Assembly: GCA_963803975.1 (NCBI GenBank)
Contig: CAWDOY010000053.1
Span: forward strand, 32,001 to 96,000
From: an uncultured delta proteobacterium
GTDB taxonomy: Bacteria; Desulfobacterota; WTBG01; CAIYCZ01
Direction: 5' to 3'
DNA: 64,000 bases
The position numbers and the translations under genes were made by a program. The notes under the pieces were generated by a model, which saw only the letters and a program-made list of their open reading frames with translations, was not told the DNA's origin and did no database searches. Of this stretch, positions 1 through 64,000 are shown piece after piece; the stretch's first letter is position 1; each line of letters opens with the position of its first letter.

Positions 1-265
1 TGGGGTTGCCGAACTGCGCATTCATCACATTTTCGAGCCGTTTCAGGTTGGAAAGAATCTGCTCCTTTAAACCCTGGGGCCATTTTTTATGGTTCTGATA
101 GTAAAGCTGGCACGCTTTGGTGGTGATGGTAAATCCGGCCGGAACCGGCATGCCGAGATTGCTCATTTCGGCAAGATTTGCGCCCTTGCCGCCCAGAAGT
201 TCTTTCATCGTTGCCTTGCCTTCGGTTTTTTTTCCTCCAAAAAAATAGACATGCTTTGGTGCCAT
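1..265 (-). CDS. ppdK: Pyruvate phosphate dikinase, N-terminal part (runs off the window)
   Basis: Not in the ORF track. Manual translation gives MAPKHVYFFGGKKTEGKATMKELLGGKGANLAEMSNLGMPVPAGFTITT, with the LLGGKGANLAEM signature. GGAGGAGG RBS at 273-280. Confidence 0.95.
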   Translation of the reverse strand, partial: MAPKHVYFFGGKKTEGKATMKELLGGKGANLAEMSNLGMPVPAGFTITTKACQLYYQNHKKWPQGLKEQILSNLKRLENVMNAQFGNP

Positions 266-483
266 AGATTGTCCTCCTCCTTATAATTAAATTCTAAATT
301 CTAATGTCGAAATCCCAAACAAAGAACAGATTTGAAACGCTATACGCTATGCTGCATACGCATAAGTTTAATGTTGAGATTCTTACCTATACACATCTGA
401 GGATATTGCATCAGCTTATTTCACGATGCATCGATATTTTTGCAGGAGCGGCTGCAGTCGCAATAACCATCAGTGTTTCAACG

Positions 484-2559
484 TTATACTGAAGACAGTT
501 TTGTAAAATCAGCAAAGTTCACAAACAGGGAACTGACCTCGTAAAGCAGCGCCAGCCGGTTAGTGCGTACCGCTTCCTGGTCAACCATCACCATTACTGT
601 ATCAAAAAAGTTATCCACCTCGGTGCGAAGTGTTGCAATCAGTTTCAGTGCCGGCAGGTACTCCTTTTTATGCATAAGGGACTGCACCTGGCCGCACAGC
701 GACAGATATTTCTGATGAAGGTCTCGTTCTGCCTGCTCCTCAAACAGCCCGGGGCTGACTACTCCCGAGCCCGCTCCGGCGAGAATGTTCACCACTCTTT
801 TGAAGGCGATTGCCAGCGCCTCAAAATCAGGCACCTGTTTTACCTGCTGCAGGGCTTCGATACGCCTCTGCATATCCAGCACATCATCTATGCCGCATGA
901 TACGACGGCATCGACCGCATCAGCAGGATACCCCTGAGACGTGAGCAGGTTGGAAAACCGCACGGAAAAGAAATTGAGGACATCGTTTGACACTTCAGCA
1001 ACCGGCCGGGTGAGTTTCTCTTTGAGCAGGGCAATTGCTTTGTGTATTGTCTCGGTGAGCGATATTTTGTACTGCCTGCCTGCTATGATGTTTATGATTC
1101 CCAGACACTGGCGCCGGAGCGCATAGGGGTCGGCAGTGCCGGTGGGGATCAGGCCGACGCCAAAACAGCCGACAATGGTGTCGAGCTTGTCGGCAATGCC
1201 AACAATGGCACCGATGTCTGAAACCGGTATGCTGTCTTCAGCAAACCGCGGGAGGTAGTGCTCAAAGATTGCTTCCGCAACTTCTGCGTCTTCACCGGCA
1301 ATGCGCGCGTATTCCCTGCCCATGATGCCCTGCAGTTCAGGAAACTCGCCCACCATTTCTGACACCAGGTCTGCCTTGCACAGATATGCCGCGCGCTCAA
1401 CCCTGGCCCTGATTGACTGACTAAAAAAACTGTCGGTTAAAAACAGCGCCAGCTCCTGGAAGCGTCTGACCTTCTCAAAGGAAGTACCCAGCTGTGCCTG
1501 GAAGATGACGCCCTGCAGGCGCTCAGTCATGGAGTCGAGCGATTTTTTCTGGTCCGCGGTGTAGAAGAAGCGTGCATCAGAGAGCCGGGCACGCAGTACC
1601 CGCTCATGCCCCCGGGCTGACACTGCCGGCTCCCTGGCCCGGGTGTTGTTGACTGCTATGAAGCAGGGCAGGGGGCTGCCCTGCGTATCGAGTATCGGGA
1701 AATATTTCTGGTGCTTTTTCATGGTGGTGATGAGGACTTCGCGGGGCAGCTGCAGAAATTCGTTTTCAAAGTGGCAGAGCACCGGAGAGCAGTTTTCTAT
1801 CAGGTTGGTAACTTCATCAATGAGCGCGCTGTCTTCATCCGGTACCCCGTTTACCGAGGCAGCGATGCCGCGTATTTCCCGGATAAGTGTATCGCGCCTG
1901 ACCTGCGGATCGACAAAGACAAAAGCCTGCGCGAGCTGAGCAGCGTAGGAAGCGGCATTGGTAATTCTCAACGGACCGGGTGCCATGAACCGGTGGCCGT
2001 ATGAGGTATCTCCGGAATCAATGTTTCCAAGCTGGAAGGGTACGATGGTATTACCAAACAGCGCAACAATCCAGTGGATGGGCCGGGCAAAGCGCACCTC
2101 AAGATCTCCCCAGCGCATTGATTTGCGGAAGGGAAGGGCGAGGATGATGTCAGGCAGGATCTGCGGGAGCAGCTTTATGGTCAGTTCGCTCTGCTCTTTT
2201 TTCTCAGCGCAGATATATTCGCCCTTGTCGGTCTTGACTGTTTTAATGTCCGCGATATCTATGCCCTGTCCTTTGGCAAAGCCGATGGCTGCTTTGGTGG
2301 GATTGCCGTCCTTATCAAAGGCGATAGATTTTGCCGGCCCCAGCTTAGTCGCGATCAGTTCTTCCTGTGCAACCGCAACGCCGCTTGCGATAAGCGCCAG
2401 GCGGCGGGGGGTCCCCATGGTGGTGATTTCTTTAAACGCAATGCGCTGATTCTGCAGTTCTTTCAAAGCCTTTTCCCTGAGCGCCTTGAGAGCGTCAGGC
2501 AGAAACGCGGCGGGTATCTCCTCGGTGCCGACTTCAAGTAGAAGGTCCTTCTCGTCCAT
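484..2559 (-). CDS. glyS: Glycine-tRNA ligase beta subunit
   Basis: LLLEVGTEEIP N-terminus, TPRRL, FARPIHW, EFPELQGIMG and DPYALRR motifs. Start moved to MDEKDLLL. Confidence 0.97.
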   Translation of the reverse strand: MDEKDLLLEVGTEEIPAAFLPDALKALREKALKELQNQRIAFKEITTMGTPRRLALIASGVAVAQEELIATKLGPAKSIAFDKDGNPTKAAIGFAKGQGIDIADIKTVKTDKGEYICAEKKEQSELTIKLLPQILPDIILALPFRKSMRWGDLEVRFARPIHWIVALFGNTIVPFQLGNIDSGDTSYGHRFMAPGPLRITNAASYAAQLAQAFVFVDPQVRRDTLIREIRGIAASVNGVPDEDSALIDEVTNLIENCSPVLCHFENEFLQLPREVLITTMKKHQKYFPILDTQGSPLPCFIAVNNTRAREPAVSARGHERVLRARLSDARFFYTADQKKSLDSMTERLQGVIFQAQLGTSFEKVRRFQELALFLTDSFFSQSIRARVERAAYLCKADLVSEMVGEFPELQGIMGREYARIAGEDAEVAEAIFEHYLPRFAEDSIPVSDIGAIVGIADKLDTIVGCFGVGLIPTGTADPYALRRQCLGIINIIAGRQYKISLTETIHKAIALLKEKLTRPVAEVSNDVLNFFSVRFSNLLTSQGYPADAVDAVVSCGIDDVLDMQRRIEALQQVKQVPDFEALAIAFKRVVNILAGAGSGVVSPGLFEEQAERDLHQKYLSLCGQVQSLMHKKEYLPALKLIATLRTEVDNFFDTVMVMVDQEAVRTNRLALLYEVSSLFVNFADFTKLSSV

Positions 2560-2570
2560 CAAAAAATCCT

Positions 2571-2664
2571 TGAGTTTTGGAGTTGTAGCGTTGTGGAGTT
2601 CAGGAGTTAATAAATGAGAAATATTTTTATCCACTCCGCAACTCCTGAACTCATTAACTCATAA
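2571..2664. repeat. Octamer tandem repeats arranged as an inverted pair (GAGTTnnn x5 / nAACTCnn x4)
   Basis: tgagtttt-ggagttgt-agcgttgt-ggagttca-ggagttaa followed by ccactccg-caactcct-gaactcat-taactcat. Confidence 0.7.
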
Positions 2665-3534
2665 CGCTTGTTTAACAGGGGAAAGCCCATGGTCTCCCGC
2701 TGCTGCAGGTATGCCTCGGCGACCGCTTTTGCCAGATTCCTTACCCGGCCGATATAGCCGGTCCGCTCAGTGATGCTGATCGCACCGCGCGCCTGCAGGA
2801 GGTTGAACGTGTGGGAGCATTTCAGGCAGTAATCATATGCCGGCAGGATCAACCCCTTGGCAATCACCCGGATTGATTCCCGCTCGTACATTTCAAACAG
2901 TTTAAAGAGCATGTCCGGATCTGACTCTTCGAAATTATATTTAGAGAATTCAACCTCGCCTCGGTGGTGAACGTCACCGTATTTGATGCCCCTGGTCCAC
3001 TCCAGGTCATATACATTGTCAATCCCCTGCAGGTACATGGCAATGCGCTCGATGCCGTAGGTGATTTCAACTGCCACCGGCTTTAAATCTATGCCCCCTG
3101 CCTGCTGAAAATAGGTGAACTGGGTTATCTCCATGCCGTCAAGCCACACTTCCCAGCCCAGTCCCCAGGCGCCCAGCGTGGGCGATTCCCAGTCATCTTC
3201 CACAAACCTGATGTCGTGCTCAAGCGGATCAATGCCAAAGCTTTTGAGGCTTGCAAGATACAAGTCCTGAATGTCCATGGGGCGACGGCTTCATGATCAC
3301 CTGGTACTGGTAATAGTGCTGGAGGCGGTTGGGATTCTCTCCGTAACGGCCGTCAGTAGGGCGCCGCGACGGCTCAACATAGGCAACATTCCACGGCTCA
3401 GGGCCAAGCACGCGCAGAAACGTTGCGGGGTTGAAGGTGCCTGCTCCCACCTCAATATCGTAGGGCTGCTGGATTATGCAGCCCCGGTCCGCCCAGAATT
3501 TCTGCAGGGATAAAATCAAGTTCTGAAAAGTCAA
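2607..3534 (-). CDS. glyQ: Glycine-tRNA ligase alpha subunit (one frameshift near 3278, likely sequencing error)
   Basis: [13 protein letters not shown]...[10 protein letters not shown]...[15 protein letters not shown] joined to [24 protein letters not shown]. Confidence 0.96.
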
Positions 3535-3552
3535 TGTTCGTTCTCCTGCTAT

Positions 3553-3615
3553 AGTTTCAGGTTTAAAGTTTAAGGTTCAAAGTTATAAAATCATTTAAAC
3601 TTAAAACATGAAACT
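3553..3615. repeat. Heptamer tandem/inverted repeat hairpin between recO and glyQ
   Basis: agtttca-ggtttaa-agtttaa-ggttcaa-agtt ... ttaaact-taaaaca-tgaaact. Confidence 0.6.
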
Positions 3616-4374
3616 TTAAACTTTCATCAATTGTTCTATGAACTCCAGCGACTTTGGCCTTTTGCCTATGTGGTACTCAAGGAATTGCAGCATAATCAGC
3701 TTGCCCTCGCCATGGGCGGAGGCTGAAAAATGTATCCTGTTCAGCTTTTCCAGGCTAAGCTGCTGTGCCTGCTGAAAGATTTTTATCGTACCGTGTGACA
3801 GGCACGGGTATGCAGTGCTCTCCTTATGGCAGACAGAGCAGAGGATGCCCCCCTTGTTGACAGAAAACCGGTACGCTACCTCCGGCACATATTTCCGGCC
3901 GCAGCTCACGCACTGCAAAAGCTGCGGCTGATAGCCCAGAAGCGCTGTGAGGCGCATCTCAAATATTCGCAGGATGTCTTCCCGCGGGGGCTTTGAGCTG
4001 AGCAGATTGAGAAAGAAGAGGAGCAGGTCGAAAATCTCGGGATGTTTTTCCCGCTCCGGTGTCAGCGTATTCACCAGCTCAAGCAGATAGTGCCCGTAGG
4101 CAATTTTTTTTATGTCCTGGCTGATGGCGGGAAAGGTATTGATAATGCGGCAGTTCTCGAGCCGTGCCAGCCCGTGCCCTTCCCGCTCAAAGCAATCTAC
4201 TTCATTGTGCGTGAACGGTTCAAGCGCCCCGCCAAACCGCTTCTGACTACGCTTTGCTCCCTTGGCAATTCCCCTTAGCCTCCCGTGGTCTCGGGTATAA
4301 AATGAAACTATCCTGTCGAATTCAGCATAGTCCGTTACCTTAAGGATAACGGCAGCGGATTTAAAAGAAGGCAT
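3616..4374 (-). CDS. recO: DNA repair protein RecO
   Basis: EFDRIVSFYTRDHGRLRGIAKGAKRSQKRFGGALEPF; CVSCG...CSVC Zn finger; recO-glyQ-glyS synteny. Confidence 0.95.
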   Translation of the reverse strand: MPSFKSAAVILKVTDYAEFDRIVSFYTRDHGRLRGIAKGAKRSQKRFGGALEPFTHNEVDCFEREGHGLARLENCRIINTFPAISQDIKKIAYGHYLLELVNTLTPEREKHPEIFDLLLFFLNLLSSKPPREDILRIFEMRLTALLGYQPQLLQCVSCGRKYVPEVAYRFSVNKGGILCSVCHKESTAYPCLSHGTIKIFQQAQQLSLEKLNRIHFSASAHGEGKLIMLQFLEYHIGKRPKSLEFIEQLMKV

Positions 4375-4709
4375 AGCACCTTGATTACAATAAATCCCTC
4401 TTGGCAACAGGGGGATTAAGGTCAATTTTTCAGGCTGTTAAAGTTTTTTAACCTACCACAATTACTTCTTTATATCAATTATAACTTGGATGAGCTGCAA
4501 AAGATTGATTATAGACAGGGTAGTTTTCATAAGAAGGCTTTGTCCTTATAAGGCAAGAGTTTATTTTAACAACAAATTATAGCTGGTTAATGAAGCATAT
4601 CTGCCAAAATATATTATAAATAAAAAAATTATAAGCTGATTAATAATTATATGTTTAAAGTTTTTTATGTTTATTGCGATACTTATAACTAAATAACATA
4701 ACCACGCCC

Positions 4710-4798
4710 AATTACTGAAAAAGGCAAACTATACCGCAAGGATAGGACGCAAAGCCTCCGGTTCTTAATAAAGGATAGCGGGGCTGCCAGAAATAATT
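4710..4798 (+). ncRNA. Cyclic di-GMP-I (GEMM) riboswitch
   Basis: GGCAAAC-TATACC-GCAA-GGATAG-GACGCAAAGCCTCCGG...GATAGCGGGGCTGCC matches the class I consensus; closing stem aattactg/cagaaataatt; lies about 50 nt upstream of ORF 4847. Confidence 0.92.
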
Positions 4799-4846
4799 AC
4801 TGGTTCATGGAGAGTCTATCCTTTCTGGTATCGGGACGGACTCTTT

Positions 4847-5335
4847 ATGATAAAAAAAACCTTCTTTTTCCTCTTTGTGTTTTGTTTCTTCCTGGAAATT
4901 GTCTACCCATCTGTCTCCTGCAGTCAGAGACCTGAAAAATTCATCATCCTGAATCTTCACTGGGATAGTGAAACCATACGCCTGAATACCATTCATGTTG
5001 CTCAGGGAATGCTAAAAAATAATAGACGGTTAGCTGGAGGAGAGCCGTTTATTTACCGCGTTCTCTCGCCCCGTAGCGAGGTAATAGAAGAGGGCTATCT
5101 TACCGTACCTCGGCTTATCCACTTTGACTATGTTGATAGTAAAAATGGGCAGTTGCGGGGCGGGATTCTCCCCCGGCGGGAAGCAGATTTTGTCGTAAAA
5201 ATTCCCGCGCATGAGAATTCCCAACGGATACTCTTTTATAAATCACAAGCCGCCAGCGATAAAAGCATCCAACCCACAACCAGTAATGCCGAAAAGAAGT
5301 TAGGGGATATGATCGGAGAGATTGAATTACAATAG
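4847..5335 (+). CDS. Hypothetical exported protein (162 aa)
   Basis: Hydrophobic signal-like N-terminus; closely coupled to the downstream peptidase. Confidence 0.75.
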   Translation: MIKKTFFFLFVFCFFLEIVYPSVSCSQRPEKFIILNLHWDSETIRLNTIHVAQGMLKNNRRLAGGEPFIYRVLSPRSEVIEEGYLTVPRLIHFDYVDSKNGQLRGGILPRREADFVVKIPAHENSQRILFYKSQAASDKSIQPTTSNAEKKLGDMIGEIELQ

Positions 5336-5342
5336 CTTATAT

Positions 5343-6983
5343 ATGAAACGCATTATACCCATTGTTATTTTAGTTTTGACATTACAGACTGTTTTATGCC
5401 TTCCCTGTTCTGCGCAGGATACCATAAAAAAAATTATTGATAATGGTGATGACACTTCACGATTTGTCTTTGTTGTTCTCGCAGAAGGTTATACCGCGGC
5501 AGAAATGCAAAAATATGACGATGATTGCCATACCATTATCAGTTATTTCTTTTCCAGCCTGCCGTGGCATGACTATCAATCTTTTGTGAATGTCTATTCG
5601 ATATTTTCTTTTTCAAATCAGTCAGGCGCAGATATTCCCTCTGAAGATGTCTATGTTGACACCGCTTTTGACGCTACTTTTGACAGCTTCGGCATAAACA
5701 ACCTGCTGACGGTGAACGATGCAAAGGCCTTTGAGACGGCTGCGCAGGTGCCGACATTTGACGCTGTTTTTGTTCTCGTCAATGATGCCCGCTATGGCGG
5801 CAGTGGCGGTTCAACCATTGTGCTCTCCACGCATACTGCTGCCGGTGAGATTGCACTCCACGAGGCAGGCCATTTTATTGGACACCTTGCCGATGAATAT
5901 GAGACACCGTACGCCGCGTATCCTTCCGGAGCAGAAGAGCCGAATATTACCTTTCAGAATGATCCGGAAACAATTAAATGGAAGGATTGGATTGATGAGG
6001 ATGTCCCGCTGCCGACTCCCGAAACTGTTTCTGATAGAATCGGTTTGTTTGAAGGGGCGCGTTACAGCGCAACAGGCGTCTATCGTCCAAAACATAATTG
6101 TAAAATGCGGAATCTTTCTGTTCCCTATTGTGAAATCTGTGCCGAGGCTCTTATACGAAGTATCTACACCGTTGTGAACCCTATCGATAAATTTGGCCCG
6201 GCAGAGGATGAAGTTACCATAACTGACAAAGCAGCTACCCTGTGGATCGAACCGGTGCAGGTTACCGGCACTGAATATGAAATTATCTGGGAGCTGGATG
6301 GAAAGACAGTGAATAATTCACGGACGAGTTATGATGTGCAGCCCTATATGCTTGGCGATGGTAAGCATACCGTTCGCGTTTGGCTGCGAGATACTACCAG
6401 CATGGTGAGAACAGATGCCGCCGGGCTTTTAACTTCACAGCACACCTGGATTGTGCGGAAAAATCCATGTGCGGGAAGAATATCCGGAACCATTATTGAT
6501 ATAGAAACAGGGGCCGGTATAGCTGATGCGACAAGTATGATTGTACCGACATCCCAGACTGCCATTACAGACGCTGCAGGAGGCTTCAGTGTTGAAGGGC
6601 TGGCATGCGGGAGTTATTCTATTCTCATTAATGCGCCCGGGTTTGAAGAGTCTGAACAAGTCTTTCGCATTACTGACCAGCATGAAACAGTTATTGCTGT
6701 TTCTTTGAACAAACAGGGCCATCGCTGTTCTATCAGAGGGTCCGTTACCGGAACAATGGTAGAAGGCGTTACCTTAAAACTGTATGGGCAATTTTCATCG
6801 ACAATACAAACTTCAACAGAAGGGCATTTTATATTCAAATCACTCCCGGCGGGTCTCTATCTTATCATCCCGGAATCTCCCGGATGCCGGTTTTTTCCTG
6901 CATTTCAAATAGCTAATATTCAGGAAACAAAGCTTCAGGAAATAAATTTCGTTTGTTACAAAAACTTCTTTTCTCCCTATTAA
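5343..6983 (+). CDS. Secreted M64 (IgA peptidase-like) zinc metallopeptidase with C-terminal carboxypeptidase-regulatory-like beta-sandwich domains
   Basis: Signal peptide; VVLAEGYT, ALHEAGHFIGHLADEY, GLFEGARY...YRPKHNCKMR...YCEIC; C-terminal ISGTIID...TDAAGGFSVEGLACGSYSILINAPGF. Confidence 0.88.
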   Translation: MKRIIPIVILVLTLQTVLCLPCSAQDTIKKIIDNGDDTSRFVFVVLAEGYTAAEMQKYDDDCHTIISYFFSSLPWHDYQSFVNVYSIFSFSNQSGADIPSEDVYVDTAFDATFDSFGINNLLTVNDAKAFETAAQVPTFDAVFVLVNDARYGGSGGSTIVLSTHTAAGEIALHEAGHFIGHLADEYETPYAAYPSGAEEPNITFQNDPETIKWKDWIDEDVPLPTPETVSDRIGLFEGARYSATGVYRPKHNCKMRNLSVPYCEICAEALIRSIYTVVNPIDKFGPAEDEVTITDKAATLWIEPVQVTGTEYEIIWELDGKTVNNSRTSYDVQPYMLGDGKHTVRVWLRDTTSMVRTDAAGLLTSQHTWIVRKNPCAGRISGTIIDIETGAGIADATSMIVPTSQTAITDAAGGFSVEGLACGSYSILINAPGFEESEQVFRITDQHETVIAVSLNKQGHRCSIRGSVTGTMVEGVTLKLYGQFSSTIQTSTEGHFIFKSLPAGLYLIIPESPGCRFFPAFQIANIQETKLQEINFVCYKNFFSPY

Positions 6984-7292
6984 AGCTGCAACCGTTTATG
7001 CCTTATCTTGTGTATGGATATTCGCAAAGGGCATTATGGAAAAAACGGAGCAGCTTTCCCATCTAAATCACCTCAGCGCAATTCTGGATCATATCAGCTA
7101 ATTTTAACACAGGAACCAATAAATATACTGACCGCGGTCAAAAAACTTGACATGATAAATAGTTCTATGATTAGCTGTCAGGTAATTATAGTTATTACGC
7201 GTAAGAGCGGCGATGTTTCTTGCGGCCTAAAAGGCACGCATAAGGCCAATGGCGAGAACGAAATATTATCAATCCGATTAAAGGAGGGCATC

Positions 7293-8630
7293 ATGAGACA
7301 GCGAGAACTTACGGCAGTAGTACTTGTTTTAATGGCAGTCCTGTTAGCTGCATGTTCTGAAGACAACATGCAATTTCTAAGCTCTAAAATAGAGATAGCG
7401 GCCAACCCTAAACTTGCAGAGTGGATACCGCGGCTTGCGTATAATTCAGTGGATGATGAGTTTCTGGTTGTCTGGACAGAGCAGGGCGGGCGGGTGCAGG
7501 GCGGGAGTTCGAAGTACGGCATTTTTGCCCAGCGGTTTTCCTCAAGCGGAGCGAAGATAGGCGCAAGCTTCAGCCCGGCAGGCCCTCCGGTAAACAATAT
7601 TATCCTGTTACCGACCCCTGAATATAATATGTTCACCAATCAGTATTTCATGGCCTACACCATGTCCGGGGTGGGGTTTGATCAATATGGGGCACTATTC
7701 AGCAATGCCGGGGATATCATAAAGCAGCCGTTCGCGATTTCAGAAAGACCTAAAAGCCAGATGCACTCCCGGGTCGCCTTTAATACCTTAAAGCGCCAGT
7801 TTTTTGTTGTGTATAACAGCAGCGAAAGCGGCAGCCCTGACGTCAAGGGGGTGATTCTGGATGAAAACGGCACGCCGGTTACCGATGAGTTGATGATCAA
7901 TGATGTCAAGGGCGACCAGTATAATCCCTACATAGCCTATAACCCGAAAGATGATACCTATCTTATCAACTGGGAAGATTTCCGGAACGTCCCAACCTGG
8001 GAGCAGAACGGGGAGATTTACGGGGCGCTGCTTGACGGCGACGGCAATGTGCTGGTCAATGACATTGCCATGATTGATGATTTCGGCACCCCCGATGAAG
8101 GCGATCAGCGCCTCAATGAAATCTCATACAATCCGGACCGGAATGAGTTTCTGGCTACCTGGAGCGATACTGCTCCCTCATTGAATAACGTCGGCGTGCG
8201 GGGAGTATTCATCACAGCGGACGGAAAACTTGCCGGGCCGATTTTTACCGTAGCAGATACTGTTGGCCCGCAGGTGTTTCAGCACACCATCTATGCCCCG
8301 GCCAGGAAGAAATATTTTATCCTGTGGGAAGACGGCAGAAATCAGGAAGACCTGACTTCCGGCTGGAAAAACATGACGGACCTTGATATCTATGGCAAAT
8401 GGATGAGCGCGGACGGCACGACCTTCAGCGATGAAGTTGTTTTCTGCAAAGAGCCGGGTATACAGCGCTATTCATCCCTCAGCTACTCTGAAAAAAGCGA
8501 CCGGATGCTGGTTGCCTGGCAGGATGTTGTTGATGAAGACCTGACCCTGGGTGAGACGGACGATCAATCAGGGCAGCATGTAAAAGAAAAGGGCGGTAAT
8601 GTGTATGCCATAGTCTACGGCACCCCCTGA
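7293..8630 (+). CDS. Putative lipoprotein with repeated beta-propeller-like blades
   Basis: AGGAGG RBS, MRQREL...LLAAC lipobox; repeats of the type P-x-AYN-x4-(F/Y)L-x-W. Confidence 0.8.
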   Translation: MRQRELTAVVLVLMAVLLAACSEDNMQFLSSKIEIAANPKLAEWIPRLAYNSVDDEFLVVWTEQGGRVQGGSSKYGIFAQRFSSSGAKIGASFSPAGPPVNNIILLPTPEYNMFTNQYFMAYTMSGVGFDQYGALFSNAGDIIKQPFAISERPKSQMHSRVAFNTLKRQFFVVYNSSESGSPDVKGVILDENGTPVTDELMINDVKGDQYNPYIAYNPKDDTYLINWEDFRNVPTWEQNGEIYGALLDGDGNVLVNDIAMIDDFGTPDEGDQRLNEISYNPDRNEFLATWSDTAPSLNNVGVRGVFITADGKLAGPIFTVADTVGPQVFQHTIYAPARKKYFILWEDGRNQEDLTSGWKNMTDLDIYGKWMSADGTTFSDEVVFCKEPGIQRYSSLSYSEKSDRMLVAWQDVVDEDLTLGETDDQSGQHVKEKGGNVYAIVYGTP

Positions 8631-8654
8631 AAATAGAAGTACAGTGTTGCTGTG

Positions 8655-8686
8655 AAAAAAGCGGAGTCATGCCGGCTCCGCTTTTT
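8655..8686 (+). terminator. Rho-independent terminator (possibly bidirectional)
   Basis: aaaaaa-GCGGAGTC-atgcc-GGCTCCGC-ttttt. Confidence 0.75.
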
Positions 8687-8724
8687 GTTTTGCAGGTATG
8701 AATCTTTTGCAGGTTTATTTGCGT

Positions 8725-8753
8725 TTGACACGAGCCGGACCTTTTTCTATACT
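8725..8753 (+). promoter_or_regulatory. Sigma70-type promoter for the ferritin-like gene
   Basis: TTGACA-17 bp-TATACT. Confidence 0.7.
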
Positions 8754-8820
8754 GTATATATATGAATAAAATACACTGCAACGCTGCGACAGGCAGGGAA
8801 CATTAGGGAGGGGTATACCC

Positions 8821-9289
8821 ATGGCAGACAAAAAACTTGAAGAAGTCATTGACTATCGCAATAAAGCGCGAGGAAGAGGCTATCGCCTTTTACCAGGGTC
8901 TTTATAACCGGGTGCAGGATGAAACTGCCAGAGATACGCTGCAGTTTCTTGCCGGAGAGGAGAAAAAGCATAAAGAATTTCTGGTCAGATACCGGCAGGG
9001 AAACTATACCGCTGATGCCCTGAGGATGAGCACGGTGGTCGATTACCGGATTGCCGAACACCTTGAGAAGCCGGACCCTGCGGCAGATATGGAAAGCAAG
9101 GATGTGTACCTGGTGGCGGCGCACCGCGAGCTTGCATCATACAATTTCTACACAGCACTTGCTGCGCTTCACCCTGACGGCGAGCTTAAACAGCTGCTCG
9201 TAAAAATCGCCGGCGAGGAACTGCGGCACAAGGAAAAAGTCGAATACCTCTACGCTAACACCGCGTTCCCGCAGACTGACGGCGGCTGA
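8821..9289 (+). CDS. Rubrerythrin/ferritin-like di-iron protein (frameshift near 8856)
   Basis: RBS GGAGGG, MADKKLEEVIDY joined to AIKREEEAIAFY...LAGEEKKH...RELASYNFY...AGEELRHK (two ExxH motifs). Confidence 0.88.
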
Positions 9290-9294
9290 GCTGC

Positions 9295-10123
9295 TTATCG
9301 CAGGCTTCTGCCCAGGGCAACAAAAAGGTCCCTGGTTATTACACCCGGATGCCCTTTCTCTTTGGCGACCTGCTCGCTGAGAGCAATTATTTTGTCAATA
9401 AGCTGCTTCGCCGTCTTGCCTGTCAATGAGCACATCCGCAAGCGCCTGTATGGTGTGGGCGCACCACAGGCCCTTTCCTTTAAGGTGCTTTTTCACCGTA
9501 TCGACCAGCGCAAACTCCTCTATCACCTGTACTTCGCACTGCTTTGCAAAATCAGTGCTGCACAGCAGGCATGCTGCCGCGTGGCTCATGGCAAGCTCTT
9601 TGGGCTCAGGAGGATTTTCCTGCACCTGCCGGTAGCTGAAATCCTTTGCCAGGTCAGCAAAAGCTCTGGTCGTATTGATCGTGGTAATGCCTTTTATGCC
9701 CTGCTGCCTTGTTATTTCCTCGGCACGCTTCTGCACTTTTTTGCCCGTTTCAAAGGAAACCGTCCCGTCAGACATTGACGAGCTCAGGATGAAGCGCGCA
9801 TGGCAGCACCAGTGCATGGTCTCTGTTTCAATGACATCGTCATGATAGACCCCGCTTATATCCAGCTCGGCACGGCATATCTCGGAGAGCTTCGGCGGGC
9901 AGTAGCCGCACATTTTAATATAGTCGTTGGAATACTTCGGCACCCATTTCTGTTCGTCCGGCTTGAATGCATCGCCGTATTGTTTAAAGAACTCCTTCCT
10001 GCTCATCGAATTCCGGAACGTTTCAAAACAGGTGGTTGAGCAAAACACCAGGTCTTTAAGCTCAATAAATTTCATTACCAGGTCTTTCCCGCACTGGTGA
10101 CACAGTATTTGATCATCACTCAT
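9295..10123 (-). CDS. Unknown Cys-rich protein B (TRASH-like finger + two 4-Cys/PCP_red-like repeats); frameshift near 9408 hides the true C-terminus
   Basis: CHQC...CSTTC; CGYC-x7-C...WCCH; CLLC-x7-C...WCAH. The shifted frame continues QLIDKIIALSEQVAKEKGHPGVITRDLFVALGRSLR*, matching the end of the paralogue. Confidence 0.85.
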
Positions 10124-10198
10124 GAGTAATTCTCCTGTGGAAAAGGGGGTATCCCCGATAAGAAAGGGGCATCCCCGCTCTTGTGAAGTGATTATGTA

Positions 10199-11014
10199 TC
10201 ATTTGATGGACCGGCCGAGCGCCAGGTAGTGGATGCGGAAATGCCCGCCCTTATACTCCTTTTCCTTCATAACCTTGCGCGATTTATCAATCAGCTTTTT
10301 TATCTTACCCATGTCAACGTTCGGGTTCAGAAGCATTGATGACATCTCATAGCGCATGTGACCGCAGTAGGGAAAATCAAGCAGCGCTTCTACCTGCGGC
10401 AGGTTCTTCTCGGCCTCCTCGGTCTCCCGCAGGCATTCATCCATGAACTTTTTGTCACACTGCACGCAGGCAAGATAGTGGTCATGCTCTTCTGCAGGCG
10501 GCGGAGGCGGGACGTCCGGATACGGGGCGTAGCTGAAGTCTTCCATCAGCTCACCCGTTGCCATGGCCAGCGTTACCGTGCTCACCCCGGCATTGCCGCG
10601 CTCGCGGGCAATCTCTTCAGCTTTTTTTATGACCTTCTGGACGACGTCCCGTGTGACCGAGCCATCAGAGAGCATGCAGCTCAGCGCATAGATGGCATGG
10701 CAGCACCAGCGCATGGAGATATCATCGTGCAGCTCCTCAAAATAGGCGCCGCAAAACGGGCGCACCTCGCGGCATTTGAGCACCAGCGGGCATTCCTGGC
10801 AGGTGCTCATGAAGCGGTCAACGACCGGCCCGAGAGCGGCAAAATCTATTTTCTCCAGGTCCAGGTTTTCCATGCGCTCGCGTCCCTGCTCGGCACAGTA
10901 TACCGAGCAGTGGAAATTTCCCATGCGCTTGATGGGGGTCTTCGTTATTGCCTTGCCGCACACCGCGCAGTTTTGCTGCTCAGCAGCTTCAGTTTTCTGT
11001 TTCTGCTTTTCCAT
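10199..11014 (-). CDS. Unknown Cys-rich protein A, paralogue of 9295..10123
   Basis: CAVC...CSVYC; CQEC-x5-C...WCCH; CVQC-x7-C...YCGH; ends LALGRSIK. Confidence 0.85.
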   Translation of the reverse strand: MEKQKQKTEAAEQQNCAVCGKAITKTPIKRMGNFHCSVYCAEQGRERMENLDLEKIDFAALGPVVDRFMSTCQECPLVLKCREVRPFCGAYFEELHDDISMRWCCHAIYALSCMLSDGSVTRDVVQKVIKKAEEIARERGNAGVSTVTLAMATGELMEDFSYAPYPDVPPPPPAEEHDHYLACVQCDKKFMDECLRETEEAEKNLPQVEALLDFPYCGHMRYEMSSMLLNPNVDMGKIKKLIDKSRKVMKEKEYKGGHFRIHYLALGRSIK

Positions 11015-11049
11015 AGGAGTGATTCCCTGCTTTCAGTGCCGGGTTCGGG

Positions 11050-11361
11050 TTATTTTTTATCCGGCTTCATGGGGACGAGATTCATCCCGCACTTGGGGCA
11101 TTTGCCGGGCTTGTCTGATATTACGTCCGGATGCATGGGGCAGGTATATTTCACCGCAGGCTCCTGATTTTTTGCCACCAGGTCCATGCCGCACTTGGGG
11201 CACTTGCCGGGCTTGTCCATTATTACATCAGCATCCTCGGGCATGGGGCAGGTGTAGGAAACTTTTCCCTGCGCTGCCTGCGAAGTCGTTACCGCACCTG
11301 CTGCGAGCAGCACTAGAGCTGCACAGGTAACAGCAATAATAATGACTACCTGTTTTTTCAT
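11050..11361 (-). CDS. Periplasmic heavy-metal-binding domain protein (two YTCPM...CPKCGM-L domains)
   Basis: GGAGG RBS, signal peptide, YTCPMPEDADVIMDKPGKCPKCGMDL and YTCPMHPDVISDKPGKCPKCGMNL. Confidence 0.9.
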   Translation of the reverse strand: MKKQVVIIIAVTCAALVLLAAGAVTTSQAAQGKVSYTCPMPEDADVIMDKPGKCPKCGMDLVAKNQEPAVKYTCPMHPDVISDKPGKCPKCGMNLVPMKPDKK

Positions 11362-11516
11362 AAGAACCTCCTTGTTAGTTGTGTTTGTTATAAAGTGCCG
11401 CAGAGAACACCGGAGCAGTCCGTGCCTTTCTAATTTGACGAGGGGGCAACAAATCAAAAGAACACATGCGCTCCTTCGTGAACTCTGTGGCGTATCCTAT
11501 TTAGTAGCACATTCTA

Positions 11517-14500
11517 TTATATGTTTTTACACTCCGTGTTTCTTTTCCAGAGCAGATAGATTGCCGGATACACCAGCAGCTCCATTAGAAACGAGGTAAA
11601 CAGGCCGCCTACCATGGGCGCGGCGACGCGCTTCATGACGTCAGCCCCGGCTCCTATAGACCACATGATGGGCATGAGGCCCATGGCTGCGGCGGCCACG
11701 GTCATCATCTTGGGACGGATGCGCTTTACCGCGCCGTGGATGATCGCTTCATGCAGTTCGGCCATGTTTCTGAGCTTATTATTCTTTTTTGCCTCATCAT
11801 AGGAAAGATCCAGAAACAGGAGCATAAACACGCCGGTCTCCGCGTCAAGCCCCATGAGGGCGATCATGCCGACCCAGGCGGCAATGGATACATTATAGCC
11901 CAGGAAGTACATGAGCCACACCGCGCCCACCACCGAGAAGGGCACCGCCAGCATGACCACCGCTGCCTTGAACGCGGACTTGGTGTTCATATACAGCAGC
12001 ATGAAGATAAGGAAGATGGTCACCGGCACCACAACTTTCAGGCGCTCGCGCACCCTGAGCATATTTTCATACTGGCCGCTCCAGATAAGGGAATACCCGG
12101 TCGGCAGAGCTACATTCTGCATAACCGCTTTCTTGGCCTCATCCACATAGGAGCCCACATCCCGGTCAGCTATGTCCACAAATACATAGCCGGCAAGCAT
12201 GCCGTTTTCATCACGGATCATGCTCGGGCCCGAGATTGAGCGTAACTTCAGCCAGTTCAGCCATGGGGACCTGGATGCCATTCTTTGTGGTCACCAGGAC
12301 CCGCTGCAGCTGGTCGAGGTTGGCCCGCAGATCGCGCGGGTAGCGCAGGTTTATGGTATAGCGCTCGCGGCCTTCAACGGTGGTGGAAACGGTTTCGCCG
12401 CCGATAGCGTACATGATGACGTTCTGCAGATCTTCGATGGTGAGGCCATAGCGCGCAAGAGCTTCCCGCCGGGGAGTGAAATCCACAAAATAGCCGCCGG
12501 CCACACGCTCGGCATAGACGCTCCGGGTACCGGGAATGGCCTTGACAACTTTTTCAATGGCTTCGCCGGTGCTCTGGATTTTGCTGAGGTCGGCCCCGAG
12601 GATTTTTATCCCGATAGGCGTCCGCACGCCGGTGGAGAGCATGTCAATGCGGCCCTTAATCGGCATGGTCCAGGCATTGGTGTTGCCGGGGATCTGAATG
12701 GCCTGGTCCATCTCGTTGATGAGTTCATCATAGGACATGGTGTCAGGCCAGATGCGGCGAAATGCTGCTTTGAGCCATCCGGGGGCCCAGGATGAGTACC
12801 AGCGGTCTTTTGCGCGCCACTCAGAATGGGGCTTGAGCACCACGGTTGTTTCCATCATGGAAAACGGGGCCGGGTCAGTGGAACTTTCAGCTCGCCCGGC
12901 CTTGCCGAACACTGAGACCACTTCCGGGAAACTTTTTATGATGCGGTCCTGGGTTTCCAGGAGCTTCTGCGCCTCGGTGACGGAAATGCCGGGAAGGGTT
13001 GTCGGCATATACAGAATTGTGCCTTCATTGAGCGGCGGCATGAACTCATGGCCCAGTCTTAGGTAGACGGGTACCGTGGTTGCAACTATAATGATGGCCA
13101 GGGCAATGACTTTCTTTGGATGTCTGAGCACAAGCCGGCATGGTTTTTCGTACAGCGCGAACAGGATGCGGCTGATTGGGTGCTTCTCCTCCGGATAGTA
13201 TTTGCCGACAAAAAGCGCGTTCATGATCGAGGCCAGAGGCCGCGGTTTTATCTGGAACGGGTCCATCCGCGCAAAGAGCATGCGCACGGCCGGGTCAAGG
13301 GTTACCGCCAGCAGGGCAGCTATCGCAATGGCAAAGGTCTTGGTGTAGGCGAGCGGCGTGAACAGCCGGCCCTCCTGGTCCACCAGGGTAAAGACCGGAA
13401 GAAATGAGACCGCAATCACCGCCAGGGAGAAAAATACCGAGGGCCCCACTTCAAGGAGGGCTTCCAGACGTATCTTGTGAAAGTCGCCTTTGCGGCCTCC
13501 CTCCTGCCAGAGCTCAAGCTTTTTGTAAGCGTTCTCGACCTCCACAATAGCGCCATCCACCAGCACACCGATGGAAATGGCGATGCCGGCAAGGCTCATA
13601 ATATTTGAGGTAATGCCCCATAAGTACATGGGAATAAAGGAGAGCAGCACTGATATGGGTATGGTGATGATGGGAACAATAGCCGAGGGAAAGTGCCAGA
13701 GGAAGAAGAGAATGACCAGGCTGACGATGATCATTTCCATGATCAGCTCTTCCTTAAGGTTATCAATTGATTTCTGGATAAGTTCCGAGCGGTCATAGGC
13801 GGTGACGACCTCAACACCTTCCGGGAGCGATGCTTTCAGCTCTTCAAGTTTGCCTTTGACTCGATGGATAACATTCAGCGCATTTTCCCCGTGGCGCATA
13901 ACAACGATGCCGCCCACGGCATCGCCTTCACCGTTGAAGTCAAGCACGCCCCGGCGGATCTGCGGCCCCAGTGCAATAGTAGCAACGTCTTTCAGCAGCA
14001 CCGGGGTGCCCTTTTCGTTTGTTTTAACCACCACCTTGTCCAGGTCAGCAGTGGATTTCACATAGCCCTTGCCCCGCACCATGAATTCGGTGCCGGACCA
14101 TTCAATGAGCCTGCCGCCCATTTCGTTGTTGCTCTTTTTAATTGCTTCGGCCACTTCCATGAGAGACAGCCGGTAGCTCTGCAGCCGGTTGGGATCGATG
14201 GTCACCTGGTACTGCTTCTGAAATCCGCCGATGCCTGCCACCTCTGCCACCCCGGGAACGCTCTGCAGGGCATAGCGCAGGTACCAGTCCTGAAAAGTCC
14301 GCAACTGCGCGAGGTCGTGTTTGCCGCTCTTGTCCCGCAGCACGTACTGGAAAATCCAGCCCACGCCGGTGGCATCAGGGCCCAGTTCGGTTTTGGACCC
14401 TGCCGGAAGACTGCCCTGGATTTTGGAGAGGTATTCAAGCACCCGGCTCCGGGCCCAGTAAATGTCGGTGCCGTCCTGGAAGATGACATAGACATAGGAG

Positions 14501-14767
14501 AAGCCGAAGTCGGAAAAGCCCCGAATGGCTTTGATGCCGGGGGTGCCCAGGAGTGCCGCGATAATCGGGATAGGTGACCTGGTCTTCAATGATGTCAGGG
14601 CTTCTGTCCCAGCGGGTGTATACTATGACCTGGGTGTCTGACAGGTCAGGTATGGCATCCAGGCGTATCTGCTTGAGGGTGTACACAGCGGCGACCACTG
14701 CCACTGCCACCAGCAGAATGACCAGGACGCGGTTGTTCGCTGAGAACTCAATAATTTTTTTTATCAT
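11517..14767 (-). CDS. cusA: CusA/CzcA heavy-metal efflux RND permease (frameshifts near 14570 and 12240)
   Basis: LDAIPDLSDTQVIVYT, DIYWARSRVLEYL, EFMPPLNEGTILYMP, WTMPIKGRIDML, RIRPKMMT. Confidence 0.95.
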
Positions 14768-16306
14768 TGCCCGCCCCCGGTAACAGCCTGGAGGGCTGCC
14801 TTCAGAGAGGATTCAGAATCGACGAGGAAGTTGGCGGAGGTTACAACCCGTTCTCCCGGCCTGAGACCCGAGAGCACTTCAAAATAACCTTCGCTGCGAA
14901 TCCCGATGGTGACCTCGACGGGTTTGATTTCATCGCCCTCGCCTGCGACAAAGACATAGCTGCGTGTGCCGGTGCGCATAACTGCTGATTCCGGAACTGC
15001 CGGCTTCCGCCCCAGATCATAATTCAAGCGGGCATCACCATACATGTCGCCCTTCAGCAGCAGTTCAGGATTGTTTATAATGAGCCGCGCCTTGAGCGTG
15101 CGGGTCTGGGGATCAAGATACGGAAACAGGAAACTGACGTTCCCCGGAAAGCTTTTGCCGGGCCAGTAGGAAAGGGAGAACGTCACCGGCATCCCCACTT
15201 TCACATAGGGCAGGTCTGATTCATAAATGTCTGCTTCTGCCCAGACTACTGAAAGGTCAGCCACTACCATAAGAAGCTCTCCCGGCATGATTTTCTGGCC
15301 GGGCAGGACCTTTTTCTCAATCACATAGCCGCTTGACGGCGCGTACAGGGTGAGATACTTTTCCACCTCGCCTGTTTCTTCGAGCCGGTCAATCTGCTGC
15401 TTGCTGATGTCCCAGAGTTTCAACCGCTTGCGTGCAGAGTCAATCAGCTTTTTCCCGCCTTCGGCAATGGAGGCATCAGCACTGTGGGATAAATTTTTTG
15501 CAATAGTGACGGCAGTCAGATATTCCTGCTGTGAAGAAACCAGTTCCGGGCTGTATACCGTGAGCAGTGGCTGGCCTTTTTTTACTTCCTGACCGGTTAC
15601 ATTCACATACAGCTTATCAACATATCCGTCTATCTTGGTCGTGACCGTGAACATCCTGGTTTCATCCGGAACAATGCGCGCCGAGGTTCTCAGTTCTTTT
15701 ACAATATCTCTTATCTCCACGGTCCCGAAGGTGAGCCCCATATGTTTTCTGTGGTAGTCATTGATATTCACGGCGGCTAATCCTGATGGTGTGCCCGAGG
15801 ACTTTTCTTCCGTCTCAAACGGCACCATGTCCATGCCCATGGAATCCTTGCCCGGTTTATCGCTCACCTCGTTGGGATTCATGGTGGAGCGGTACATGGT
15901 TTTTTTAACCGGGGCCGTGCCTGCTGCCGGGGCAGTCTTCTTCTGTTCCACCAGGCGCATGCCGCAGATGGGACAGTCGCCGGGCTTGTCCGAGGTAATC
16001 TGCGGGTGCATGGGGCAGGATGTACAGTCTTTTTCTGCGCGGCTGCAGCAGTGGTACTGTTTTTACCCTGCGGCGCAGCGCTTACTTTCTGTTCCACCAG
16101 GCGCATGCCGCAGATGGGGCAGTCGCCGGGTTTGTCAGAAGTAATCTGCGGGTGCATGGGGCAGGCGTAGAGTTTTTTGTGCTGGTGCTCAGCCTGTTCG
16201 CTTTTTGCCTGATTCTGCGGCCCTGCCTGCTGCTGACATGAAGTAAATAGAAAAGCAGACACCAGCACAAAGACATAAACCATAACGTGTAATTTTATCT
16301 TTTCAT
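14764..16306 (-). CDS. cusB: CusB-type RND membrane-fusion protein with two N-terminal heavy-metal-binding domains (frameshifts near 16298 and 16022)
   Basis: CPMHPQITSDKPGDCPICGMRL x2, YRSTMNP...KDSMGMDMVP, YSPELVSSQQEY, VVTSANFLVDSES. Confidence 0.93.
15941..16165. repeat. Intragenic ~79 bp direct duplication encoding an identical metal-binding domain
   Basis: 15941-16019 and 16087-16165 are nearly identical, differing at synonymous positions. Confidence 0.9.
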
Positions 16307-16323
16307 GGTAAAGTCTCCCTTTT

Positions 16324-17728
16324 CTACTTATGGCCGGTATGATCATGCTGTGCTGCACTGTCAGCATTGGCTGCGGTTCGAAACAATCTTTTTCCCACCA
16401 CCACTTCAAGATCAGAGAGCTCCTTTTCATAATCCGCAAGCAGCTCGCTTGACTGGGTCTCGAAATTACAGAGCGTAATCTGGGCGTCAATAAGGGCAAG
16501 AAAATCAACGGAGCCGACTTCGTAGGCTGAAAGCGCAGAGTTCAGCGACTGCGTTGCCTGGGGGATGATGCCGGTCTGGTACAGCTGTATAAGACTTGCA
16601 GACCTTTGCGCTTTCGCCACATGATCATGGATCTTGTACGCGATTTCGTTTTTTACGGCAGCATATTGAGACTTGGCTTCCTCCATCTGGTGGAATGTTT
16701 CAGCGACCTTTTTGTCCTGCTTGTTTTTAAACCACAGGGGAATTTTAAAGCCCACGAAAAATGAAAATACATCGGGACGATCAAATGACTGCCCGGGGAC
16801 TTTAACCAGTGCGTCAGAAGTTGTTCCATTTTCATTCAGGACCGCTCCGGGTAAAATACCGCCTGGTTCCCGGTAGCCCTCACGCTGTCCATACATGGCA
16901 GTTACATTTACACTGGGGAAGTACTGCTTTTTTGACAGCTTATAATCAGCTTCGTTTTTTGCAATCACGTTCTGCAGGCTTTGCAGAACCGGGTTTTGCG
17001 CCAGCGCCATGTTCCGAAGCTCTGCCTCGTTGATGGCTACGGTTCTTTTTGTTACTGACAGGAACGCCGTCCAGCGGGGCTGACGGCTCGCGGTTGAGGA
17101 GCCGGTTCAGCTCTGCGATATATGATGTTTTCTTCTGCTCAAGCTCAACCAGGCGCTCAATAAATTTTGACTGCTCCACCTGGGCCTTGAGGATGTCCTG
17201 CTGCAGGCCTTTGCCGACCTCATATTTTTTTTGCGCAATTTCCACAAACTTTGCCATCAGGCCCTTATTCTTCTCCGCAGTCTGCATGTGCGCGTAATTG
17301 ATATACAGATCATAGTAGGCGGTTTTTACATCCCTGATGAGCTTTAGCTTGCCGTCATCAAGCAGCCTGTCAGAGCTTTTGGCCTCCTGGATTGCCATTT
17401 TTTCCTTCAGCGATGTAATGCCCGGCATCGGTATGTTCTGGCTGATGGCAATCTGCTTCATCGTCATGTCGATCTCGTTGAATTTGAAGTTATCGGTGTT
17501 CAGATTGGCAACGCCGAAGGCCAGCTCCGGGTCATCCCAGGATTTTTCCTGGGGCGGCCGCTGCCACATGGCATTGCGTTTCTGCTGCAGAGCCGATATT
17601 TCAGGATTTGCCTTCAAGGCTTCCTGTATCAGCTGCTCAAGGTCCAAGCTGTTTTGCCCCTGGCAGTTCACCGAGAATTGAAATAATAATAAAATGCCGC
17701 TAAGGGTTATTATGACTGCTCGTTTCAT
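16324..17728 (-). CDS. TolC/CusC-family outer membrane efflux channel (frameshift near 17040)
   Basis: LEQLIQEALKANPEI, KYEVGKGLQQDILKAQVE, AYEVGSVDFLALIDAQ; immediately upstream of cusBA. Confidence 0.92.
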
Positions 17729-17829
17729 AGATTATATTCCCCCTTATTGGGTTTTCTGGATGGCCCTGAGAAACAGTATGATAGCTGAAATGTATGCATA
17801 GTTATCAACTCATCGATGGGCATCTATAT

Positions 17830-18276
17830 TTACATTGTACTATCAAACAGCTGAAAGCCATAAAAAACGTAGGGGTTTATATCGGTATAATCTATGAGAA
17901 AAAATCCAACCCCGAAAATATAGGGATTAAAGTTTATACCGGTCATTGCAGAATATACATCAATCGACTCAAAACCCATGCGCACCCCCACCGCAAAGTA
18001 ACTAGCGACGAAACCCCCCGGCACCGCAAAGTATAAACCGTGCCCGTCAATCATTTCTACGTCAACCCCGCCGCCATCAGTGAATGTTACGTGTGAGTGG
18101 GTTAATCCTGCTTCATCCAGATCTCTAAAGTTATTATTGGGAAATGTCAGAAAATACAGTGCATATTTGTTCCCTTTTACCGTGTTGTCCTGCGCCAGGG
18201 CGCTGCCGGCAAAAGCCGCCGTCAGCAGCAGCGAGCAGAGGCAAAAAACAATTCTTCTGCTACCTCCTTTATTCAT
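17830..18276 (-). CDS. Hypothetical exported protein (148 aa, aromatic/Gly-rich, beta-strand-like)
   Basis: GGAGG RBS and ALA-Q signal peptide cleavage site. Confidence 0.75.
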   Translation of the reverse strand: MNKGGSRRIVFCLCSLLLTAAFAGSALAQDNTVKGNKYALYFLTFPNNNFRDLDEAGLTHSHVTFTDGGGVDVEMIDGHGLYFAVPGGFVASYFAVGVRMGFESIDVYSAMTGINFNPYIFGVGFFLIDYTDINPYVFYGFQLFDSTM

Positions 18277-18333
18277 CCTGAACCTCCTGATTAAGCATTA
18301 TGACTGCAAGGCCCCTTTTTACTGAGTGTATGG

Positions 18334-18630
18334 TCAGCGGTTTCTCATGCCGTGATTCCCGCCGTCGCCGTTCCACATATTATTCCAGTTGTCCTGCATT
18401 TGCTCGCGCCGGTTCTGCTGCCGGTTTCTCATATCGTCCCATCCATCCTGCCAGCGCTCCTGCCTGTTGTTCCAGTTATTGCGCCAATGGTCACGGCGGT
18501 TGTCCCAGTTATTACGCATGTTGCTGAATTGCTTATTCCCGTTGCGATGGCCTCCGTCTCTGGCATAAGAGGGAATCACCCATAATAAACTCAGGGTAAG
18601 TATGAGTATGATTAGTTTGAGATGTTTCAT
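18334..18630 (-). CDS. Small secreted Asn/Arg/Trp/Asp-rich low-complexity protein
   Basis: AGGAG RBS, signal peptide ending SYA, then NNWDNRRDHWRNNWNNRQERWQDGWDDM. Confidence 0.8.
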   Translation of the reverse strand: MKHLKLIILILTLSLLWVIPSYARDGGHRNGNKQFSNMRNNWDNRRDHWRNNWNNRQERWQDGWDDMRNRQQNRREQMQDNWNNMWNGDGGNHGMRNR

Positions 18631-18653
18631 GGGATCTCCTTAACAATAGGTTT

Positions 18654-18686
18654 GTGGATTTCCCCGGCATGGCCGGGGAAATCCAC
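18654..18686. other. Perfect 15-bp-stem hairpin between co-directional genes
   Basis: GTGGATTTCCCCGGC-atg-GCCGGGGAAATCCAC; no U-tract. Confidence 0.8.
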
Positions 18687-18712
18687 GCCAATCCTGTTTA
18701 ATCAGCATCTGT

Positions 18713-19181
18713 TTAATAATATAAATAGGGAAGCTGCTGGGAACTTTTGTAGTTGCCCTGGTTATCAAGAATCACCAGGTAGGTTCCATTGTCTGCCCCG
18801 GTACTGCGTAATAATCTCGGGAATTTTATCTCCATCGAGATCAGCGATGTCTATCCCTGATGCCCGTACGTAAAACTGATTCGTTTGGCCGGGAATTTCC
18901 GGAAGCAGCTTTGAAGTTTTCACCTTTCCCGTATTATCAAGAATGAGCAGATAAGACCCGCCGGCAATGGATGTTATTTCCGGAACACCATCGCCGTTTA
19001 AGGTCTGCTGCCTTGAACTGGTTCATCATGCCGCCGCTTCCTCCCATCATTCCGCCTTGCCGCCACCACCGGGCCCGCCGCCCATCATATTATTTGCTCC
19101 CGCACTCCAGGCACAGGGCAGTATTGCCAGCATGAGTGCCAGTGTCAAAAACGCGGTTAATTTAATTGAACATGTTTTCAT
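18713..19181 (-). CDS. Secreted Met/Gly-rich protein with two FG-GAP-like DxDGDxxPE repeats (several frameshifts; not in the ORF track)
   Basis: Manual reading: MKTCSIKLTAFLTLALMLAILPCAWSAGANNMMGGGPGGGG..GGMMGGSGGMMNQFKAADL/NGDGVPEI...YLLILDNTG...IADLDGDKIPEI.../YLVILDNQGNYKSSQQLPYLYY*; AGGAG RBS. Confidence 0.75.
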
Positions 19182-19360
19182 GATTATCTCCTTTTGCTTG
19201 AATAGGGGGTCTTAAACCAGCAACAAGACCCCTGGTTGAACCTTTAGCACAATTGTTTAATGTAATTAAAGTGGAAATCTTTAAAATTGGAATAAAAACG
19301 CTGCTCTGCTGATCATGAATAACCTGCTGTAAAAACAGGGCAGACGGGTGGTGTTTGATA

Positions 19361-19784
19361 TTACAGGAGAAGACAGGAGTTTTTAAGGAATAGCGGGGGA
19401 GGTAAGGAAAGATGCCCGTCGTAGGATTTGGTAACAGCGGCAGCTGAAAAAAAGCTCATATTTCCTGCCGGGAGACTATGCCCCAAACCTGATGCGAGCT
19501 TCTTTTTCTGAGAACCATCGGTGCTGCTTAAAAGAAAGTTATTGCCGACAGTTACTGGTGTTTTGTTGTCGCATTTGTTGAAGTCACACGTGCCATCAGC
19601 GCTGTCTTTTTGCAGACTGCCGAAAGAGGGTCCGGACGGGCCCTTGCTACTGCAGTCGCACATGCACACCGAGCCTTTGCAGCAGGAGCAGCAGGGACGC
19701 CTGTTTTGTCTGCGCCGGGACGTATGTTGAAAAAACAATTCCCGAAATGGCCAGAAGCAGTAATAGTATCTTTATAAATTTCAT
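19361..19784 (-). CDS. Cys-rich exported leader-type protein ending PPPLFLKNSCLLL (DUF2946-like architecture; frameshift near the N-terminus)
   Basis: MKFIKILLLLLAISGIVF joined to CCSCCKGSVCMCDC...CDFNKC...LPPPLFLKNSCLLL; first gene of the leftward copper unit. Confidence 0.7.
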
Positions 19785-19949
19785 GCTGATTGCTGATTTT
19801 AACGAACTATCGCAGTAACCTGTTTCAGTTATGTAACCTATAATTTTAAACCATGCTCAAAAGAAAAACCTGCGCTTGCGGAAAAATTATTATTCAAACG
19901 TGGCAGAAAAGACTGTTGACAGCTATTCGGTAATATATTAATTATTAAT

Positions 19950-19966
19950 ATACCCCATGGGGGTAT
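19950..19966. promoter_or_regulatory. CsoR-type operator palindrome between divergent promoters
   Basis: ATACCCC-atg-GGGGTAT, flanked by TTGACA on + (19916-19921) and TTGACA on - (19966-19971); 40 bp upstream of csoR. Confidence 0.85.
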
Positions 19967-20006
19967 GTCAAGGCAAAAAATAAAAATGCTATAAAAAGGA
20001 AGCGGT

Positions 20007-20288
20007 ATGATCAATGCGACGGTAAAAAAGGATTCCTTAAACCGGCTGAAACGCATCGAGGGACAGGTGCGCGGCATTATGCGCATGGTGGACAGCGGGG
20101 AGTACTGCATCGACATTATAAACCAGATAACCGCTGCGCAGAAAGCTCTTGACAGCGTCTCAAAAAATGTCATGAAGCGCCACGTGGAAAGCTGCGTCAG
20201 TGAAGCCATCCGCCGCAATGGCGGAGAAAAAATGATCAATGAGCTTATTCAGACCGTATTTAAATACAAGAGCAAAGGCACCCGCTGA
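20007..20288 (+). CDS. csoR: CsoR/RcnR-family copper-sensing repressor
   Basis: RLKRIEGQVRGIMRMV...YCIDIINQ...RHVESC (Cys, His and Cys ligands). Confidence 0.93.
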   Translation: MINATVKKDSLNRLKRIEGQVRGIMRMVDSGEYCIDIINQITAAQKALDSVSKNVMKRHVESCVSEAIRRNGGEKMINELIQTVFKYKSKGTR

Positions 20289-20433
20289 AAAAACATAACC
20301 GCAGGCAGAGTGTGTAAGGAGTGGAAGCGTTAAGGAGCCGCGAGAGTAGAGTTTCTAACTCCTAAACTCTCGACTCCAAACTCATAAAGCTTTGCTCTGT
20401 GGTTTAATACTTTTAATGGAAAGGACGACAGCC

Positions 20434-20644
20434 ATGCAGAAGAAATTGAGTGTTGAAGGAATGACCTGTGAACATTGTGTTAAGAGAGTTCAAAAGATTA
20501 TTGAAAAATTTCAAGGAGTATCTGATGTTCAGGTAATCCTTGAACAGAAGGAGGCGAGCTTTTTCCTGTGACCCGGCTCAGGCTGATGTGGCAGGGATTG
20601 TGAAAGCCATTAATGACTTCGGCTACAGCGCAGCAGAGAAATAA
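20434..20644 (+). CDS. copZ: CopZ copper chaperone (frameshift in the T-run near 20562; not in the ORF track)
   Basis: MQKKLSVEGMTCEHCVKRVQ...IVKAINDFGYSAAEK*. Confidence 0.9.
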
Positions 20645-20776
20645 GAAATCATTTACCGCAGAGCACGCCGAGAACGCGGATGAACGCAGATTATTAGCGA
20701 TTAGATAAAGCTTAACAATCTGCGAGTATCGGCGCAATCTGCGTCCTTGATAAAAAGTCAGTTAACTTACAACAAC

Positions 20777-23470
20777 ATGGAACGAACTGATATAATCCCC
20801 GTATTCGGCATGACCTGCGGCCACTGCGTGAAGGCAGTGAACATGGCGCTGCAAAATGTCAACGGTGTGCTGGCATTAGATGTTTCCCTTGAAGAGTCCA
20901 GGGCGCAGGTCACCTATGATGATGCGCTAACCAGTCTTGCATCTCTCAAATCAGCAATTATTGAAGAAGGCTACAGTGTCGAGCCTGCTGCTGAGGGTAA
21001 GCCCGAAGAAAGTGCAGCGCAGGAGCAGGCAGCACCGGAGATCGTCCCTCAATCAGTCACTTCAAACTTTTCCATCCAGGGAATGTCCTGCGTTAACTGC
21101 GCCCAGGCGATTGAGAAAGGCCTGAAGAAGTTCCCCGGCATTCTGCAGGCAACGGTTAATTTTCCACTGGAGCGCTTGACCGTCGAAAAAGATTCATCTC
21201 TTTCTGATGAAGAGGTCATTAAGAAGGTTGCAGATATCGGCTATGTCGCAGCGTCTTTAAAGGAGAGGGAGGGTGGCAAAATCACCTTCCGCATCGAGGG
21301 GATGAGCTGCGTTAACTGCGCCCAGTCCATTGAAAAGGCTTTTAAAGGGGCAGCGGGTATAAAAAGCGTTGCCATCAACTTCTCACTTGAAAAAGGTTTT
21401 GTTGAGTTTGACGAGGCGCTTACTGACCGGCAGAAGATACTTGAAATAGTAAAGGACGCGGGCTACAGCGCCATTGAAGCAGGTGAGGAGCAGAAGGCCT
21501 CAGGCATTGCGCGCAGGGAAAAGTTCCGCTTCTTTTTTGCCCTGGCGCTGACCGTTCCGCTGGTCGTGTTCATGTATCTCATGCCCTTCGGCCATGTCGG
21601 CACCAACTATGTAAATTTTGTTCTTGCCACCCTGGTGCAGTTTGTCTCCGGCATTACCTTCTACAGCGGCGCCTACCATTCGTTGAAGAACCGCTCCACC
21701 AACATGGATGTGCTCATCGCCCTGGGCATATCAGCGGCATACTTTTACAGCGTCTTCTCGCTTTTCTTCATCGACCCCCACGCCCACACCTTCTTTGACA
21801 GTTCTGCCATGCTCATCACCTTCATTCTGCTGGGCAAAATGCTTGAAGCCAGGGCAAAAGGCAAAACCAGCCAGGCTCTGCAGAAGCTGCTCTCGCTGCA
21901 GGCGGACCAGGCGCGCCTCATTGAAAACGGCAAAGAGCGCATGGTGGCGGCATCGTTAGTGAAGGTCGGGGATGTCGTGCTGGTGCGGCCCGGTGAAAAA
22001 ATACCGGTGGATGGCAAAATAATCGTAGGCGCGACTGCGGTGGACGAGTCCATGATTACCGGTGAATCCATTCCGGTGGAGAAGGCAGCAGGAGATGCGG
22101 TCACCGGCGCGACACTGAACACCTCCGGCGTCATCAGGGTGCGGACAACAAAGATCGGGAAAGACACGCTGCTGTCGCAAATCATAAAGATGGTGGAAGA
22201 CGCCCAGTCAGACAAGGCGCCCATCCAGCGCATTGCGGACACGGTATCAAATTACTTTGTCCCGTTTGTGGTGGCCGCGGCGCTCATCACGTTTGCGCTC
22301 TGGTACGCCGTGCTGACAATTCCGCCGCCGGAAGGGTTTTCACGATTTCTTTTTTCATTCCAGCTCATGATAGCGGTGCTGGTCATAGCCTGCCCGTGCG
22401 CGCTGGGACTGGCGACCCCCACGGCCATCATGGTGGGAAGCGGAGTGGGGCTGAAGCGGGGCATTCTGTTTAAGCGCGCTTCAGTGCTTGAGCGGATTTC
22501 AAAGCTTGATGTTATTCTGTTCGACAAGACCGGCACCATTACCGCCGGCAGGCCGGAAGTGGTCGGCATACATCCCTGCAGCAGCTTATAATGTTCAGGA
22601 CGTGCTCGGCATAGCTGCCGGCGCGGCGGCCAATTCATCACACCCGCTGGCCCAGGCCATTGTCAGGAAGGCGCAGCAGAAACGGCATTGCCGGGGAACA
22701 GGTAACCGACGTCCGGGAGATGAGCGGTAAGGGCATTCTCTGCAGCTGGAACGGAAAACAGCTCAAGGTCGGCAGCAGCAGGTTCATTGCCGGGGAAAAA
22801 GAGCTTCCGCCGGACGTGCGGCGGCTGCGGGAGCAGATTGATGAGGGCGGCAGGACAACGGTATATGTTTCCCTTGATGACACGGTGCTGTGCATTTTTG
22901 CCCTGTCGGATGTTGTCAAGCAGGACTCCCGCGCGGCTGTCCAGGCGCTCCATAAGCTCGGCATTAAAACCGCGCTCATCTCCGGTGATAATAAGAAAGT
23001 CGCCCATGACTGTTGCCCGGGAGGTGGGCATTGACGAGGTTGAAGCAGAGGTGCTGCCTGCGGATAAGATCACGGTTGTTAAAAAATGGCAGCAGAAGGG
23101 TTTCAAAGTCGGCATGGTGGGCGATGGCATTAACGATGCCCCGGCACTGGCGCAGGCTGACGTGGGCATTGCCATCGGCTCCGGCACTGATGTGGCAAAG
23201 GAGACCGGAGACGTGATCCTGGTAAAGAACAGCCTGATGGATGTGGAGCGCTCCATCCGCCTGGGCAGAAAAACGCTTGAGACCATTAAACAGAATTTTT
23301 TCTGGGCGTTTTTCTATAACGTCCTGATGATACCCATAGCGGCAGGCATTCTCTATCCGGTGAACGGGATCACCCTCAAGCCCGAGTGGGCGTGCGTGGC
23401 CATGTGGTTTTCCTCCATTACCGTGGTGAGCAATTCGCTGATGCTGAAGAGGTATGAGAAGAAATTGTAG
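20777..23470 (+). CDS. copA: Cu(I)-translocating P1B-type ATPase with three N-terminal HMA domains (frameshifts near 22585, 22680, 23005)
   Basis: GMTCGHC, GMSCVNC x2, [38 protein letters not shown] and MWFSS motifs. Confidence 0.96.
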
Positions 23471-23593
23471 AAGGTCAAAAGGTCAAGAGGCAAAGAGGGA
23501 ATAAGGCGAAGTGAATTGTGAATCGTTCAAACAGTACTCTTGAACCCTTGAACCCTGTAGTTCAATCCTCAAACCCTACAGAAGGAGTTAATT

Positions 23594-24495
23594 ATGAAAT
23601 GGGAAGAAGATGCACGGCAGGTGGTGGATGCAATTCCGGTCCATGATATTATCAAGAACATGATTATCCTCTGGGCTGAGCGGTGCGCGCGCAAGGATAA
23701 GCGGAATGTAGTGACACCGAGGACATGATCAAGACGCGGGATGATTATTTTGAATGGTTCGGAGAGGCAAAGATAGCAAAAATTCAGCAGGCGCGGGATT
23801 CGGGGCAAACAGATACTGACCTTGACCCGGAGATTGCGCTCAATAAAGACCCCGCCCTCTATAAAATCGAGCTCTGCCATTCGCGGTTCTTCGGCTGCGA
23901 CCGGGACGTGATAAATGTGAGGGCACTGGGCCCCAAGATCAAGCAGAAACTGGAAGAGCTGAAGATCACCGAGATACTGGCGGACAAGGCATTTGAAGTG
24001 CTCATGCCGCACAGCGTTTTCACCGTATCCATATCAGGCTGCGGCAACATCTGCACCGGAGCCGAGTCCAAGGACATCGGCATCCACGGCGCCGCCAGGC
24101 CCAAAGTCACCGACAAGGAGTGCATTCAGTGTAAAAAGTGCGCTCATGCCTGCCTGGACCGGATTATTAGTTTTGAAGACGGCAGGCCCGTCATCAACGA
24201 AGACATCTGCAGGCTCTGCGGCAACTGCATCCAGGTCTGCCCCACCGGCGCTATCGCGTTTGACAAAAAGGGCTGCAGGATCATGGCCGGCGGCACCTTC
24301 GGCCGCTTCGCGAAATACGGGACCGAGCTTTTCCGGTTAACGGATACTGATATGATCTATCCGATACTGGAAGCGTCGGTCAATCTCATAAAGGATGAGC
24401 TGAGCGAAACCTACGAAGACAACTTCAGCCTGCTCATGCGGCGCACGGGCATTTCACCAATCTTTGAGCATCTGGCACGGGTAGGAAAGATATAA
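23594..24495 (+). CDS. PCP_red-like N-terminal domain + nitrite/sulfite reductase 4Fe-4S domain + 2x[4Fe-4S] ferredoxin (frameshift near 23722)
   Basis: AGGAG RBS; MKWEEDARQVVDAIP...WAERCARKDKRNVVT; CHSRFFGC, SGCGNIC...DIGI, CIQCKKCAHAC, CRLCGNCIQVCP. Confidence 0.85.
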
Positions 24496-24570
24496 GAGTA
24501 AGGCACCCGCCTTCGCTTGCGCTACTGCGCGGCCAGGCACAAAGGCACAGAGGCAAAAAGGAAAACTACA

Positions 24571-24966
24571 ATGGATAAACCCGTTGACGGGTTCTATTTC
24601 ATGTTTGAGATCGGCTGGTTTCTTGACCTGCTGATTCCAACGCTGGTGCGGGTTAAAGACGGCAGCCTGTATCTTGTGGGCAGCAAGCCCTGCAATATAA
24701 AGGATTTAAAACCCTGCTGCATCCCCTGCGGCGGGGCAGAGGAATGTAAAAAGCTTTCCTTTGATGACGCGGCGCTGAAAGCGTTCAGGAGTGCTGATTC
24801 ATTGCGACGCTGTTCACGCGGACAGATGACCTGGCTGAAGAACTGCAGAGAGCCCTCGATGAATCAGGAAATCCGTGACCGCTATTTTAACACCAAGGGA
24901 AAACTGCGGAAGGAAGCGACCCTGGAAAGAATTATAAACGATTACCAGGTGCTCTCAAAGATATAA
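24571..24966 (+). CDS. Hypothetical Cys-containing protein
   Basis: MDKPVDG... with PCNIKDLKPCCIPCGGAEEC; co-directional with the cop unit. Confidence 0.65.
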   Translation: MDKPVDGFYFMFEIGWFLDLLIPTLVRVKDGSLYLVGSKPCNIKDLKPCCIPCGGAEECKKLSFDDAALKAFRSADSLRRCSRGQMTWLKNCREPSMNQEIRDRYFNTKGKLRKEATLERIINDYQVLSKI

Positions 24967-25088
24967 TCCCGAATATATTTATTAAAGGCCAATTTCCGAT
25001 TTGGCCTATCTTTATGCGCATGAAAATTAAATAAAAAAAGCCAGTTTTTCTCCGGCGCCAACTCATTTCTATTTATAAAAAGATTTTT

Positions 25089-25262
25089 TTAATTCTTATA
25101 CACTTTGGGAACATCATCTGTTGCCATGAGAAAATAAGCGTCTTTAATGTTATCTTCCAATTCTTTCAGAGTTTCTCCCTGGGTCATAATTTCAGGATGT
25201 TCCAAAAGTTTTCCCAGCCAGAATTTCTCACTTTTCCAATAGATTAAAGTCATTTTTGTCAT
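25089..25262 (-). CDS. HicB-like antitoxin (57 aa, possibly truncated)
   Basis: GGAGGT RBS; MTKMTLIYWKSEKFWLGKLLEHPEIMTQGETLKELEDNIKDAY contains the HicB TQGETL-E motif. Confidence 0.8.
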   Translation of the reverse strand: MTKMTLIYWKSEKFWLGKLLEHPEIMTQGETLKELEDNIKDAYFLMATDDVPKVYKN

Positions 25263-25469
25263 GTTAAATGACCTCCTGGATTACGGGATGGATTCCATGA
25301 GTTTTTTACTGCATGATAAATATTATCATATTATACAACAAAATTATTAAAAAAAATATACATCCTCAACCAGGGAAACTATGACAGTGTCATTTATTAC
25401 GCATGTGCTGGAACTATGAACCAGGATTGCCGCGTCGTCCCGATACATTGTGACTCCTGGCAATGACCG

Positions 25470-26967
25470 CTAAGCAGTTTTAGCCCCTGCTGTAGAACGC
25501 TTGCTTCTGAGACTGCTCCACATAACAATATTCCCCGCAGTCATCACCACAAACGCCAGGTCCACTGGAAAGCGGAAGCGGTTGTTCTCGCCGAACTCGA
25601 TGATCGATGAGACGGTGATGGTGTAGGCGTGAATGATGAGGCAGAAGATGCAGAGGGTCATTAGGGCCGGTGATATGCGCTCATCTTTTCTTGAAAGCAA
25701 GGATGATGGTGCTGAGATAGACAATTGCAAATAAAATACTGATAACGATAGTCCTTCCCCACATTCTTGCATCAAGCTTGCTTTCAACCCCCATAAACCC
25801 GAAGTGCAGAAAGCGGTATACGGACTCCAGCTTTTTCAGCACCTCCATGTTATTCTCGAAAAGCCCGTGGACTGAATCAGAAGAGTGCCAGAGCGTGAGG
25901 CTGTAGGAGCCCAGGGTGTAAAATAAAAACTGGGACGGCTCGTACCGTATCAGTGCAAGCGCGTCCCGCATGAGCTGCTGTGAAACAATGATATAGCCGC
26001 TGTGATTAAAGTTCGGGTAGCCGGTGCTTTTGTTTGAACTGCAGTCCGCGGGACAATGGCAGGGTATATTCTTCAACGCGGCAGCATTAAAGTAGTGCGT
26101 TATGGGCTGGAACGCCCTCAGTTCCGCCTTGATCGCTGTTGTGCTTACTATCCCTCTCGCGTGCAGCTCTTCAAGCTGCTCCGGGACAAAAGTGTTTACT
26201 TTTGTCCAGAGGTTCATCCCTTCCCATGATGAGGTCCCGAAAAAACCGAACACCGAGGCGTTCTTTGAACACAGAAGCATTAACGGTATCACCACAACTA
26301 ATGCAGGAGCGAAGAAATGTTTCGGCAAGGGGTTTTGCCGCGGCCCTGCGCCACAGATACCAGGTGATGACAGCTCCGGTGAGGAGAAAGAAGACCGGGT
26401 GAAACACGGAGCGGGTCAGCCCCAGGCAGAGAAGAAATGTCCAGAACAGGGCGAGTCTGGAGGTTTTTTTTTCAAGTCCCCAGCGGGCGAGGAAAAACAG
26501 CGCCAGGGCAATATAAAAGGTTTCAATGTAGGAGTAATATAAAAGGTTCTCATAAAGGATGAGCGTTGGATTGAGCATGAAGACAATAGTTATCAGCAGG
26601 GCTGTACGGCGCTTCACCCCGATGGCGGAGAGCGTTCCGTAGCATGCCAGGGGAATAAGCGCCCCGGCGGTTTTAAAAAGAATCGAGTATGACAGGGCGG
26701 GGACCGGGGACAGCTTCAGCACCAGGCCGAGCATGAGGTTGAACAGAGGCGGCTGGGAGTGAAGATAAAACAGGCTTTGCAGGAGATCGGTTTTAAGCAG
26801 CGCGGGGTCCAGGTACTGCATGGCAAAGGCCAGGGGCGTGGCGACAAACGCACCGCCCTGGAGATAGAAAACAAGACGTGAGAGTATAAAGACCGCGAGT
26901 ATGATAATCCCTCCGGCATTTTCGCGCAGCGCGGGGTATTTTGCGAGGGCCTTGCGGCATCAATCAT
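25470..26967 (-). CDS. Integral membrane protein, GT-C/PMT-like (several frameshifts)
   Basis: Three overlapping hydrophobic ORFs: QYLDP...LHSQPPLFN, ...GENNRFRFP. Confidence 0.65.
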
Positions 26968-27067
26968 GTGCGACTCCTGTAAGCACTGTGACTGACTGGT
27001 AATCTATCAGGTAACCGGAAACAGTACAAATTATATTTTCTGCGCCGGCAGAATGATGACAGAGTTA

Positions 27068-27096
27068 TTGACACCGGGGCGCCGCTGGCATATACT
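27068..27096 (+). promoter_or_regulatory. Sigma70-type promoter
   Basis: TTGACA-17 bp-TATACT. Confidence 0.75.
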
Positions 27097-27264
27097 TCAA
27101 TAAAATGACCGGTCATATGAACCCCGAGTAAGCGGGGTCAAGATGCATGTCGAAAGATAATTAGCTCGGTAAGCCCCCTTGGCGGAGCGTTCCTTTGTCT
27201 TATTGAAGTCTAGCAGACTGCAGATGACTATTGCCGGGTTAACCATTTTTTCACGGAGGATACC

Positions 27265-27745
27265 ATGGAAAAAGTTGTCGGGAAAGAGTTTCCACTGGAA
27301 AAGCAGCGCGACATGCTGGAAGAGATGAATGCATTAAAGCTGCCGCTGCTCTATCAGAATCTTGTCGCCGCGTACGGCGAAGAGAAGGGCAGAGCTGTTT
27401 ATGATGACATTTTTGAGGTGGGTTTCAAGAAGCGGACCAAGATGTTTGAGGGCAAAGACATCGGCGACATCATGATGTATGAGATCGATATGTTTCCCGC
27501 CACCGGCTGGAAGATATGGATTGAAAAGACGGAAGAGAACGGCGAGCCGGTCTGGTATGAGCACCTGGAGCGCTGCCCGCATCTTGATGCCACCAGGAAG
27601 CGCAAGCTGCCTGATCCCTGTGCCATCATCTGCGAAATGGACTGCCGCCTGGGAGAGCAGTACAAGGTGGCAAAGTGGCAGCGGATGAAGCATCATGCCG
27701 GCAGGAGACAAAGAGTGCTGCTTTAGAATCACCCGTTGCAAATAA
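27265..27745 (+). CDS. L-2-amino-thiazoline-4-carboxylate hydrolase-like (ATC_hydrolase/V4R-type) protein, frameshift near the C-terminus
   Basis: GGAGG RBS; YGEEKG, ERCPH...CAIICEMD...AGDKECCFRI. Confidence 0.7.
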
Positions 27746-27766
27746 AAGCAGGACGCAGTATATATA

Positions 27767-27803
27767 AAGGCAGGAGTCGGGGAAATAACGGCTCCTGCTT
27801 TTT
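27767..27803 (+). terminator. Rho-independent terminator
   Basis: GCAGGAGTCG-gggaaataa-CGGCTCCTGC-ttttt. Confidence 0.65.
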
Positions 27804-27915
27804 ATTGTTATGAACAAAAGAGCCACAGGGGTCCCAAAGAAAAGGCAAGCTGACGGCTTTTTGCTTTTAAAATTTATTTTCTCTGCATCCTCGTGGTTGA
27901 ACTGAAAGGATTACT

Positions 27916-28660
27916 ATGAAAAAATATCTTTACTCCTTGCTGGCGCTCCTTTTTTTATTGTCCGGCGGCATGGCTGCGAAGGCCCTGGCCTATACGGTTG
28001 TCACGCCGCAGCAGGCACAGCAGATGATCGAAACCAATAGCGCGCTGACCGTTGTTGATGTCAGAGAAGTTAATGAATACTGCGGCGCGAACGGCCACAT
28101 CGCCGGGGCGCTCAATTATCCCCTGGATTTCAGAGGTGCTGGAGCAAGGATTATGCAGGAACTGCCTGCGGACGCTGAAATCCTTGTGGTCTGCCAGAGC
28201 GGACATCGCAGCGTCACTGGCTGCGGAGTTTCTTGATTCCAAGAGTTTTCTTCATGTGTATTCCATGGAGGGAGGCATGTCTGCCTGGCAGTGGGATACC
28301 GTAACCTGTGTTGACAGGGACGGAGATGGCATCAATGATGACCGGGACAATTGCCCGACCGTGTCCAATCCTGACCAGAAGGACACTGACCAGGACGGTG
28401 TCGGGGATGCCTGCGAGGAAAAGAACCTGTGCCCCGCTGAGGCAGTCTATGGGGAAAATTCAGAGGAGGTTCTGCTGCTCAGGGATTTCCGTGACAGCGT
28501 GCTGCACCAAACAGCAGAAGGCAGGAAGGCAATTACCCTGTATTACGCCTTAAGCCCGGTGCTGGTGAACATGATGACGCAGGATGATGGATTCAAAGGC
28601 CGGCTGCGCGCGGCAATTGACAGGGTTTTGCCGGAGCTTAAAGAAAAAATGCGCAGATAG
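27916..28660 (+). CDS. Secreted rhodanese + thrombospondin type 3 repeat + CFI-box-CTERM-like protein (frameshifts)
   Basis: Signal peptide, [82 protein letters not shown]...LYY. Confidence 0.82.
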
Positions 28661-28790
28661 AGATAGTTGTTGACAAACAGATTTTCATGGACTACCTTTA
28701 TGAAATATAAAAACCAGGGTGCCATTTTATTAGCTTAAATGGCAAAACTCGTTAAACAAAAACTTTATTTAATCAGGGAAGGGGGCAGTT

Positions 28791-29192
28791 ATGAACAAAA
28801 AATGTTTAGCACTGATCATCGGAGTTATCATTGCGCTCAGTTTTACCGGTTTCTCGATTGCCGAAGAAAAAGAGAATCAGCAAGCGGAGAAAATATCAAA
28901 AGCCCAGGAAGGCCTTAAGACCCTGGGGTATTACAAGGGTGACGTGACCGGTAAAATGGACAAGGATACCCGGGATGCCATCAAGGAGTTCCAGAAAAAA
29001 GAAGAAGACATGAAAATGCCGGCTGGCATGCTGACTGATAAAACTTGCAGTGCCATTGATGAGAAAGCAGAAAAAAAGATGAAGAAGGATGAAGACAAGG
29101 GAAAGAACCCGATGGATAAGATGGATGAAGGAAAAGGGAAAGTGCAGGAGGGAATGGACAAGATGAAGGGCGCGACTGACGTAGTGAAATAA
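28791..29192 (+). CDS. Secreted peptidoglycan-binding domain protein
   Basis: AQEGLKTLGYYKGDVTGKMDKDTRDAIKEFQ (PG_binding_1 pattern). Confidence 0.85.
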   Translation: MNKKCLALIIGVIIALSFTGFSIAEEKENQQAEKISKAQEGLKTLGYYKGDVTGKMDKDTRDAIKEFQKKEEDMKMPAGMLTDKTCSAIDEKAEKKMKKDEDKGKNPMDKMDEGKGKVQEGMDKMKGATDVVK

Positions 29193-29252
29193 GGGGAAAC
29201 GCATAACGTATTGAGAAGGTATCATTAAAAGCAGAATCAGAGGAGGCGTATC

Positions 29253-29938
29253 ATGAAACAGGTTGTAGTGGTGTTACTTATTGCGGCTCTTATCTTGCCC
29301 GGCTGTGCAGCCATGCAGGAGAATCAAAAAAACCACCATCGGTGCCGGGGCGGGCGCGGTACTCGGTGCCGGGGTCGGCTATGCGATTGGCGGGGGCAAG
29401 GGCGCTGCGATAGGCGCAGTAGTAGGCGGCCTTGCAGGCGGGGTCATCGGGCATTACATGGACAAGCAGGAGCGTGAATTCAAGCAGGCACTCGCTGAGT
29501 CACAGGCACGGGAGCAGGCGGCAATCATGCAGGGTGTGCAGGCGGGAAAAGGACGCGCTTATCCTCACCTTTAAATCAGATGTGATGTTTGACACCAACT
29601 CATCCGTTATCAAGCCCGCAGCCTACGCTTCAGGGGAAATTGACCGCGTGGCGCAAATTCTCAATAGATACCCTGACACCACCATAAGGGTAGTAGGATA
29701 TACTGACAGCACGGGAGCAGAATCCTATAATCAGCAGTTATCAGAGCAGCGGGCCAATTCGGTAAAGAACGCCCTGGTTGTTAAAAACGTACAAACTGCC
29801 CGTATCTCTGCTCTTGGCATGGGAGAGTCCAACCCGATTGCAGACAACGCAACCGAAGGCGGACGCCAGCTTAACCGTCGCGTTAACATAATCATTGAGC
29901 CTACGCAGCAGGCGGGACAGAATCAGCCGCAGGGTTAA
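29253..29938 (+). CDS. OmpA-family lipoprotein with glycine zipper (two frameshifts)
   Basis: LPGC lipobox, GAGAGAVLGAGVG..., VGYTDSTG...NQQLSEQRA...NRRV. Confidence 0.9.
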
Positions 29939-30024
29939 TAGCAGTCAGTTTTAAAAAATACGGTAATTTTATGAAGGCAGAGCTGCGATAGGCTCTGCCT
30001 TCTCTATTTAAAGGACTATATATT

Positions 30025-30825
30025 ATGAAAAGAAGTCTGCTCTTATTGTTGTGCTCGCTTTTTTTCATTGTTTCCTGCGAGACGGTTCCGATCACCGGCC
30101 GGAGCCAGCTCAGCCTGGTGTCATCCCAGGAGCTCAGTACCATGAGCTTTGAGGCCTACCGGGATTTTCTGTCCAAGCACCAGGTTGTCAGAAACACGCC
30201 GGCAGCCTTAATGGTGCAGCGGGTCGGGAGGAAATATCCAGCGGGCGGTGGGACTTTTTTTTGCCCGGCAGCAGATGTCTTCCCGTCTCAGCGGTTATGC
30301 CTGGGAATTTAACCTGGTGCAGGACAAGGCCAAAAATGCCTGGTGCATGCCCGGCGGCAAGGTATGCGTCTATACCGGCATCCTGCCCGTGACGCGGGAT
30401 GAAAGCGGCCTGGCAGTGGTCATGGGACATGAGATTGCTCATGCCGTGGCCAACCATTCCAGCGAGCGCATGAGCCAGCAGCTGCTGGTGCAGATGGGAG
30501 GCGCGGCGCTCTCTACCGCAATGGCCCAGAGTCCGGGGCAGACGCAGGACCTGTTTCTGATCTTTTCGGCGTCGGATCGCAGGTTGGACTACTGCTCCCC
30601 TACAGCCGCGTTCAGGAATCAGAAGCTGACCGCCTGGGCCTCATATTTATGGCCATGGCAGGGTATGACCCGCGCGTGGCCCTCGGGTTCTGGCAGCGCA
30701 TGGCTGCTTCACAGCAGGGCCAGGCACCGTCCGAATTCCTGAGCACCCATCCTTCGGATGTAACCAGGATTAATAATCTGAAAGTTTATATACCGGAAGC
30801 GCTGAAGTATTACCTGAAGCGATAG
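30025..30825 (+). CDS. M48-family metalloprotease lipoprotein (two frameshifts)
   Basis: CETVPITGRSQL, NAWCMPGGK, VMGHEIAH, ESEAD, EFLSTHPSD. Confidence 0.9.
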
Positions 30826-30860
30826 TACCCGCTTTATTTCATGCCGGAGTCTTAAACGAT

Positions 30861-32005
30861 ATGTTTAAAAAGGTTCTCATCCTGTCAGCATCTGCCGGTG
30901 CCGGGCATACCCGTGCAGCCCAGGCGCTGGAGCGGGCATTCATGGAAATGGGCGCAGCTGAAGAAGTGAAGCATGTTGACGCGCTCGAATATACGACCAA
31001 AATATTTAAGACCATCGCCTCAAAAGCCTACATCGATCTGGTCAATAAGGCCCCGCACATGCTCGGCTGGTTCTACGACGTGATGGACAAGCCGTGGAAG
31101 AATGAGCGCCTCATGCAGGCAATTGACATGCTCAATACGCAGCCGCTGGTGCGACTGATAAATAAATACCAGCCGGACCTCGCGGTCTGCACCCACTTTA
31201 CCCCCGCTGACATGATCTCCTGGCTCAAGGAGAAAAAGACGCTTACCTGTCCCCTTGCCATTGTGGTGACGGACTTTGATATCCATGCCAACTGGCTGTG
31301 CCGTTATTGTGACCGCTATTTTGTCGCGCTGGATGAGACCGGGGTGCATCTGGAAAAACTGGGCATCCCCGCTGACAGAATAACCGTCTCGGGAATTCCC
31401 GTTGACCCGGTATTCGCCCGGCGTAAGGATAAGGCAGCAATGCGTCTTAAACATGGTCTCAGGCAGGACATAACTACCATACTCGTATCAGCAGGCGGCT
31501 TCGGCGTGGGTCCGGTAGAAAACCTGATTACCGCGCTGCTGGACCTGCAGCACGAGGCGCAGATAGTTGCGGTCTGCGGCAAAAGCGAAGAATTAAAACG
31601 AAAGCTTGAGAACCTTGCTGAACGCGTTCCCGCAGGCCATCGGGTGACCGTGCGCGTGGTCGGCTACACCACGGATATGGATGAATACATGGCAGCCGCT
31701 GACATGCTGGTGGGAAAAACCGGAGGACTGACCACATCTGAAGCGCTGGCGCGGGACCTCATCATGGTGGTGGTGAATCCAATTCCGGGGCAGGAGGAGC
31801 GCAATGCCGATCACCTGCTTGAGGAGGGTGCGGCGCTGCGGTGCAACAACCTGCCGGCAATTGCTTTCAAGATCGACCGGCTGCTTGATGACCCGGCGCG
31901 CATGGCTGCCATGAAGAAAGAATATCCAGCCGTATTGCCCGCCCCCGCGCAGCCTATGATATTGTCTCCACACTGCTGCAGCTGAAATCAGCGGCGCAGC
32001 GCTAA
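30861..32005 (+). CDS. MGDG synthase / UgtP-like glycosyltransferase (GT28)
   Basis: ILSASAGAGH, VVTDFDIH..W, GIPVDPVF, KTGGLTTSE, PIPGQEERNA. Confidence 0.9.
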
Positions 32006-32236
32006 AATACCTTGCAGTCTGAGAATAATTTATTATAATCAGCCTGTCTTTTATCGGGGCAGCACGTTTTTAGCAGGGCACCCATCCATCCTGTACAGCA
32101 CACGAACTCCGGAATCAGCACGCTGAGGTAGCTTCCTCCTGAAGCAGCCGGAACATTTTATGGCACCCCACACTCACCTCCTGCTGAGCGCTGGTGGCTA
32201 TTGTCTAACGTCTGATGTTCGTGCACTAATGAATAT

Positions 32237-34239
32237 ATGGCTACTATGACACGGGTTATATTCAGTACCTGGGCAGATCGTGTTATTGATAACCGGGGAA
32301 AGCCTCCTGAAGCGCAGGCAGCTCCGCCTGATTTTAATCTGCCGGCTGCGTTTGAACAGAATAAAAATATTTCCGCCTTCATGGGCTGGGCCGGTTTTGC
32401 GCTGTTTGATGAACAGGCAAGTATTATTGACCTGTCGCGCGCCTATGCTGAAGCCCTCCAGCACTACTCCTGCGGCAAGTGTTACCCCTGCCGGGTGGGA
32501 ATAAAAATAATCCACGACATGCTCCTGCGCATAGCAGAGGGAAGCGGCACCGAGGCGGACCTTACTCGTCTGGAGCAGCTCGCCCGTGATATCCAGAAGA
32601 GCTCCAAGTGCCAGGTCGGGCAGACCGGGCCCATACCACTTCTTGCCGGCATCAGCTATTTCAGAGACGAATTTTTAAACGCTATTAAGAATAAAACGAG
32701 GGTCGCACAAGCAGCAGTATCTCTCACACCTCACGGCTCCCTGCACTGATGCCTGCCCGGTACATCTTGATATACCGTCTTATGTTGAGCTGGTCAAAGA
32801 GCGCAAGCTCAAGGAGGCTGCAGAGCTGTTGCGCGAGCGTAACGCTCTTCCCGGCGTATGCGGCAAAGTATGCGTGCGGCCCTGTGAATTCAGCTGCCGG
32901 AGGCTGCTGCTTGATGAGTCTATCTGCATTAAGGCTATAAAGCGCTATATTATTGAATATGAATTCGGCCATGGACAGCCCCGTGAGTTCAAGCGCGATG
33001 TTTCAGCACAGCCCGATAAAGTTGCCATCGTCGGGGCAGGGCCTGCCGGTATTGCTGCAGCGTTTTACCTTGGCCGGAAAGGGCATCAGGTAACCATCTT
33101 TGAAGCGCTGCCGGAAGGCGGCGGTATGGCAGCAGTCGGGATTCCTGACTACCGGCTGCCGCGGGATTTTCTGAATTACGAGATTGATGTTGTTAAGAGC
33201 TGCGGCGTTACTATTATCTATGACACGGTCGTGGGAAAAGATATCACCCTGCAGCAGCTCAGGGAGCAGGGCTTTAAAGCGCTGTTTTTGGGCGTGGGCG
33301 CACACGAGAGTAAGAAGATGGGAGTTGACGGGGAGGATAAGGGGTACCGGGGATTCATTCCGGGAGTGGTATTCCTGCGCAATATTAATTTAGGAAAAGA
33401 AGTGCCTCTGGGAGAGCGGCTGGTTGTCGTGGGCGGCGGCAATGTTGCCATTGACTGCGTTCGCTCGGCAGTTCGTCTCGGGTTTAAAGATGTACGGCTT
33501 CTGTACCGGCGCTCGCGGGCAGAAATGCCGGCAGACGAAGTTGAAATCAGGGAAGCTGAAGAAGAGGGGATTGATTTTCACTACTTAACCCTGCCTACGC
33601 GGCTCATTGCCGAAGATGGAGCTGTCAAATCTGTTGAATGCATCCGCATGGAACTCGGGCGAGCCGGACGCAAGCGGCAGGCGCCGGCCAATGCCGGTGG
33701 AAGGCTCCGAATTCATCATAGAGACCGACGTGGTCATTTCCGCGATCGGCCAGGACAGCGATCTGTTTTTTGCTCGGGTCAGAGCCCATTGAGGTGAGCA
33801 AATGGGGAACCATAAAGGTCGATGAGCCGCAGCATGGAGACATCTCTGGCCGGGGTGTTTTCCGGCGGCGATTGTGTAACCGGCCCGGCAACACTTGTTG
33901 AGGCACTTGCCGCGGGAAGCGATGCCGCGCTTGCCATCGACCAATATCTGAGCGGGCAGGAGCCGGAACTTCCCCTCTATCGCAAGCTTGAAAAATTTGC
34001 CGGCGCGGTGAAAGTATTTGATAAAAATGAAAGCATGGGGATTCTGGGCGGACAGCCGCGTCCGGCGTATTGCCTGCCTTCCGGTCGAAGAACGGATCCA
34101 CAGCTTTCAAGAAGTTGACCAGGGATTGACGGCGGAAACAGCGGTTGAGGACGCGGACCGCTGTCTGCGGTGTTACCGGGTGGCGTTGCTGGCGCTTAAG
34201 CAATGTAACCGGGGAGTATGTGGCGCATGGTTACCCTGA
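32237..34239 (+). CDS. sfrB: SfrB-like NAD(P)H oxidoreductase beta subunit (NuoF-type Fe-S + GltD-like flavoprotein), several frameshifts
   Basis: IFSTW...[57 protein letters not shown]. Confidence 0.8.
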
Positions 34240-36850
34240 AGATAAATGGTGCGGTAATTTCCGCAGCAGCAGGTGATACGATACTGGAGGCAGCACAGCG
34301 CGCAGGGATTTATATTCCCCATCTCTGCTATCACCCCAAACTTCATCCCATAGGGTCCTGCAGGCTGTGCGTGGTTGAAATTGAGGGTGTGCGCGATCCC
34401 ATGGCTTCCTGCACCACGCCGGTACAGGAAGGGATAGACGGTAACGATCGATTCCCCGCACCTTCAGCAGCTGAGAAAAGAGGCGCTCAACTATATTCTC
34501 CTCAATCATCCCTTGGAATGCCCGGTGTGCGACAAGGCCGGAGAATGCCGGCTCCAGGACCTGTGCCAGGAGTTCGGTATTACCGGGCAGCCGTTTGCCA
34601 TAGCCGGATGTTCAATTCAAAACAGATTATGATTCGCCGCTTATTGAAAAGCATGACGCCCGCTGCGTCATGTGCGGCCGCTGCGTCAGCATCTGCACGG
34701 AGGTGCAGGGAGTGCATGCCTGGGAATTCAGCAGCCGTGGCTATGATGCGCGGATAGAGACGGTGAGCGGCAAACCTCTTGACTGTGAATTCTGCGGGCA
34801 GTGTATCTCGGTGTGTCCGGTCGGTGCGCTTATCAGCAAGCCTTTTAAGTATACAGCGCGGGTCTGGGAATTGAAAAAGGCTGCTTCAGTATGTCCGTAC
34901 TGCGGCACCGGATGCGCGATTGAGCTCAATGTACACAATAATACGGTAGCGCGCGTGACTTCAGACGACACGTCCTCGCACAACCGCGGCAACCTCTGCA
35001 TCAGAGGCAGCTTTGGATACGGCTTTATCAGCCACCAGGACCGCCTCCATACGCCCCTCATAAAAGAGGAAGGCAAGCTTGCGCCGGTTTGCTGGGATGA
35101 AGCGCTGGATTATGCCGCAGCTTCTTTTACCTCACTCATAAAAAAACACGGCCCTGACTGCATCGCAGGTTTGGGGTCTGCCCATGCTACCAATGAGGAT
35201 AACTATATCTTTCAAAAATTCTTCAGAGCGGTGCTGGGGACAAACAATGTGGATAGCAGCGCCCGCTTCAGCCTGCTCAACGGTATCATGCCGCTGCTGC
35301 GGGGTATCGGTTTTCCTGCGTCGACCAATTCCTTCAGCGAGATAGCACAGTCCCGGTCAATATTTATCGTTGGTTCAGATTTTGCCGCTGAGATGCCGGT
35401 CGCTTCTTTAGCGGTGATTACGGCAGCGCGGGACCATGACGCGCGCCTTATCGTGGCTGCACCAATCGGCACCAAGCTTGATGAGTTTGCCACGACCAGA
35501 CTTCGCTATCGTCCCCAGACCGAGCAGGCGCTGCTGACCGGGATGATAAAAGTGATCATAGAGCGCGGCCTGGTAGAACAAGCAGTTTATTGATAGCTGA
35601 CAAAGAAAACTTTGCCCGTTTAAGGGAAGCTGTTTCTGCTATTTCACTGGCGACGGTCTCAGCGCATACGGGCGTGCCAATGCACCTTATCGAGAAGGCC
35701 GCCAGGGAGATAGCAACTTCCCCGACCGGCGCTATTATCTGCGGTGATTTTCTCCTGAGGCAGAAGAATGGTGAGCGCGCTGTAGAGCAGGCAGTAAATA
35801 TTATGTTTCTGACAGGACATCTGGGCAGGGAAGGGTGCGGATGTTTTTTATCTGTCGGCAGGAATAACCTCCAGGGGCTCTGTGATATGGGGGTCATGGC
35901 AGACCTGCTGCCCGGATACCGGGAGCTATCTGACAGCGAGGTTTTAAAGCAGCTCTGGAAAAAAGATATTCCATCGCAGCCTGGAGTGGCGGCAGACAAA
36001 CTTGTTGAGGCGATTGAGAACGGCAGGATTAAAGGCCTCTATCTCATGGGATGTGACCCGGTGATGAGTTTTGTAAACTCACAAAGAACACAAGCGGCGC
36101 TTGCACAATTAGATTTTCTACTGGTGCAGGACATTTTTATGACCGAGTCCGCACAGCTTGCACACGGTGTCCTGCCGGCTGCAGCATGGGCTGAAAAGGA
36201 AGGTTCTGTTACCAGCGGCGAGCGGCGCATTCAATGGATGGAGCGGGCAGTAGAGCCGTACCGGAATGCGCTTCCTGACTGGCAGATCATTCAGAAGCTT
36301 GCACAACGCTTTGACAATGTATTCCCGTACCACAGTGCCTGGGAAATATTTCAGGAGATCGAAGCAGCGGTACCCTATTATAAGGGAGCACATCGTGCAG
36401 TAAAAAATAGCAATGGCGTGCAGTGGCCAATAACAGAAGATGGTCAGGGGACTCCATGGTTAAAGATGGAAGCAGCTCGCGTACCGTTTTTTGATCCGGG
36501 CTATGCCGCGGATACCATACTATCAGATCCTGCCTATCCATTCACGCTTTTAACCGGGACTTCTCTCTACCACTGCGGTACGCTCTCGACCTATGCTGAG
36601 GGGCCGCTTGCCGTGAGACCCCGGGCATGGATTGAGATCAATCCATTGGATGCAGAACGCCTGGGTATAGAGGGCCGCGATAGTGTTGCGGTCCGCTCCC
36701 CTCAGGGAGGCATTACTGTCGAGGCCCGGTTGAATTCAGCTATTCCTGAGCGTATGCTATTTGCTTCGGATCATTTCAGAGACGCTGGTAATAAACAAGC
36801 TCACCCAGAATACTTCACTATGTCAGGTGACTATTGAAAAAAAGCAGTAG
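34227..36850 (+). CDS. sfrA: SfrA-like / NuoG-FdhA-like molybdopterin oxidoreductase-family alpha subunit, several frameshifts
   Basis: HLCYH...[40 protein letters not shown]...[15 protein letters not shown] lacks the FDH Cys/Sec ligand. Confidence 0.8.
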
Positions 36851-36895
36851 TGCGCTTTCATTACATAATAATCTGAAAAACAGGGGCTCTATCCG

Positions 36896-37705
36896 ATGAT
36901 AGAAAAGTATTTGCACGGGGTGCCCTTTTTGTTTTTTGAAAATCTGCTGCAATTCAATAACCTCACGCATGCCATCTCAACCAGATCTGGCGGCGCGAGC
37001 AGCGCTCCTTACGCATCGCTCAATTTAGGGGCGGATACAGGAGATGCGCCTGAACGGGTAGCGAAAAATTATGAAATCGTAAGCAGCGCACTCGGGTTTA
37101 ACCTTGCCGCGCTGGTGACATCACAGCAGGTTCATGGCAACCAGTTGGCAGTGATTGATGATTCTTTCATTGGCAGGAGTACGTTTGCCGTGGAACCTCT
37201 CTTGCATGGTTATGATGCTCTGGCAACAAAAAAGCCTGGCCTTACGCTCATGGTGCGCGTTGCTGACTGTGTACCGGTTATTCTGTTTGCACCTGAACAG
37301 AAGATGGTGGCAGTGGTTCATGCAGGATGGCGGGGCACGCTTGCCGGCATTGCAGGAGAAACAGTCAGGGAAATGGTGCTGCGACACCACGCTGACCCCG
37401 GAGCCATCAGAGCAGGGATTGGCCCGGCAATTGGTCCCTGCTGTTATCGCGTTCAGGAGGCAGTTGCAGGAGTTTTTAAAAGAGCACCTGATCTCTATAC
37501 TGCAGTCTTCAGGGAGTCGGGAGGGGAACTGTTTTTAAATCTCTGGGAGGCAAACAGGCTGCAACTGCTTCAGCAGGGAATCCCTGACTGCAATATTGAA
37601 GTTGCAGGGCTCTGCACGGCCTGCCGGCCTGATCTATTCTTCTCCTATCGTGGAGAAAAGGGAAAAACGGGACGGTTTGGTGCGTTTGCCGGATTGGGCA
37701 CGTGA
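36896..37705 (+). CDS. pgeF: PgeF/YfiH laccase-domain protein
   Basis: [44 protein letters not shown]. Confidence 0.93.
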
Positions 37706-39337
37706 TGGTTTCCCGGACTTGGATTCTTTTTTGGGCCTGAGTTGAATGATGGTATCTTTTTTCCAGGAAGAATCATTTTTATTCGGATAATCCAGGGTGT
37801 AATGCAGGCCGCGGCTCTCTTTGCGTTTGCGAGCGCAGCGTACGATCAGCTCTGCTACCGTGGCAATGTTTCGCAGTTCAATGAGATCTGCGGTGATGAT
37901 AAAATCCCAGTAATAATCAGTAATCTCCTGCTTTAGGAGTTCAATCCTCCGCTGTGCACGCTCCAGCCGCTTATTTGACCGCACAATTCCCACGTAATGC
38001 CACATAAGCCGTCTGATCTCATCCCAGTTGTGGGAAATTACTACGGACTCGTCAATATCAGTGGCATTGCCGGGGTCCCACTGAGGAATGGGCACCGGAT
38101 AATAGCTTCTTTCATGGAGTTCCTTTACTGATTTGAGAGCAGCACGATGTGCATAAACAAGCGCTTCCAGGAGCGAGTTGCTGGCAAGCCGGTTTGCGCC
38201 GTGGAGCCCGGTGCAGGAAACTTCACCGACGGCAAACAGCCCCAGGATATTGGTCTCCCCATAGTTGTTGGTCAACACGCCACCGCAGATATAATGCGCT
38301 GCAGGGACTACGGGGATGGGGGTGGTTGCCATATTAATATTAAAAGAAAGGCATTTTTCGTAAATATTGGGAAAGCGGTGTTTGAGGAAGTTTGAGCGCC
38401 GATGGGTGATATCCAAATAAACACACTCATCACCGCTTTTTTTCAGCTCCGTATCGATTGCCCGGGCCACGATGTCCCGCGGGGCCAGATCCTTAAGCGG
38501 ATGATACTTCTCCATGAAGGGTGTTCCGTCTTTTAACCGCAGAATACCGCCCTCGCCTCTGACTGCTTCAGAGATAAGAAAATTTTTTGCCTGCGGATGG
38601 TAGAGGCAGGTGGGATGAAACTGGATGAACTCCATATTGGCAACCCGGGCTCCTGCACGGTAGGCCATGGCGGTACCGTCTCCGGTAGCTATGTCAGGGT
38701 TGCTGGTATAGAGATAGGTTTTTCCGGCACCGCCGGTGGCCAGCACGGTTACCTTTGCAATAAAGGTGTTTATGTTCTCGGTGTTATTATCAAGGACATA
38801 CACCCCATAGCATACTGTTGTGCCGGTATTTTTGAGCCCCAGTTTTTTTGACGTGATAAGGTCTATGCAGATATGGTTCTCAAATATCTGAATGTTGGGA
38901 TCGGCCCCCACTTTTTTAAGCAGTATCCGCTCAACTTCTCTGCCGGTTAAATCCTTACAGTGAAGGATGCGGCGCGTTGAGTGGCCTCCTTCGCGGCCCA
39001 GATCAAAAGAAGTTTTTCCGTGATGCTTGCCCTTGGTGAAAGGCACTTTCCATTTAATAAGCTCATTAATACGTTCAGGCCCTTCCTGAACAACCAGCTT
39101 TACAACGTCCTCATGACACAGACCATCACCTGCAACAAACGTGTCTTGCATATGCAGATCAAATGAATCCTCTGGCGCCATTACAGCAGCAATGCCGCCC
39201 TGAGCATAGTTGGTGCCGGATTCAACAGAATTTTTTTTCGTGACAATTGCGACACTGCCGTACGGGCTTACTTTCAAAGCATAGCTCAGTCCGGCAATCC
39301 CGCTGCCTATAATGAGAAAGTCAGTTTTAATTTCCAT
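37634..39337 (-). CDS. nadB: L-aspartate oxidase
   Basis: [57 protein letters not shown]. Confidence 0.97.
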
Positions 39338-39570
39338 AGAACTATGATCAGAATTTGATACAGGAGTTTCAAAAATTATATGAGGGTACTGTATATGTCA
39401 AGATAAAGTTTCAAAACTAAATTTCAGAACAGAGCCCCTGGTAAACGTTTGCATTCCTGAAGTTTTTTAACTATAGTTACGATACCGGCTCTTATAGAGC
39501 ACTCAGGGGCGCAATGCTATATTTTTAATGCGGATCTATCGTTTTATTAACAGATTGAGATCAAACCTAT

Positions 39571-40578
39571 ATGCTGATGCTGGGAATTGAGACCTCCTGC
39601 GACGAAACAGCTGCTGCTGTGGTGCGTGATGGGAAACAGATATGTTCCAATGTAATAGCTTCTCAGGTAGATTTACATAAAAAATACGGTGGCGTTGTCC
39701 CCGAGATAGCGTCACGCCAGCACATGGAAAACATTATTCCGGTTATCAGAGAGGCTCTGGATCAGGCGCACGTTGCACTTGATGACATCGAAGGCATAGC
39801 GGTCACTCAGGGGCCAGGGCTGGTGGGGTCACTTCTGGTTGGCATTAATGCTGCCAAGGCCATTGCCTATTGCAGGAGACTGCCCCTGATTGGTATCAAT
39901 CATCTGGAGGGCCATATTTGTGCTGCATCGCTTGAACTGCATGATATTGCATTTCCCGTCGTCGCTCTTGTTGTCTCAGGCGGTCACACCAGTCTCTATC
40001 TGGTAGAGGGTTTTGGAAGGTATAAGCTGCTCGGCAAAACACGAGATGATGCAGCAGGAGAAGCGTTTGATAAGGTAGCAAAGCTTTTAGATCTTGGCTA
40101 TCCCGGAGGTGTTGTTATTGATAAACTGGCACGGCACGGCAATCCTCAAGCAGTAGTGTTTCCCCGTCCCATGCTTGCTGACGAGAGCTTTGACTTTAGC
40201 TTTAGCGGTTTGAAAACGGCGGTTCTTTATTATGTGAAGAGCATCGGCGGAAAACCCTCACCGGAGGCTATAGGCGATATTGTGGCAAGCTTTCAGGATG
40301 CTGTGGTTGATATACTGGTGGAAAAGACCTTCAGGGCTGCGGCGCACTATCAGGTCCAGACCGTCATGCTGGCGGGGGGAGTGGCCTCTAACTCCCGGCT
40401 TAGAGAAAAGATGGGGGATACAGCAGCTGATGGAAATGTGCATGTTTTTATTCCTTCACCAGTTTTATGTACTGATAACGCTGCCATGATAGCTGCAGCA
40501 GGGGAGTATAGAATACGAACGGTTGCGGCATTTCCTTTTTCCATGAATGCCCTGTCCCGGTGGCCTCTTACCGAGTGA
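39571..40578 (+). CDS. tsaD: tRNA N6-adenosine threonylcarbamoyltransferase
   Basis: LGIETSCDET, NHLEGH, VSGGHT, TRDDAAGEAFDK, CTDNAAMI. Confidence 0.97.
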   Translation: MLMLGIETSCDETAAAVVRDGKQICSNVIASQVDLHKKYGGVVPEIASRQHMENIIPVIREALDQAHVALDDIEGIAVTQGPGLVGSLLVGINAAKAIAYCRRLPLIGINHLEGHICAASLELHDIAFPVVALVVSGGHTSLYLVEGFGRYKLLGKTRDDAAGEAFDKVAKLLDLGYPGGVVIDKLARHGNPQAVVFPRPMLADESFDFSFSGLKTAVLYYVKSIGGKPSPEAIGDIVASFQDAVVDILVEKTFRAAAHYQVQTVMLAGGVASNSRLREKMGDTAADGNVHVFIPSPVLCTDNAAMIAAAGEYRIRTVAAFPFSMNALSRWPLTE

Positions 40579-40595
40579 AACAGAAGATATGTTTT

Positions 40596-42497
40596 TTACA
40601 GTAAAGGTTTCTGGCTTTTAGGTGGAGGACTGATGGAAGCTTCCGGGACCATTTCTTTCATCAATTCAAACAGTCCCGTGTCGTATTCAGGAGCACCGGA
40701 GAGTACTTTTTCGAGCTTTGTTAGGTCTATTTTATACTGCTGTGCATTGAACCGAGAGTTGGAAAGCATTCTTATTTTTTTGTTAGGGGTGGAAGTAATG
40801 TTTTCGCCCTCCCAGTACAGTTCTTCATGCAATTTTTCGCCGTCTCTTAATCCAATAAATTCGATATTAATATCTTTGTACGGTACCAGTCCGGAGAGCT
40901 CCAGCAGGTTTTTTGCTAAATCGACAATCTTTATCGGTTCTCCCATATCAAGGAGGAAAATATCTCCTCCGCTGCCCATACATCCTGCGAGAAGAACCAG
41001 CTGCACCGCCTCTGGAATAGTCATTAAAAATCGTGTTGTTTCGGGATGCGTAATAGTAAGCGGGCCTCCTTCGGCAATCTGCTTCTTGAACAGCGGAATT
41101 ACGCTTCCGCTGCTGCCTATAACATTACCGAATCTGACTGATATGAATTTTGTGGGCTTATTTTCATAGGTCTGCAGCAATTTCTCGGTCATTCGTTTGG
41201 TTGTTCCCATGATGCTTGATGGATTGACGGCCTTATCGGTAGAAATAAAAACAAATTTTTTAGTGCCTCTTTCAATGCAGACATCAGCCAGCGTTTTTGT
41301 TCCCAGCACATTATTTCTTAGCGCTTCTATAGGGTCCTTTTCCATTAACGGCACGTGTTTGTAAGCTGCAGCATGATAAATGATATCCGGAGCATAGATT
41401 GAGAATATATTCTGCAATTTATCTTTGTTAAGAATATCCCCTATGCACGGTATAAGAGTGAGATGAGGGAACTTTTTATTCAGCTCAAGCTCTATAAAAT
41501 AAAGGTTTTCTTCGTGACGCTCATAGAGAATGATCGTTTTAGGGTTAGAGGCTGAGATCTGTCGACAGATCTCAGATCCAATTGATCCCCCGGCTCCGGT
41601 AACCAGAACACAGGTATTGTTCAATTCTTTATTCAGTATTATTCTGTCACTCTCGCGCTTGAAAGAGATAGAGGGCCTTCCCAATAGTTCATCAGGATGC
41701 ACATCCCGCAGCTGGCTGAAAAAGGTCTTGCCAGTCAGGATGTCACCGATTTTTGGAAGAGTTCTATATTTTATATTGGCCTTATCACAAATAGTACATA
41801 TTTCCAGAAGATCTTTAAGGGGCGCTGAGGGAAGGGCGATAAGCAGTTCATCTATGCTATATTTAGCTGCAAGGTTCGGGATTTCAGCACAGGTACCAAG
41901 GACTTCTACTCCTTTTATTTTAAATCCCTGTTTTGCATTGTTGTCGTCTACAAATCCTATTGGATTGAGATGCAAATCTTCACTATTGCGGATTTCATTA
42001 AGAACAGTTACTCCAGCACTTCCTGCTCCAACTATGAGCACATTTTTCTTTATTTTGTAGCTCTTAGTGGTTTCCAATCCCTCGCGTAGCAGTCTGGTAG
42101 AAAAGCGGACACCGCACAGCAGTAAGAAGATGAGCAGTGTATCAATAATAAAAATGGAACGGGGGAAGGTAATTAAATTATACAGAAAGACCACTGCGGC
42201 GATAAAACTTATTGAACTAAAAAAAATTGACTTGGTAATCTTAGTAATATCTTCCGTGCTGACATAACGCCACCAGCCGCTAAAAAGATCAAAATAATAA
42301 AAGAAGAATAAGCGGGCTACAATAAGAATGGGAGCTGTTTTAAGGATGTTATCAATTTGCTGGGGTGGCAGCTCAAAATCAAAACGTAATAAAAAAGCTA
42401 AACAATATGATATTGGTATTAATATAGTCTGAACGGCAATTATAAGAAGCCGTCTATATTCCATTATAGCATTTATGAAAGATTTTTGATTAGCCAT
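40596..42497 (-). CDS. Membrane-bound nucleoside-diphosphate-sugar 4,6-dehydratase (CapD/PglF/WbpM family)
   Basis: N-terminal TM helices, GAGGSIGSE, HAAAYKHVP, STDKAVNP, VRFGNV.GSSGSV, GEKLHEEL. Confidence 0.93.
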   Translation of the reverse strand: MANQKSFINAIMEYRRLLIIAVQTILIPISYCLAFLLRFDFELPPQQIDNILKTAPILIVARLFFFYYFDLFSGWWRYVSTEDITKITKSIFFSSISFIAAVVFLYNLITFPRSIFIIDTLLIFLLLCGVRFSTRLLREGLETTKSYKIKKNVLIVGAGSAGVTVLNEIRNSEDLHLNPIGFVDDNNAKQGFKIKGVEVLGTCAEIPNLAAKYSIDELLIALPSAPLKDLLEICTICDKANIKYRTLPKIGDILTGKTFFSQLRDVHPDELLGRPSISFKRESDRIILNKELNNTCVLVTGAGGSIGSEICRQISASNPKTIILYERHEENLYFIELELNKKFPHLTLIPCIGDILNKDKLQNIFSIYAPDIIYHAAAYKHVPLMEKDPIEALRNNVLGTKTLADVCIERGTKKFVFISTDKAVNPSSIMGTTKRMTEKLLQTYENKPTKFISVRFGNVIGSSGSVIPLFKKQIAEGGPLTITHPETTRFLMTIPEAVQLVLLAGCMGSGGDIFLLDMGEPIKIVDLAKNLLELSGLVPYKDINIEFIGLRDGEKLHEELYWEGENITSTPNKKIRMLSNSRFNAQQYKIDLTKLEKVLSGAPEYDTGLFELMKEMVPEASISPPPKSQKPLL

Positions 42498-42806
42498 TGA
42501 TGAGTGTTGCCGAAGTTTTTTTGATGAGTATCGAATATACCAAAAAGTGTATGGATTTGCAAAAAAATAATATTTTTATAATAATAAGCAGCACCAGTGT
42601 TTCATGTAACATCGGAGCAGTTGTTGTGATTCTTGATACAAGATATAATGATCATAGTTCGTTATTCACCTGCGTTCCTATTTTCAACATTGTTTAATGT
42701 GTGTTATGATTATTGTAAAACAATTGCCCTTGAAACAGTTTTTTTCGTAGCACAAAAAAATCAGGACATCACGTCAATTTAGAATAAGAAAAGCATTGTA
42801 ATTACT

Positions 42807-43667
42807 ATGGCGCCGTTAGTCAGTGTTATCATTCCAACATACAATCGTGCAGCATATCTTCAGAAGGCTTTGCAATCGGTTAAGGAGCAAACGTATCAGC
42901 CTCTGGAAATAATTGTTATTGATGACGGGTCAACTGATGATACCAGAATAATGCTTGAAGGTTATGAGGTCCAACTGCGGTATGTTTATCAGGAGAACAA
43001 GGGGATTTCAGGAGCCCGAAATACAGGCATCAGAAATGCTAACGGAGAGTACGTAGCGTTTCTTGACTCTGATGACTATTGGGTACCAGAAAAAACCGCG
43101 CAACAGGTTGCATTATTTAAACAACACCCTGAATATGGTCTCGTAGCTTCGCGCTGCGCTTCAATACGGCTTGATGGTAGCTACAGAGAAAGAAATCGCC
43201 CCGGCAGATCGGGATGGATTCTTGAAGATCTTTTTAAAGCAAATTTCATTCGCACCTCAGCAGCCATGGTTAAAAAAGAGTGTTTTGAAAATATTGGCTT
43301 ATTTGATGAAGAATTAAAAGAGTGCGAAGAGTATGATCTTTGGCTGCGTATTGCCGCTCAATATCCTATGGGTTTTATAAATAAATCTTTAGCAGTCTAT
43401 GTTGACAACCCGGAAGGGATTAGTACCGATAGCTTAACTGGTCGCCTGTACCGACTGAAGGTTTTAGAAAAGCAGTATCTGCAAGATAAAATTCCTGCAA
43501 ATCTCTATGCCCAAAGAATTGCTAATACGTGTCATTATATTGGCAGACACTATATAAAAAGAGGCGAAAAAGAAACAGGTTTAAGCTATCTTTTGAAAGC
43601 TCAAAAGCTGAGACCCATATATATAAAGAATTTATTATATGTTATTTTATTATATTTTAAATTATAA
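42807..43667 (+). CDS. Glycosyltransferase family 2
   Basis: VSVIIPTYNR, IDDGSTD, ARNTGI, FLDSDD. Confidence 0.93.
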   Translation: MAPLVSVIIPTYNRAAYLQKALQSVKEQTYQPLEIIVIDDGSTDDTRIMLEGYEVQLRYVYQENKGISGARNTGIRNANGEYVAFLDSDDYWVPEKTAQQVALFKQHPEYGLVASRCASIRLDGSYRERNRPGRSGWILEDLFKANFIRTSAAMVKKECFENIGLFDEELKECEEYDLWLRIAAQYPMGFINKSLAVYVDNPEGISTDSLTGRLYRLKVLEKQYLQDKIPANLYAQRIANTCHYIGRHYIKRGEKETGLSYLLKAQKLRPIYIKNLLYVILLYFKL

Positions 43668-43776
43668 ATAGAAATATTATATTATTAAATACCATAATTT
43701 TAATTATATAATAAGATCAAAATCATTAAATATCGAAAATATTTCTTGACATAAAAAATTATTGAGTATATTATAT

Positions 43777-43840
43777 TAACTAACAGGCATAAAAAAACTA
43801 ACTACCAGGCATAAAAAAACTAACTACCAGGCATAAAAAA
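43777..43840 (+). repeat. 22-bp tandem repeat x3 between a promoter and an RBS
   Basis: TAACTA(A/C)CAGGCATAAAAAAAC at 43777, 43799 and 43821 (third copy 20 bp); TTGACA at 43746 with TATTAT 17 bp later. Confidence 0.92.
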
Positions 43841-43862
43841 GAACAGGAGTGTAAATAAAGTA

Positions 43863-44168
43863 ATGGGTGCATCAGAAAAGATACTTGGTTCCCAACGACT
43901 GGTATGTAAAAATCCTGAATGCGGCTATTTGCTGAAAAAGATCTATTTTTTAGAAGGATGGGAAAAGAAATCTAATGGAAATAACGGAGTTTCCCTGGTA
44001 AGAAATAATGGATCAAGCTATTACGAATGTCCCCAATGCAAAGCGAAAAACTATATAGTTCAGCAGGGAGAAAAGATCATTCTTGAAAAAATAGTCCGGT
44101 TTGAATTGCACAGTTATAATGATACACGGGGAACAGAGCCTGCGGTCATCGCGGAGCATCAAAATTAG
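43863..44168 (+). CDS. Small Zn-ribbon protein
   Basis: CKNPEC...CPQC. Confidence 0.7.
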   Translation: MGASEKILGSQRLVCKNPECGYLLKKIYFLEGWEKKSNGNNGVSLVRNNGSSYYECPQCKAKNYIVQQGEKIILEKIVRFELHSYNDTRGTEPAVIAEHQN

Positions 44169-44188
44169 ATATACTGAATTGTCGTCAT

Positions 44189-44228
44189 AAAAAAGGGTTG
44201 AGGCTTATAAAAGTTTCAACCCTTTTTT
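44189..44228. terminator. Bidirectional terminator between convergent genes
   Basis: aaaaaaGGGTTGAGGC-ttataaaa-GTTTCAACCCtttttt. Confidence 0.8.
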
Positions 44229-44246
44229 AAATGGATTAACTCCTGG

Positions 44247-44823
44247 TCAGGCGTCCGGCATTTTCTTGTGAAACTGATTCATTGCGCCTCAGGTCCTTCA
44301 ATTAAAACGGCTTTTTAAACACTGTCCTGCCCGAACTAATTATTTCATCTAAATTCTTTTCCTCTTCCTCAGAAAAGGACTGCAATACAAATGCAGTTTC
44401 ATCTGCTCCACGTGGCGGCCTGCCTATGCCGATTCTGATGCGCACAAAATAATTTTCTTTTAGACAGTCAATTATGGATTCTATCCCCCGATGACCGCCG
44501 CTGCCACCTTTGCTTTTGATTTTGACCTGACCGAATTTCAGATCAAGATCATCATGAATAATAATTATATTTGACGGCGCTATCCGGAAGTCATGAGCAA
44601 GGGCTGTTATTGCTTCACCGCTCAGGTTCATAAAGGTTGCAGGTTTTGCCAGAACTACCGGGATGTCCCAAAGAGTCCCCTGCCCAATTAAGGCCTGCGC
44701 TGTTTGCTGTTTTAAGGGAATCTTATTCTGGTGAGCGATGTAATCGAGAACGCGGTAGCCAAGATTATGGCGAGTTACTTGATATACTGCCCCTGGATTC
44801 CCCAATCCCCCTATCAGTTTCAC
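44247..44823 (-). CDS. pth: Peptidyl-tRNA hydrolase (C-terminal frameshifts)
   Basis: GLGNPG..Y..TRHNLG, KPATFMNLSG, HDDLDL, GGHRG; AMNQF tail in a shifted frame. Confidence 0.95.
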
Positions 44824-44849
44824 ATACTGTTCCCTGTTTCATTGACTGG

Positions 44850-45539
44850 CTAAGCTGATTTTTTCTTTTCCCCTGATTTTATCTCTTCCCCGGGTTTTTT
44901 CTCTACTTCAGGCGCGGGTGTTGGTACACCCTCTTCTGCTACCGGCACTTCCTCTTTTACTACTGTTGGAGCAATAACGCCCACCACCGGGGCGGAAAGA
45001 TCCTCATGAATTTCAAGATGTGCAGAAATATTGATATCAGAGATGTGCAGGGACTGACCAATGTCCAGACCGGATACATCAACGTCAAAAGCCTGTGGAA
45101 TGTCAGAGGGGAAGCACTTGATTTTAATTTCGCGCAGCATCTGCTGCAATATTCCGCCCATTTTCACCCCGGGGGCTTTTCCCGTAACATTGACGCGCAC
45201 CGGGACGATTATTTTTTCATCCATCCTGACTGCATATAAGTCAATATGCAGTATCTTGTGGGTAATGGGATCGCGCTGAATTTCTTTTATCATGATATCC
45301 TTGGCCGGGATATCACTGCGATCCTCTATTGATAGCTTATGCAGAGCATGCTCCCCGGCGCTATGCCCGACGGGTTTCAATATGGTAGAGAGTTCGGCAG
45401 CGCTTATGGTGAGCGTAACCGGCGGGAAATTGTGCCCATAGAGCACAGCCGGGATCAAGCCTTGATCGCGCAAACGGAACGCTGCATTTTTACCTTTGTT
45501 GTTACGGCTCTGTGCCTTTATTACAGTGGTATCATTCAT
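44850..45539 (-). CDS. rplY: 50S ribosomal protein L25/Ctc
   Basis: RLRDQGLIPAVLYG, KEIQRDP, GVKMGGIL. Confidence 0.95.
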   Translation of the reverse strand: MNDTTVIKAQSRNNKGKNAAFRLRDQGLIPAVLYGHNFPPVTLTISAAELSTILKPVGHSAGEHALHKLSIEDRSDIPAKDIMIKEIQRDPITHKILHIDLYAVRMDEKIIVPVRVNVTGKAPGVKMGGILQQMLREIKIKCFPSDIPQAFDVDVSGLDIGQSLHISDINISAHLEIHEDLSAPVVGVIAPTVVKEEVPVAEEGVPTPAPEVEKKPGEEIKSGEKKKSA

Positions 45540-45598
45540 ACGTGCTCCCAACAACTATTAGGGTGAATTAATTTTGGTACAGCCAAAAATCCTCTGTT

Positions 45599-46537
45599 TT
45601 AGATAAAAAGTGAGCTTACAGAATCATTGTCATGTATTCTTTTTATTGCCTCAGCTAACAGATTGCCAACTGAGATGACTTTAATCTTATTGGTATATTG
45701 GGTCTTGTTACAAAGGGGAATGGTATCGGTGACCACCAGTTCTTTCAGAGAGCATTTATTAATCTTTTCAATGGAAGATCCGGACAGAACCGGATGAATG
45801 CAGCATGCTGATACACTCTTTGCACCGCGTTCAGCAAGTGCATCCGCTGCCTGGGTGAGTGTTCCCGCCGTATCCACCATATCGTCCATAATAAGGGTAG
45901 TTTTATTTACTATGTCGCCAATAACATTCATAACCTGAGACTCATTGGGACGATCACGACGTTTATCTATGATCGCCAGGGAAGCTCCCAAGCGTTTAGC
46001 GATAGCACGGGCCCGCTCCACCCCTCCGGCATCAGGAGACACGATTACCAGGTCATCCTGGTACTGTTCACGAAGGTACTCAATCAGCACGGGTGTAGCA
46101 AACAGGTTATCCACGGGAATATTAAAAAAACCCTGAATTTGCCCTGCATGCAGATCTATCGTCAGCACTCTGTCGGCACCAGCAGCGGTGAGCAGATCAG
46201 CAATCAGTTTTGCAGATATGGGCACACGGGGAGCGACTTTTCTATCCTGTCTGGCATAACCATAATAGGGAATAGTTGCAGTAATTCTCTCCGCCGAAGC
46301 TCTTTTCATGGCGTCAATCATTATCAGGAGTTCCATGAGGTGATCGTTAACCGGGACACACATGGACTGGATGATAAAGACATCCGTACCCCGGACATTC
46401 TCCTGGATCTCTACCATTATTTCACCATCACTGAACGTGCCTACCTTGGCTTTGCCTAATGATGTATTGAAGCAGCGACACATCTCTTCAGCCAGGGGTA
46501 AATTGGAATTTCCCGCAAATATTTTCAAATTAGTCAA
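45599..46537 (-). CDS. prs: Ribose-phosphate pyrophosphokinase
   Basis: [47 protein letters not shown]. Confidence 0.98.
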
Positions 46538-46599
46538 TGACGGCGCCTTTCCTGATATAGGGTTTTATATTGCTGATGTGGATTGCGCAGCACGAGCTC

Positions 46600-47478
46600 C
46601 TAAGAGAGCGGTGCAATCACGTGCTCATCTACTGCACTCTGGACAATAAAAACCCTTTGATGGGGGGAGAGAGCTAATTTTGAAAGAGCTTTCTGAGCCC
46701 GTTTCTCGTCCGGGAATATCCCGAATACCGATGAACCGCTCCCGCTCATTAGTGAGCCATAAGCCCCTGCTTTTATGAGGCCATTCTTGATTTTTTGAAT
46801 TTCAGGATATTGTTCTGTCACCACCTGCTCCAGATCATTAAACAGAATGGGCAGCACCTGGTGGATATCCCTAAATGAATTAAGAAGCTTAATATGTTTT
46901 GCCTTATTTGTCAATATTTTATAATTCCGGTATGCCCATGCGGTAGCAACACTAAAACCCGGATAGAGCACTATAAACCAAAGAGGTCTTGCGAGGGTAA
47001 CCGGGCTGAGACGCTCCCCGATGCCGCCGGCCCTGGCAGTGTTTTTAGAGTAAACAAAAAAAGGAACGTCCGCACCGAGCGCAACGCCCAGTTTTCTCAA
47101 CGAGCTGTTGGTCAGGTTACACCCCAGAAGTTTGTTTAACCCTTTAAGCACTGCGGCAGCATTGCTGCTACCTCCTCCTAACCCTGCCCCGACCGGTATC
47201 TTTTTTCTGATGTGAATTGAAACGCCGGTTGAGATGCGCGCGCTCTGTAAGAGGGCATGGGCCGCCTGATATGCAAGATTTCTTGCATCGCAGGGGATTG
47301 TCGGGTCATCGATAGTAACTGCTATGCCCGGTTGAGAAGATAGTCTCAGCTCTATTTCATCATACAGGCTGATTTTATGCAGGATAGTCTGAAGCTCATG
47401 GTATCCATCAGCTCTTTTTCTCAGGATTCTAAGAGTTAAATTTATTTTTGCAGGTGAGCGAATAGTTAATTCATCCAA
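46600..47478 (-). CDS. ispE: 4-diphosphocytidyl-2C-methyl-D-erythritol kinase
   Basis: PAKINL.L, KKIPVGAGLGGGSSNAA, LGADVPFF, MSGSGS. Confidence 0.96.
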   Translation of the reverse strand: MDELTIRSPAKINLTLRILRKRADGYHELQTILHKISLYDEIELRLSSQPGIAVTIDDPTIPCDARNLAYQAAHALLQSARISTGVSIHIRKKIPVGAGLGGGSSNAAAVLKGLNKLLGCNLTNSSLRKLGVALGADVPFFVYSKNTARAGGIGERLSPVTLARPLWFIVLYPGFSVATAWAYRNYKILTNKAKHIKLLNSFRDIHQVLPILFNDLEQVVTEQYPEIQKIKNGLIKAGAYGSLMSGSGSSVFGIFPDEKRAQKALSKLALSPHQRVFIVQSAVDEHVIAPLS

Positions 47479-47487
47479 CGGGTGTTC

Positions 47488-47910
47488 CTATGGTGCAATT
47501 CTGTCTTTTTCGGTTTCCCTGACATAGCGCATTCTGAGATCATAGAGCAAATTGCTGAGCAGCGCTTCTTCCTCCTTGGCCAGATTTCCGGCAGTCTTTT
47601 CCTTGAGCATGCCGAGAATGTCAATAGTCTGTTTTGCCATTATGAGGTTGCGCTGCATTTTGTTGGTTATCGGGTCAGGGATTTCTCCGAAATGATAAAG
47701 GGCTGAAGAACTGAGTGAGAGAACAAACGATGCAAAATTAATTTCGGGAGGCAGGGTTTTCTGCATGTTTGACGCTGGTTCTGCAGCTGTTTTGGTATCT
47801 TCGGTGGCGGTGTTGTTAGTTTCGCTTGGAGCAGACTGGACAGGGTTACCGTGCTCATCAAAACTTCGTTTATCCTTGATCGTGAAACCGGAATCCTTTT
47901 CTTCTGTCAT
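47488..47910 (-). CDS. DUF1844 family protein
   Basis: FTIKDKR, INFASFVLSL, AKQTIDILGMLKEKTAGNL..EE. Confidence 0.88.
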   Translation of the reverse strand: MTEEKDSGFTIKDKRSFDEHGNPVQSAPSETNNTATEDTKTAAEPASNMQKTLPPEINFASFVLSLSSSALYHFGEIPDPITNKMQRNLIMAKQTIDILGMLKEKTAGNLAKEEEALLSNLLYDLRMRYVRETEKDRIAP

Positions 47911-48153
47911 ATATACCTCCTGTATGCACTGAGCGTATTATACATTAAAGGGAACGTGCTGAACGGTTCTGCACACCTGCATAGATGCTTGCTATACGAT
48001 ACATGAGCAAAGAAGAACGCACACACTATCCCGGTGCTGCCGCCGCACCACTGACCGATCAGGATGCTGCGTGCCGGTTAATATACCGTGAGCAGCAGCT
48101 CTGTTTTCAGCTGATTACCCGGATGCTGATAGCTCCTTGTAGCGCGGAGCAAC

Positions 48154-48738
48154 CTAAGGTAACTTTTGGGTTTCTTTCCAAGTATAATAAATTCTGTGGA
48201 AAACGGTTAGATGAGTAAAAAGGGCCATAAGCCACATGATGATTTCCATGCTGTTAAAAAAGGTGCCGGCGGCAAGGAGCAGAATCCGTTCTGCCCGCTC
48301 CATGAGGCCCACCTTGCACTCCGGAATCAGCGCCTCAGCCTTTGCCCGTGTGTAGGGAATGAGCACTGTACCGAGTGATGCAATAGAGCACAGGCTCACC
48401 ATAAATATTTTCCCCTGCAGTGCATAAAAGATAATCAGTGCTATAAGCAGCGACATGTCTGAATAGCGGTCAATGACAGAATCAATAAAGCCCCCGAAGT
48501 GAGAGGTTTTGCGCTGGGTGCGGGCTGTGGCTCCGTCAAGCATATCAAAGAATCCTGCGACTAAAATAAGCAGGGCAGCACTTTTCCAGTATCCGGCAAT
48601 AATCGCCGCTGCAGCAATCAGATTGACCAGCAAGCCGATGAGCGTGAGAGCTGTGGGGTGCACCCGCTCAAGAACCGTATTTTTTATCAGCCAGGAAAGA
48701 GGCCGATCTAATTCATGTCCCAAGATTGCACTGATCAT
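48154..48738 (-). CDS. CDP-alcohol phosphatidyltransferase
   Basis: DMLDGATAR...GGFIDSVIDRYSD; YTRAKAE, GLMERAER. Confidence 0.92.
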   Translation of the reverse strand: MISAILGHELDRPLSWLIKNTVLERVHPTALTLIGLLVNLIAAAAIIAGYWKSAALLILVAGFFDMLDGATARTQRKTSHFGGFIDSVIDRYSDMSLLIALIIFYALQGKIFMVSLCSIASLGTVLIPYTRAKAEALIPECKVGLMERAERILLLAAGTFFNSMEIIMWLMALFTHLTVFHRIYYTWKETQKLP

Positions 48739-48790
48739 TGATGAAATAACGAAGCCGGTTTCAGAATAGGGTTAATCTTTCCCATAAAAA

Positions 48791-48825
48791 CAGGGGAAGA
48801 GAACTGTTTAGAACTCTTCCCCTTT
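48791..48825 (-). terminator. Terminator downstream of dnaK
   Basis: AGGGGAAGAG...CTCTTCCCCT stem followed by gttttt on the - strand. Confidence 0.65.
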
Positions 48826-48871
48826 GTAGTGGCTTTCACGAATTTGTCAAGCAGAAAAATATTCCTGACAG

Positions 48872-50773
48872 CTACTTTTTAGTTTCTTCAAATTCAGCAT
48901 CCACGACATCTTCCTGTCCGCCTGCCTTGGCTCCACTGCCTGGAGGAGGCGGCGGCGGTGATTGAGAACCTTCTGAAGCTTTCTGATAGATAATTTCTGC
49001 GAGTTTATGCGATGCCTTGTTCAGGGCTTCCATCTTCTCCTTTATCTGGGAGGTGTTGCCAGAATCCATTGCTTCCCGCGTTTCTTTGATGGCATCCTCA
49101 ATGTTTTTAATGTCCGGCTCAGAAAGTTTCGCCTTGTTTTCACTGAGTATTTTTTCCGTATTGTAAGCCAGAGAATCTGCCTGGTTTCGTATTTCAATCT
49201 CTTCCCGTCTTTGCTTATCCTCTTCAGCATGCGCTTCAGCTTCTTTTACCATCTTATCAATGTCATCTCTGTTTAACCCGCTTGAAGCAGTAATGGTTAT
49301 CTTCTGTTCCTTTCCGGTACCCAGGTCTTTTGCCGAAACATTGACAATGCCGTTTGCATCAATATCAAAGGTGACTTCAACCTGCGGCACGCCGCGAGGG
49401 GCAGCGGGCATGCCGACCAGCTGAAATTTGCCCAGAGTCCGGTTATCACGTGCCATGTCCCGTTCGCCCTGCAGCACATGTATCTCTACGCTGGTCTGAT
49501 TGTCTGCAGCAGTGGTGAAGATTTCGCTTTTACGGGTTGGAATGGTTGTGTTGCGCTCAATGAGCCGTGTGGTCACGCCGCCCAGCGTTTCAATGCCCAG
49601 CGACAGGGGTGTCACATCAAGCAGCAGTACATTTTTCACCTCTCCGGAAAGAACGCCAGCCTGAACAGCTGCGCCCAGCCCCACCACCTCATCGGGATTA
49701 ACTCCCTTGTGGGGCTCTTTCCCGAACAGGGTTTTTACCAGTTCCTGCACTTTTGGTATTCTGGTGGAGCCTCCGACCAGAATCGCTTCATCAATATTAT
49801 TGGCAGTAAATCCCGCATCTTTGAGAGCCTGTATACAGGGTCCTTTGGATCTTTCAATAATATCATCCATCATCTGTTCTAACTTGGACCGGGAGAGCTT
49901 CATGTTCAGGTGTTTGGGTCCTGACGCATCAGCAGTCACGAAAGGCAGGTTAATCTCGGTCTCAAGCGTTGATGAAAGCTCAATTTTTGCTTTTTCTGCC
50001 GCTTCCTTCAGCCTCTGGAGCGCCATCTTGTCCTTGCTTAAATCAATACCCTGATCTTTCCTGAATTCTGCAATCAGCCAGTCTATAATCCGCTGATCAA
50101 TATTATCCCCGCCCAGATGGGTATCGCCGTTGGTCGCCTTTACCTCAATAACATTGTCGCCCACCTCAAGAATTGAGATATCAAAGGTGCCGCCACCGAA
50201 GTCATACACGGCAATGGTCTCATCCTTTTTCTTATCCAGTCCGTATGCAAGCGCTGATGCCGTCGGCTCATTGATAATACGATGGACATTCAACCCGGCG
50301 ATTTTGCCGGCATCCTTGGTGGCCTGACGCTGGCTGTCATTAAAATAAGCAGGAACGGTTACGACCGCATCCGGTACTTCAGTGCCAAGATATGCTTCAG
50401 CCGCTTTTTTCAATTTTTGTAAAATCTTTGCCGATATTTCCGGGGGTGTATACAATTTGCCCTGGATCTCAACCCGTGCATCACCATTTGGTCCCTTCAC
50501 TACTTTATACGGAACCATTTTCATCTCTTCATTAACTTCCTCATACCTGCGCCCCATAAACCGTTTTATGGAATAGATGGTATTTTCCGGATTCGTTATT
50601 GCCTGCCGCTTGGCCACCTGTCCGACCAGTATTTCCCCGTCTTTGGTAAATGCTACTACAGACGGTGTCAGGCGGCTTCCCTCCTCATTAATTATCACTG
50701 TCGGCTCTCCGCCTTCCATAACAGCCACCACCGAATTTGTAGTGCCAAGATCAATCCCAATCGCTTTTGCCAT
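48872..50773 (-). CDS. dnaK: Chaperone DnaK
   Basis: [34 protein letters not shown]-terminal DVVDAEFEE. Confidence 0.98.
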
Positions 50774-50967
50774 GTTCTACCTCCTTGTTCTTCAGTACCT
50801 GTATTATTGTTAAATTATAATTAAAAATATTTAATCCAGTGTTTCACATATTCAGTTATATTTATTTCTGAGTAAATATAATAATCATCCGGCGGGAAGT
50901 CAATGGCCGTGGAGATATTTTTGCGTTTTAATGTGCTCGTGCTGTCAGGGAAGGAATATCGTAACGA

Positions 50968-52312
50968 CTAAACTTCACTTTCTCTGGATGTATAATTTTC
51001 AAACCGGGTGTAGCGGTCTATAAAGGCCAGGCGAATTTCTCCGGTGGGACCGTTACGCTGCTTGCCAATAATGATTTCGGCAGAGCCCTTGTCTTGCGAA
51101 TCAGGGTTATAAACCTCATCCCGGTAGAGAAACAGAATCACATCTGCATCCTGTTCAATGGCTCCGGACTCCCGCAGGTCAGCAAGCTGGGGCTTCTTTA
51201 CTGCCCGGTCTTCAACTCGTCGGTTGAGCTGGGATAGTGCTATGACCGGAAGCTTAAGCTCCTTTGCCAGCGCTTTGAGGGAACGTGAGATATCAGATAT
51301 TTCCTGCTCCCGGCTGTCAATAGTGCTGCGCCCCCTCATAAGTTGCAGATAGTCTACTATCACCATACCCAGACCATGCTCTGACTTGAGCCTCCGGGCC
51401 TTAGCCCGCATTTCAAGCACTCCCATCCCGGGTGTATCGTCGATAAAAATTTTTGTCTCCGAGAGTCTCCCTGCTCCCCGGGTAAGCTTTGGCCAGTCGG
51501 ATTCAGTTAAAAAACCGCTTCTCATTTTGTGTGCATCGACCCGTGCTTCTGAGCAGAGCATGCGCAGGGCAAGCTGCTCTTTTGACATTTCCAGGGAAAA
51601 GATAACGATGGGAATTTTTGACTCATAAGCGGCATTTTGCGCGATATTTAAGCAAAAGGCCGTTTTTCCCATGCTGGGCCTGCCGGCTATGATTATAAGG
51701 TCTGAAGGCTGGAAACCTGATGTGATCTGGTCAAGCTCGGTGAATCCGGTTGCTACACCGGTAATAAGCTCTTTTTTATTATAAAGTTTTTCAATGGTTT
51801 TAAAGCTTGCTTTTAGTATTTCCTTGAGCGGATAGACAGAAGACTTAATTTGATCTTCGGAGATATCAAAGATGCTTTTTTCGGCAAAGTCCAGCAACTC
51901 GCCAACTTCGTCCTGATTCGAGTAGCCGCGGGTTGCTATTTCGGTTGCACAATAGATGAGGCGCCGGAGAACCGCCTTTTCTTTGACTATTTTTGCATAG
52001 TATTCGATGTTTGCCGCGGTTGGGATCTGGTCACACAGGGTGGTCAGATAGGAAGCGCCGCCGACCTCCTCCAGTTTATTTTTGTTGCGCAGGTGCTCGG
52101 TGAGGGTAATCAAGGTCGGCTGGCTCATTTTTTTCAAAGAGCTCAATCATGGACTGAAAAATGAGCCGATGGGATTCACGGTAAAAATCTTCCGGGTGTA
52201 TGATCTCAATCGACTTGAGGAGTGCCTCGTTTTCGATGAGAATGGCTCCGATTACTGATTGTTCGGCTTCATTATTTTGCGGAGGCAGTTTCGAGGTATG
52301 CTGGGGTGCCAT
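50968..52312 (-). CDS. dnaB: Replicative DNA helicase (frameshift in the homopolymer near 52130)
   Basis: PPQNNEAEQSVIG, GRPSMGKT, FSLEM, VDYLQL, LSQLNR, DLRESGAIEQDAD, KQRNGPTG. Confidence 0.97.
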
Positions 52313-52455
52313 GTTTATTTCAGGGAAAGAGCGGTGTGCAGAAGGTCAGGCTGCGTTTTTACTGTTTGTTTTATTTTTATATATAGTGTTTGGAGCCTGC
52401 ATCTGCTGGCAGCCGGGGTGCCAGAGGTCTGGTTTCTGCCGGTGGAAGTTGTTTA

Positions 52456-52899
52456 TTATTCCTTGACCACCCACAGTTTAAGCGCGGCTGTGACCTCAGT
52501 ATGCAGTTTTATAGGGATTTGGTAAATTCCCAGAGCTTTAATTGGTTCGGGAAGGATTATTCTCTTTCTATCAATTTCAATGCCTTCGAGCTTAAGGCTG
52601 GCTTCAATGTCCATGCTGGTTACAGAGCCGAACAGCTTGTCTTCCTCTCCGACTGCTTTCGCAACCGTGCAGGATACGGCTTCAATGCGGGCAGCCAGCT
52701 TTTCTGCTTCGCGTTTCGTCTTGCTGAGCTTTTCCCGTATCTGCCGCTTCTGGTGTTCCAGCTTTTTGATGTTCTGGGATGTTGCCTGGATTCCCTTTCC
52801 CTCGGGGATGAGATAGTTTCTGCCGAAGCCGTCTTTAACGGTTACGAGATCGCCGATGTTTCCAATCCCTGCAATATCTTGCGTGAGAATGACTTTCAT
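52456..52899 (-). CDS. rplI: 50S ribosomal protein L9
   Basis: MKVILTQD..G..GD.VTVKDGFGRNYLIP, KLFGSVT. Confidence 0.97.
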   Translation of the reverse strand: MKVILTQDIAGIGNIGDLVTVKDGFGRNYLIPEGKGIQATSQNIKKLEHQKRQIREKLSKTKREAEKLAARIEAVSCTVAKAVGEEDKLFGSVTSMDIEASLKLEGIEIDRKRIILPEPIKALGIYQIPIKLHTEVTAALKLWVVKE

Positions 52900-52953
52900 G
52901 CTGTTATTACCTGTTATGGTGGATGCTGTTTTTTTAGTTTTTATTAATGGCTG

Positions 52954-53202
52954 TTAGACACTGCTCGCAGAAAAAGGCAGAATACAAAGGACGCGAGCTT
53001 TTTTAATGGCCCTGGTTACTTTGCGCTGGTGCCTGGCGCAGGTGCCTGATATGCGCCGGGGAATAATCTTGCCGCGCTCGGTGACAAAATAGCGCAGGGC
53101 AGGGTAGTCCTTATGGGAGATCGGCACATTCTGATCAGAACAGAACCGGCATGTTTTACGTTTTTGATAAACATTTTTCTCTACGGGTATCGATTTTCTC
53201 AA
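52954..53202 (-). CDS. rpsR: 30S ribosomal protein S18 (Zn-binding form)
   Basis: TTG start after [31 protein letters not shown]. Confidence 0.95.
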
Positions 53203-53280
53203 AGGTACCTCCTCACCTGTACACGCCCCAGGGTGACCATACAACCGGTCCCTGAAGCAGTAGTGCTATAGTATATTTTA

Positions 53281-53664
53281 TTATTCCTCTGCTGGAGGGC
53301 TGTCCAGTTCCTGATCAACAGATTGAATTTTTTCTTCCGCTTTCTCCGCTGCCGTCCCCTCTCCTGCAAGGGCTGCGGCGCTGTCAACTTTCAGCGTCTG
53401 ATAGCGCAGGATGTTTTCATTGAAACGCAGGGCATGGTCAATGTCATTCAGAATCTGCTGATTGCCCATGAAGCAAAGAAAAAAGTAATTGCCCTTCTGC
53501 TGCTTTTTGATGGTATACTGAAGCTTCTTTTTCCCCCACTTTTCTGTTTTCAGCACGGTACCGCTGTGAGTTGTAACGTACTCTTGCAGTTTGCCGAGCA
53601 GCGCTTCACTATCATTTTCGCTCATTTCAGGATGCGCAATGACACAGGTTTCATAGCATCTCAA
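53281..53664 (-). CDS. rpsF: 30S ribosomal protein S6
   Basis: MRCYET, WGKKKLQYTIKK, NENILRY. Confidence 0.93.
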   Translation of the reverse strand: MRCYETCVIAHPEMSENDSEALLGKLQEYVTTHSGTVLKTEKWGKKKLQYTIKKQQKGNYFFLCFMGNQQILNDIDHALRFNENILRYQTLKVDSAAALAGEGTAAEKAEEKIQSVDQELDSPPAEE

Positions 53665-53698
53665 AGTGTGTTCCTCCAGATAGATAATACTAGTTACT

Positions 53699-54013
53699 TT
53701 AGGGGACTTGAATCTCTTTTATTTTAATTCTGGTGATGGGCTGCCGGTGGCCGGTTTTCTTCTGGTAGCCTTTCCTGCGCTTGGATTTGAAGATGATATT
53801 CTTTTTTGCTTTGGTCTGGCTGATTATTTCAGCAGTAACTTTTGCCTGGGCAAGCGTTGGATGTCCTACATCAACGGTTCCCTCGCTATTGACCATGAGG
53901 ATTTCCTCAAGCACTACGGTATCACCAGTGCTGCCTGCGAGCTTTTCAACGGTAAGCACATCTCCAGCAGCAACTTTATACTGTTTACCGCCGGTTTTGA
54001 CAATTGCATACAT
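53699..54013 (-). CDS. rplU: 50S ribosomal protein L21
   Basis: MYAIVKTGGKQYKV, KRRKGYQKKTGHRQ. Confidence 0.97.
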   Translation of the reverse strand: MYAIVKTGGKQYKVAAGDVLTVEKLAGSTGDTVVLEEILMVNSEGTVDVGHPTLAQAKVTAEIISQTKAKKNIIFKSKRRKGYQKKTGHRQPITRIKIKEIQVP

Positions 54014-54649
54014 AATCTGCTCCCTTGTAACATCTGTCCCCTGCGGTGATGAGGGGTTCTATAATGTCTTATTTTAAAAACAGATAAAATAGTTAAATTA
54101 TCATTATTTGTCAAGTGAATATTATCTATAGAATAAAAAAATCAATATGTCAAAGGTATCTATCCATATAACTTCAGCATTAAATAATGAACATCAGCGG
54201 CTTTTTGTGACACATCTTCGTACTGCCGCTCATTTCGCAAAGTTGTATGTAAGTCCAGCCAGCAGGTATGGACATAACTGCATGAATAGGCGTTTCATTA
54301 TTTTGGCGGCTGCTCCAGTATGAAGATCTTAGGGACGTGACTACTTACATTGCAATATAGCTCAGCTCTGCCAGTTTTACAATCGCCCACGTCAGGCTTG
54401 ATGTGGCTACACCAAGACACCGTGCAATCTCAGCCACTGAAAGCCCGATCTTTTCCGTGTCTCGTCATGCGATCTGGGCACGCAGGTAAGAAGCTTCCTT
54501 ATGACGGCTGATATGCCGCTTTCTCGCTTCGGAGCAGAATATGAACATGGTTGTCGGTGAGGCGGCAGTCTTAGCCGGAACATTTTGCGTCATGAACGTT
54601 TTGTCCAAGGCGTTCAAGGAACTGGGCTTATCGCATTTGTGTCGCGAAA

Positions 54650-56448
54650 GAATTTGATACATAGCGTTTATGTCCTGTAACCCTGAATGGGGGCTGGCCA
54701 AGGGGCAGCTGGTAAAAGAGATTGATGCCCTGGGCGGTATCATGGGCAGGGCAATTGATGCCACCGGTATTCAGTTCCGGCTTTTAAACACTAAAAAAGG
54801 CCCTGCAGTACGGTCTTCCCGCGCGCAGGCTGACCGGCAGCTGTACCGGCTGTGGATGAAACATGCTCTTGAATCTGCGATAAACCTTGATATTAAGCAG
54901 GCATCTGCTGAGAAAATACTGGTGCACGACGGGCAGGTGGAGGGAGTCGAAACTGCGCTTGGCGAGCGCTTTTATGCCAACGCCGTGATTCTCACCACCG
55001 GAACGTTTCTCAATGGTCTCATCCATATCGGCCTTGCCAATTTCCCCGCCGGCAGGCTCGGCGAAGCTCCCTCGCTCGGGATGGCAGAAAGCCTGAGACA
55101 GCTCGGATTTACTATCGGCAGGCTTAAGACCGGCACCACCCCGCGCCTTGATGCAAGAACCATAGATTATAGCGTGATGGAAATTCAGGAGGGTGATGAG
55201 TACCCGGTGCCGTTTTCCTTCTCCACCGAAAAGATTACCCAGAGCCAGGTTCCCTGTCACATAACCTATACCAATCAGGAAACCCATGCCATCATCAGGG
55301 AGGGGCTTGACCGCTCCCCTCTCTACACCGGCGTGATCAAGGGCACGGGTGCCCGTTATTGCCCATCCATTGAAGATAAAGTGATGCGGTTTCCTGACCG
55401 GCAGCGTCACCAGATATTTATAGAACCGGAAGGCAGAGATACCGTGGAGGTGTATCCCAACGGCCTTGCCACCAGCCTTCCCCTGGACACGCAGATACGC
55501 ATGCTGCGGAGCATCCGGGGATTGGAGTCGGTTGCAATAATGCGGCCGGGATACGCCATTGAATACGACTATATCAATCCTCTGCAGTTAAAGCGCTCCC
55601 TTGAGACCAAGCAGGTGGCGGGGCTCTATGGTGCGGGCCAGATCAACGGCACCTCTGGTTATGAAGAGGCGGCAGCCCAGGGGCTTATGGCAGGAATCAA
55701 TGCTGCCTTGCAGGTAACCGGCGCAGAGCCGTTTATCCTTGACCGGGCAGAGGCCTATATCGGGGTGCTGATCGATGATCTGGTGACCAGGGGAACCACT
55801 GAACCATACCGCATGTTTACCTCGCGGGCGGAATACCGGCTGCTGCTGCGCGAAGATAATGCCGACCTGCGGCTGCGGGAAAAAGGCTACCGGCTGGGGC
55901 TGGTGGCAGACGCTGATTTCATGAAGCTTCAGCACAAGCAGCAGGAAGTGGATGAAGAGCTCAGGCGGATAGCGGAAACAAACGTTGTCCCGGCGCCCGC
56001 AATCCAGGAGTGGCTCGGCAGGTGGGGCAGTGCTCCCCTGCGGCACGCGGTAACGCTCAAGGAGCTGCTCAGGAGGCCGGAGATTGACTACCGGGCGGTG
56101 AAGGAAATGCCATCCCTTGCACCGGCAGTCTCTGACAGCGCTTTGCAGCAGGTGGAAATTCAGGTAAAGTATGAGGGCTATATAGAGCGGCAGCAGCTGG
56201 TGGTGGAAAAGTTTAAGCGCATGGAGCTGAAACAGATACCGCAGGATATTAATTTCTATGATGTGCCCAGCCTGTCAACCGAGGTGCGGCAGAAGCTGCA
56301 CCAGATACGGCCTGCTTCACTGGGCCAGGCATCACGAATATCGGGTATTACACCCGCAGCACTTTCCATACTTATGATATATATGAAAAAGCAGGAAGGC
56401 AACCTAAACAACCTGAGAACCATCCAGGGGAAGGCATCGGCGCTATGA
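54650..56448 (+). CDS. mnmG: tRNA uridine 5-carboxymethylaminomethyl modification enzyme (5' end missing or garbled)
   Basis: [60 protein letters not shown]; the ~40 N-terminal residues are not in frame. Confidence 0.93.
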
Positions 56449-57206
56449 AAACAAAAGATCTGGAAGCAAAAAAGAAAAATACCGCACAACTCAAAAAAGA
56501 AGCCTCGAGTCTGGGAATGGATCTCTTTGGCGTGGCTGATATTACCGGCCTGAAAAAAGATTTCCGCTACCTGAACAGCGCCACGGTGGAGAACCTGAAC
56601 AGTGCCGTCTCCCTGGGTGTGAGGCTGCTCCAGCCGGTGCTTGAAGACATCCAGGACCAGCCCACCCCCCTCTATTTGCACCACTACCGTCAGGTTAACT
56701 ATCTGCTGGACCGTGCAGCGCTTCTGCTTTCACAGCGGATACAGGAGGATGGATACCTGGCCCTTCCCATTGCCGCATCACAAGTGATTGACTGGGAAAA
56801 ACAATGCGGCCATGTTTCCCACAAAGCCATTGCCATTGCAGCAGGCCTTGGATGGCTGGGCCGGAACAATCTTCTGGTTCATCCCCAGTACGGCGCGCAG
56901 GTCAGACTGGTGACCGTGCTGACAAATTACCCGCTCACAGCCAATGCTCCCCTGAAGCACAGTTGCGAAACCTGCCGGGTCTGCATTGATGCCTGTCCTG
57001 CCCGGGCAATAAAAGACGATCAGGCACAGTTTGACCACAAAGGGTGTTTTGAGACCCTGCGCGGTTTTAAAACCAAAGCCAACATCGGGCACTATATCTG
57101 CGGCATCTGTGTTAAAGCCTGCAATGGGTCTGCAGACCCATCCATGCCCCGCAAACCCCGCAACGCACGAAGTTTTATCACACTGCGAAACACTAAGAGT
57201 GACTAA
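56445..57206 (+). CDS. Epoxyqueuosine reductase-like Fe-S protein (QueG-like)
   Basis: [44 protein letters not shown]. Confidence 0.8.
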
Positions 57207-58182
57207 CATTGCACCGCAGGGACGGATACTGGAAATTCTTCTGGAGCACTGCGGCAGCTTTGTTCCGGCGGCAACATTCACCGGGTCCGCAGGTGTCTCG
57301 CAGGCAGAATTAGTACCACTCATTGCGTCCCTGCAGCGCCAGGGGATTTCCCTTTCTGTCAGTTCAGCCGACGGATACCGTCTGAACGCACTCCCTGACC
57401 GGCTTGTTCCGCCACTCATACAACAAGGGCTGAAGACCGCGCGCGCAGCGCGGGAAATCCATTACTTTGCACAGACAGATTCAACCAACCGGATTGCCAA
57501 AGAAATGGCTGCTCAAGGAGCAGCAGAGGGCACACTGGTTATTGCCGAAGAGCAGACAGGCGGGCGCGGACGCATGGACCGGACGTGGGTTTCAGCCCCG
57601 TTCAGCAGTATTTTATGCTCAATCATTTTTTATCCCGGCCTGGGCCCTTCTTCCCTGTTCAGGCTGACGATGATGGCATCAGTGGCAGTGGTCAGGGCAA
57701 TAGAGGTGGTCTGCAAGCTCCCGGCACAGATAAAGTGGCCAAATGATGTGTACATCGGGAATAAAAAAGTCTGCGGAATTCTCACCGAATTTGCGGCAGA
57801 GCGCGACCGGGTGCAGTATGCCGTGGTCGGTATAGGAATTAATGTTAATGACGAATTCAGGAGCGCCCCTGAGCTTGCCGGCATAGCGACATCGCTCAAG
57901 AACGAATGCGGCCGAACGATCTCACGGCGAGCGCTGCTGCAGCAGCTCCTTGAAGAGCTTGATCGCGGCTATGAAACACTTCTGCAGGGCAGTGTTGTTG
58001 AGCTGAAGACACTCTGGGAGCAGCACTCCATGATACTGAACAGAAAAGTTACTATTGCGTCGGCACAGGACCTCATGGAAGGAACTGCCCGGGGGATTAC
58101 CGATGACGGCCATCTTCTTCTGGAAGATGTGAGCGGCACCATACGGGAGATTGTGAGCGGCGATGTGTCGTTGCGGATGTAA
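57199..58182 (+). CDS. birA: Biotin-[acetyl-CoA-carboxylase] ligase
   Basis: DSTN, AEEQTGGRGR, IKWPND, KKVCGIL, VSGDV; N-terminal HTH-like region. Confidence 0.95.
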   Translation: MTNIAPQGRILEILLEHCGSFVPAATFTGSAGVSQAELVPLIASLQRQGISLSVSSADGYRLNALPDRLVPPLIQQGLKTARAAREIHYFAQTDSTNRIAKEMAAQGAAEGTLVIAEEQTGGRGRMDRTWVSAPFSSILCSIIFYPGLGPSSLFRLTMMASVAVVRAIEVVCKLPAQIKWPNDVYIGNKKVCGILTEFAAERDRVQYAVVGIGINVNDEFRSAPELAGIATSLKNECGRTISRRALLQQLLEELDRGYETLLQGSVVELKTLWEQHSMILNRKVTIASAQDLMEGTARGITDDGHLLLEDVSGTIREIVSGDVSLRM

Positions 58183-58241
58183 GAAGGGCTGACAGCTGAC
58201 AGCTATGTGTCATGTATCATCTTTCTTTGCCCGGTTACTTT

Positions 58242-59255
58242 ATGAGCAGAAATAAGATTTCAGCATTGTACTCATTTTTACAGAACCTGACAGAGCGCAT
58301 TGTATCCGGCGGTGCTGCCACGCGGCGTGATGCGGAAAAAATTGTCTCCCTGCATGACCAACATGATATCGTCATGCTGGCCGCGCATGCAAATGTCCTG
58401 AGAAACCATTTCACGGGGTCCTGCATCAAGCTCTGTGCCATTGTTAACGCAAAATCCGGCCGCTGCTCTGAAGACTGCATATTCTGCGCACAGTCAGCCC
58501 ATTACAGTACTGACGTTAAGACCTATCCGCTGCTGGCGGCAGAAGATGTTGTGGCCGGTGCTCAGGCAGCCAGAACGGAGGGAGCAGGCCATTTCAGTAT
58601 CGTTACCAGCGGCAAGGGCATTACCAGCGCCGGGGAAATAATAACACTATGCGACTATGTCAAAGCGATCGCACTGCTTGAGCCGCTTATTCCGTGTGCT
58701 TCTCTCGGTGTGCTCTCGCGGCAGGAATTGCTCATGCTGCGGGAGGCCGGACTCAGGCGCTACCATCACAACCTGGAGACCAGCCGGAGCCATTTTAGCG
58801 CCATTTGTTCAACCCATTCCTATGATGACCGGGTGCGGACAATCCGCACGGCACAGGAGGCAGGCCTTGAGGTGTGCGCGGGAGGGATTCTGGGAATGGG
58901 CGAGACCCCGCAGCAATTGATTGAGCTTGCATTTACCTTAAGAGAGCTGAACGTTGAGAGCGTGCCGCTCAATTTTTTAAATCCCATTGCCGGCACGCCG
59001 GCCGCGCGCTATGGCCTGCTGCAGCCGCTGGAGATACTGAAAAGCATTTCCCTGTTCCGGTTTGTCCTGCCGGATAAGGAGATCAGAATCTGCGGCGGCC
59101 GGGAGACCGGGCTGCGCACGCTGCAGCCTTTGATGTATATGGCCGGAGCCAGCGGCACCATGATTGGCAATTACCTGACCACGTCAGGCCGCGCCCCGGC
59201 AGTAGATGTGCAGGAAATTCATGATCTCGCCCTGACCATAGGGCCCATGCCGTAA
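58242..59255 (+). CDS. bioB: Biotin synthase
   Basis: NAKSGRCSEDCIFCAQS, YHHNLETS, GNYLTTSG. Confidence 0.96.
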   Translation: MSRNKISALYSFLQNLTERIVSGGAATRRDAEKIVSLHDQHDIVMLAAHANVLRNHFTGSCIKLCAIVNAKSGRCSEDCIFCAQSAHYSTDVKTYPLLAAEDVVAGAQAARTEGAGHFSIVTSGKGITSAGEIITLCDYVKAIALLEPLIPCASLGVLSRQELLMLREAGLRRYHHNLETSRSHFSAICSTHSYDDRVRTIRTAQEAGLEVCAGGILGMGETPQQLIELAFTLRELNVESVPLNFLNPIAGTPAARYGLLQPLEILKSISLFRFVLPDKEIRICGGRETGLRTLQPLMYMAGASGTMIGNYLTTSGRAPAVDVQEIHDLALTIGPMP

Positions 59256-59256
59256 C

Positions 59257-60690
59257 ATGAGCACCACTGCCGCAACGCTCTGCATACAGGAACTCGGTCC
59301 CTATGATTCATGGGAGAAAATTCCTGAAAAACTGCTTGCCCGGCCGTACAGCTTTTTTCTTGACAGCGCCGGCGGGAGATTTCCCGGCGCGCGCTATTCC
59401 TTTTTGGGGAGCGACCCGTTTCTTGTTTTTAAATGCACGGGCCGGGACATAACCCTTGAGCAAAACGGCCAGGAGAGAAGGCTCAGGGAAGATCCGTTTG
59501 TCTTCTTAAAGAGCCTCATGGGCAGCTTCAAGGTGGAGACAGAAACACCGCCAGCTCCGTTTATCGGCGGCGCGGTGGGCTATTTCGGTTATGACCTGGC
59601 GCGGATAATTGAAACAGTACCGGATACGGCGTGCTCCGATATCGTGGTGCCTGACTGCTGTCTTGGTTTTTACAGCGCGGCTATTATAGTAGATCATCAT
59701 GAGCGGAAGGTGTGGATAGCCTCCTCAGGGCTCCCCGAAGAAACCAAGTCACTGCAGCGCGCCAAAGCGCAGGAAGATATTGAGCATATCTCATCACTGC
59801 TTGCAGATAACAGCGCGGCAGCCTGCTGTAATACGGAAAAAGAGTCCTCCTATCCTGCAGCTGTTCTCTCGGCTCATTTTGACCGGGAGTCATACTGTCG
59901 AGCGATTGCAACCGCAAAACACCATATCGCGGAAGGCGATATTTATCAGGTCAATCTGTCACAGCGGTATTCCTGCCCGGCATCTATTCCCCCGTTCGCT
60001 CTTTTCAAGCGGCTGCGCACGGTCAGCCCGGCGCCGTTCGGGGCTTTTTTTAACGGGGGAGATCATCACATCATCTGTTCATCTCCTGAACGGTTTTTGC
60101 GCATCTCCGGGAGAATAATTGAGACCCGGCCCATAAAAGGGACCAGGCCGCGCGGGGCAACCGAGACTGAAGACCGGCGCCTGCGCGATGAGCTCCTGGC
60201 AAGCGCTAAAGACCGTGCTGAACTCATCATGATTGTTGATCTGGAGCGAAATGACCTGGGCAGGGTGTGCCGGTTCGGCAGCATTCAGACATCAGAGCTC
60301 ATCAGCCTTGAAACACACCCGGTGGTTCATCACCTGGTCGCAACCATCCGGGGCGAACTTGCTGTTGGCTATGATCATGTTGATTGCCTGCGCGCCTGTT
60401 TTCCCGGCGGCTCCATTACCGGCGCGCCCAAAATACGCGCCATGGAGATCATCGAGGAGCTTGAACCGTGCAGACGAAAGGTCTATACTGGATCATTGGG
60501 ATATCTTGGCTTTAACGGCGAATCAGATTTAAATATCCTTATCCGCACCATACTGCATGCGCATGACTCATACTATTTTCACGTGGGCGGGGGCATTGTT
60601 GCCGATTCAGTGCCGGACCTGGAATATGAAGAAACCCTCCACAAGGCGCGGGGCATCATGGAAGCGCTGGGGATGACATGCAGCACATGA
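59257..60690 (+). CDS. pabB: Aminodeoxychorismate synthase component I
   Basis: GDIYQVNLSQ, SSPERFL, TRPIKGTRPRG, MIVDLERNDL, PGGSITGAPK. Confidence 0.9.
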   Translation: MSTTAATLCIQELGPYDSWEKIPEKLLARPYSFFLDSAGGRFPGARYSFLGSDPFLVFKCTGRDITLEQNGQERRLREDPFVFLKSLMGSFKVETETPPAPFIGGAVGYFGYDLARIIETVPDTACSDIVVPDCCLGFYSAAIIVDHHERKVWIASSGLPEETKSLQRAKAQEDIEHISSLLADNSAAACCNTEKESSYPAAVLSAHFDRESYCRAIATAKHHIAEGDIYQVNLSQRYSCPASIPPFALFKRLRTVSPAPFGAFFNGGDHHIICSSPERFLRISGRIIETRPIKGTRPRGATETEDRRLRDELLASAKDRAELIMIVDLERNDLGRVCRFGSIQTSELISLETHPVVHHLVATIRGELAVGYDHVDCLRACFPGGSITGAPKIRAMEIIEELEPCRRKVYTGSLGYLGFNGESDLNILIRTILHAHDSYYFHVGGGIVADSVPDLEYEETLHKARGIMEALGMTCST

Positions 60691-60733
60691 GGGTATTGCC
60701 TCAGCTGGAGGAAGGTTATGCCGGGGAGCGCGT

Positions 60734-61165
60734 ATGCTAACAGATAAGGACATACAGGGAATTCTTGAAAAGTATCACAGCATTGCTGTCTATGGCATGT
60801 CAAAGAGCGAGGAAAAACCAGCTCACTACGTGCCGGCCTTCCTCTTATCAAAGGGATATGCTATTATTCCGGTGAATCCGTCCGCAGATACCATTATTAA
60901 TTTAAAATCCTATGCAAGCCTCAGGGATATTCCTGAACGGATTGATGTACTGCAAGTTTTTCGCCCCTCCGCGCAGGTGCCTGACGTGGTACGGGAAGCT
61001 TTGGAGAGACGGCAGGAGCGGGGAGACATTGAGGTGATCTGGCTTCAGGATGGTATTTATAATGAAGAGGCCCGGAAGCTTGCCGAACGGGCAGGGATTA
61101 TTGTTATCCAGGACCGGTGCATGATGAAAGAATTTAAGCGGCTTATGCCGTACAACAATAGCTGA
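60734..61165 (+). CDS. CoA-binding protein (YccU-like)
   Basis: IAVYGMS, GYAIIPVNP, VFRPS, IWLQDGI, DRCM. Confidence 0.9.
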   Translation: MLTDKDIQGILEKYHSIAVYGMSKSEEKPAHYVPAFLLSKGYAIIPVNPSADTIINLKSYASLRDIPERIDVLQVFRPSAQVPDVVREALERRQERGDIEVIWLQDGIYNEEARKLAERAGIIVIQDRCMMKEFKRLMPYNNS

Positions 61166-61212
61166 CAGTTGAACGCTACACATTTGATTATTTTTTCAGG
61201 GAGGTATCTATC

Positions 61213-62403
61213 ATGGCATTTAAAATCAAAGACAACATCACCTGGGTGGGAAAGATTGACTGGGAGCTGAGAAAGTTTCACGGCGAAGAGCTCTCCACGC
61301 ACCGCGGCTCATCGTACAATTCGTATCTGGTACAAGATGCAAAGACCGTTCTGATTGATACGGTCTGGGGCCCGTTTGACAAAGAGTTTGTAGGGAAGCT
61401 GAAGCAGGTAATCGATCTAAAAAAGATTGATTATGTGATCGCCAACCATGGCGAAACCGATCACAGCGGCAGTCTGCTGGAACTCATGCGCGAGATTCCG
61501 GGCACCCCCATCTACTGCACGGCCAATGCCGTTAAATCCCTTAAAGGGCAGTATCATCAGGACTGGAACTTTCAGGTGGTGAAGACCGGCGACAAGTTGA
61601 ATATCGGCTCACGGGACCTGATATTCATTGAAGCGCCCATGCTGCACTGGCCCGACAGCATGTTCTGCTATCTGACCGGCGACAACATCCTGTTCAGCAA
61701 TGATGCCTTTGGCCAGCACTTTGCTTCAGAGCTCATGTACAATGATCTGGTTGACCAGTGCGAGCTGTTTCAGGAGGCAATAAAATATTATGCCAATATT
61801 CTGACGCCATTCAGCATGCTGGTGGATAAAAAGATCAAAGAAGTCGTCGGCCTTAACCTGCCTGTGGCCATGATCTGCCCGAGCCACGGGATTATGTGGC
61901 GCAAAGACCCGCTGCAGATCGTCAACAAATATGTCCAGTGGGCAAACAATTACCAGGAAAACCAGATCACCATTGTTTATGACAGCATGTGGAACGGCAC
62001 CCGCAAAATGGCAGAGGCGATTGCCGAAGGCATTACCGCGGCGGACAGCAGTGTTACGGTAAAATTGTTTCAGTGCGCCCGCTCGGACAAAGCAGATATC
62101 ATCACCGAGCTTTTCAAGGCCAAGGCAATTCTGGTGGGCTCCCCGACCGTAAACCGGGGCATTCTCTCTGCGGTCGGCGGTATCCTTGAAGAAGTAAAGG
62201 GTCTGGGCTTTAAGAACAAAAAAGCCGCTGCCTTCGGCACCTACGGCTGGAGCGGTGAATCGGTGAAGATACTTACTGAAAAGCTCAGGGAAGCGGGCCT
62301 TGAGGTGCTGCAGGACGGGCTGAGGATAAACTGGAATCCAGACCAGCAGGGCATTGCAAGCTGCATTACCCTGGGGAAAGAGGTGGCGGGGAAGGTGAAA
62401 TAA
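61213..62403 (+). CDS. fprA: Flavodiiron protein (FprA/NorV-like)
   Basis: GSSYNSY, NHGETDHSG, PMLHWPD, SNDAFGQH, PSHG, YDSMWNGT, FGTYGWSGE. Confidence 0.93.
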   Translation: MAFKIKDNITWVGKIDWELRKFHGEELSTHRGSSYNSYLVQDAKTVLIDTVWGPFDKEFVGKLKQVIDLKKIDYVIANHGETDHSGSLLELMREIPGTPIYCTANAVKSLKGQYHQDWNFQVVKTGDKLNIGSRDLIFIEAPMLHWPDSMFCYLTGDNILFSNDAFGQHFASELMYNDLVDQCELFQEAIKYYANILTPFSMLVDKKIKEVVGLNLPVAMICPSHGIMWRKDPLQIVNKYVQWANNYQENQITIVYDSMWNGTRKMAEAIAEGITAADSSVTVKLFQCARSDKADIITELFKAKAILVGSPTVNRGILSAVGGILEEVKGLGFKNKKAAAFGTYGWSGESVKILTEKLREAGLEVLQDGLRINWNPDQQGIASCITLGKEVAGKVK

Positions 62404-62484
62404 GATTTTTTATTTACAATCCCCTTGATTTCATTTTACTACAGGGACCGGGGGGATTGTACAAGGTAAATAAGAGGGGCTGTT

Positions 62485-62901
62485 ATGTCCGCTCCGCAGG
62501 AGATTGTTGATTTAGTTGGGCGGTTTGAGCGCAACCGTGAGGCGTATACCTCAGGGCAGTATAATGAGACACAGCTGAGAAGAGAATTCCTCGACCCGTT
62601 CTTTGAGGTGCTCGGCTGGGATGTGAATAATAAAAAGGGTCACGCTGAGGCATATAAAGATGTCATCCACGAGGACGCCATAAAAATCGGAGGCTTCACC
62701 AAAGCCCCTGACTACTGCTTTCGCATTGGCGGGGTCAGGAAGTTTTTTGTTGAAGCAAAAAAGCCCTCAGTAAACCTCAAAGATGACATAAGCCCTGCCT
62801 TTCAACTGCGCCGCTATGCCTGGTCAGCCCGCCTGCCTTTAAGTATCCTCGCTGAAATTAAAATTGAAAAATCAAGTGATTCAAGGTACTATACTGCATG
62901 A
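62485..62901 (+). pseudogene. N-terminal fragment of a restriction-modification endonuclease (HsdR_N / Type IIG-like), truncated
   Basis: YNETQLRREFLDPFF..LGWDV, APDY, FFVEAKKP, QLRRYAW (PD-(D/E)xK); similarity appears to end near 62850 and no methylase follows. Confidence 0.82.
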
Positions 62902-63095
62902 TGAAACGAACTATGCCCATTGCCATAGTTGATAAAGAAGACCAGAAGGCAACCAGTTTCTTCTGGCTGCAGAAGTCCCCTGAAGAACGGCTCAGCGCGG
63001 TTGAATTTTTAAGGGAGCAGTTTTACAGCATACAGGGCTACACAAGCCTTCCGCGAATGGTTTTCAGCATTACTATCCGGGACAGAAAACCATGA
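62898..63095 (+). CDS. Small protein partnering a nucleotidyltransferase (putative TA-like component)
   Basis: FWLQKSPEERLSAVEFLR; ATGA overlap with the next gene. Confidence 0.75.
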   Translation: MMKRTMPIAIVDKEDQKATSFFWLQKSPEERLSAVEFLREQFYSIQGYTSLPRMVFSITIRDRKP

Positions 63096-63535
63096 ACGTG
63101 CATCCTGATTTCAGTGATTTTATTAAGGCTCTAAAACAGCATGAAGTGCAATTTGTCATTGTGGGTGCTTTTGCGCTTGCATTTCATGGCCAGCCCCGTT
63201 CCACGGGAGATTTGGATGTCTGGATTCAACCAACCCCGGCCAATGCAAAGGCTTTACTTGATGCTCTAAGCACATTTGGCTTCCAGTCATTATCCATTGC
63301 TGAACAGGATATACTCTCGGGGAAAATAATTCAGCTTGGATTTCCTCCGGTAAGAATTGACCTGCTTTCAGCCCTTGATGGGTTAACGTCTGATGAGATA
63401 TGGGCGGGCCGCGCATCCGGGAAATTAGGGGATCATGAAATATGGTATTTAGGGAAGGAAGCTTTTATTAAGAATAAGAAGGCCGTAGGACGACACAAGG
63501 ACCTTGCTGACATAGAATCGCTATCAGGTTTTTAA
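63092..63535 (+). CDS. Nucleotidyltransferase (Pol-beta superfamily, DUF6036-like)
   Basis: VGAFALAFHGQPRSTGDLD, NKKAVGRHKDLAD. Confidence 0.85.
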   Translation: MNVHPDFSDFIKALKQHEVQFVIVGAFALAFHGQPRSTGDLDVWIQPTPANAKALLDALSTFGFQSLSIAEQDILSGKIIQLGFPPVRIDLLSALDGLTSDEIWAGRASGKLGDHEIWYLGKEAFIKNKKAVGRHKDLADIESLSGF

Positions 63536-63551
63536 AAAAGTAGTTTTCTCC

Positions 63552-63676
63552 CAGGCTGGTCAAAAACATCCGGATGCAAGGCGCGCGAAATCGTGAGGAA
63601 TGAGGCGTACGTTACCGTACGTCGCAATGACGAAGGATGAGCGCAACGAAGCAGATGGGTATTTTTCAACAGCCTG
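63552..63676. mobile_element. ~125 bp MITE-like intergenic element with terminal inverted repeats
   Basis: CAGGCTGGTCAAAAAC ... ATTTTTCAACAGCCTG ends; internal GCGTAC-gttacc-GTACGT hairpin. Confidence 0.7.
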
Positions 63677-63778
63677 CTGGAATAATTATGAGCCTTTGTG
63701 ATCAAGGCACCCTTTAAAAAAAGCTTCCCCAGCCCCTCTTGCCCAAAGAGGGGCATTGTTTATACAAAGGATTAATTC

Positions 63779-64000
63779 TTGGAGCGGATTGTATATTACA
63801 ACGGTGTTTTTGCACCTGAAAACAGCGTGTCTATATCGCCATGCAACCGCGGGCTTCTGTATGGGGACGGTCTTTTTGAAACGATGCGGGCCTACGGCGG
63901 GCGCGTTTTCCGGCTTTCGCAGCACCTGGAAAGATTAGCTGATGGTTTATTGGTGCTGCGTATAGAGCCATGCTCGCCAGCTGCCGATATAGAGCGCGCA
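63779..64000 (+). CDS. Class IV PLP-dependent aminotransferase (PabC/IlvE-like), N-terminal part
   Basis: Not in the ORF track. TTG start: ERIVYYNG...NRGLLYGDGLFETMRAYGGRVFRLSQHLERL. Confidence 0.9.
   Translation, partial: MERIVYYNGVFAPENSVSISPCNRGLLYGDGLFETMRAYGGRVFRLSQHLERLADGLLVLRIEPCSPAADIERA

Follow-up and report, generated by a model that had tools for sequence, protein, structure and literature searches.

Copper defence is known mostly from aerobes. The 64,000-nucleotide stretch of DNA from an uncultured Desulfobacterota bacterium analysed here (the window) carries a copper island in which the cus export genes are followed by two neighbouring genes, A and B, for Cys-rich proteins related to each other, raising the question of what such proteins do behind a copper pump and whether they belong to any known family. 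The original prediction answered with a heterodimeric cytoplasmic module for metal or Fe-S binding, co-transcribed with cusCBA.

Paralogues A and B in a copper island

The island is arranged around an operator-like palindrome, with csoR-copZ-copA running rightward and cusCBA-HMBD-A-B running leftward; the palindrome heads the leftward run and lies 9 kb upstream of A (Table 1). The window's CsoR, whose best NCBIfam match is RicR, carries the Cys/His/Cys fingerprint that the available text of PMC11672702 assigns to Cu(I)-type CsoR, and the palindrome was compared with the streptomycete operator consensus, TAC-N9-GTA, as given in the accessible part of PMC3902906. At no more than one mismatch, the operator pattern matches twice in the window against a shuffle mean of 0.8, which is not above chance, so the operator-like designation is carried by position and conservation.

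Table 1. Copper island of the window, with coordinates counted from the first letter of the window.
Feature	Position	Strand	Basis
Paralogue B, 275 aa in relatives, frame-broken in the window	9295..10123	-	ORF and relatives
Extra base in B, approximate position	9407..9407		RNA-library contigs and relatives
Paralogue A, 271 aa, TRASH-like finger and two Cys-triad/PCP_red-like repeats	10199..11014	-	Intact ORF
Small protein between cusA and A, N-terminal hydrophobic stretch and two HMBD (PF19335) domains	11050..11361	-	E 1.5e-27
cusA-type RND transporter, two frame breaks	11517..14767	-	Intact copy in relative passes TIGR00914
cusB-type membrane fusion protein, frame break	14764..16340	-	Label from position and sequence
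cusC-type outer membrane protein, frame break	16324..17728	-	Label from position and sequence
CsoR operator-like palindrome	19948..19968		17/20 defined positions of streptomycete consensus
CsoR repressor, Cu(I) fingerprint C34/H59/C63	20007..20288	+	PF02583 E 2e-29
CopZ chaperone (HMA), frame break	20434..20644	+	Family match
CopA P1B-type ATPase, frame breaks	20777..23470	+	Intact copy in relative passes TIGR01511
AsrC-like Fe-S protein, PCP_red-like, NIR_SIR and Fer4, frame break	23576..24495	+	Recurrent family neighbour
CCxxC protein of ~133 aa, no family	24553..24966	+	Recurrent family neighbour

Several further genes accompany these. One encodes 98 aa without a Pfam match (18334-18630, minus strand); the protein opens with a leader-like segment, carries repeats rich in Asn, Arg, Trp and Asp, and is conserved upstream of cusC in relatives (L066, L054, L072). 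A second small protein, with a CCSCC...CMCDC cluster (19364-19738, minus strand), is possibly exported and metallothionein-like; its relatives, with a leader-like start, head several cus units (L066, L072, L075). The AsrC-like and 133-aa CCxxC proteins recur in copper islands of the family in two versions (e.g. L078). Convergent with B across a 5-base gap is a rubrerythrin/ferritin-like gene (8837-9289, plus strand) with a near-consensus sigma-70 promoter at 8725-8753.

The open reading frame of B starts at 10123 and meets an early stop at 9395, giving 242 aa, while the 37 residues that complete the protein are encoded in a different frame, which ends in ALGRSLR and reaches 9295. The original prediction had placed a frameshift near 9408, and we find it at about 9407, with the ALGRS end recovered once the frame is repaired. 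The break is an assembly error of one surplus base, because the base is absent from contigs of three of four RNA-library runs (X4, X16 and X17; the omission is not seen in X1), because a 97% identical homologue is an unbroken 275-aa protein, and because six other genes of this island (cusA, cusB, cusC, copZ, copA and the AsrC-like one) are likewise frame-broken relative to their homologues; the same observations rule out a genuine frameshift or recoding. Counted across positions 11517-24495 of the window, at least seven genes are broken in this way, which points to an error-prone assembly.

A and B are confirmed as real, conserved paralogues: they share 29% identity (E 2e-30), and against close relatives synonymous changes exceed non-synonymous ones in both (57:40 in A, 40:13 in B). 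The predicted absence of signal peptides agrees with a simple Kyte-Doolittle hydropathy check, in which neither protein showed a signal peptide or membrane helix (best 19-residue means of 0.89 for A and 1.32 for B). RNA-library contigs from one study span A and B, a coverage that is no demonstration of transcription. The region between the two genes holds two short GGGGAT(G/A)CCCC palindromes (10140-10190), and a contig of run X4 is missing 20 bases at 10159 in this gap.

An undescribed family with a narrow range

The original prediction recognised no described family with this layout, and our searches bear it out. Nothing scored above cut-off in Pfam or NCBIfam for A, B, their paralogue C (see below) or 26 family members, and neither the PDB sequences nor the ESM Atlas, where a blank indicates neither novelty nor absence, gave a usable match; the open-access literature searched yielded no account of the family. 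By these comparisons the A/B family is undescribed, and its arrangement of domains is new although the copper system around it is of a known kind.

Searches with A yielded 42 relatives and searches with B 88, named almost without exception 'hypothetical protein' in their sources. A profile search of 1.84 billion representatives returned 85 matches; 15 reach E 1e-30 or better, and at the weak end many cover the finger only. Low matches covering only positions 3-45, in several stretches, proved to be unrelated treble-clef repeat proteins and were dropped. The family occurs in 26 of 61 relative genomes, all of the window's class, and in 8 of 401 genomes sampled from the phylum, again in that class only. 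Outside the class it is found in Schekmanbacteria (four of five genomes), in one Spirochaetota protein and in a distant clade with a Dehalococcoidia member. The Spirochaetota protein (P0034), of A type, is extended at its C-terminus by a helical domain of 110 aa that weakly matches DUF2621. In a quickly built tree, in which long branches meet, A, B (including B2 and B3) and C form distinct subfamilies with support of 99 each.

A finger, two repeats and invariant Cys and His residues

The motifs and spacings read from the DNA in the original prediction, an N-terminal finger and two Cys/C-H repeats, were all present in A and B as described. In A, the finger is C16-x2-C19-x16-C36-S-x2-C40 and the repeats are C72/C75/C81-x21-W103CCH and C183/C186/C194-x21-Y216CGH; B has a finger of C8/C11/C28/C32 and, in an intact homologue (P0045), repeats of C72/C75/C83-x21-WCCH and C185/C188/C196-x23-WCAH. 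The second gap of the triad is x5 in repeat 1 of A and x7 in the other three A/B repeats. That the internal repeat is real is shown by the match between the two halves of the family alignment (HHalign probability 98%, E 5e-13). The proteins are 271-301 aa long with 13-16 Cys, and in a 26-row alignment of A, B and C twelve Cys together with C105, H106, H179 and H219 are invariant, the full set in A numbering being C16/19/36/40, C72/75/81, C104/105 and H106, H179, C183/186/194, and C217 and H219. The C subfamily has 84% mean column identity and high surface conservation.

The AlphaFold model of A has a pLDDT of 86 and a pTM of 0.81, and the whole model has no Foldseek match at E 0.001. The description of the finger as TRASH-like stands for its motif and its resemblance to known structures, with 2DAS as the best PDB sequence match of the family profile (E 0.31) and as a loose structural neighbour of the finger in the A model (Z 4.2, rmsd 9.5, 49 aligned), but not at the level of Pfam, where the finger falls below cut-off for Arc_trans_TRASH (13.6 versus 27 bits) and zf-FCS (14.4 versus 22.4 bits). 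Metallothio_Pro also gives a weak match, to the finger only (21 versus 33 bits).

The claimed likeness to PCP_red fares similarly. The helical part of each repeat resembles AAA+ lids and the PCP_red-type structure 2L09 (Z 4.0, rmsd 4.1, 61 aligned with the A model), the best Z being 6.2 (VIA), a value that in these model comparisons is within the range of common helical arrangements. In Foldseek, through which the fold of the triad part was compared, repeat 1 alone matches the PCP_red structure 2KRU (TM 0.64 by target, 24% identity, E 0.061), and RuvBL lids match it as well as 2KRU does. Pfam PCP_red (PF08369), by contrast, scores 12.7 bits against a cut-off of 32.5, with weak matches in 7 of 26 members (best E 0.001). 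Whole-model Foldseek rows for histone H2A-H2B were ruled out (TM 0.17-0.23, rmsd about 14).

A third paralogue and its chaperone-like neighbour

The genome of the window encodes a third paralogue, C (301 aa), on another contig (C15), directly behind an HMA/CopZ-like gene, and A and B are therefore not a self-standing pair. C lies off the copper island (L005:8659-9813, G000:C15), with a cupredoxin-like gene, by a weak Pfam match, just upstream. Genes of a conserved CopZ-like clade lie upstream of C in all 23 loci, no more than 1.3 kb away in 20 of them and no more than about 2 kb away in the remaining three, and judged by gene neighbourhood this is the tightest pairing of the family. Complex prediction gave C and the CopZ-like protein a score of 0.45 against 0.00 for the best control, the pair concerning C and not A or B; of 157 solved pairs 116 reach the mark applied, as do 2 of 215 mismatched ones, but in the range up to 0.60 it is reached by only 18 solved pairs and by both mismatches. 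Contacts agree between runs at 87% or more and the partner has a pLDDT of at least 84, and the modelling lends weak support to a C-CopZ complex.

Among the 26 genomes with the family, seven encode A and B, four A without B, ten B without A and four C only, and one holds an unclassed fragment. An obligate A-B heterodimer, which the original prediction had implied, is unlikely on this survey, in which each of the three paralogues is met with on its own. In close relatives A and B are separated by an inserted gene of 620 aa (L066:2143-4005, L107:8783-10645).

Linkage to copper genes across genomes

We counted neighbourhoods for the 44 of 116 de-duplicated copies, the window's own included, that have at least 2 kb on both sides, scoring a csoR, copZ, copA or cus gene within 5 kb; for the L005 copy the sole such neighbour is the CopZ-like gene. 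A copper gene accompanies A in 12 of 12 copies, C in 12 of 12, B in 8 of 11 and B3 in 2 of 2. The proposed linkage to CsoR, CopZ, CopA and CusCBA is thereby upheld for A, C and most B, but it fails for B2 (1 of 3) and for Schekmanbacteria (0 of 4, one copy having a P1B ATPase 5.06 kb away), and the existence of homologues unlinked to metal loci, named beforehand as counting against the copper reading, is in part what we found. Among 42 genomes of the class, 21 have the family and CsoR, five the family only, none CsoR only and 16 neither, counts that are inflated by kinship and incomplete genomes; genera g6, g10 and g11 each include genomes of the 'both' and the 'neither' kind. In the ten loci examined where A stands head to head with csoR, every intervening gap contains a TAC-N9-GTA box (three of these loci were in the training set), and the detached CopZ-C pairs of L156 and L161 each have their own box. 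The CopZ-C pair of the window's genome has no operator scoring 14 or more. Taken together, these counts make the copper link strong in the home class and not universal.

C-like copies also occur in other settings, one type (L053, L184, L185, L165) in a conserved LPS-type gene cluster, labelled by eye, and a second (L182, L183) flanked by DUF169 on one side and a dehydrogenase-like gene on the other.

Two predicted criss-crossed sites

Both triads and both C-x-H motifs are retained in 117 of 128 near-full-length proteins, and one lacks the first C-x-H only. The remaining pattern is confined to ten proteins of one distant clade, which retain triad 1 and the second C-x-H and have jointly lost the first C-x-H and triad 2. 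The simplest reading of this joint loss and joint retention suggests two criss-crossed sites, each built from the triad of one repeat and the C-x-H of the other, of which the distant clade retains one; this is one clade and one evolutionary event. The triad of repeat 1 is modelled less surely when folded alone (pLDDT ~60) than in the whole A model (~70-78), a weak hint in the same direction, and the family alignment, at a Neff/L of 0.2, is too shallow for covariation. Members of the distant clade (P0155, P0157, P0160, P0218, P0225, P0226), one of them named Dehalococcoidia, keep half of the ligands; a plasmid search with the clade gave no match.

Comparison with known copper and metal proteins

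The family shares the CxxC-x16-CSxxC N-terminal finger with TRASH/MYM-type treble clefs (PF08394, PF06467; 2DAS), but this sub-cut-off finger makes up only about 35 of the 271 residues of A. The helical part of repeat 1 is like PCP_red (PF08369; 2KRU, 2L09) and AAA+ lids, whereas the family unit is doubled, is opened by W/Y-C-x-H and is preceded each time by a Cys triad; the available part of the DPOR di-copper paper (PMC12022308) has nothing on PCP_red. As a Cys-rich module tied to a CopZ chaperone, it recalls the Archaeoglobus fulgidus CopZ with its Fe-S domain and CcoG, as covered in the accessible text of PMC7558416. In contrast to A. fulgidus CopZ, the HMA protein is here a separate gene, no sequence or fold match to that protein was found, and none of 26 family members has an HMA domain match, which leaves no Fe-S/HMA fusion among them.

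Csp3 and the copper-upregulated Cu(I) binder MymT are likewise cytoplasmic and Cys-rich, on the available text of PMC7558416 and PMC11672702, yet the A/B/C proteins are much larger, have a lower Cys density and appear to have a three-domain layout in place of a Cys-lined four-helix bundle; nor are they short peptides. Neither Pfam nor NCBIfam matched A, B, C or the 26 members to Csp3, no Csp3-type four-helix bundle is among the fold matches listed, and 13-16 Cys in 271-301 aa depart from the size and Cys share of metallothioneins (MymT, SmtA). Whereas csp3 is rarely copper-regulated, the family sits behind CsoR boxes. The window shares the C/H/C CsoR, TAC-N9-GTA operator, copZ and copA with the CsoR-copZA regulons of Streptomyces lividans and Bacillus subtilis, and islands of its type differ in adding CusCBA and several undescribed Cys proteins.

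Proposed role and alternatives

The reading we favour, tentatively and at somewhat short of an even chance, is that the family is a CsoR-controlled cytoplasmic Cu(I) acceptor, which would take copper from a CopZ-type chaperone and hold it until export by CopA and CusCBA. Copper would lift CsoR repression, so that A and B would be made together with the pumps; the putative N-terminal treble-clef finger may hold a structural Zn or offer a first docking site; and the repeats would pack head to tail to form two criss-crossed sites, site 1 from C72/C75/C81 with C217/H219 and site 2 from C183/C186/C194/H179 with C104/C105/H106 (A numbering), which would accept Cu(I) from the chaperone and buffer it ahead of export. 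A, B and C would be paralogues that can each work independently of the others instead of being tied together as parts of a dimer. Several observations weigh against such an acceptor: 13-16 Cys in 270-300 aa are a poor ratio for a store, compared with about 13-20 Cys per helical bundle in Csp3 (available text of PMC11672702); the high surface conservation, at its clearest in C, is more like that of an enzyme or docking protein than of a sponge; some copies stand off copper loci, including three of 11 B; and the genome's own CopZ-C pair is without a high-scoring operator, while the window's operator is distant from A. A more elaborate version, in which the family would be the core of an anaerobic copper-detoxifying enzyme system, appears doubtful: the dedicated CopZ clade would load Cu(I) on criss-crossed sites of Cys/His or Fe-S type, while PCP_red-like domains on both sides would let the AsrC-like Fe-S protein dock and drive a redox step, such as one that strips sulfide from copper, reduces Cu(II) or rescues copper-damaged clusters.

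CxxC-x5-C with a distal Cys is a [4Fe-4S] pattern of WhiB and iron-staple proteins, and the triads might accordingly hold [4Fe-4S] clusters in an Fe-S redox protein that exchanges electrons with the AsrC-like protein, for example in reducing Cu(II) for the chaperone or acting on copper-sulfur species. This is possible, at a rather low probability. The AsrC-like protein (NIR_SIR, Fer4, weak PCP_red) recurs beside A, B or C in many loci, strong surface conservation and copies outside copper loci would suit an enzyme, and section 12 of PMC7558416, in its available text, lists two cupric reductases of the Fe-S kind, CcoG and A. fulgidus CopZ. The protein would act in the manner of the latter, in which the Fe-S domain reduces Cu(II). 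Yet three of the four A/B repeats have x7 instead of x5, no WhiB or iron-staple chain is among the fold matches listed, each site has an invariant His, many loci (e.g. L065, L066, L067, L070) have no AsrC-like gene nearby, and copper in an anaerobe is mostly already Cu(I) (same source, in the part available). Treble clefs and Cys3-Cys/His sets often bind Zn, and the same ligands could instead make three Zn sites in a docking or regulatory module, whose lid-like domains would dock on CopA, the AsrC-like protein or a protease until copper displaced Zn and switched the interaction. The likeness of the helical units to AAA+ lid and PCP_red domains and the orphan copies, which would fit a general regulator, speak for such a module; it is nonetheless unlikely, as the proteins show no DNA-binding domain, their resemblance to lids is of middling strength, and the tight C/CopZ-like pairing points to metal transfer.

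Two further alternatives are highly improbable. An obligate A-B heterodimer co-transcribed with cusCBA would explain why A adjoins a B-type gene in the window and in L047/L069, L100, L101, L113, L117, L118, L119, L122 and L125, and its subfamilies are old and separately conserved; against it stand the genomes with A, B or C alone, the family f4, in which 10 of 11 genomes have members but none an A-type match, and the loci in which A and B are split by another gene (L066, L107) or lie at opposite ends of the island (L067, L070). The family might equally be a passenger with a copper-unrelated role, riding a mobile copper island, as the B2 orphans and the Schekmanbacteria copies, which lie beside DUF169 or within a cluster of LPS genes, would allow, but copper islands hold its three subfamilies at several distinct places, the operator is often followed directly by A, and detached CopZ-C pairs keep a box of their own.

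Implications for copper handling in anaerobes

The narrow range of the family, one class and a few distant lineages, limits its general weight. Within that range, it probably adds a folded, soluble protein with three predicted metal sites to a CsoR regulon of uncultured sediment Desulfobacterota, and it comes with a candidate partner chaperone and a precise predicted ligand map. Should the proposed role as a Cu(I) acceptor hold true, the family would represent an extra step in the copper defence of oxygen-free habitats, and the identity of its metal, whether Cu(I), Zn or Fe-S, would show how strict anaerobes rich in Fe-S enzymes handle intracellular copper.
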